A DNA stretch of 43,701 nt from Ministeria vibrans ATCC 50519 (Eukaryota > Protista > Filasterea). Positions 1 through 43,701 of this stretch are shown here, piece after piece. The position numbers and the translations under genes were made by a program. The DNA lies in contig CALSCP010000583.1 of NCBI GenBank assembly GCA_943704425.1, positions 1 to 43,701 on the forward strand. The letters run 5' to 3'. Below the pieces are notes generated by a model. It made no database searches. It had not been told where the DNA came from and worked only from the letters and a program-made list of their open reading frames with translations. Position 1 is the first letter of the stretch. Each line of letters opens with the position of its first letter.

Positions 1-160
1 ACCATTGCGATTGCCTCACTGGATAGCGTCGACACAGCACTATGACCTGCCACTGTTCTCCCATGTTACCTCTAGAGTTTCGGTCGAGTTTGCGAGGCGG
101 TCTGGCTGTGTCTTCGCGTGGTGACTGTATCATTAATAAATGGGTTGTATTCTTCTTCTT
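1..160 (+). mobile_element. Possible 3' end of a non-LTR retroposon or other dispersed repeat: ORF end (TIAIASLDSVDTAL*), 3' UTR, AATAAA and a (TTC)n tail
   Basis: 124-153 ACTGTATCATTAATAAATGGGTTGTATTCT is identical to 36708-36737, where it is flanked by a 15-bp direct repeat. Here it is followed by a simple-repeat tail. Confidence 0.35.
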
Positions 161-419
161 CTAATTATTATTATTAAAATATTATTATTATTGTTATTAT
201 TATACCCAGAGATGGTGTCACCAGTTTGTTTATTAGTGATGTCTGATCCTTTTTTTTTCTTACATGTGCAAGAAACGAACGCAATGGCGAACTAACGCGA
301 CAAAAAGAAAAGAGAAGAGAAAAAACGGAAACTAATAAAGTTTGGTCAACTCAAAACGATCCTAAACCTAAAATAATAATAATAATGCTAATGATAATAA
401 TAATAATAATAAAATAATA

Positions 420-455
<36 letters not shown>

Positions 456-540
456 GTGACGTGAACGAATCACTATCGATTCTTTAATTTCGCTCTTCAG
501 TTCGTTTTGTTTCTTCAGACTGACCAGTAGCATTTGCGCA

Positions 541-1369
541 TCAATCACTCGACTCATCTGTTTCCGTTTCTATTGTTGTGTCTGCCGATGTTTCTGTTGT
601 TGTGTCTGCCGATGTTTCTATTGTTATGTCTGCGGTTGTTTCTGTTGTAGTGTCTGAGGCTGCTCCTGTTATTGTGATTTTTGTTGTTGTGTCTGCGGTT
701 GTTTCTGTTGTTGTGTCTGAGGGTGTTTCTGTTGTTATGTCTGCGGACGTTTCTGGTGTTGTGTCTGCAGTTGTTTCTGTCTGCTCCTGTTCGTGTACTG
801 CCGTTCCTACACAGATGCACATAAGGCCGAGTATTTAATCGCAAGAATAGCGTGTACCTGTGAGAGAGTCGGTGGATCAAAGTAGTCGAAGAGGATTGTA
901 GCCAGTTAGTTGTAAAGATGAAATATTATATTATTGTTATTATTATAATGAGTGGGTTTGCGTACCTGTCATACGCATTTCGTTTGATGGCTCTTCGTTG
1001 AAGCTCAACAGATCCCGCAACGTGACAAAGTTTAGGCCCATCGGACTATAATATGACACTTTTGCAAATGCACATCATTGGGACATAATTGCTCGTGATC
1101 CGACTTATATTACATTGCGTACCCATCCATAGCGCAGTCAGTGCCCCCACCACATAGAACCACCAGGACATCTTGGAGAGCGCTTGCAAAATATTTTCGC
1201 AGAGAAGTGGAATCGGTTTAAATGCACTGCTTGTCAGAACAAACATAAACGTCTACAAACAAGGAACAATGATAATAATAATTATAATAATTATTTTTAT
1301 GATAAATAAAAAAGAGAGTAAATTTTCATGTCATTTAATCATAGTCATAATAATAACAATAAAAATAAT

Positions 1370-1437
<68 letters not shown>

Positions 1438-2786
1438 TATTATTATTATTAGTATGAGAAATACAGTATTACTCATTGTTATGGAGTGCGGAGAAACAAA
1501 CTGCAACAGACTTTCTTTTTCAAACCCTCACACTGTTACCTCTGCAAGATTGGGTATCTCCGCTGCAAGAACCCCACCTGTCATTCTAAACATGCGGTAG
1601 GCAGAGACAAACTTGCAGCATTGCTGTTCGCAAGCGCTAGCGCGCGCGGTGGGTTCAGAGGACTTCGACGCAAACCAGCTGCGCTCCTCCAGATCATGCG
1701 TTCGTACCGAGTAGTTTTTGCACTGTTGCTTCCAAAGATTCAGATTCATTGATAGTACTGCGTGATTGTGCTCAATCTCAGCACTAAAGTGAACAGCAAC
1801 GGAGATGACGAGGAGTCCAAGATAGAGGATGGCCAGAAAGGTGGCAAAGGTGGCCATAATACCGTATACATGAGGCTTTACGACACGCATGAATTGAAAC
1901 ACTGTAACACCCGCAATGATGAAACTGATGGCAATGACAGTGAAGGACACGAGGTATGACTTGTCACCAAGGTCTGTTTCAACTCGGATGGGACCCACGA
2001 CATGCGGATCAAACGGTCCGAGATCAAAATGCTTATGCGTGTAGAAAAACGCGTCAAAAGCAATGACACCAAAAAACGAAACGACCACAACACCCTGGTG
2101 GACAAGCGGCTCGATAGGACGGTGCACTTTAAGAATCGACACGGATGTGTACGCAATGGAGGCAAGCGAAACGGCCCTGTAGGCAGTCGAGAAGAGAGAT
2201 GCGGTCGAGATGGAGGGGGTTTGCTCTTTCTTTGAGGGCGTTTCCGCGGGGAGAATATGCGGGTGAATGGATTGAAAGGTGTCCGAGGTGGTGTCAAGGT
2301 CATCGTTGGGCTGTTGGGGTTGTTCGGAGGGTGAGGCAACCCCTGTATTGATGGCGCGACTGTCGTCATTGCCTGCGGGCATTTTTGGAGTTGAGGAGGG
2401 CGCCTCATCGTCGTCGATGTCAGTGTGCTGACGGTGCTCGTGGCGCAGCGGCGTCAGCATGTCTTTGTCGTGCAATTCGACAATGATGACGTCGTCGCTT
2501 GTTCGTCCACTCTCTTCCGGTTCAGCGGTCGGGGTTTCAGCTGACAATGTAATGTTTAGCACACTGGAGAAAGAAGTGAAAGCACCACGAGCGGCGTTTG
2601 ACGCCTGTTCAATTGAGCTGCGAAGAATTTTTTTTCCATTGTTTGTGTTTTTTTTTTTCTCTCTTAAACTCCGTACTCTGGTTCAGGTTTTGGTTTGTTC
2701 CCTTCCTCAGTCGTTGCATGGCAGGTATACGTAAAGTACAAAGCCATGATAAGACATGCAAAGAAAACGAGTCGGTGGGTTCGCAT
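541..2786 (-). CDS. Multi-exon multi-pass membrane protein: signal peptide, Ser/Thr/Pro/Asp-rich N-region, about 5 TM helices, Cys-containing loop, Thr-rich repeat tail
   Basis: Exon 1 MRTHRLVFFACLIMALYF (ATG 2786) splices into the 1528-2562 frame. Hydrophobic segments include VVVVSFFGVIAFDAFFY, FTVIAISFIIAGVTVF, IMATFATFLAILYLGLLVISVAV and WWFYVVGALTALWM. The last exon has (TTETxADT)n repeats ending ETDESSD* at 541. Internal exon boundaries are approximate. Confidence 0.6.
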
Positions 2787-3185
2787 GGATGAACGATTTT
2801 TTTTGAAGATTTCTGATTTCGTCGTTGAATATCAACAGAAAAAGGGGCGGTCTCTATATTCATTCCTGTGTCCTTGACGACAACAAACTTGTCATCTAAC
2901 CATCAATGAGGGCAACGAGCCAACGAACTTAGCGCCCTCAATACTAGCTCTCGACGGCCCCAGTTTTTCCGATCGAGTGTACACTGTGTCTGTGTGTCTC
3001 CACCTTGGCAGATGTCTCGTCCGCACTGCGCAACCCCCAACAAATCACTGTTCACCGTCGCTACGTCGTTACGCACGCAACAACACCACGCGTCCATGTT
3101 CTGCTTGCGTCCGTGACATACTCAAGGGACAAGAGGAGTATACTCGTGCTCTCACGTACTACGACTCTGCATGACCACAAAGTTT

Positions 3186-3985
3186 TTATCGCCGCCGCTT
3201 TGTTCTCGCATCGGATCTCACTACGTCGGAGCTACACAACGACAGTCATAATGATAATAATAAAAAAGAGAAGATGATGTTACACGACCAAATCTTGTTC
3301 GGACATTTCAAAGGCGCTGAGCCAGCGCGAGCGCAATGCGTCGACTTGGGCCTTGCGCACAAAGGGGCGGGATCGCTCGAGGGCGTAGCGAACAGACGAG
3401 ACGCGTTTTTCGGTGGTGTTGACGCGCACAAGCTCACAGGCGTACGAGACACTGTCGTATTTCTCGAGGAGAACGCGTCCGTCCGTCTCGTCGCCCACAC
3501 GCGCAATGACGGTGTAGCCCTGCGTTGGCTTTGGCACGTACTGCACGCCGTCGAGTTGGCGGATCTCGAGGATCTCCGAGCTCACCCAGCGGTCGTCGTC
3601 GTCGCGGGCGGTCGCGCGGTAGTCGCTCCAGTGCGTGCGAACAGCGTCGTGCAGTCGCGATGTCGCCGTCACGCGCATTGTCGTCGCAAACGTCGTCGCT
3701 GCCAGACGCACTGTCGTCGGCGGTAACTCGTCCGTGACCGCTCTAACACTGTCGCTTTGCGTTTTGACCGAGTTCTACCCAAATCAGGGCGTCAAGGGAC
3801 ACTATAGGGGGGCGGCGGAGGCAGTGTTGACTTACGGCTGACGCTTCACGCGCTTCCTCAGTCTCATTGTCCACATGAAACGCCAAATGTTTCATTTTAG
3901 AGTCGGGCGCTGCCGACAGCGACACAAGGCCAGCGTAGCCAAAGGCAAAGACGCCCATTAGAGGCGTGCCGAGGCGCCGCAGCAT
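3186..3985 (-). CDS. Hypothetical protein of about 230 aa, possibly organelle-targeted
   Basis: Exon 1 MLRRLGTPLMGVFAFGYAGL..., then GTAAGT..TAG intron 3835-3775 joining in frame to ORF 3280-3711. A probable last intron (GTAACA..TGTAG, 3283-3233) gives ...SDVVRSDARTKRRR*. Without it the stop is at 3280. Confidence 0.55.
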
Positions 3986-4084
3986 TGCAAAGAGAGTGCG
4001 AATATTTGTGATGAAACGATCATTCCATTGAAGATAATTCGAGTCACTTCATTGATCATTCCACTTTTTTTTTTGTTGTGCACA

Positions 4085-6749
4085 ATGGACCTCAACAGTG
4101 CGGGTATTGTTGGTGAGTCGAGATTTTGTCGATGCCTTGGCTGTGCAACTGAAGATCGCGTGTTTTGTAGTGGTTGGCGACGAAATTCTATCCGGTCGAA
4201 CGGTCGACTGCAACTCGTCGACGATTGCGCGTGCTGTGCGCCAGGCGGGTGTCTGTGTGAAACGCATCGTCGTCGTGCCTGACGACACGACAGTCATCGC
4301 GGACGGTAGGTCTCTCCGAGTGAAGCAATAGCAAACCATAAAACGCGTCTGACGCGCTCGCACGGCGTCCGTATGCACGCCAGGGCACGCCTAGGCGCAT
4401 GTGCGCACCACGACACGCTGTAATGGGGCGAGAGATACCCTCCAACTGACGCGCCGCTCACTCTGTAGTCGTTCGCGATTTCTCTCGCCACTTCCACCAT
4501 GTCTTTGTTTCCGGCGGTCTCGGGCCCACGCACGACGACGTCACTGTAGTCACCTTCTAAAGTATTGTCGGCTTCTTTCTCTCACTCCTCCTTCTCCGTC
4601 GTCTGTAGATGAGTGCAGTTGCAAGTGCGTTTCACGATCTGTTGACCCACTCAGATCAACTCCAAGCACTTTTTGCTTCGAATGGGATTCTCCAAAACAA
4701 CGCGGCAGCACTCTCCAAAATCACCCAGATCCCTTCCACTGCCAAACTCCTTCGCTTACCCTCTCTGCACTTCCCTATTGTCTCCGTCTCAAACGTCTTT
4801 GTCCTTCCTGGAATCCCAAAGGTCCACCAGTTCTCTTTAGTGCCTGTTTTGATCTTCTTTCATAGGTCGTGACATTGATGATGGCTCATTTGTCCCTTTG
4901 GCTCAAACAACTTTCGTCTGTTCGATTTGCTCTCAGAGAGGTACATTTTGATTGACGGCCAGAATATATTTTGATGATGTGTTTTTCGCATTTAGGTTTT
5001 GTTGAGCGTTTCCGAAACGGACATTTTGGACATTTTGAACGAAACACAAAAGGTAATAATAAGAAACAAGCATGGAAATGGATTCAACTTGTTGTGAATA
5101 GAAACACTCTGAGATTGCACTTGGGTCTTATCCGGAAGAAACGAATGGAAAACAGTCTGTTCGGCTCACTTTTGAATCGGTGGACAAGCTCAAAGCAGAC
5201 TCAGCATTTCACGTACGAAGAACAATCAAAGGGAGAGAGAACGACAGAGAAATGAAGGAAGAAGAGAAAGGAGGTGAAAGAGAAAGAAAGAAAGAAAGAA
5301 AGAAAGGAGGGTGGGAGAAAGAAACAAAGTGATAGAGAGAGAAACAAAGAGAAACAAAGTGATAGAAACAAAGGGATAGAGAGAAAGTGGTAGAGCAATA
5401 CGGCTGAAAGAATTCTGACGGTTGTTGTAGGATTTTATTGAGAAAACTGAGCTGGAATGGATTGATTCGGTTCAATTACACGAAAATCTGGTGAGACTGC
5501 AGAACTCTCTATAGTTTCAATCACATTAATCAATTTGATGTGTTTTTCTGATTCACTCTGTTTCATTCTGTCATTCATCACACGCTGATCTACCCTCCTT
5601 CCCGTTTCACTATCTATACTTGTGTTTTTGCGTTTGTTTCGTTTCACCCTCTCACTTCTTTCTTTTAGAGCGTTTGTGAGTTTCTCATGAGCGAAAAGGA
5701 GAGTGAGAGCGATGAAGCATTGGGGAGAAAGGTCAAAGCGGCACTGGGAGTGATCTGTGAAGCAGTGCGTCGCTATGGGTTTGACGGGTGCAGTGTGAGC
5801 TTTAATGGCGGAAAGGACTGTACGGTTTTGCTGCATTTGATTGCGGTTGCATTGGAACTGACAAGTGCGGAGAAACTGCAGTTGGGTGTGTATGAAACGA
5901 GTGCGAGCGAGAGTGTGGAGTTGAGCAGCACAGCGGAAAAAAGCGATGAAAGAACGACACCTATTGATCGTGGTACGAGTGTCGCAATGACACGTCGACG
6001 GTTGCATGCAATTTATGTTGTGGGGGAGAGTCCTTTTGAAGAGGTTGAAACGTTTGTGAGTGTCTCGGAAAAGCGGTAAGAGTAGTTTACCTTGTTACTT
6101 TTACATTTTTGTTTCTTGCGCTCACTCTCCATCACTCTTGCTTCTTTCCCCGTCACCGCTCTGTCTGTATGCGTGTTATTCTGACGATGGATAATAATAT
6201 TATTGTAAAATTCATACTTTCAACTAGGTATGGACTGAAATTGGTTCGCGTGAGTGGGAGTGTCAGAGAGGGACTGAAGACGCTGAAGGAAATGCCAAAC
6301 GTTGACATTCAAGCGATATTTGTGGGGTCGCGCGCGACGGATCCGCATTGTGGTACTCACTCTATACAACGCTTATGATTCTTAACTAACAAACGGGTGT
6401 CTACTGTTTGTGTGTGTGTTAGGGCATTTGAGGACCTTTTCGCCGACTGACGGTGATTGGCCATCGTTTATGCGGGTCAATCCGATTCTCGACTGGTCTT
6501 ATGCTGAAATTTGGTCTTATCTGTTGCGTTTTGAAGTGCCCTACTGCTCACTCTATGAAAATGGGTATTTTTTTCTCTTTTTATTTCAATTTTTAATTTC
6601 GAATTTATGTTAGGTACACCTCTTTGGGAACGAAAACGAACACTGCGAAGAATCCCGAGCTGCTGCAACGGGACGGATCGTACGCGCATGCGGCGTTGCT
6701 GGACGACGAAACACACGAGAGGGGCGGCAGACTCGTTAGGAAATTGTAA
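4085..6749 (+). CDS. FLAD1: Bifunctional FAD synthase: N-terminal molybdopterin-binding-like (FAD hydrolase) domain plus C-terminal PAPS-reductase-like FMN adenylyltransferase
   Basis: The spliced product contains VVGDEILSGRTVDCN, SGGLGPTHDDVT, VFVLPGIP, LGSYP, SFNGGKDCTVLL, RVNPILDWSY, YCSLYENGYTSLG and ERGGR. About 11 GT-AG-bounded exons. Confidence 0.93.
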
Positions 6750-7237
6750 TCATTATTTTCCTCTCACAATTATTAAAATTTAATATTATAATAAAAATAA
6801 TAATAATTCATACGAATTTATGTGTATTTTGAAATGATGATTTTCTGTTCAAGCATCGCACGTGTCCGTCTTTACACAGTCAATAAGGATAGTGTTTTTT
6901 TCTTTTCTTTTCCGTTTTTCTCCTTCTGTATGTTGTCATTCTCAGAAAGCAAAAAAATGCAATAAGACCACTCGAGGCGCACCGATACTCATGTGTGTGC
7001 TATATTAATTAATATGTATAAGGTTCCAACTCATTTGGGGTGACGCACTCAGTCGTGGGTGAGAAGGGTAACCTTTTTGACGTTGATTTCTTGGCGAAAA
7101 TGTTTTTTTTATAATACGTCTTTTTGGGAGTTGATAGTACAATCATAATAAACGAAAAAAATCCCCTGCTCGATTTCACTCTTTTTCCCACTCTCTCACT
7201 TTTCAAACAACTCAAAAGCAACCCGGTCACTATACTA

Positions 7238-9106
7238 ATGGTCCGGTTTCAGATCCTCCACGCTAACAAGTACCATGTCGTGTCGGCCGAGTCCGCCAGC
7301 GAGATGGTCGAGGCGCTCAAACGCGCGCGACTTGTACCCCGCTACGCTGAAACCTCCGACATTGGATACGCTTCCGTGGCAAGCTTCTACAACTGCACTC
7401 GCTCCTTTGATGAGATCGGTGACTTATTCCGCGTGCGCGCCATCGTGTACACAAAACCGCACGCACCTGCGGCAAAACCGCGTTCCTCGCTGAGCACGTC
7501 ATCAACCGCGTCAACCGCGTCAACCGCATCAACTTCATCATCTGGCTCAAACTCGTTGCAACCCCATAGTAACGAAGAGCTTGACTACACATTGTTTTTG
7601 GAGGCGCTTCTCGAGAGTGGCGACGACGACAGGGTGCGCGCGCAAGTCAAGACGTTGCTGTACCAGCGTGGCGTGGATCCGCGTGGATTGGATAGCAAGA
7701 GCTGGTCGCCCCTTGCGGCCGCCGCTCAGCATGGGCGCGACCAGGCTCTCCTCCTCATGATGGAGTGGCTGCAGGAGCACAACGTTGATGTGTGCGAGGC
7801 GCTCAGTGCCTCGGCCGACACCCGCCCGCCCAATCCCTACGGAGACACCAAGACGTACGCGCACTTCACGCCGCTGACTATTGCAGCGCGAGCGGGTCAT
7901 GTTCACTGTGCGCAAGTGCTTTTGGATGCCGGCGTGGATGTGAATGCGGTGACGGGCGAGTACACAGCGCTAACAACGGCAGCTGGCAACGGCCAAGTCA
8001 AAATGGTCGAGTTTCTCTTGTCCCGAGGCGCCTCCGTTGATGGGCGCGCGGGCACCCACACCGCATTGATTAATGCGGTGCGGGTGGGAGATTTGAACAT
8101 GGTCAAGGTGCTGCTGGATGTGGATGGAGTGCGGGCGCCAGAGACGCGAGCCGATCTGAATCTGGACGCCGACTATTTCTCGCCTTTGCGCAACGCCGTG
8201 CGCTACGATCACCGTGACATTGCCGAGCTGTTGCTCGAACGCGGCGCTGACCCCGATCTGGTGATTCAGGATCGATCACCTCTGATGGATGCGGTGAACA
8301 ACGGACAGATGGCGATGATGGAGCTGCTGCTCGAGCACGGCGCGTCTCATGCGCTCTGCGTTGGTAGCTGCACCCCGCTGTCCCACGCTGTCTTCAAGGG
8401 TCAGATCGATTTTGTCCGAACGCTAATCGCTCACGGTGCGGCTGTGAATGCGCCCAAGGCGGCAGACCATTCGCCGCTGATGACAGCTGCCTTTCACAAC
8501 CACCTGGACATTGCCGAGTTGCTCTTGGACGTGAAGGGCGAGCGTGACATTGCCCAGCGCGCCGAGGTGGATCCCGTCCACGCGACACCATACTCGCCAC
8601 TGATCAATGCGTCGCGCCAGGGACATCTTGCAATGGCCCAGCTGCTGTTGGATCACGGCGCCGACGTGAATCGTGTGCCCAATGGGCGGTGCCACCTGAT
8701 TGACGGTGTGGGAAGCCACCACGTTCAACACGATGACATGCGGTGGCACTTTTCGCCTCTCCTTAGTGCCGTGCATTATAACCATCCCGACATGTTCAAG
8801 CTGCTCCTTGCTCACGGCGCCGAAGTGAACGTCATTGTGAACAAGTTTTCTCCGCTAACATCAGTCATCCACAGCGGCTTCCATGACTTCGCGGCACTCC
8901 TTTTGGATCTGAGGGGGGAGCGTCCCATCGAACAGCGCGCCAATGTGGAGCTCGTCGTCGGTGGTCGCTCACCACTAGACTGGGCCGTGTACGAAAACGA
9001 CGAAAGAATGGTAGCGCTCTTGCTTGAGGCGGGCGCTGACGTGTCCCGCTTGAGGATGCGCCCCAGTCGCGGTTCGCCTATTAGGGATCTTCTTCAAGGA
9101 CAATGA
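7238..9106 (+). CDS. Intronless ankyrin-repeat protein (about 12 repeats) with an uncharacterised N-terminal domain
   Basis: Single ORF; the first ATG is at 7238. Repeated (T/S)PLxxA...G...LLLxxGAxVN motifs. Confidence 0.9.
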   Translation: MVRFQILHANKYHVVSAESASEMVEALKRARLVPRYAETSDIGYASVASFYNCTRSFDEIGDLFRVRAIVYTKPHAPAAKPRSSLSTSSTASTASTASTSSSGSNSLQPHSNEELDYTLFLEALLESGDDDRVRAQVKTLLYQRGVDPRGLDSKSWSPLAAAAQHGRDQALLLMMEWLQEHNVDVCEALSASADTRPPNPYGDTKTYAHFTPLTIAARAGHVHCAQVLLDAGVDVNAVTGEYTALTTAAGNGQVKMVEFLLSRGASVDGRAGTHTALINAVRVGDLNMVKVLLDVDGVRAPETRADLNLDADYFSPLRNAVRYDHRDIAELLLERGADPDLVIQDRSPLMDAVNNGQMAMMELLLEHGASHALCVGSCTPLSHAVFKGQIDFVRTLIAHGAAVNAPKAADHSPLMTAAFHNHLDIAELLLDVKGERDIAQRAEVDPVHATPYSPLINASRQGHLAMAQLLLDHGADVNRVPNGRCHLIDGVGSHHVQHDDMRWHFSPLLSAVHYNHPDMFKLLLAHGAEVNVIVNKFSPLTSVIHSGFHDFAALLLDLRGERPIEQRANVELVVGGRSPLDWAVYENDERMVALLLEAGADVSRLRMRPSRGSPIRDLLQGQ

Positions 9107-9277
9107 AATTTAGCTTGTAGTTTGTGTCTGACGAAGTGAAATTGGTGTGTTAACAAATTAGTTATTATTATAAAAAAGGGTTTGTGAAGTGATATCCTTC
9201 CTTCTATATCTCGAGGAATGAAAGTCGCAGTCGGTTCAACAAAACTCATTAGAAATCGATTTTTGAGGGTAATACTT

Positions 9278-10433
9278 TCATTTCTTCCGCATGTCCTTGA
9301 CAAAACTCTGGAAGGTGCCGTCATCACCAATCTCTGCATGGTCATCGCGCAGACGCGACAGACGCAGAATGGTTACAACGTCAACGTGCATTTCACCCAG
9401 GGCCAAATCGAGTGGGTCCTAAGCATGTGAGTGTATTAAATATTAGTGTATTAATTGTGTGAGTGATTAAATAAAATAGCAGTGTATGAATTGGCTGTGA
9501 GTGTGCGTATGTTGCTTACTCTATCGAGATTGTCCTTTTGCAGTGAATTGGCATTGCGTTTAAGCAGACTGAGCACGTGCGGAAGAAGTCCCTTGAGTGC
9601 CGCATAGTGCAAGGGAGTGCGTCCCTGTGCGTCCGTCACATTCACTGTCGCAGAGCTCTATACGAAAGAATAAAAAGTTCCGAGTGAATGAGATATAAAA
9701 TGAGTGAGTTTAGAGAGAGAGAAGGAGCAAAAATGAGAGAGGATGCGTTGTGTGTGTGCGTGTGTTGTACCAAACAGAGCAATTCCAAAGCGGCTAAATG
9801 GCCGTTTCGTGCTGTGACGTGCAACGGCCGTTCCTCCCAATCCACATCATTCGTTTCCCCATTTTCTTCTTCTGTTACATTTTCGCTGTCTGTTGTCGCT
9901 TTGAGAGTCAGTTTTCTTTGTGCGTTGACACACTCTGCACTCTCTGCAATGCATTGAATCAACAGCGGAACATTGTTTGTCTCACTCGCTTCAAATATGT
10001 TCTACAAAAATTGTAAAGCATGAGAAAATAATTATAAGATATATATATTTTTTGTGGTTTCGTGGACCTTTAGAGTCTGTTCTTTCGACGATTGTTCCAT
10101 CAGGGATTTTTCAACGTATTTCTGTCTAATCCACAGTTCGCGTTTGGTCCGCTCACTGTCCGGACTGGGTTGCTTCTCCTTTCGTTCTTGCGCTGTGAGT
10201 CCGCTGAGAAAGATGTTGTTACATTGTTCATTTGAGGTGTTCATCAGAATTCTAAACAAGTAGAAAGAGAGAGAGAGAGAGTTCAAGAGAGAGTTCAAGA
10301 GAGAGAGAGAGAGAGAGAGTTCAAGAGAGAGAGAGAGTTCAAGAGAGAGAGAGAGTTCAAGAGAGAGAGTTCAAGAGAGAGAGAGTTCAAGAGAGAGAGA
10401 GTTCAAGAGAGTTCAAGAGAGTTCAAGAGAGTT

Positions 10434-10504
<71 letters not shown>

Positions 10505-12860
10505 CACAGTGATAGATAGAGAGAAACACAGTGATAGAGAGAGAGGAGGGAGAGAGAAACAAAGTCATAGAGAAAAACAAAATAGTGCGCGAGTGAGTAA
10601 AAAAGAGCAAAAAAAAAAGAATGAATTGTTTTACGCAAGAATATCTTCTTCAAACTTGTCCATTGTGAGCGAACGGACTTTCGAGATGTGAACGCCAAAA
10701 GAGCGATGAATGCCGGAACAGGTGATGCACAGGAGCGCACCCAGGTTAATGGAGACCCACGACGGGCCTGGAAAGGAGCAGTCGCAGCACACCTGAAATT
10801 TGAGTGTGGGTGTGAGTGAGTGAAGTGAAAAAGGACGGTTGATTGTGCTTTCTTTAGTGAGTCAGTGTCTGTAAGAGAAATCGATATGGAGTTTATATTC
10901 GTGAGACACGAAATAAGGTGATCAGCCCGCATGCAGAATAGGAGAGGCTTGTTAAAACCAAAATCAAAACACTTACGTCGTTGCCGGGACGAGCCATGAG
11001 AAGTTGGAGGCGAACGGGAGACATGCAGGAGTCGTCCTGGATGCTGGTCTGTTGATCGAGGGAATGGGGAGCAGTGGTGGGAGATGGACGGAAGGAGGAG
11101 GAGGGGGGAATGGGGGTGGAAAGGGGAGGAGCGGAGGAGGAGAGGGGGCACGTGGTGGTGGTGGTGGAGGGTGCGGGAGAGGAGAGGAGACGGGGTGGTG
11201 GGGGTGAGGGGGAGACAATGAGTTGGTGGGAGGAGGCGATGGCAGAGGAGAGAGCGGTGATCCATAGGTTGACCATGTGGGGGGAGGTGGTCTGGAGGAC
11301 TGCGGTGTGGTGGGGCGAGATGAGAAGGAAACAGTTGCGGCGGTCAGTGGCACTGAGTGAGTGCGGGACATGCGTGGACGATGACGACGCAGAAGGATTG
11401 GAAAAGGAGACGGGAGAAGCAGCAAAGAAGTCGTCAGAGGAAGAAGGAGTGTTCGCAGTGAGCGCGCGCACTGAGCACAGTCGAAGGTCTGTTGTAGTGT
11501 GGTGTTTTGCTTTGTCTGAGGTTCGACTGCTTCGAGTGATTTTTCCATTCTAAACAAAGACTTTAGTGAAGAAAGAGAAGAAAAAAAAACAATAATTATT
11601 ACTGTTTTTTTTTACCTTCACAAAGTAGTAATAGGGGACCCACTTTGAAAAGTATCGGTCTTTTGAACAGAGCTCATTGAGATATCCCGCCACAATTGCA
11701 TTGTGTGGAGAATCCTCGACCCGCACACTATCACGTGGCATTGCAGTGCCTTCCAGAGCACTCAGTGCATCGCTTTCGTCCGGGGTTTTCGTTTCTTCGG
11801 CAGTCACAGTTTCCACTTTTGGTGCCTCTATAGACTCCGATTGATCCCCAATGCGATACGCATGCTCTTCTGCCATCTTCTTGCGTTCTCTTGACTCACT
11901 CACAAGCTGATGGCGTTGCTCCATTTCCCGCTCAAACTCCATTTGGCTCTTGCGTCGCTTCTCCAGAGTGTCTGCGAGCTCACGCAACTGCGGCTCTATT
12001 TCGCGCATCACATCCGCACCCTGTCGGAAGAAACTGTATAGGGCGTACGAGTGCGCAAGGATAGGGTCAAGCAGCTCGTAGCGCGACTGTGCCTTGACCG
12101 AGTTGAGGGTGTGCGCGTAGTCGAGTGAGATGTGTTGGAAGTTGGTGCGTGCCTGTCGCAGCTGCTCCTCCGCCTAAGTCAAAACACATTTCATTCAATC
12201 ACACAATGGACAGACTCACTGCGCTGCATGCGCTACCTCTCGGACATCGACGTCTTTGGCGTTTTTGCTGAGCGCGGCTTGTTTCGTGCTCGCGTGGTCG
12301 AGTTCGTCGCTCAGCTTGGTGAACACTTTGCGTGTCTCTCGCGTCTGGAGAAAGAGGGAGATTCATATTATTTGTTTTGGTTCAGTTCGGATCGTCAGTG
12401 TACCGGATCAAGAATCTGTCTATTGAATTTGTGCATTGAGGTGCAAAGGGTGCTCTTGTCTACAAAACAGAAAATAGAAAAAAAAACGCAAACAAACAAA
12501 CAAAGAAGGATCAAGATCAAGTCCGCACTCTAAGTAAGTACTTTGATCGAGTAGGATTTCGCGATACTGCGCCAGATCATCCAGAGCGGCTGTCACGCGC
12601 TCCAGCGCACCCACAGCCATGGGATCGTCTTCAAGAAGAGAATGCGCGCCAATGGCACGGATGGAGGACGTCACAGAGTCGTTTGCGGTCGCGAACTTAC
12701 GACCCGTCACTGTGCGAACGAAAAAAAATGGTGTTTTGTGAGCATTTCGGCACAATGACTCAATAACGGCACCGTCGGCATGGTCAGCAGCGTTGGCGAG
12801 GGTCGACGCAAGACGCTCCAGCTCGTCAATCCCGCGTTCGCCTCCGTCTAAGAGAGACAT
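9278..12860 (-). CDS. ACAP: ACAP/centaurin-beta-type Arf GAP (BAR-PH-ArfGAP-ankyrin)
   Basis: N-terminal helical BAR region, PH domain (AGYLNE...KWVPYYYFV...[11 protein letters not shown]...WITAL), ArfGAP zinc finger [56 protein letters not shown], ankyrins [11 protein letters not shown] and GRTPLHYAA. Stop after KDMRKK at 9278. Confidence 0.9.
10263..10570. repeat. Intronic composite satellite: (GA)n interspersed with GAGAGTTCAA units
   Basis: Directly visible tandem repeats inside an ACAP intron. Confidence 0.9.
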
Positions 12861-13082
12861 GAGCGATTGAAGTTTCGTTCAATGTCACTTGAATTTTTTT
12901 TTTTTTTTTTGTCATGCCACGCTTACGAATCGCGTGGCGGTAGCCGGGCGTATCATCTATTGCATCTCGCAGATCGATATACGGCATACTGAATAATGAA
13001 TGATATTTATTTCTATTTTTTTTTTGTGTGAGTTAATGAAATCAGAATTACGATCATTTTTATTTGATTTTCACTTTATTCG

Positions 13083-13418
13083 ATGCTTTCGACACTGTGG
13101 CGGAGTTGTACGCAGATCGGACGGCGATCATGGGCGTCGCTTTCACGTGCGGCGGCATTGAGCCCGCTGCGATCGACGATGCGCATGAAGGTTTTGAATC
13201 TCGTGTTGAGTTGCTCTGACTGATTCCCTTTTCGCGTTCGCCAGAGCGGCCCAACCTACGAATCAATTGGGCCCGCAGACCTTGGACTGTCGTTTAAGCA
13301 GCCGGAGCGTCCACTGAACAAATTCCGCAACGTGGGAGTGTGGTTTTCGGGACTGGCTGGTGAGTGCGAAATGAGTTTGGAGTGTTGATCTCATTCTCTC
13401 TCTCTCTATCACTTTGTT

Positions 13419-13494
<76 letters not shown>

Positions 13495-14539
13495 GGTTTG
13501 TAGCCATGACGTCGGCGGTGGTTGTTGTAGGCGGGGTCACCCGGCTGACTGAGTCGGTAGGGCAGGGCGGGGCAGGGTGGGGTGGGTGCTGATGGTATGT
13601 GTTTGTGCAGGGACTGAGCATGACCAGCTGGCACTTTATCAAGGACATGAAATGGCCCGACTCAGACGAAGCTTGGGCTCAGAAGTTTGAGGAGTACAAG
13701 GAGTTTCCTGAGTACAAAGAGTAAGCAAAAAATGTGTGTGTGTGTATGTGAGTGTGCATAATGTGCTTAGTGTGCATAATGTGCTTAGTGTGCACAATGT
13801 ACTTAGTGTGCTTTGTGCGCTTAGTGCGCTTAGTGTGTACTTGTGTACTCCGTGTGTGTGCTTAGTGTGTACTTAGTGTGTGAAGATAACATCTTGTTGC
13901 AGGATCAACCGTGACATGACAGTGGAAGGATTCAAGAACATTTACTACTGGGAGTACACACACCGCTCCATTGCACGTGCCACCGGATTTGTCTACCTTA
14001 TTCCTCTTATTATCTTCCGAGTAACACACATACGACCGAAATTGAGAGAAAGGATATAAATAACGTTGAACTATAGAAACAAATTCCGCGCACTCTCTAC
14101 CCGAGAATACTTGCAACGGGCGCATTGTTGGCGTTCCAGGGCGGTCTGGGCTGGTACATGGTGCGCAGTGGTCTGGAAGAGCACCCTGAGGATCTCAATG
14201 CCGTTCCTCGAGTTAGTCAAGTAAGAATAATGTATAATATAATTTTTTGACTATTTTAAACTGATCAACGAATAACATTGTATAGTATCGTCTTGCTGCG
14301 CACTATACGACTGCGGTTGTCATTCTGCTCTCGTCCGTTTCCATTGCTCTGACGTGTCTGCGTCCCTTTCCCAAACCAGTAAGAAAAAATTGAGTCAGTA
14401 GGATGGCGAAATTTAACACTGAATTGCTGCGTAGCATCTGCACAAGAATTTGCCACGCTTGCGCACTGCGCTGACACATACTCGAAACCTCGCATTTGTG
14501 ACAGCAGTTTCAGGTAAGGGAGGAATCGAATGAAGAAAT

Positions 14540-14582
<43 letters not shown>

Positions 14583-15248
14583 CCTGACCCTAACCCTAAC
14601 CCCAACCCTAACCCTAACCCCAAAACATTTCACCTTGACCCTAACCCTAACCCTAGCCTTAATAACTGAACCCTGGCGGTATCCCTAGCTGATGATTGTT
14701 CCTCCACTTTCTTTTAGGTGCCTTTGTTGCAGGTTTGGACGCCGGAATGATCTACAATACCTTTCCAATGATGGCTGACCGTTGGATTCCCACCGATCTC
14801 CTCAGTCTGGAACCAACTTTCCGAAACTTCACTGAAAACCCTACAACAGTAATATCATTCAATGATTGTTGCATCAATTTCACTCACTTACTCTGCTGTG
14901 CCACATTTCAGGCACAATTCCAACACCGCATTCTGGGAATTACAACAGCTACCTCCGTCTTTCTATGCGGTCTGCTTGCCCGTCCCATTCCTCTACGGCC
15001 AAATGCACTTTGGGCACTTCGTATTGTCATGGCAACCGCGACAGCTCAAGTAAAGTCACACCAACTCATTGTATTGGTCATTTATATCTTTTTTTTCTGT
15101 GGTTTTGGTGTTTTAGGTTGCGCTTGGGATTGCGACTCTTTTGTACTTTGTGCCTGTTCCTTTGGCTGCTGCCCATCAGGCTGGCTCTATTACGCTCCTT
15201 TCTGCTCTCACTTGGATCGTTCATGAACTCAAAATTGTCCCAAAGTAA
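13083..15248 (+). CDS. COX15: Heme A synthase (cytochrome c oxidase assembly protein COX15)
   Basis: Arg/Ser-rich presequence MLSTLWRSCTQIGRRSW. Motifs GGVTRLTESGLSM, FEEYKEFPEY, YYWEYTHR, QGGLGWYMVRSGL, VSQYRLAAH, GAFVAGLDAGMIYNTFPMM, QFQHR and AAAHQAG. Confidence 0.96.
14588..14656 (+). repeat. Interstitial telomere-like (CCCTAA)n tract in a COX15 intron
   Basis: ccctaaccctaaccccaaccctaaccctaaccc...ccctaaccctaaccctag. Confidence 0.75.
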
Positions 15249-15371
15249 ACAATATTTTTTTTACATGCCCACTGCCACTGTTGGTTTGAAATTTTGCTAC
15301 TCGAATGCTTGTGATGCATTCTATTATTATTCATTATTAATTCATAGAATAGTTTATCTGGAGTAAAAAAA

Positions 15372-17653
15372 TTAATGTCGAGGAGAGAGGGACAAGAAGA
15401 CGCCCGGAGCGGGTTTGAGAGTGATATTGCACTCGTCGTCAATGGGCGGGTGATTGGGAACCAGTGAAACGCGAAAGCGGCGCAGTAGGAGCGAAAGCGA
15501 AACCTAAGAGAGTAATAATGAAGATAAATAAAGTGAAAAGTTTACTCAAAGTGAAAAGACGTAATTAATAATAATAATAATTATTATAATAATAATAAGC
15601 TGATTATATTTTTGTATAATAATAATCCATCCGTTATTGAAAATAAATTTACGTGTTCACAACTTACTCTCAATTCAACCATTGCAAAGTTTTGCCCAAC
15701 ACAACTTTTACGGCCGACACCAAATGGGGCAAATTGAGCGGGAGGAATAGGATTTGCGGTGAGACGGTCTTCGTTGAAGCGGGAAGGACGGAAGGAGAGG
15801 ACGTCGGAGCCCCAGAAGGAAGGATCGCGGTGGGGTGTCAGGAAGTCAATGATGATGTGTGTGTCTTCCTGTGGGGTTGAATAGTGTGTGAGTGGCTGTT
15901 TGTGCAAGTAAAACTGAGTGACTCTGTGTAAGTGAAATATGGCTCATTTTGAGTGCGTTTCTATCGAGTAGAGCACAAATATCAATTTCACTTACGGGAA
16001 TATCATAACCAGCAATTTTGACATCACGCACTGCCGATCGACCAGTGATCTACTCACAAAACAAACAAACGTTAGACTCAGTGATTATGCACAAATTGAG
16101 ATGATAATAATTATTATAAATTTGGTACTGGGGCAACTGGAAAGAGTCTGAGAGTCTCTTTGATAAGATTATCGATTGGTTTGAGTTGTGACAACGTTTC
16201 GTAGGAAATTTCGGTTGAAAGATCGCTTCCCAAAAGAGAAACTAGTTCCTAATGAGAGATAGAGGAAGAATGAGATGTGATTAAAGTTTTTTTTTTAATT
16301 CTTTTGGTTTACGGTTGCGAGTGATTCTTGGTAATCTGGATTTTGAGCGAGTTGAAGGAAGATCCATGCAAGAGTGTTTGACGTGGTTTCATGGCCCGCA
16401 AGAAAGAACATTAGAGTCTCATCGACAAGCTCGTCTGTTGTGAGCACATCGCCCTAAGAGAAAAAAAAAGGTAGGTTTACACTGGTCATCAAAGTTAGGG
16501 TTAGAGGTACGCTTACGTCTTCTGTTTTCGTCATAAGCATATCCAACAGTGTCTTCTCTCCCGTTTCCTTCTCTTCTCGTTCCTGAATCACAGTTTGAAC
16601 AAAACTCTACAAAAATAAACAACAAAATCAACACAGGGCTTTACAATCCACCACAATTTCGTAAGTACCTTCAACGTCTGAATGTTCTGACGAAACTTGG
16701 ACTCACTGTGTCGAAACATTACTTTCCACAGTGCTTCGGGAATCGTAATGCGCTCCTGCACCTGCACGGTCGCCTCCGAAATCGTCGAGTACAGTTCCGC
16801 ATTCTATTCCAAAAAAAAAACACAATAATTACGCAAATGGCAAAATCTGATTCGTTAGTGGGGGGATTCTTTGATTAATTAGAATCAGTGCTGGAGATGA
16901 AAGACTTTTTTCTTCAATTGATTTATTTAGCAAGTGAGGAGTGTCTCTTTGAAATTTGAATGTGAAAAATGATTGTGTTGCGCAAAAGAGCAATGCCAAT
17001 GAATATAAAATTAATGCGTTTTTTTTCGTTTGAAACCGTCTGTGTGTTAATTCTGAGTGGTTGGTACCTTTGGGAGCATTCCAAAGGCACATTCGCAAAT
17101 GACATTCATTGTGAGCTGTGAAAAGTCCTTGAGAGTGTCGACGCGCGCGAGAGACTGTTCCCACTGACTGATGAGCGAAAGAGTGTGGCGGTGCACGACC
17201 GAGACCTCGCGCCGCAGTTGTTGCGGGTGGAATGCGGGTGTGACAAGTTTGCGGTGGCGTTTCCACACTGGTCCGTCCAGAATCAACAGTCCCTACTCAG
17301 AAACGTTATTTGTGAGAGGATTGATTCTTTTGTGGCGTTACGTCGGAGAGGGGGCGGAAGGCAACAGCAAAGTTCCGGCTTGAATGGTAGTTTTCGGGTT
17401 GGGTCAGAATCTGCATGAGAAGAGGAGAGTGAGTGGAACGCGCTGATTGATTGTGTGATATTAATTGTTGTATCGTGTTTTTGTGTGTCGCATTGTGTGT
17501 TCCACATGCTGGTGTGTGTATGGGTTGTATTGCGTGTTTCTGGTGTGTGTGTGTCTGTGTTGGGTGTGTCGTTTGCTGTGTTGTGGGTGTGTGTCATGTG
17601 TTAGTGTGTGTCTGTGTTGAGTGTGCCATATGTCAGTGTGTGTGCGCGCGCGC

Positions 17654-17738
<85 letters not shown>

Positions 17739-17818
17739 GGGTGTGTCGTTTGCTGTGTTGTGGGTGTGTGTCATGTGTTAGTGTGTGTCTGTGTTGAGTG
17801 TGCCATATGTCAGTGTGT

Positions 17819-17895
<77 letters not shown>

Positions 17896-17905
17896 NNNNN
17901 NNNNN

Positions 17906-17998
<93 letters not shown>

Positions 17999-18424
17999 CA
18001 TTCCGTGCCTGTTTGATGAGTGCGGGATCAGAGACATTGATGCCTCGCGCAAACGGAGTCCACCAGCTCTGAATGGCGCCGTACTCCTTCGACATCTCAT
18101 GGAAAAGCTTGTGGATGTGCCCTTTGCCATCGGCGTCCTGTGAGCGGCGAGAACGACAAAAGAGCGTTTCACATGAGAACCAAACAAAGAACGTTCACGA
18201 CTCCACTTCCAGCGAAACCAAACGCCGTGCGCACCTTCAGGTAGCCCAGATGACCCAGGACGAACGCTGCCGGCTTGTGCGGGATGTTTGACAGGCCGCG
18301 TTGCCACACTATGAGCTTAACGACCTGTGGAGGAGAGGAGAGAGTGAGAGACTGTGGAAATGGCGGTTGGGCGGACATAGAGTGTCGAGAGCACTGCAGC
18401 GCCTCCAAGAAGGAAGAGGAACAT
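15372..18424 (-). CDS. Cytochrome P450 (CYP4/CYP3-clan-like motifs)
   Basis: N-terminal anchor MFLFLLGGAAVLSTLY, WKRHRKLVTPAFH, I-helix FLAGHETTS, K-helix KETLRL, HRDPSFWG..FRPSRF, heme motif PFGVGRKSCVG. Multi-exon; one intron spans the N gap at 17896-17905. Confidence 0.95.
17541..17998. repeat. (GT)n/(GC)n microsatellite block with a ~180-nt tandem duplication and a 10-N gap
   Basis: The unique-looking stretch GTTGGGTGTGTCGTTTGCTG...CCATATGTCAG occurs twice (about 17557 and 17735), next to the gap. Confidence 0.85.
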
Positions 18425-18645
18425 CTTGATTCTTGTGGAGATTGCAAGAGACGCTGTTTGCAAGATACAGAAAAGTGTGACTCAAAACTCAATTTACTAA
18501 ACTTGAGTCCATCATGGTTCACTCGTTGACTCATTGAGTATTGACGATTACAGTCATTACACTTCTCTTGCTTCTCTCTTTGTCCCATAACTCTCTCGCC
18601 CGACCCTTCCCCATACCTTGGAGAGTGTACGAGAGCCACTGCGCC

Positions 18646-19047
18646 ATGTCATCTGGGGCTGCTCGCACGCTGGGCGAGACGATGAGCTTCACATCGGTAA
18701 ATGCGTCCACGTCGTTCCTTCGTCCTCTGACTGCGCCGGCCGGGCCACTCTCATCGTAGTTTATGAGGAGACGCGAAGTTCTAAACATCTACCGTCAGTT
18801 TTTACGCGCCATTCGTCGTAAGGAGACTCAATGAGAGAGAGTGAGTGAGAGAGAGAGAGTCACTCACTTCACTCATTGTGTTGTTGTAGCTCTCTCGCCA
18901 ACGGATCGCTCCCAGATGCGCTCTCACATTCGCGACGACATTGAGCGCAACCGACACCTCACCGATCCGACGGCGATCGGCATGATGATCACCGGTGCTC
19001 GAATGCAACTCAAGGAGATCCAGTCGTCTCTTCCGCCGTCTGCCTGA
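18646..19047 (+). CDS. LYRM2: LYR-motif mitochondrial protein, LYRM2-like
   Basis: Three exons give MSSGAARTLGETMSFTSFMRRREVLNIYRQFLRAIRPLSPTDRSQMRSHIRDDIERNRHLTDPTAIGMMITGARMQLKEIQ. This matches the LYRM2 pattern (F.RR..VL..YR..L..IR ... I.MMIT.G.MQLKE). Confidence 0.8.
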
Positions 19048-19226
19048 CCCCATCTCGCATGTCCCCATCTCTTGTACACCGATCAATTGTCTATTATCTA
19101 TGCACTACTACCAACCCTCTAAAATACATCATTAATCTAAAAAAAAAACGACAGCGCACAGAGGGCTTGTCAAACGTTACACACACACACTCTCTCTCTA
19201 CACTCACTCGTTCTCTCTCCACTCAT

Positions 19227-19937
19227 TTACGCCGTCGTCTCGTCGGTTGGCGGAGCAAAATGCTCGTAGCTCGGTGGGGGCGGGTCGGCAGAGGTGGCTG
19301 CTGTCTGTGGTTGCTGCTGCTGCTGCTGCGGAGGGTACAAGGCGGGCTGCTGTGGAGGGTATGAGGTGGGCTGCTGCGGTCCAGGATACATTGCGGGCTG
19401 CTGCGGAGGCGGATAGGCTCCTTGCGTGCCCTGGTAGACGGGGTACATCTGGACTTGCTGGGGAGCGGCGCGGTACAGGTCTGGCTTGGGCTGGACGTAC
19501 TGCGGCTGCTGGCCCTGGTAGTACGGCTCGCTCGTCGCCGTGATGGTGTACGTGGTCGTCGCTGCTGCCGCCTGCTGCCGCCGCCGCCGCATCATAATGC
19601 AGCAGACTGCAAGAAGAATCGCTCCGAGGAACAGGCATCCCGCAACAATGCCTGAACACGCGCGTGTGAGCGAAAATGGTTTTGGTGTTCCGCAACACAC
19701 ACAAACAAAAGAATAAAAAAAAACCCTTTACCGACAATCATAAAGATATTTTCGCATGATTCAGAGCTGGCACATTGACAATTGATGACACATCCTTCAG
19801 GCTGTGGTCGCAAAAGAGGTGTGACAAGGAAGGAGAGTGAGAAAACAAAACAAAACAGTCGCCAAACAACAACGTACGCATTGGTACGGCTGAGGGCACC
19901 GCCTCGAGATGTGGTGGGCGCTATAGACGCTTTCCAT
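19227..19937 (-). CDS. Small single-pass membrane protein: Cys-rich ectodomain, TM-CC-polyArg, Gln/Pro/Tyr-rich tail with PPSY (Shisa-like)
   Basis: Three exons: MESVYSAHHISRRCPQPYQC / PEGCVINCQCASSESCENIFMIV / GIVAGCLFLGAILLAVCCIMMRRRR...DPPPPSYE. Confidence 0.7.
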
Positions 19938-20096
19938 CGCAAATGAGAGGGGAATTTTTTTGTTAGTTGCAACTGCAGTTGCAAAATTGAAGATTGATCA
20001 TGGAGAAGCTATTTGAATAATTATAAATAAATTTAATAAATTCACTGTTCTTCATAGCCAATTGCGCATCTCTGAGACTCTTCGTTGCTTTTTAGT

Positions 20097-20619
20097 ATGA
20101 AGGTCGTTGTGGTGCTTGCTGCTCTCATTGCGGTAAGTTTTTTTTTCTGTTGATGCTAAAACCGGAAAACCCCACTTGATTGTCTATGCGCACCGACTGT
20201 ACGCCTACGTGCCATCTGTACGCCGTTCTTGCTCCAGCGCATCGGGCACAGCCCGTGTATTGAGAGGGAGGCGTTGATGATGTTGATGCACACACAATAC
20301 GTTTGTTTGTCTCACTGTCTCTCTCCTCTCTGTCCCATCCCCGCCTCTCTCTTCTCCCCACACGCATCCATTCTGATGTACGCAACCCCAATGCGTAGTC
20401 TGCGTATGCTGCCGTCGACGCTACGGGGTACTTTCTGAAGGACGCTGCAGCCAATGACGGCGCACAGTGCCTGGACGGGACCCCTGGCGCGTACTACCAC
20501 CGCCCGGGCAAGGACAGTGGTGCCAACAAGTGGTACATCCATCACCAGGTATGTTTGAGCGGTTTTGAGAGAGAGAGAAGCAGAAAGGAAAAAAAAAAAA
20601 CAATTGAACTTTACACTCA

Positions 20620-20653
<34 letters not shown>

Positions 20654-22011
20654 CGGATGTTTTCAGGGCGGCGGCTGGTGCGAGTCGCTGACCGACTGCC
20701 GTGGCCGTGCCAACGGAGACCTGGGATCCTCCAAGGCGTACCCTAAGGACGCCGATCTGGGCGGTGGCTACTTCTCGACGGATCCCAAGGAGAACCCGCA
20801 AATGTAAACAATTCTGTAACCCTAACCCTAACCCTAACCCTTGCGTCTGCTTTTCCCTCTCAACACGACGCCTTTTTCTTTTTCCTTTATAGGTACAACT
20901 GGAACAGCGTTTTCCTGCGCTACTGCGACGGCGGTTCGTTTTCAGGCAGCAACTCGTCGACCACGATGGTGCAAGGTATGGAGCTGCACTGGCGCGGCAA
21001 GCACATTCTCAAGGCCATGATTGACGATCTGCTCAACAACCGCGGACTGGCCAAGGCGACGGACATTGTCATCAGTGGCTGCTCCGCCGGAGGACTTGCA
21101 AGTAAAACACACACACTCACTCACACACATATATATACCAGAATAAGAATCGCTCATGTTGGCATTCCTTAGCGTATCTTCATGTGGACCATTGGGCGTC
21201 GCGCATGCCTACTGGCGCCAAAGTGCGCGGAATGCCCGACAGTGGATTTTTCATGGACTACCAGGGCCCGCCAGCTTACCAGTCAGGCATGCAGTGGCTG
21301 TTCTACCAGATGAACAGCACATCGGGAGTTAATGAGCGGTGCATCAGTGCCCACCAGAGCACACACGACACCCACAAGTGCATCTTTGCTCAACACACTG
21401 CGCCTCACATCCAGACTCCCATCTTCCCTCTCCAGGCCGAGTACGACTCGTGGCAGATTGGAAATGATTTGGGTGTTCCGGTACAAAAAAAATAAGAAAA
21501 GAAAAATTAGTCATGTTTTGTGGACTCTTCTTCTTCTTGTGATCATTTAGACTTCAAACGTTGCGACCATCAACGAATGGGGAAAGAATCTCACAACTAT
21601 CTTTCAACAGACTGTTCTGAACCGTCCGCAAAACTCCGCTTTCCTCGATAGGTAATAACCATAAGGAGCCAATTGGTTTACTCACTTGCGGGTTTTTTTT
21701 TGCGTTTTGATATGTTTAGCTGTCTTCATCACTGTGGAGAGTGGCAGTAAGTCCATAGCACACACATCACGCTACATTCAAACTTTTTTTTTTACTCAAC
21801 GGAGTCACTCAAAACACGCCTAAACAAAAAATTCACCGGCAAAATAAATTCAAATATCACACTCACCCATTTCGCTTATCGACACTACAGGTCGATCCGC
21901 ATCGACGGTACGCTTTCGGCACAGGCCTTCCAGCAGTGGTATGAGGGCACCAGCTCCGCCCGCTACATTCAGGGAAAGCCTTACGAGTGTGCTGACTGCT
22001 GCAAGCCTTGA
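20097..22011 (+). CDS. Secreted pectin-acetylesterase/Notum-family carboxylesterase
   Basis: Signal peptide MKVVVVLAALIA. Motifs CLDGTPGAYY, QGGGWC, NWNSVFLRYCDGGSFSG, GCSAGG (Ser), DSGFF, YDSWQ (Asp) and DSCLHHC (His, on a ~27-nt exon at 21720-21746). Confidence 0.92.
20817..20840 (+). repeat. Telomere-like (CCCTAA)3-4 in an intron of the esterase gene
   Basis: taaccctaaccctaaccctaaccc. Confidence 0.65.
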
Positions 22012-22094
22012 AAGCAAACAAAAACATACACTCCCAATTGAAACTTTGGTAAACTCTCTCGAATTTAAAAAGAATATGTCTTATGATTGTTCAT

Positions 22095-25000
22095 TCATTG
22101 GCTGCCAAGTCCACCCAATGTGCCTGCACGCACCAGATAGAGCTGCACCGATTCACGCAACAGTGTATCGCGTGCAGAGACCAACTGCGCCACGAGACCA
22201 AAGAGCGCCGGCATCAGCTCAATGAACTAGACAAACGAGTTATCTCTCCATCACTTTGTTTCTTTCTTCCTCCTCTATCTATCTCTCCACTTTGTTTCTT
22301 TCTCCCTCCTCTCTCTATCTCTTTGCCTTCCTCTCTCTCTTACCTTCTCATCGGACATGCCTAATAGAATGGGCATGACGTCCTTGCGCAGCACATCCTC
22401 CCACGCCTGCACGACCATGGGGGCATCCCCACCACCGCCCGTTCCCGACGACACCAGCTCCCCATGACGAGCTACAGCCGCCCGCAGGAGTGCCAACAGC
22501 TGACCCTTGGCCTCCACCCGCTCGGTGCCTGCCCGCTTCCCTTCCCGATCTTGCCACACGCGCGACACCACTTGCACAACACAACTCGTCGAACTCGCCT
22601 CAAACATAATCAATGATGGCACATGTCGCGTCAGCCCACTGTCCACAAAGTTCTGCCGCAGTGCCTAAACATATTTAAAAACGATGAGAACAAACACACA
22701 CGTTTTCTTTTTTCGATTCTTCTTGTACCTTGTTCGTGTTGAACGAACGTGCAAACTCACCACACTCGGCAGCGGCACGCAAGAGCGGCTGAACTCCCTC
22801 CGCCACACACACCGCCTCGTACATCCCCCACGTGTCCGTGACCATTGCCTCGCGCACAAAGTCCAACAGCAACTGCAACACCTCAATGCGAATGACCACA
22901 TGGTGGAAATCACTTTCTGTCTCACGCAGCTGCGTAAACGCCGCAGGACGATCCCACAGCTGTCCTTGCGCCGCCATCTCATGCACATCGGTGGGCGCAC
23001 GTTGTCGCTCGTCCACAAAGAACACTCGGTCGCACAGCAGTCGCGTGCGCGCAGTGCGGTAGTTGCGCTGCATCGTCGCGCGCGTCCATCCCAGTACATG
23101 TCGCGGGATTGTCTGCTCCAGCAGCGACATGACCGCCCGAATCACATGTCCCCATCCCGCCTCCGTCAGCGACGCCCCATTCTTCGACACCAAATGTCGC
23201 AATGACGAAATTCCTGCAGAATGAATGAGTACAAAAAATTATTTCCTTTCTTATTCCTTACCAGCCTTTGCGACCACTTCACGATCAACTCGAATGGCGG
23301 CCACCAGCAAACTGATCATGGCACCAATGAGATCATCTGTGACACCGCCAGGAAGGTTGAGATGGAAGTCGCTAAACAGGTCGGCAAGCAGGCAGAGGAC
23401 ATGCTTGAAGTTGGCGTCGCAGCTGCTGGCACTCTTTAGGCTGTTTTTGGTGCTGCTGCCGTCGGTGTTGTTGTCGTCGTCACCCTTGGCCGCGTACAGC
23501 AGACGATAGGCAAGAGGAATAAGTGCCTCGCAGACAAGACGCACACAAAACTCGCGCGTGAAGAGCGGACACGTCTCGCGGATAGTGGCAAAGAGTGCGT
23601 CGAGCACACGCGCCTGTGTGTCGACGGGACACGAACGGGCGGTACGCGTCATGTTCTCCAATAGGTCCCACCACATGTCGAGACCGCCCTCCTCTTCGCC
23701 CTCGTAGTCGCCAAACTGGTCAAATTCGTTGTTCTTGAGCGACGACGTGTCGTTGCGCATCACAAGCTGACCGCGCACCGCCAGCTGGTCCTGTCGCTTG
23801 CGTCGTCGCTTGTGGTGCAGTCCCGCCAGACGGCCCGTGATCAACTTGAGGCACACGACCGCCTCGCTTGTGTCCAGACGGTCCTTGGACTCGGCACAGA
23901 AGAGCAGCAGAGAGCGGATACAATCGCGCGCCAATGCACGCAGCACAAACGCGTCCTTTTCCACTGCGACCCGATACACATCGAAGACGGTTGTCACTTC
24001 GCGCATCTCGGTCGCTTCGGCCGAGCTGGGCTCCATAATGGCCTCCTCGGTAAGCACACCCGCCTTGACATTGCACATGTTGGAGCAAGCAAAGAAGATC
24101 TCGCGCCAGGCACTGCGCGTCATGCTCGCCGCATAGTGAAACACATGCGTTGTCAGAGTGCGCGCTGTCGCAGACCGCACAGCTGCAAGGGGAGTGCGTG
24201 CCATCAGACGACCCAGCGTACGCAGCAGCACCGCTTGCATCGAAACACGCTCTGCCCATGGTCGTTCGCCACCGGGATCTGCCGAGATGTCCGGGAAGAA
24301 CTCGGCTGAGTCTTCCACCTCCATCTTCGCGTCCGCCTCCTTCTTCGCTTCCGCCCCACCTTCCTCTTCAAGTGCCTGCTGTTCCGGTTGAGGCTGAGCC
24401 TTGGCCTCTCCCAAGTCAAGTCCTTGCAACAAAGATGCAGTCGATACCGTTGGATCCACAGGCAAATTAAGTGCGGCGCTCGTAGACGACGCAGTTTTCA
24501 TTCCCATCGCACCATTGTTCTTCGTGGGCTTGTGCGACTCAACCACCGAGCGCTTCTCTGCCTCGACGTACGTCGTGAGACACGCCGAGAGCCGCTGACT
24601 CACATATAGACCCATCTTGACGTCATTGTGTGCGCCCACACGCGCCACCATGTCTCCACAGGTGCGCCACATGGCACCCATGTCAAAGTTGCTGCGAATC
24701 TCCGGATTGGTGTTGAGCTCGAGCACTTCGCAGAGACGACGCGCCGACAGAAGAAACTGCAGCGGGTCACTGAGCTCCTCCATTGTAACACGACAGAGTG
24801 CACGCAAGAAGGCAAGCAGTGCCTGACCATTAAGCGACACCGACTGCTGGAAGAGACCGTTGACTTTGGCGCGGAAGCGGTCAGTACTGATCAGTCGCAG
24901 TGCAACAGCACGGTCGCCACTGACGGGCGGAAGCACGAGACGACGGGCACGAGCCATGGTAGAGTCACCACGCTGCTGGTCGGCGGCCACTTGCAACTCG

Positions 25001-27976
25001 GCACGCACGCGACTACGCTCGAGCAGCGACAGCGCACGCAACACGACATACCAGGCCTGGTTGCGCAGGAAGCCGCCTTGCTCGAGGCCAATGCACAGTA
25101 GCGAGTTGACAACGTGTACCACACGACAGTCGAGCATCTCAATGACCTCGTCGTGTGCCCGTCCCTGTAGTGCACTGCGCAGCAGTGCCTCGACAAGCAT
25201 ATCACGCTCGCGCTCCATGCACACCACAGAGGCGATGTAAGCGGCGCGTCGCATGCCTTCCAGGCAGGTGGTCACCTCGAGCGCCGACGACGTGTTGCCT
25301 AGACGAAGCGTGAACACCTGCATGGCGGGCCGCCATGACTGCTGCAGCATCGAACGGGCACGCGCCAGCAGTGTGGGCACACCCAAACGCTCCGCTGCGA
25401 GGTCCTTGGTCCACGAACCGGCGGACAACGATGACGCCGAAATGGCATCAAGGTCGGGATAGGCACGGGGAAAGACGGACATTTGGTGTTGCATGAGTTC
25501 GTTAAGGCCGCACGAGGCGTGCACCACCGGCTCAAAGCCACAGGCGGAAATAAAATCGTGACGACAGCACCGTTCGTACTGTTGCTCGGCCCAGGCGCGT
25601 TCGAAAGGCACATCACGGATGATGCACCAGCGCAGACAGGTGTCGACAAACGACGAGCACGACACCGACTTGGACACCGTGTTGTCCTGGTGCCCGTGGT
25701 ACGCAAAGGTGAACGACAGCATCACATACATGTAGTTGTAGAAGGCCTCGGGGTCGCGCAGGTGTGGCGGCAGTGGCACTTCACCCTCGCCGGCCGTACC
25801 GTCGCCTGTCATTTCAGCATCAGCAGCAGCAGTGGAGGCAGAGACGGCGTTGGCCGCGGCCTCGCGCGCCGCCACTGCCGCGGCCTCGGTGAACGCAAGA
25901 ATATCGTCGCTTGCCGCACCACCTTTGGCAGCACTAAAGAGTTCTTGGCCATCGGCACCGCGTGTGCGACGATGCTGAAAGACAAACGACGTCACGGAGA
26001 GAAGAATGTTCTCGACGTCGCGATGCGATGGAGAGTCAAGCAGCGATGGCATGAGGGCGACAACCTTCTCAAAGGGCTCGAGTGCCAGGAACTCGTGGCA
26101 CTGCAGCGTCACCGGCATAGCATCGACGACACTGCTGATAGACGCCTCGCCAAGCTTGGGCGGACGGCAGAAGCGCAGGTTGAGCATGACGGCCCAGCTC
26201 TTGCCCTCGAGCAGCGACCGGTGCAAAATCTGAATCATCTTCATTGCCTGCACATACGCCAGTTGGCAATGGTGCAAAATCTCACCGTCGACAGTGGAGA
26301 GTGCACAACGAGTCACGCCGGCCATGATGCGCTGCGCAAGCGACGTGTGCTGGCCCTGTTGCTGCGCTGCCTCTGCACCACTGCTGCCCCCAAAGACAAG
26401 CGAAAGAAACGACTCGCGGTCCGCAAACAATTGGGTGATGGTCCGCAGTACATCGATGGCAACGTACTCATACGACTGGTCGTCGTGCAGCGGGTTCAGC
26501 AGGACCTCTTCGGCTGCGGCAGCCAAGGGACCACGCAGACGCGCACCCCACGTGCCCTGAAGCAGCATGAAACAGCCTGAGAAGCGACGCAGTGAGTTGC
26601 GTGTCACCAGTGAGGTGTTTGCGCCAATGGCACGACACGCAAAGCGCGCCAGAGCATCGACTGTCTCGTCGTCGTGTACACCCAAGTGATGTCGAATGCC
26701 GCGAAGCAACGGCTGAAGCGTGTCTAGCGAAATAGCATTGGCGCGCACATCTTCCACTGTGAGTTCGTCGAGTGCGCGACTGCACCGACTCGCAAGCATA
26801 AAAAGATGGCGCAGAATGAGAATGGTGTCCTTGCGCACCACTGCAACATACGGACCGTCGGAGGGCGGCGAGGCCGCGGTAGATCCGGCAGTGGCCGTCG
26901 ATGGGCCCACCACACTCGATGACTTGTGACCACTCCTACTGCTGCTGCTACTGCTACCTCCATCGACATTCCAAAGGTCACGCGAGTACGCCTCCCACGC
27001 AGCCGACGCGCTGTTCGACTCGGACTGTGTGCTCTGCTGCTGTTGTTTTTGATGACCGGCGCCGTGGGGTGAGCCATCCTTCTTTGCAGTCGTGCCCTCG
27101 TTCTTGTCGCTGGGTTCGCTCATGAAAAGCGTCGCCCACTCATCCGCATTGTTGTCTTCCTTCTTCGTGGTCGTTGCTGGGGACGCTGTTTTGATCGTTG
27201 ACGAAGTGGCGTTGAGCAGGGCTGGTGGGAGGGCATTAATAGTGTCGTCATCGTCGATTGCGTCGAGCAAAGGCGCGGATGGTTGTTGGGTTGCTTTTGC
27301 GACAGGACGTGTGTCGAGCAGCGTCGTCAGGCCCCAAACACACTGTTGCAGCGCCGACTTGGCAAGCGTGATGTTGGGACCGTGTCGCGTGCGCATGTAG
27401 ATGGAGGTGTAGAGGTGCACCAGACGCATGAGAGTGTCGCCGTGGATGTCGTACTGCATGGCGTCGACCAGAGCTGCCGCAGTCTGCACAGCCTCCGATT
27501 CGATCGTGGTCGATGCCGCCAGGCTCTTGTATGTGCTGGTGATGATGTCCACGACGAGGGTCAGGCGGCCGTCGTCGCCGCTGCCGTCGCCCCGACGCCC
27601 CGCAATGCCACCGGCAAAGACAGAGCGCAGACAGTGAAGGCCTGCCGCGGCAAAGACGGCGTTGCGCGACGCACAGCACATCTGGAAGGCCTCCATGTCG
27701 ACGCTGCTGGTGAGGTCCCAGTCTATGGCCGTGCCCACCTGGCGCAGAAGCAGACGGGGGAGCGGGGAGGGAGCGAACCAGAGAAGGATAATTATAACAA
27801 AACATCATAGCATTAATTTTTTTTTTATGTGTGTGTGTGTCAAGTGAGTGCGTCGCGATTACCTTGAGGCACGCTCGCACTTTGCCGACGACATTGAGAC
27901 ACGCTTCGCGCAGACGCGACATGTTGGATGGCGCGTCGTTTGCGACTTTCATCAACATAACTTCAATGTCCGCCAT
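22095..27976 (-). CDS. ARFGEF3: Large ARF-GEF family protein, BIG3/ARFGEF3-like, with a degenerate Sec7 domain
   Basis: HDS-region match LFQQSVSLNGQALLAFLRALCRVTMEEL...RLCEV. BIG3-like segments: N-terminal IEVMLMKVANDA..LREAC, PDLDAI, HVVNSLLCIGLEQG..AWYVVLR, C-terminal QAWEDV..MSDEKFIELMPALF..LRESVQLYL. No FRLPGE motif. Includes a 4.5-kb exon (23262-27738). Confidence 0.75.
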
Positions 27977-28191
27977 GTCGAGAAGGGTCAAGTGAACTCG
28001 AGCGAGGCGTATTGGCTATGAAGGTGGGAAAGTGTCGGGGACTGGTGGGGGTGAAAGCGAGAGAGAATAACAACTAATTACTATTAAATTTTATTTTACT
28101 AACTTCTGAGTAAACACAACTTATTTAACTCAATAAATCAAAACTGATTATTTTTTTATTTGACACTTTCGACAATCACCTCAGTGCAACT

Positions 28192-29330
28192 ATGGAGTTC
28201 AAGGTGACGATCATTCGGGCTGAAGGCCTGAAGAATGTCGAGAAGAAGGGCGAAAGCGATCCGTTTGTCCAATTCAAGTTTCGCGGTATGTATCCCCTCC
28301 CTCGCGTCCGCCTCCCCCCATCCCCCCCATTCCCACCCTTGGTCAACTCCCGCCGCTCCTCCTCCAAAGGCCTGCCTGCACTGTGAAGAAGAAGAAGTGT
28401 CTTTTAACAGTCTGAATTGTTTTCATTTGTTACGATCGATTTGTCTTTCTTTGCATGCTTCTCCGCCCTCCTCCACGCAGTCCCCTGCCCCGCAGCACAC
28501 CCCTCGCGCGCGACCAGTGCGTCTGCGCTTCAGGATCGACTCGCACTGTCTCCTTTTTCGCTTCTCTGCGCTTGCTCGTGTCCGCTGAGCTCTTGCGCCC
28601 CGGTCCCTTCACACAGCCCGCCGTGGCGACTATGATCGCGTGCTGCTGGCGACGATACCGCCCACCGTCGTGTTTCCTTTTGCTTCTTTTGAAGTTCTTT
28701 TTCTCTTCTTCTTCTCTCTCTCTCTCTCTCTCTTTGGCTCTTCTTTGCTTGTCCCACCTTCTCCCCATCACTCCCCAGCGACAAACATCGCCAACGATTC
28801 CCCGGGGTTGGCCCTCTGTTCACCTGATTGCTTAGAGTTTTTTTTTTTTTTTTTTGTTACACACTAAATTTGTTTCTGACTTATCACTCTCTTACTCAGG
28901 TGAAAAGTACAAGACGCAGTACCTGCCGAACACGCTGAACCCAGAGTGGAACAAGGAGTTTCCTATTGATCTGAAGGACAAGGCGATCACGGGGAACGAG
29001 CGCATCGAGCTCAACATTTACGATTGGGAGCGAGTTGTACGTCTCACGCGCACGCCTCTCGTTTCTTCCTCTTACTCTCCTCCTCGTCCACTATTGCGTG
29101 TAGGGTCGCAACCGACTGCTAGGTCAGGTTGAAATCAACCTAGCCAAGGTGATCCGCGAACGCAACGACGAATCGTGGCACATGCTGCGTGACAAGAGCG
29201 GTGGCGCCGGAGAGGTAAACATACTAGGAACGTAGTATTATCATTAATATTTTTATTATTATTATTGTATTGTCGTTCTTTTCTGATTATTAATGTTGTT
29301 GTTGTTGTTGTGTTGTTGTTTTTGTTGTTT

Positions 29331-29398
<68 letters not shown>

Positions 29399-32300
29399 GA
29401 TACTAAAACTTTGTGTTCTTCTTCTTTCTTGCTTTTGTTTTGATCTCTGAAATGGCTGCTGTATGATTTGTAGGGACGCGTTCTTGTTCGTATCACGTAT
29501 GTTGCCAGCTCAGCCGAGAAGGTATTGTTTTACTCTTTAAATATTTATTTGCGTTGCTCACTTGCCCGTTTCCTGATAGTTGTCGGGTATTGAAGGAGGA
29601 GCGGGACCGTCACACTCATCTGCAACCCCCAATGTGAGCAACCCGAGCGGCGATGGCGACGACGACGAAAACTCAGACGACGACGGAGGCGATCCGGCCG
29701 ACGGTGATGATGATTTTGACTCGGATGGCGGTGATCCAGCCGACCCCGATGCGCCGCCAGGCACCAAGAAGAAGAAGGGCAAAGGTACAAATCAAAGAGA
29801 CCAATATTTGCGATCCTACTAACTCGCCATGTTGTGTGATTTTATTTGTTTATTTATTGGACGTAAGGTCGTCGCAACAAGCCACGAACGTTGCGCAAGA
29901 CGCGTCCCAAGAACCTCAGCGACGTTGTCGGGGACTATCAAGTGCGCATTACGATCCACGAGGCACGTTCGCTGCAGGGACAGGAGCCCCTTGACCCCGT
30001 CATCAAGCTCAATGTCGCGTCCAAGATGCGCCAGACGCGCGTCAAACGTACCACAAACCATCCTTTTTTCAACGAGCTCTTCATTTTCAACTTCAACGAG
30101 GCGCCCGTCAATCTCTTTCCCGAGCTCATTGAGATTTCGGCGTACAACTCGCGTCGGCTGCGCAAGGACGCCCTCATTGGTACCTTTTCCTTTGACATTG
30201 GTGTCGTCCACCAAGAGCCTACGCATGAGTTTCATCGAAAGTGGGTCATGATTGTCCAAAAGGTAATTTTTTTTTCTTCTTTTAATAATAATAATTATTA
30301 TTATTATTATTATTATTATTATTTTATTGACGACTCGGGTTTTGGTAATAAATATTTTATAGGGCGAAGGAGAAACCAACGCAACGGGCTTTGTGAAGAT
30401 GTCAGTGGCAGTGTTGGGACCGGGCGACGAAGCGGCGGTGCACGACGACGCAGACACGGCGGTCGACGAGGATGAGGACATTGATGGAAACCTACTGCAG
30501 CCGGGTGGGGTGGAGCTGCAGCCGGTTGACATGCTGCTGCGAGCCTACCGTGCCGAAGACCTGCCGCAGATGGATCGTAGTTTCAAGACAGGCATTCGCA
30601 AGTTAGACAAGTTGTCGGGACGCGAGGATCGCGAACTATGCGACCCTTACCTCATCTACGGGTTTGCCGGCAAGAAAATGAAGACGGAGGTGAAGCCCAC
30701 GACGTATGTGCCCGACTGGAACATTGAGATGCACCTGCCCGTCAAGCTGCCTTCCATGTGCGACTCGCTGCGTCTGCGTCTTATGGACCATGACATTGGT
30801 CCTAATGCTGACGACATCATTGGCACACACAACATCTCGCTGCTGCACATCTCCAACATGTCCAGCGACGAAGAAAGCTCCTTCCTTCCCACCTTTGGTC
30901 CCGCTTACGTCAACTTCTACGGCTCCCCACGTGAGTTTGAGGCGTTCACCGACAAGCACCACGACCGCATGAACACCGGCATGATCGAAGGGTGTGCCTA
31001 TCGTGGCCGTGCGCTCGTCGAAGTCGCCTCCGACCCCACGAGCAAGCCGCCAAAGAACCGTCACATTGAGATTGACAAGCCCAAGCTCAATGCTGTCGAT
31101 GCCTTTCTTGCCCGCAAACCCTACCGCCTTCGTGTCGAGTTTGTCGATGCCACGATGCTCTGCGAAGGTACGCATTAATGAGCAATTTTTTTAAAATTAA
31201 AAATGATCGCAGTTAATCTTGATTCTTTGCCATAGAGTGTGCTGATACGGACATTGAGTTTGAGGTGTCGATTGGACCGACCGGCGACTCGCTTGACGAA
31301 CACTATGTGCCCGGCATGAGCAGCACACAGCCGACACGTGCTGCGTTTGATGGCACGCACTACTACTACCTCAGCTGGGATGGCAAGAAGCCCATTGTGG
31401 AGCTCACCAGCGAGTGGGAGAGCGTCGAGTACCGTCTGCACAATGTCAATGTCATCAAGGACCTTGTCACGCAGATTGAAGAGTCGGTTGACCTGCTGCA
31501 GCGTCTTGCCAACAAGACGCTCACCGTCGAGATGATTGCCGCTATGATTGTGCAGGGTGACTCGCGTCTCTTGTCGCAGGATCTTCTAGACGAACTCGAG
31601 CGTAGTGTCAACGAGGCCGAGGCCAAGCTGAAGCGTCGTGTCGAGGCGGCCGCGGTCAAGGCGGCCACTGCGAAGGCCGCCTCCGACAGCGGCGAGGGCG
31701 GCGTCCTCAGCGACGACGAAGATGAGGACGAAGACGAAGATGAGGACGCCCTGCTTGCCGAGCTGCAGCGTCGCGAGGACGACGACGAGGACGACGATCA
31801 AGGCGAAGGGTGGTCGTCACAGGTGCAAACGGCCGGTGGTGATAAGGTGGCAAACACCGCCGCCGAGGAGGAGGAAGAGTACCGAATGGCACTCGCGGCG
31901 GACGCCGGTCCGTCGCAGCCGTCGCGTGCCAAGAGCTCGCTTGTGGACGACAATGGCGGCGCCTCGGTGCCTATGGGTGGCGGCACCGTGCGTGTCAAGC
32001 AAGAGAAACCCAAAACGACCAAGTTGGGCAAGACACTTGGGCGCATCGGCAGGCTCACCAAGGCCGCGACAGCCGGTGTTGTCTCCAAGGGTATCGACGT
32101 GGCGGGCCAGGGTGCTGCGAAGCTGTCGCACATGCACAGCCATGCGACAACCGCGACGCGTGCCGCCGAAATTGTCGAGTACGACCCGCGCATTGTGCGT
32201 GCACGCGGACTGCTGCGTCGTCTGATGCGCCTCGTCTTCCGCAAACTGCCCAAGTTACCGTCGCCGCGCACTCAGCTTGACACGCACATGCACAGCTGGC

Positions 32301-35300
32301 GCGAGGACGAGAAGGATGCGGCGCTGGAGCGACTCAAGGAGATTCGCAAGGCCATGTGCGAGAAGTCGCTCGAGGTCGCGCCCGAGCCGGTCGCCGTGAA
32401 CAACTCGATGGAGCTGGTGGACACAGGTGCGGCGCCTGCTAAAGATTACGTGCGTGAAGCGCTCGAGATGGCTGCGGACGATTTGCAAGGCATTGCGGGC
32501 CGTCTGCGCAAGTGTGCTGTCGAGCCGCAGGTGTCGATTCCCGACATTTTCGTGTGGCTGCGCCGTGGCAAGGACCGCGATCGTGTTGCCTACTGCCGCT
32601 TCTCGCCTATTGACGTGATGTATGCGCACAAGGAACGCATGCGCGGCGCCAACTTTGGCCGCCTGCAGACGGTTATTATGAAGCGTCACGAGGACACGGG
32701 TCGCAAGAATGCTGGTCTTGAGATCCCCGCGTTGCTCATGATGCGCGTCTGGTTTGGCGACGCCGCCTCGTCCGTCAAATGGCCCGTGCCGGACGGACGC
32801 TACTGTGGCATCTCGGAGACGTTTGAGAATCAGCGTTTCTATCCGCTCAAGGGCTGGTCGGACACGACGCTGATGGGCGAGCGACCGCACTGGAGCAGCG
32901 TGAAGGGCAACGAGCCGCGCCCACGCGACGAGTGTTCTCTGCCCGAGGGGTGGGTCTGGGTGTCTGACTGGTACATTAGTCCGACGTGCATTGAGACGGA
33001 TCCCGATGTGGGCCGCGACGTCATCACTGAGGAAGTGTATGAGAACATGCGCTACGTGCCTATTAAGGGCTGGGGCAAGGTCATCAAGGGCGACCGACCG
33101 ACATTCAGCGACGAGACGGGCGACATCGAGCTCGACCGTGACGATGTGGAGCTGCCAAAGCACTGGATGTGGAGCGACGAGTGGCACGTGGATGTGAACC
33201 GCGCCGTGGACCACGATGGCTGGGAATACGCGACCAATTTTGGTGCCAAGAATTGGCATCCGTCCAAGAAGAGGATGCACTTTGTGCGACGTCGTCGTTG
33301 GGCTCGCGAGCGCTCGCGTACCGCCGCTGGAATGGCGGCTGCGGCGGGCGGCACCGGTGAGGGGATCGACGACGACGCCATGAGCGTCATGAGTGACCTG
33401 AGCACGACCAGCCAGGTGGTGGGCGAGGGCTGGGAGTACGCACGTGGCTTCGAGAAGAAGTTTCACAAGAAGAACCGTCGTGTGGACGTGGTGCGTCGCC
33501 GACGCTGGCATCGCGAGCGAGTGTGCGAGGCTGGCCGTGTGATGGACCCCAAGGATTTGACCATCAACGGCTTTGGCGCTGGTGGCTACGTGGTGCACAT
33601 CGACTCGACTGTGGTGCAAATGCGTGCGCACATTTACCAGGGTCGCGACCTGCCTGGCGAAGACAAGAGTGGTTTGTCGGACCCTTACATTCACATTGCG
33701 TTTGGCAACCGATCGGCCAAGTCGCTCATTTTTAAGCAGACGGTGGGACCCACGTGGGATCAGACGCTCACGGTGAACAAAGTTCGCGTGTGGGGCTCCG
33801 ACGAGCATTTGGTTGACAACCTGCCGAAGACGGTGGTGGAGCTGTACGATTGGGACCGCTACGGCGAGGATGCCTTCCTGGGTCGTTTCATGGTCAAGGG
33901 CAAGCTACGCGAGCTTGGGGACAGCCCACCGCGTCTCGAGTGGTACAAAATGAAGCGTGCCAACGAGGAGCGCGGCGAGCTGCTGGCGGCCTTTGAGGTG
34001 ATTCTTGCGGACACGAGCGGTCGCATTCCGCTGCCCATGCGCGAGATTGTGCAGGAGCAAATTACGGGCCATCGCAAGCCTGTCACGCGCATCCCCGTGG
34101 GCATTCGACCTGTCATGGAGTCGGTGTGTCTTGACATTCTCACGTGGGGACTGCGTCGTTTGTCGAAGGTGCGTGGCATCCGTCCCAAGAAGGTTCACGT
34201 GCAGTTTGAGTGCTCGGGCATTGTGGTTGATTCGAACATCATCACAAGCATGAAGACCTTCCCTAACTTTCCCTACCCCTTCATTCGCATGGAACTTGAA
34301 CTGCCCGTTGTCGACGAGTACATGCCACCGTTGACCATTCGTGTGTACGACCATGGCAAGGTCTTTGGCCAGACGCTCATTGGTGTGCACCAGGTGCGCA
34401 CGCTGGCCCAGTACCGTCGCACTGCCAAGGAAATTCTCGATTTGCGTCGCCGACCCATTGGCAGCAGCATTGCTGAGGTGCACCTTAAGGATGACGCGGC
34501 AACAACTGCCGCCGGTGTTGCTGGCACCAGTGATGCGGTGGCGGTGACCATGGAGCCGAAGGCGGCTGCGGCGCCGACCGAAGTGACAACAACTGGCGCT
34601 GAGGATGCTGCTGTTGCTGTAGGCGGCGGTGCGATCGAGATGAAGCAGATGCAGCCAGTGGTGAAGAAGGGCAAGAAGGCGGCGGCTGTGACGGCGGCAG
34701 CCAAGGCCGAAGAGGACAAGGCGAAAGCGACCAAGGCGGCGCTGGAGGCAGAGGCGGCTGCGGCTGCGGTTGCGGTTGTTACCGCAGGCGAGGGAGGAGA
34801 CGGTGCTGGAGCGGACGGTGCGACGGGCGCTGGGGCTGGAGGCGTGAGTGCTAGTGACGCACTGGCGGTGGTTGCGGAGGAGGTGGTGGAGGCAGAGTCG
34901 GCGGATTTCCAGACGGTCGACTGGTGGACCAAGTTTTTTGCGAGTCTTGATCGTGACCACAGCAAAGGGCCGTCGATGGTGCGCGACTACAAGGGTGACC
35001 GACTGACGGTGTTCAAGCGCGAGCTGGAGCGCGAGTTCTTCCTGGAGGACACGGTGGAGGCGTTCAATGTGGCCAAGGGACGCGAGTCGAACGAGCACAA
35101 GGAGACGGGCACGTTCAAGGGCGCCATTGCGGTGTACCCGGCGACGATCAAGGACGAAGTGCCGCCTGGCGGGGCCTGGCCCAATCTGCCGTCGAACCAA
35201 TGCACGGACATGCTGGTGCGCGTGTACATTGTGCGCGGCATTGAGCTGCAGCCACAGGACCCCAACGGCAAGTCGGATCCCTACATTATGCTCAAGCTGG

Positions 35301-35699
35301 GCAAAAAGGTCATCGAGAAGGACCGCGACAACTATGTTGTGGCGGACCTCAACCCGACCTTTGGGCGCATGTTCCAGTTTGTATGCACCTTCCCGCAGGA
35401 CGACGAGCTGACGGTGACGGTAATGGACTGGGACCGCATCACGAGCGACGATCTCATTGGCGAGACCAAGATTGATCTGGAGGCGCGCTTTCTGTCGCAC
35501 ATGCGTGCCACGGCGGGTCTCCCGCGCACCTACACGACGACGGGGCCACTCAAGTGGCGCGACGCCGAACTTCCCGTGGCCATTCTCGAGTCCATGTGTC
35601 GTCGTCGCAACCTGCCACCGCCCGCGTACACTGTGGACACCGAGGGTGAGCCTGCCGTGACACTTAATGGCCGTCGATTTGTGTCGCCAATCGAGCCAG
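28192..35699 (+). CDS. Type-I (DysF-containing) ferlin, dysferlin/myoferlin-like; C-terminus (last C2 and TM anchor) absent from the window
   Basis: C2A (SDPFV, TLNPEWN, IYDWERVGRN), C2B, FerI (DIDGNLLQPGGV), C2C, FLPTFGPAYVNFYGSPRE, FerB (EPQVSIPDIFVW), nested DysF (ETFENQR, GWEYA, VRRRRW twice), C2D (DKSGLSDPY), DWWTKFFAS, C2E (DPNGKSDPY, DDLIGETKIDLE). Ends at donor CCAG|GTAAC, 35699/35700. Confidence 0.93.
29295..29399. repeat. (GTT)n microsatellite in a ferlin intron
   Basis: Direct inspection. Confidence 0.9.
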
Positions 35700-35711
35700 G
35701 TAACATAATAC

Positions 35712-35713
<2 letters not shown>

Positions 35714-35800
<87 letters not shown>

Positions 35801-36160
35801 AAGAAAGAAACAAAGTGATAGAGAGAGAGAGAGAAAGAAACAAAGTGATAGAGAGAGAGAGAGAAAGAAACAAAGTGATAGAGAGAGAGAGAGAAAGAAA
35901 CAAAGTGATAGAGAGAGAAAGAAACAAGTGATAGAGAGAGAGAGAGAGAAAGAAACAAAGTGATAGAGAGAGAAAGAAACAAGTGATAGAGAGAGAAAGA
36001 AACAAAGTGATAGAGAGAGAGAGAAAGAAACAAAGTGATAGAGAGAGAGAGAGAAAGAAACAAAGTGATAGAGAGAGAGAAAGGAGGGAAAGAGGAACAC
36101 AAAAGTAATTGAGAGAGAAAGGAGGGAGGGAGAAAGGAACAAAGGGATGGGGAGAGAGAG
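35714..36160. repeat. (GA)n tract followed by a ~30-nt minisatellite GAAAGAAACAAAGTGATAGAGAGAGAGA (about 10 copies)
   Basis: Direct inspection. It sits at the ferlin/cyclin discontinuity. Confidence 0.9.
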
Positions 36161-36229
36161 ACAAAAACCAAAATGATAATTATATTTATAAGATGCTCAC
36201 TCACTTTGGCTGTGTGTGATTCTGTGCAG

Positions 36230-36651
36230 TATCTGTGCGAACTGACGCTCCTGCACGAGTCCTTCCACGTGTTCCGGCCTTCTCTCATTTCTGCTTCAGC
36301 CGTGTTTGTGGCACGTCTTTTCCACGATGTGTCGGACTGGGTACACAGTCACACACACGCACATAATGTATCATCTAATTCCCTTCTGCATAGACACCCA
36401 CTCTGCTGCACTACACGCAGTATTCACCGAGTGACATGTATGAGTGTTCTCGCAGCCTCTATGTGATGTACCGCAACGCTTCCTCACACACCCTGCGAGT
36501 ACAACACACATCCCACTGCGGCTGTCGCATCTCATATTTGTTTTTGCTCTTTTAGGCTGTGTATGAGAAATACGCACATGAGACGTATGCGCGAGTCTCG
36601 CAGCGACCTATCTCTCGCATTGTTCTGCAGTACTTTGGCGACAGCCAATGA
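36230..36651 (+). CDS. 3' three exons of an A/B-type cyclin (Cyclin_C domain); N-terminal part absent
   Basis: YLCELTLLHESFHVFRPSLISASAVFVAR..W / TPTLLHYTQYSPSDMYEC..LYVMYRNA..LR / AVYEKYAHETYARVS fits the Cyclin_C consensus (YL.EL.L....Y.PS.IAAAA..W...L..YT.Y...A...KY). Confidence 0.8.
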
Positions 36652-36694
36652 GTGTAATCTTTGTACATTAAAACTCTTTACCTTTTCACATTGG

Positions 36695-36754
36695 TCTACT
36701 TACTACTACTGTATCATTAATAAATGGGTTGTATTCTATTCTACTTACTACTAC
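36695..36754 (+). mobile_element. 30-bp insertion flanked by a 15-bp target-site-like duplication
   Basis: TCTACTTACTACTAC at 36695-36709 and 36740-36754 flanks TGTATCATTAATAAATGGGTTGTATTCTAT, which matches 126-153. Confidence 0.5.
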
Positions 36755-37005
36755 AACATTGGTCTATACCACGTCTATACTACTACAACATTGGTCTACT
36801 TACTACTACATATATTTAAAACTAAAAATTGATCAAAGAGTCTCACCAGAATGATTAGTGATGAAAGCAGTCAATTTTCCTCCTACAGATCAACTGCAGC
36901 TGTCAACTAATCATCTTCTCCTCAGATCTAATTTCTAAACTCTAAAGTATTCTAAGAAAATTTCACCAAATTTTAACCAGTATAGTGAACACCCTAGTCA
37001 GCTGA

Positions 37006-37784
37006 ATGCTAGCGTTGCTTCCCATCATCGGCGCTCTCGTGGCGCTCAGTGAGCCCGTAATGTCCACTTTTGTCTTTTTGTACTCCTCACACTCTCTTCC
37101 TCTCCATTTCTCTCTCTCTCTCTCGCCCCTCACTGTGAAGGTTTCCGCCTACTACATCTGCACGGGCACCTCCGCCACCATTTATTGCTACGGTAAAGCG
37201 GAGACGAGACGAATCGCGAATGAGTTGGGAATTTTTCTTTTTTTGACTCCTCTTTCTGTTCTGTCTCTTAGGCATTGCGTACTGCTGCTACAACAACTTC
37301 AACAACCCCTATTGCTGTGAGCCTATTTTTGGACTGTGGTGGTACGCAGGCGCGGTGCGGGGTCGTACGGATGACAGTGCACTAACTCATATTGTGTGTG
37401 CTTGTGCGTGACTCTGACAGGTTCTGGCTGTGCATCTCCGGCGCCGTCTTCCTCCTGCTGGTGATCGCTTGCTGCATTCGTCGTCGACGGCGGTTGGCCG
37501 CGGGTGCAGTGGTGGTGTCGTCGACAAACGTCACAACACCCTCGTACACCACGGGGTACCAGCAGGCGCCCAACACTGCCTACCAGGCGTACGGAAGTAC
37601 CGGAGCGGTGGCTGCACCCGCCTATCCGGTCGACGACAAGAACTCCTACCAGTACGGCCAATCCCCTTACTACTCACAGCAGCAACAGCAGCAGCAGCAG
37701 CAGCAACAGCAACAGCCACAGCCCGGCTATTACGCCGAGCCGCCGCCAGCGTATCAACAAGAGGCATCCTCCTCGAACGCCTAG
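37006..37784 (+). CDS. WBP1/VOPP1-like Shisa-family single-pass adaptor
   Basis: Four exons: signal peptide MLALLPIIGALVALSEPVSA, ectodomain YYICTG..YCYGIAYCCYNNFNNPYCCEP, then LWWFWL-TM-CC-RRRRR, and a tail with PPPAY. Confidence 0.75.
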
Positions 37785-37939
37785 TCATTTTGTTTTTGTG
37801 TTTTGTTGTGACTTGGTGGAAAGAGAGAGAGAGTGAGCGAAGGAAATGAAAACAAACTTATGCAAGATTAATCAATCAACCCAAAGTCCGAACGTTTAAT
37901 TTGTTACATTTTTATCTACTGAGTGACCGTACTCTTACA

Positions 37940-39847
37940 ATGCCTCTCACTAAAGCCTGTACAAGCTTTCCTGTTGCGGGAGTGGCGCGTGTCCGATGGA
38001 CAGCCGACTGCGAAATTTTGACAGTGCAACTTTTGACGGTTGACGGACGGCCGGCGTGCCTGCAGGTGAGCGCGCACGCCCCTCTCGCGACGCCGCCCTT
38101 ATCGAGTCGTTTATAGAGAAGTCGCGACGAGAACCTTGGGCGAACGCTTGACCGCCTTCTTGCCTCGTCCACACCCAAGGCAAAGAAGAGACTCAAAGGT
38201 GCGCCGGCCGCGTCTGCCGCGCCCCCAGCACCGACAGCGACGGCTTTGCTACGCCAGCCTAACGGTGAGGTGGTCTCGCGCGACACTCCCAGTTCCAAAG
38301 CATTTGTTTCGGGTCAGGCGCTTGAGGTGAGAGTTGATTACGACACACACAATGCTTTTAGTGCGTCTTTTTGCTTATGCAAACCCCCTTGTGTTGTCTT
38401 TTTTAATATTAATATTATTACGTCTTATGAAAAGATTGCGGGCTATGACGCGTATTCGGTGATTGTGAACAATCCTTTTATCACGTCGATTCAACTGCCC
38501 ACCATTGTGACGGCTACACTGCCGTTTGCGCCGTATGTGAAGACGGACTTTTGTCGCGTAGACGAGTGTCACTTTGCGTGGTTTCGCGACGACAACAAAC
38601 CACTGGGCAACTCGCCTGTCTACGTGCCCACCGTAGACGACATTGGCCATCGTGTGCGCGTAGAATGTGCACCACCAGGCGAACTGGCAGTGGTCGCCGA
38701 GAGTGTTGATGTAGTGGAGCCGTTTTGGACGCGAGCGACAATGCTGTGCGATCTGCGCGACTGGACGCCCTCTGGCCCTGTCCCGAGCAGCAGTGGCAAT
38801 GGTCTGCGTGTCATGTCGTACAACGTTCTTGCCGACACGTACGCCAGCACGGACTACGCGAGCAAAGTGCTGTATCCACACTGTGCGCCAGCATTGCTGA
38901 ATCTGTGGCGCAGACACCACCAGGTGTGCAAGGAAGTGCGTTTGTACGACCCAGATGTGGTATGCTTCCAGGAAGTTATGCTGCACCAGTTTAGCGAGTG
39001 TCTTGAGCCGCAGCTGAATGCGTGTGGATTTGATGGGCTCATGGCCTCCAAAGCGTGTCAGGTCCGTGAAGGCTGTGCGACCTTTTTTCGGCGCAGTCGC
39101 TTTGAGTTTGTGAGCAGCGAACGGGTCGCACTCAACGAAGCATTGACTGCACGTCTTGCTGTTGAGCAACAACAGAGCGGTGTGAATGACGCGTGGGCAA
39201 CCGACTTGTGCGGGCGTCTGGTGGGCCTCAACGAGCGCATGCAAAGGCTCTCGACGGTCGTTCAGCTTACGGTGTTGCGCGAGCGCACGTCGCAGCGACT
39301 GGTGTGTGTTGCCAACACGCATTTGTTTTTCCATTGGCGGGCCAGCGGCGAGCGACTCATCCAGACCAAGCTCATCTGCGAGGCACTGGAGCGACTCAAT
39401 GCACGACACGATGGTGCGCTCTCGGTGATTCTGTGTGGCGACCTAAACTCATCCGAGGAGACGGCTGCAGTGGCGCTGTTGGACACGGGCGTCGTTGCTC
39501 ACGACCATCCGTGCTGGGAAATGTTGGCACATCCACGTTCGGACGACGAACCGGTGCATGTGTCGCAGGAGGACGAGACGGCTGTACGCGAACAGCACGA
39601 GAAGGACACTGCTCATCTTGCGCCGTTTATGGGTGTCACCGTCTCCCATTCGCTCCGACTTACCAGTGCCTACAAGGATGCACCACCGCCCTACACCAAC
39701 TTTGTACCCAATTTTGTGGCGACACTTGATTGGATCTTTATTTCCGAGCGGGCCTTTCGCGTCGCTGCTGTGCTCAATGTGCCTCAGCGCGAACACATTG
39801 AGGCCCATGTGGCACTTCCCTCTGCTGTGGCGCCCTCCGATCACATC
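37940..39847 (+). CDS. PDE12: 2',5'-phosphodiesterase 12 (CCR4/EEP-family 3' exoribonuclease/deadenylase); 3' end interrupted by a gap
   Basis: PDE12-type N-terminus (RSRDENLGRTLDRL, YSVIVNNP, YVPTVDDIGHRVRVECAP). Catalytic motifs RVMSYNVLAD, CFQEV, ANTHL, CGDLNS, YTNF..F..TLDWI and PSDHI. Introns 38066-38116 and 38327-38434 (stopless, 3n). Confidence 0.92.
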
Positions 39848-39855
39848 NNNNNNNN
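39848..39855. other. Assembly gap (8 N) between the PDE12 and CysRS-like coding regions
   Basis: Run of N. Confidence 0.99.
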
Positions 39856-41946
39856 ACGGCACTCGACACCGCGCGAGATGCGAAAACTCGCGCGAGAACC
39901 GCGACTGTTCAATGCGCGAACCAAAGTGGTTGAAGAACTGCCGCAGACGCTCTCGCGCATGCTCACGAAGATGCCTGTATCCCAGGAGCCCTTGACATTC
40001 TCTCAGGCGCGCACCATGATCACGCTCGACTCCATGCTGCGCGTCTACACGGAGCACTTCCACCGCGAGTTTGCGCACGCCATTCTTCTCGTCGACGTCG
40101 ACGCGTCCTCGTCGCCCACCGACCGCCACGCTCTCACGGCCGATCCAGAGTGCTGCACACGCTTTGAGCAGGACCTCAAGCGCCTTGGCCTCCAGCGGCC
40201 TCTCCATCTGCTGCGTCTCTCGTCCATGATGAGCACCGTCACCGCCTTTGTCGAGCAGCTCGTGTCGCTCCGTCTCGCCTACCAGAACCCCACCGATCAC
40301 TCCGTTTATTTTGACGTCTCGGCGTTTCACGCACGCAGCAGTAGCATGCGCACGGCGTCGGACGTGTCGTTGCCAGCAGCAGGCGCAGCCGCTGCGTCGG
40401 AGGATGCTGTTGAGGTGTCCCTTGCAACCTGGAAGACGGACTTTTTGTTGTGGCGCACACACTTGCCCAGCGAAGTGGTCGACGGTCAATCGTTTCCCTC
40501 CATCTGGGGCATGGGGGCACCATCGAGTCTTGTGTCGCTTCCGGCCATTGCCTGTGCGGTCTTTGGTCAGCCAGACGTGCTGCACTGCGTCACTGCCGAG
40601 AGCACCCCAACCAACAATTTGACGCTGATGCATGCGTGCATTGCCCAGGCACACGCTGTTCTCGACAAGGAACGTTTTTTCTTTCTCAAAATGAGCCACA
40701 ACACGGAGACAAACAGCGAGCTGGGGGCGCGAGACGACGAAGAAGACGGGAAGGAGGAGGGAGTCGACGAGGGGGAGGAGGGAGAAACGAGAAGGCGTGT
40801 GGGCCGCATCAGCACCACCGACAGCACTAGCGAGTGCAGTCGCCTTCTCAAGCAGACATCGCTCACACAACTGCGCCTGTTTTGTCTGCTGCACCACTAC
40901 CGTCGGCCTGTCGCGCCCACCCCAGCCCGTCTTCGCGGCGTTCACCTTGCCGAGCTCGAGCTCAACACCTTCTTCATCAATGTCGCTGCGTCCATTCATC
41001 GTGGATCTGCCATCCTTGAGCGTCGTTGGGATACATCAGATTCCGCCCTCAACAGTTAGTACGTCCTCTATGCATCAATCAAACACCATTCACATTTAGT
41101 TTAATATTATTATTATTATTATTATTATTGTTATTATTATTATTATTCTTTTCAGCTTCTTCGATGTACGTCGCCAGGTCGACATTGCTCTGTGCGATGA
41201 CTTTGACTCCCCTCAGGCCATTGGGCTGCTTCTCAGACTTGCTGGTGCCACAAACATCTATATGGGCGTTGATTCGGTACTGCTTCAAACCAATTGTACT
41301 TGTTCTTCTCAATCGCGTTTGTGTCTGTTTGATCTCGTTTTAGCCTCACAAAGTGCGGATTGAGCTGCTGAAGAACATTTCGCAGTACATGTCGTCCATG
41401 CTCTATGCAATGGGTATTTCCCTCAAGACGGATATGGTATAATAATTTTAAAAACTTATTATTATTATTATTACTATTATCACTATTACTATTATTATCA
41501 TTGCCTTTGTGTGTTGGTGATTGACACTTGTTTGTATTGGTGCGTATGTCTGTCTCCCTATTTCGTATTCTCTCTCTCGTATTCTTTTTTTTCTTGCGTT
41601 TTCATTCTCTCTCATTCATTCTTTCTTTGTATGTTAGACATCAATGGACACGACAGCTGATGAGTACGGTTCTGTCATTGATACATTAGTGGACTTTCGG
41701 TGCGAACACCCCAATTAATTGTTGTTCTAGTCTTGTTTGTTTTTGCTTGTTCTCACTCCCCCATCTCTCACTCGCAGCACCCGCATCCACCAGCGTGCTG
41801 TTGCTCGAGGCAACGATGCAACGCTGCGTGCGAGTGAGCAGCTGAGCTCACAGCTGCGCGACATTGGGATTGTGCTCGAGGACCTCCCCGACGGCACGTG
41901 TGAGTGGCGCGTGCAGGGTACTGCTGCGCCTCCGCGCGACATTTGA
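39856..41946 (+). CDS. Cysteinyl-tRNA synthetase-like protein lacking catalytic motifs (putative pseudo-synthetase), with DALR and anticodon-binding-like domains
   Basis: Colinear with CysRS: RLFNARTK, QART.I.LD.MLR, FEQDLKRLG, AY...SVYFDV, DFLLWR, SIWGMG.P, IAQA.A, LRLFCLLHHYR, ALCDDFDSPQAI, LVDFR, GIVLED..G..EWR. Exons 39856-41058, 41156-41276, 41344-41436, 41638-41699 and 41778-41946 splice in frame. Confidence 0.85.
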
Positions 41947-42009
41947 TGCGTAGTGGTGTATAGATTTGTTGTACAGGAATGACTATAGTTATTATTACAT
42001 TCACTCGAG

Positions 42010-43539
42010 TTATTGCTGTTGTTGCTGTTGTGCCCTTTGCTTTGCAGCGAGTGATTGGAGGTAGGGCGACTCAGGATGAGTGCGCGTGAGAGCGGAAGGA
42101 GGGGTGACGGCTGCAGCTTGTGCTGTCGCTGAAGGGGCCGAAAAGGACGTGCGGGGAGTAGAGCGCATGCCGAAGACAGACGAGGTACGGCGCGACGAGA
42201 ACATACGCACAGTCTCTTGGAGGATGTTGAGGAGCAGCTTGACTTGTGCGCGGTCGCCGTGGCTTCCACCGCGCTCGCGGATCTGATTGGTGACCAGTCC
42301 AATGGCGGTGGCAACATGTTCGCGCTCCGTTTCGTGTACATCGCGCGCGACTGAAACGCCCACACCAATGGCCGACTGCAAGCAGCGTCCAAACGAGTCG
42401 AGTGCGTAGTAGTCAGTGTCGTCGTTGACCACAAGTGCCTTAATCGTCGCAATCAGGTCGGGGATGTTGGCGTCGGGCCAACTGGCGTACTTGGCCAGCA
42501 GCTCATCCAGGGGTGCATGGTCGAGACTCACACACTCGGTCGTCTGCACAGGCTCAGTGCGTCGACTCAGACACAGACGGGCAAGCAGAGCAACCGACAC
42601 ATTACTAAGTACTACAAGCAGATGGGCGCTGCGCGGTGTTGTGCCGGGGACCAGTGCCGTCACACACACCAAGTGCCGGTGGTGGGAGCACTGCGCGTAC
42701 AGTCGCCCACACAGTGGTGCAATCTACAATAAGGCACATAAGTGCATGGTATTGAGAGCATAATCTGTTTGTCGGTTTGTCTGTCTCTTTGTCGTACGAT
42801 GTGAAGCCAGTCTGGATCGGGAATGGACTCGAGTGCGGCGAGAACAAGACGGTCGAGATGGACAAGAACAAGCTCAAAGACACGGTCAAGAGAGAGGCGT
42901 AGTGCCATGACAATGAGATCAAGCGCAAGCGCAGTGTTGCCTGTGCGTTGTCTACAAAGAAGGAGAAAGAGAAAACACAGAGTTTGGTAATGTGTGTGTG
43001 TGAGGGGAGTGAGAGTGAAGGATGGTGGTATTCTAACTTGTTTGCTAAAATAACAGTGAGCGTGTTGAGGAGGGTGACTGTACGCGCCACATTGGGTTTG
43101 TTCTGGTCCACATAGCTTGATGTTTCCACAAGTGTGCTATCGGTGGCTCGTACCGAGCGCCATTTTAGTGACACTGAGCATTCTATTGAAAGTGAGTTAG
43201 TTTTTGTCGCTAGTTTCTTTTCATTCTCCTCTCTGTCTCAGTCTGTGTATAAATAAATATTTATAGATGTTTGTGTGTGTGTGTGTGGGTACCGTTGTAA
43301 TCCTTTTTGATCCTCGCAATGACCGACGGTTCCAGTGAGAGACCCGCCAGAGCAGTGCCGAGCATTTCTTGCGAAGGCAGCCATCGGTATGGCTGGAAGA
43401 GAAAAAGAAAAGATGTGTATGTGTGTCAAGAAGATTGTAAGGAACTGGAGAGTAAATGCGCTTACTGAGTTGGGAGTGGTGTGCACGTCGAGAAACCATC
43501 GGTGTACAGCGTCGGTGTAGACGCTCTCGGGCCGCAATA
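42010..43539 (-). CDS. SLF2/FAM178 (Nse6-related, CANIN-domain)-like protein, 3' part; 5' exons run out of the window
   Basis: LRLSLD...DW...LC..L....HHRHLVCVTALVPGTTPRSAHL..VLS, DYYAL and IRERGGSHGDRAQVKLLL resemble remembered SLF2 segments (HPHNLLWLVQLVP..T.RG..L, AYYL, IRE.....RTKVKDL). Upstream exon phases are uncertain. Confidence 0.5.
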
Positions 43540-43580
43540 CTACGTAACACACACAAAACGGGGGTGTTAAAAAAGAGTAA

Positions 43581-43701
<121 letters not shown>

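Follow-up and report, generated by a model that had tools for sequence, protein, structure and literature searches.

Can a cysteinyl-tRNA synthetase (CysRS) lose every element of its catalytic chemistry and still persist as a gene? This question is raised by a CysRS-like gene in the 43,701-nt stretch of DNA from the marine protist Ministeria vibrans that was analysed here (hereafter, the window). The gene occupies positions 39857-41946 of the + strand and comprises five exons with 1644 coding nucleotides (548 codons) and a TGA stop, and all four of its introns begin with GT and end with AG, in agreement with the original prediction of a frame of about 550 aa over five exons with clean GT-AG sites. 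The start given in that prediction, 39856, is merely the first base after an assembly gap of eight Ns (39848-39855), whereas its exons and the frame beyond the gap hold up. Immediately upstream, and likewise on the + strand, lies a PDE12-like gene whose best match is animal PDE12. No tRNA genes were found in the window. The coordinates of the individual features are collected in Table 1.

Table 1. Features of the CysRS-like gene and its immediate surroundings, in window coordinates.
Feature	Position	Strand	Remarks
Assembly gap, 8 N	39848..39855		hides at least 159 nt: 3' end of PDE12-like gene, short AT-rich spacer, start codon(s) of CysRS-like gene
Exon 1 (5' end within gap)	39857..41058	+	degenerate Rossmann catalytic domain, CP insertion, start of stem-contact fold; covered by RNA-like contigs X8 and X9
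TFSQ instead of HIGH motif (HLGH)	39995..40006	+	alignment
VDVDASSS instead of TDVDDKII; 6-residue deletion removing DDKI	40091..40114	+	alignment
GAPSSLVSLP instead of GRPGWHIECS; cysteine-pocket Trp and Zn-ligand Cys gone	40514..40543	+	alignment
HCVTAESTPTNNLTLMHAC instead of HxGGxDLxFPHHxNE; Zn-ligand His and Glu gone	40583..40639	+	alignment
Acidic low-complexity insert (net charge -8) and RISTT instead of HxGHLxIxGxKMSKS loop	40712..40831	+	alignment; predicted disordered
Intron 1, 97 nt, GTACGT..CAG, phase 2, contains (ATT)n run	41059..41155	+	
Exon 2, DALR_2 helical-bundle motif ALCDDFDSP	41156..41276	+	Pfam DALR_2; 42.5% identity to canonical locus on C2292
Intron 2, 67 nt, GT..AG	41277..41343	+	exact joint in X8, X9, X17
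Exon 3, 31 codons	41344..41436	+	
Intron 3, 201 nt, GT..AG, AT-rich trinucleotide repeats	41437..41637	+	exact joint in X8, X9, X17
Exon 4, 62 nt	41638..41699	+	
Intron 4, 78 nt, GT..AG, phase 2	41700..41777	+	exact joint in X8, X9, X17
Exon 5, coding part and TGA stop; C-terminal anticodon-binding domain	41778..41946	+	Pfam CysS_C (below cut-off); alignment to E. coli and Coxiella CysRS
SEQLS instead of D436..R439 motif	41833-41847	+	alignment to E. coli and Coxiella CysRS
GIVLED, then W-R, kept	41866-41883	+	
3' UTR to poly(A) site	41947..42003	+	overlaps 3' end of convergent downstream gene

Fold, catalytic motifs and tRNA-facing modules

Homology searches were run exon by exon, and the structure model covers exon 1. 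The product of exon 1 matches the Pfam family tRNA-synt_1e (PF01406) at E=3.3e-12 (46.8 bits, cut-off 27), the match being confined to positions 27-212 of the 301 in the profile, and that of exon 2 matches DALR_2 at E=7.7e-5 (23.6 bits, cut-off 22); the match of exon 5 to CysS_C (E=0.002, 18.6 bits) lies below the cut-off of 23. Among PDB sequences, phmmer matched exon 1 to the CysRS 9yru (E=4e-8). The AlphaFold (AF2) model of exon 1 has a pLDDT of 78 and a pTM of 0.79, its top Foldseek matches are all CysRS or MshC (E=1e-17 to 1e-14), and the ESM Atlas returned CysRS and MshC clusters only. Together, the Pfam matches above cut-off and the predicted structure bear out the homology that was originally claimed and show the CysRS fold to be kept, as modelled. 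On the NCBIfam cysS equivalog profile (TIGR00435), the exon 1 product, which holds the whole catalytic domain, reaches 50.2 bits against a cut-off of 340; a canonical control, P0002, scores 366.1 bits.

An alignment with 79 canonical CysRS locates the damage. Columns that are at least 85% conserved in this reference are kept in 37 of 99 cases, and the losses cluster in five catalytic motifs. For example, WYxCGPTVYD reads TKM---PVSQE, and the first Zn-ligand Cys is deleted, since KM-PVSQ stands in for CGPTVY. The HIGH residues H50, G52 and H53 are 100% conserved in the reference, and TFSQ is aligned in their place. The residues that form the Zn site and line the pocket for cysteine we take to be those of E. 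coli CysRS: one Cys each in CGPT and GWHIEC, the His and Glu in HxGG..HHxNE, and the pocket Trp. Every one of them is substituted or deleted in the alignment. The lysines of the KIIK region are also lost, together with KMSKS, and model confidence falls below a pLDDT of 50 at residues 301-325, the region of the acidic insert. Net charge and pI of the individual pieces were uninformative. All of the active-site replacements read from the sequence in the original prediction (in CGPTVY, HIGH, TDVDDKII, GRPGWHIECS, the HHENE region and KMSKS), as well as its loss of the KIIK/KMSK lysines, were thus recovered by alignment. Such a protein should be incapable of cysteine activation and tRNA aminoacylation, and the PLP-dependent persulfide synthesis that is tied to KIIK/KMSKS should be equally impossible. 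With the fold of an enzyme family and none of its catalytic residues, it would fall among the inactive aminoacyl-tRNA synthetase (aaRS) paralogues.

The kept motifs are SVYFDV, DFLLW, LRLFCL..HYR, ALCDDFD and GIVLED..EWR, the first four of which had been listed as retained structural motifs and are confirmed by the alignment. Four modules on the tRNA-facing side of canonical CysRS are likewise kept: DFxLW in the CP domain, LRLFCL..HYR in the stem-contact fold, the DALR_2 bundle, and the GIVLED..W hairpin near the C-terminus. The anticodon-contact residues of E. coli CysRS are R427, W432, D436 and R439 (PMC13449415), and only R427 is kept (1/4): D436 is replaced by E, W432 by L and R439 by S, in line with the predicted change of DxxR to EQLS. 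Because these contacts are mostly changed, specific binding of tRNA-Cys is doubtful.

Origin, relatives and transcription

Two intact canonical CysRS genes, on C2292 and C1564, were found elsewhere in the genome, as one check proposed for the original prediction required, and each carries CGPTVY, HxGH, GWHIEC, HHxNE and KMSKS; it is they that do the charging. The CysRS-like gene and both canonical genes have intron 1 at one position and in one phase, which marks the former as an old DNA-level duplicate. A tblastn comparison of the exons with the two canonical loci gave a clear match for exon 2 only, to C2292. The best phmmer matches are CysRS that lack the insertion, one of which carries a mitochondrial annotation, and identity to canonical mitochondrial-type CysRS is about 25-32%. 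The protein is best explained as an old, very fast-evolved duplicate of an insertion-less, mitochondrial-type eukaryotic CysRS. In the tree, its end branch measures ~10 changes per site (median 0.8; ~12x) and is attached to a partial row, so that the tree cannot identify the parent paralogue. Relaxed constraint, too, would be compatible with so extreme a branch length, with the acidic low-complexity insert and with the degradation of the anticodon motif.

The orthologues on which further checks of the original prediction depended did not turn up: there was no comparably degenerate homologue among the best 150 matches of a HMMER search of 1.84 billion representative proteins, which were canonical CysRS only, a protein homologue search with exon 1 returned exon 1 itself only, and a metagenome scan yielded no confirmed orthologous locus; records close to this genome may be missing from the collections searched, so that these negative results do not extend to close kin. 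As CysRS paralogues, a review names CysRS* and MshC only (PMC9437257). The literature searched describes no CysRS paralogue, from eukaryotes or from elsewhere, that is catalytically dead, and the statement that no eukaryotic CysRS-derived example had been described therefore stands within that literature.

The gene is transcribed, all four of its introns are spliced, and the transcript is polyadenylated. The spliced, poly(A)-tailed contigs, which supply the RNA support that had been called for, come from three runs, under two organism labels, whose records list RNA as no more than probable; it is the splicing and the poly(A) tail that show them to be RNA. Introns 2-4 are removed with exact joints in contigs X8, X9 and X17. 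At intron 1, the contigs jump from 41058 to 41160 with four letters between, which fits positions 41156-41159 being hidden by the repeat mask. Contig X8 ends in A21 after 42003, contig X9 continues into the neighbouring gene, and DNA run X1 retains the introns. An apparent in-frame TAG at 41057-59 is TA|G, split by the intron 1 donor GTACGT. An alternative donor for intron 1, the GT at 41055, would break the frame in a pseudogene-like manner; it was rejected because the RNA-like contigs place the donor GTACGT at 41059, with the frame intact. Part of the X8 signal keeps intron 1, and such retention would truncate the protein at 403 aa.

Constraint and alternative explanations

An intact frame after extreme divergence, a gene-like codon composition and two synonymous strain differences suggest that selection has acted on the gene. 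Specifically, composition-matched shuffles (pooled exon letters, n=2000) average 17 stops, and none of them (0/2000) is free of stops; the gene has neither a stop nor a frameshift despite the ~10 changes/site of its end branch. Its GC1/2/3 values of 0.62/0.46/0.69 are like those of the neighbouring gene, and both of its differences from one metagenome strain (2/2) are synonymous, although n=2 is far too few to serve as a test. A transcribed relic, that is, a drifting duplicate that has lost its function and any selected role and is still open and spliced, would account for the disappearance of every catalytic motif, an end branch ~12x the median, the acidic low-complexity insert, the partial loss of anticodon residues, some retention of intron 1, and the lack of a detected orthologue (best 150 matches in 1.84 billion representative proteins; metagenome scan). 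However, 548 neutral codons at ~25% identity should hold many stops, as the shuffles do, together with frameshifts; moreover, the four splice sites are intact and in use, codon-position composition is gene-like, structural core motifs have been selectively retained, and the strain differences are synonymous, all of which makes a relic unlikely. We put at roughly 0.6 the probability that the gene instead encodes a selected pseudoenzyme whose role would be to bind a ligand, most likely either a tRNA-shaped RNA or a partner protein.

It is quite improbable that the pocket has been remodelled for a different chemistry, as in MshC with its non-tRNA acceptor. The fold is common to MshC too, and His and Cys residues have newly appeared in the replaced segments (HCVTAES...MHAC), but MshC retains HIGH, KMSKS and the Zn site, whereas the window protein is without any ATP-binding signature, has a disordered acidic stretch in place of the KMSKS loop, and scores 16.2 bits on the NCBIfam MshC profile (TIGR03447), against a cut-off of 485.1.

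The 5' end bears on an extremely unlikely arrangement in which the CysRS-like sequence is the C-terminal half of a fusion with the PDE12-like protein. The two genes lie very close together on the + strand, a single 937-aa ORF results when the Ns are read through, and human PDE12 acts on the 3' ends of mitochondrial tRNAs. The 937-aa fusion is nevertheless an artefact, because its frame was read through Ns, and the 8-nt run hides at least 159 nt. The hidden sequence is absent from the remaining assembly and was supplied by positions 1-162 of an ENA metagenome contig, L009, and by the loose end of DNA run X1 before 39857. L009 holds an AT-rich spacer with AATAAA and a stop in the CysRS frame, followed by two in-frame ATGs below that stop; the ATG nearer the gene, at L009:154 and 9 nt upstream of 39857, is confirmed by the X1 loose end, and the other, at L009:100, lies 54 nt further upstream. 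A third candidate start codon is at window position 39878. RNA-like contigs X8 and X9 begin at 39871 and 39857, respectively, and do not extend into the PDE12-like gene. The predicted protein is ~551-569 aa long. Its longest possible N-terminus, beginning MIRVFARHAAQRIVGARA..., looks like a mitochondrial presequence; the RNA-like contigs start downstream of that stretch.

Finally, it is scarcely credible that the gene is an assembly artefact or a contaminant, even though the assembly is a draft in which gaps flank the gene start. Several DNA runs of the organism contain this sequence, as do metagenomes and RNA-like runs; metagenome and strain runs X6 and X12-X15 contain 41-88% of the sequence words. 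The gene also matches the other CysRS genes of the genome in intron style, in composition and in where its intron lies.

Possible role and comparison with known systems

If the gene does encode a selected pseudoenzyme, duplication of a mitochondrial-type CysRS would have been followed by fast divergence and the loss of all catalytic chemistry, with cysteine charging left to the two canonical CysRS. The retained fold and tRNA-facing modules may then have served for putative binding to a tRNA-shaped RNA or a partner protein, as in SLIMP or HisZ; since the anticodon-reading residues are partly changed, the ligand need not be tRNA-Cys. It is a long shot that the protein recognises tRNA shape in concert with the upstream PDE12-like deadenylase, possibly also with the canonical mitochondrial CysRS, and that it marks mitochondrial tRNAs, or keeps hold of them, for repair of their 3' ends or for quality control. 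Were this true, SLIMP would have a CysRS-derived counterpart that arose independently in a protist.

Inactive aaRS paralogues such as SLIMP, HisZ, POLG2 and the HisRS-like domain of GCN2 have proved time and again to be regulators, and the gene described here would add a first CysRS-derived pseudoenzyme to the active MshC and CysRS* of PMC9437257. The split is unusually clean, with all chemistry erased and the stem-contact fold, DALR bundle and C-terminal hairpin kept; together with transcription, this makes the gene a tractable system for asking what the scaffold of a class I synthetase is capable of once its chemistry is gone. The weight of the case is limited because the gene is known so far from a single lineage and its role is only a candidate one.

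The closest parallel may be drawn with SLIMP, which is also a duplicate of a mitochondrial-type aaRS; in it, too, aminoacylation was lost and the fold preserved, and its expression accompanies that of the active enzyme (PMC9437257). SLIMP is, however, a class II, SerRS-derived and insect-wide protein with demonstrated tRNA-Ser binding, a SerRS2 heterodimer and a LON interaction, whereas the window protein is class I, CysRS-derived, confined to one lineage and known from sequence and transcripts. HisZ (the HisRS-like regulatory subunit of ATP-PRT) and POLG2 (GlyRS-like) are similarly inactive aaRS folds reused as regulatory or accessory subunits, but they are class II folds with HisG and POLG as partners, and their anticodon domains were lost or repurposed differently. 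Trypanosomatid prozymes (AdoMetDC, DHS) are, likewise, lineage-specific dead paralogues kept beside the active enzyme (PMC5201418, PMC3663545); the prozymes have been shown to activate the active paralogue by heteromerisation, and CysRS is typically monomeric.

Among CysRS relatives, MshC and CysRS* share the derivation and the fold but are bacterial and catalytically active. MshC retains its ATP and Zn sites, and CysRS* aminoacylates without an anticodon domain, whereas the eukaryotic window protein has kept that domain and lost the chemistry. CARS2-type mitochondrial CysRS, as exemplified by Andalucia godoyi P0008, provides the best sequence matches and has the same domain order, without the cytosolic-type insertion and C-terminal extension; from these enzymes the window protein differs in being ~25-32% identical, in scoring below the cysS cut-off, and in its loss of the Zn ligands, HIGH and KMSKS.

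Splicing and transcription of the CysRS-like gene

The CysRS-like frame is open from 39857 to 41058, is then interrupted by four short, AT-rich introns, and ends with a TGA at 41944-41946; its coding part is 1644 nt, or 548 codons (see table). G+C content is 21-45% in the introns vs about 60% in the exons. Trinucleotide runs of the (ATT)n/(TTA)n type occupy parts of introns 1 and 3 (41092-41159 and 41448-41510) and were repeat-masked in read placement.

Transcript evidence has been obtained from public sequencing runs. The stretch was contained in 20 runs from 10 studies, which included DNA runs from the source organism as well as metagenomes (algal, seawater, and biofilm), and four of the 20 were placed on 39856-42150. 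The records of X8 and X9 (2025, other organism label) and of X17 (2011, source organism) only guess at RNA; their RNA nature is shown by splices and a poly(A) tail. Specifically, contigs of these three runs carry the exact joints 41276/41344, 41436/41638, and 41699/41778, and at intron 1 only four letters separate 41058 from 41160 in them, which fits 41156-41159 hidden by the repeat mask. In one X8 contig, 21 A directly follow 42003, placing the poly(A) site 57 nt past the stop. In X1, a DNA run of the source organism, the introns are present and no joints occur. The CysRS-like mRNA is therefore made, spliced, and polyadenylated, and the cleanly spliced five-exon frame of the original prediction is borne out, as the spliced contigs match the predicted splicing.

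An alternative donor for intron 1, the GT at 41055, would break the frame and make the locus a pseudogene; the transcript contigs instead place the donor GTACGT at 41059, so that the apparent TAG at 41057-41059 is split TA/G and the codon reads TAC. One short X8 contig (41029-41091) crosses from exon 1 into intron 1 at a depth of 16, where the remaining X8 contigs of this gene have 34-63, indicating some intron 1 retention or pre-mRNA. With intron 1 retained, the protein would stop at TAG 41057, yielding the same 403-aa product as was predicted by a bacterial gene caller on L009, a metagenome contig from ENA.

The 3' ends in 41947-42150 are convergent and overlap: the CysRS-like mRNA extends to 42003, and the ORF of the minus-strand neighbour has its stop at 42010-42012. 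One X9 contig spans both genes, and an X17 contig whose strand cannot be told, extending left to 41974, may be the neighbour's transcript.

Structure of the CysRS-like gene and motif changes in its product relative to canonical CysRS (motif rows from the alignment to canonical CysRS)
Feature	Location or length	Strand	Remark
Exon 1	39857-41058	+	
Exon 2	41156-41276	+	
Exon 3	41344-41436	+	
Exon 4	41638-41699	+	
Exon 5, coding part	41778-41946	+	
Introns 1-4	97, 67, 201, 78 nt	+	all GT..AG
WYxCGPTVYD..HxGH	exon 1		TKM---PVSQE..TFSQ
TDVDDKI	exon 1		VDVD + 6-residue deletion
GRPGWHIECS	exon 1		GAPSSLVSLP
HxGGxDLxFPHHxNE	exon 1		HCVTAESTPTNNLTLMHAC
HxGHLxIxGxKMSKSLKNF	exon 1		acidic insert (net charge -8), then RISTT

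A retained fold and replaced motifs

Profile and sequence searches, run exon by exon, place the product in the CysRS family. Both Pfam tRNA-synt_1e (exon 1; E=3.3e-12, 46.8 bits, cut-off 27) and DALR_2 (exon 2; 23.6, cut-off 22) score above cut-off, and CysS_C (exon 5) reaches 18.6, under its cut-off of 23. The exon 1 product also matches solved CysRS structures by sequence. On the NCBIfam cysS equivalog model it scores 50 bits, against a cut-off of 340 and 366 for a canonical control. The exon 1 product alone was modelled with AlphaFold2 on an 80-sequence alignment; the model has a mean pLDDT of 78 and a pTM of 0.79, with low-confidence loops at 178-187 and 288-325. For this model, Foldseek ranks CysRS structures (Plasmodium, Coxiella, E. 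coli, Borrelia) and MshC highest in the PDB, at E=1e-17 to 1e-14, and the remaining class I synthetases come next at 1e-7 or worse.

The exon 1 product was aligned to nine, then 79, canonical CysRS sequences. It keeps only 37 of the 99 columns whose conservation among the canonical sequences is 85% or higher, and the lost columns cluster in five motifs. Retained columns include AR..D...R past the HIGH site, D.D, F..D...L....P....R, AY, VYFD, DFxLW, S.WG.G.P, AQ..A, and L...R; in the C-terminal domain, compared with the E. coli and Coxiella enzymes, GIVLED and the following W-R are retained. All motif statements of the original prediction, an intact paralogue with its catalytic motifs erased, proved correct in these alignments. 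Also absent from the CysRS-like protein are the lysine motifs to which the persulfide synthase activity of CARS2 has been linked. Four residues of E. coli CysRS have been named as anticodon contacts: R427, W432, D436, and R439 (2026 paper; PMC13449415). R427 is retained here, D436 is replaced by E, W432 by L, and R439 by S; with three of four contacts changed, the case for a protein that still reads the GCA anticodon is weaker.

Origin and maintenance

A PF01406 search of the whole 29.7-Mb assembly found three loci. CGPTVY, HxGH, GWHIEC, HHxNE, and KMSKS are all present at the loci on C2292 and C1564, so that canonical CysRS is encoded elsewhere in the genome, and none is present at the window locus. 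The cytosolic-type insertion and C-terminal extension occur in C1564 and in neither C2292 nor the window gene, whose exon 2 shares 42.5% identity with C2292 and about 25% with C1564 (the latter a by-eye count on the translation). Intron 1 of the window gene has phase 2 and precedes the DALR_2 motif A-[LI]-x-D (here ALCDDFD) by exactly ten codons; an intron of this position and phase is present in all three genes and may be an ancient CysRS intron. The common position and phase show that the window gene arose by DNA-level duplication of a eukaryotic CysRS gene with introns and rule out a retrocopy or a bacterial acquisition. The 1.2-kb exon 1 of the window gene is without an intron; the catalytic domains of the canonical genes (C2292:60000-69000 and C1564:48000-57999) have more. 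A maximum-likelihood tree could not place the window gene, its end branch measuring about 10 changes per site vs a median of 0.8.

Among 1.84 billion representative proteins, the best matches reach only E=6e-17 and 32% identity; these are insertion-less CysRS with N-terminal extensions, one of them carrying an annotation as mitochondrial CysRS (Andalucia godoyi). Each of the 150 best matches has at least one of the five motifs, and those without some are mostly shorter, truncated-looking proteins. No orthologue was found in the protein-database, representative, or metagenome searches, which does not establish absence in near relatives, since the databases may omit records close to this genome and the neighbouring PDE12-like gene likewise has no match above 33% identity.

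The main rival to a maintained gene is a transcribed relic. The frame is open over 548 codons, where composition-matched shuffles carry a mean of 17 stops and none of 2000 is free of them; there is no frameshift despite extreme divergence, and each of the four introns has intact splice sites that are in use. GC1/2/3 values are 0.62/0.46/0.69, vs 0.66/0.44/0.64 in the neighbouring gene, and over 1230 nt the window and the metagenome strain differ at two positions, both synonymous. At 41941, X1 has C vs A in the window and the RNA-like contigs, so that its last codon is CTT (Leu) in place of ATT (Ile). Taken together, the open frame, the absence of frameshifts, the used splice sites, the codon composition, and the synonymous differences favour a maintained gene but are not proof.

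Most safely, the window gene can be described as encoding an expressed CysRS-family pseudoenzyme. Because it is without the Zn site, HIGH, and KMSKS, the protein would form no Cys-AMP and charge no tRNA. The surfaces that remain would be those through which canonical CysRS contacts the tRNA body, and the protein therefore most likely acts by binding a tRNA-shaped RNA or a partner protein. The position of the acidic loop that replaces KMSKS is, in canonical class I enzymes, the entry point of the acceptor end into the active site; there the loop could block or mimic nucleic acid. The CysRS paralogues described in the searchable literature, MshC and CysRS*, are catalytically active and bacterial (PMC9437257), whereas the present gene is eukaryotic and has lost the catalytic motifs. 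Dead aminoacyl-tRNA synthetase paralogues are already known as a kind; no description of one derived from CysRS was found in the searchable literature. Sequence and transcript evidence document the gene well; it has so far been found in one lineage only.

The 5' end and the upstream PDE12-like gene

An assembly gap of 8 N (39848-39855) lies just 5' of exon 1. The exon 1 product has a single protein-database match, P0001 (100%), encoded on L009 (1392 nt), which extends 162 nt above 39857. This AT-rich part, with no other occurrence in the genome assembly, contains AATAAA and a CysRS-frame stop; it also has an ATG at L009:100 and another, in frame, at L009:154, which lies 9 nt upstream of 39857. 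A loose end in X1, the source organism's own DNA, has the same 30 letters as L009 (...GGGCCATGTCGACG). Since both carry an ATG above 39857, the start codon lies inside the gap. A 937-aa frame fusing PDE12 to the pseudo-CysRS is an artefact of reading across Ns, as L009 has the CysRS-frame stop before the two ATGs. The longest N-terminus begins MIRVFARHAAQRIVGARAMSTRH..., is Arg-rich with its first acidic residue at about position 29, and by its composition looks like a putative mitochondrial presequence. The RNA-like contigs start at 39857 (X9) and 39871 (X8); if transcription starts later, the first AUG would be 39878, with no presequence.

The genome contig ends at 39847, L009 begins ATC (possibly the ATC of 39845-39847), and X9 begins exactly at 39857. 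Three independent assemblies thus have their breaks at one or other edge of a single piece of about 159 nt, which suggests a graph-splitting local feature such as a variant or small repeat.

The upstream neighbour (38246-39847, plus strand) is a PDE12-like exonuclease by Pfam Exo_endo_phos and PDE12-like_N, its last codons falling in the gap. Its best database matches are animal PDE12 (bird, fish, sea urchin, crocodile) at 31-33% identity. Human PDE12 trims spurious poly(A) off mitochondrial tRNAs. The spacer between the two genes is very short: if the 3-nt overlap with L009 is real, the PDE12-like ORF ends at TGA L009:67-69, sharing its frame with the CysRS-like ATGs and lying only 30-85 nt upstream of them.
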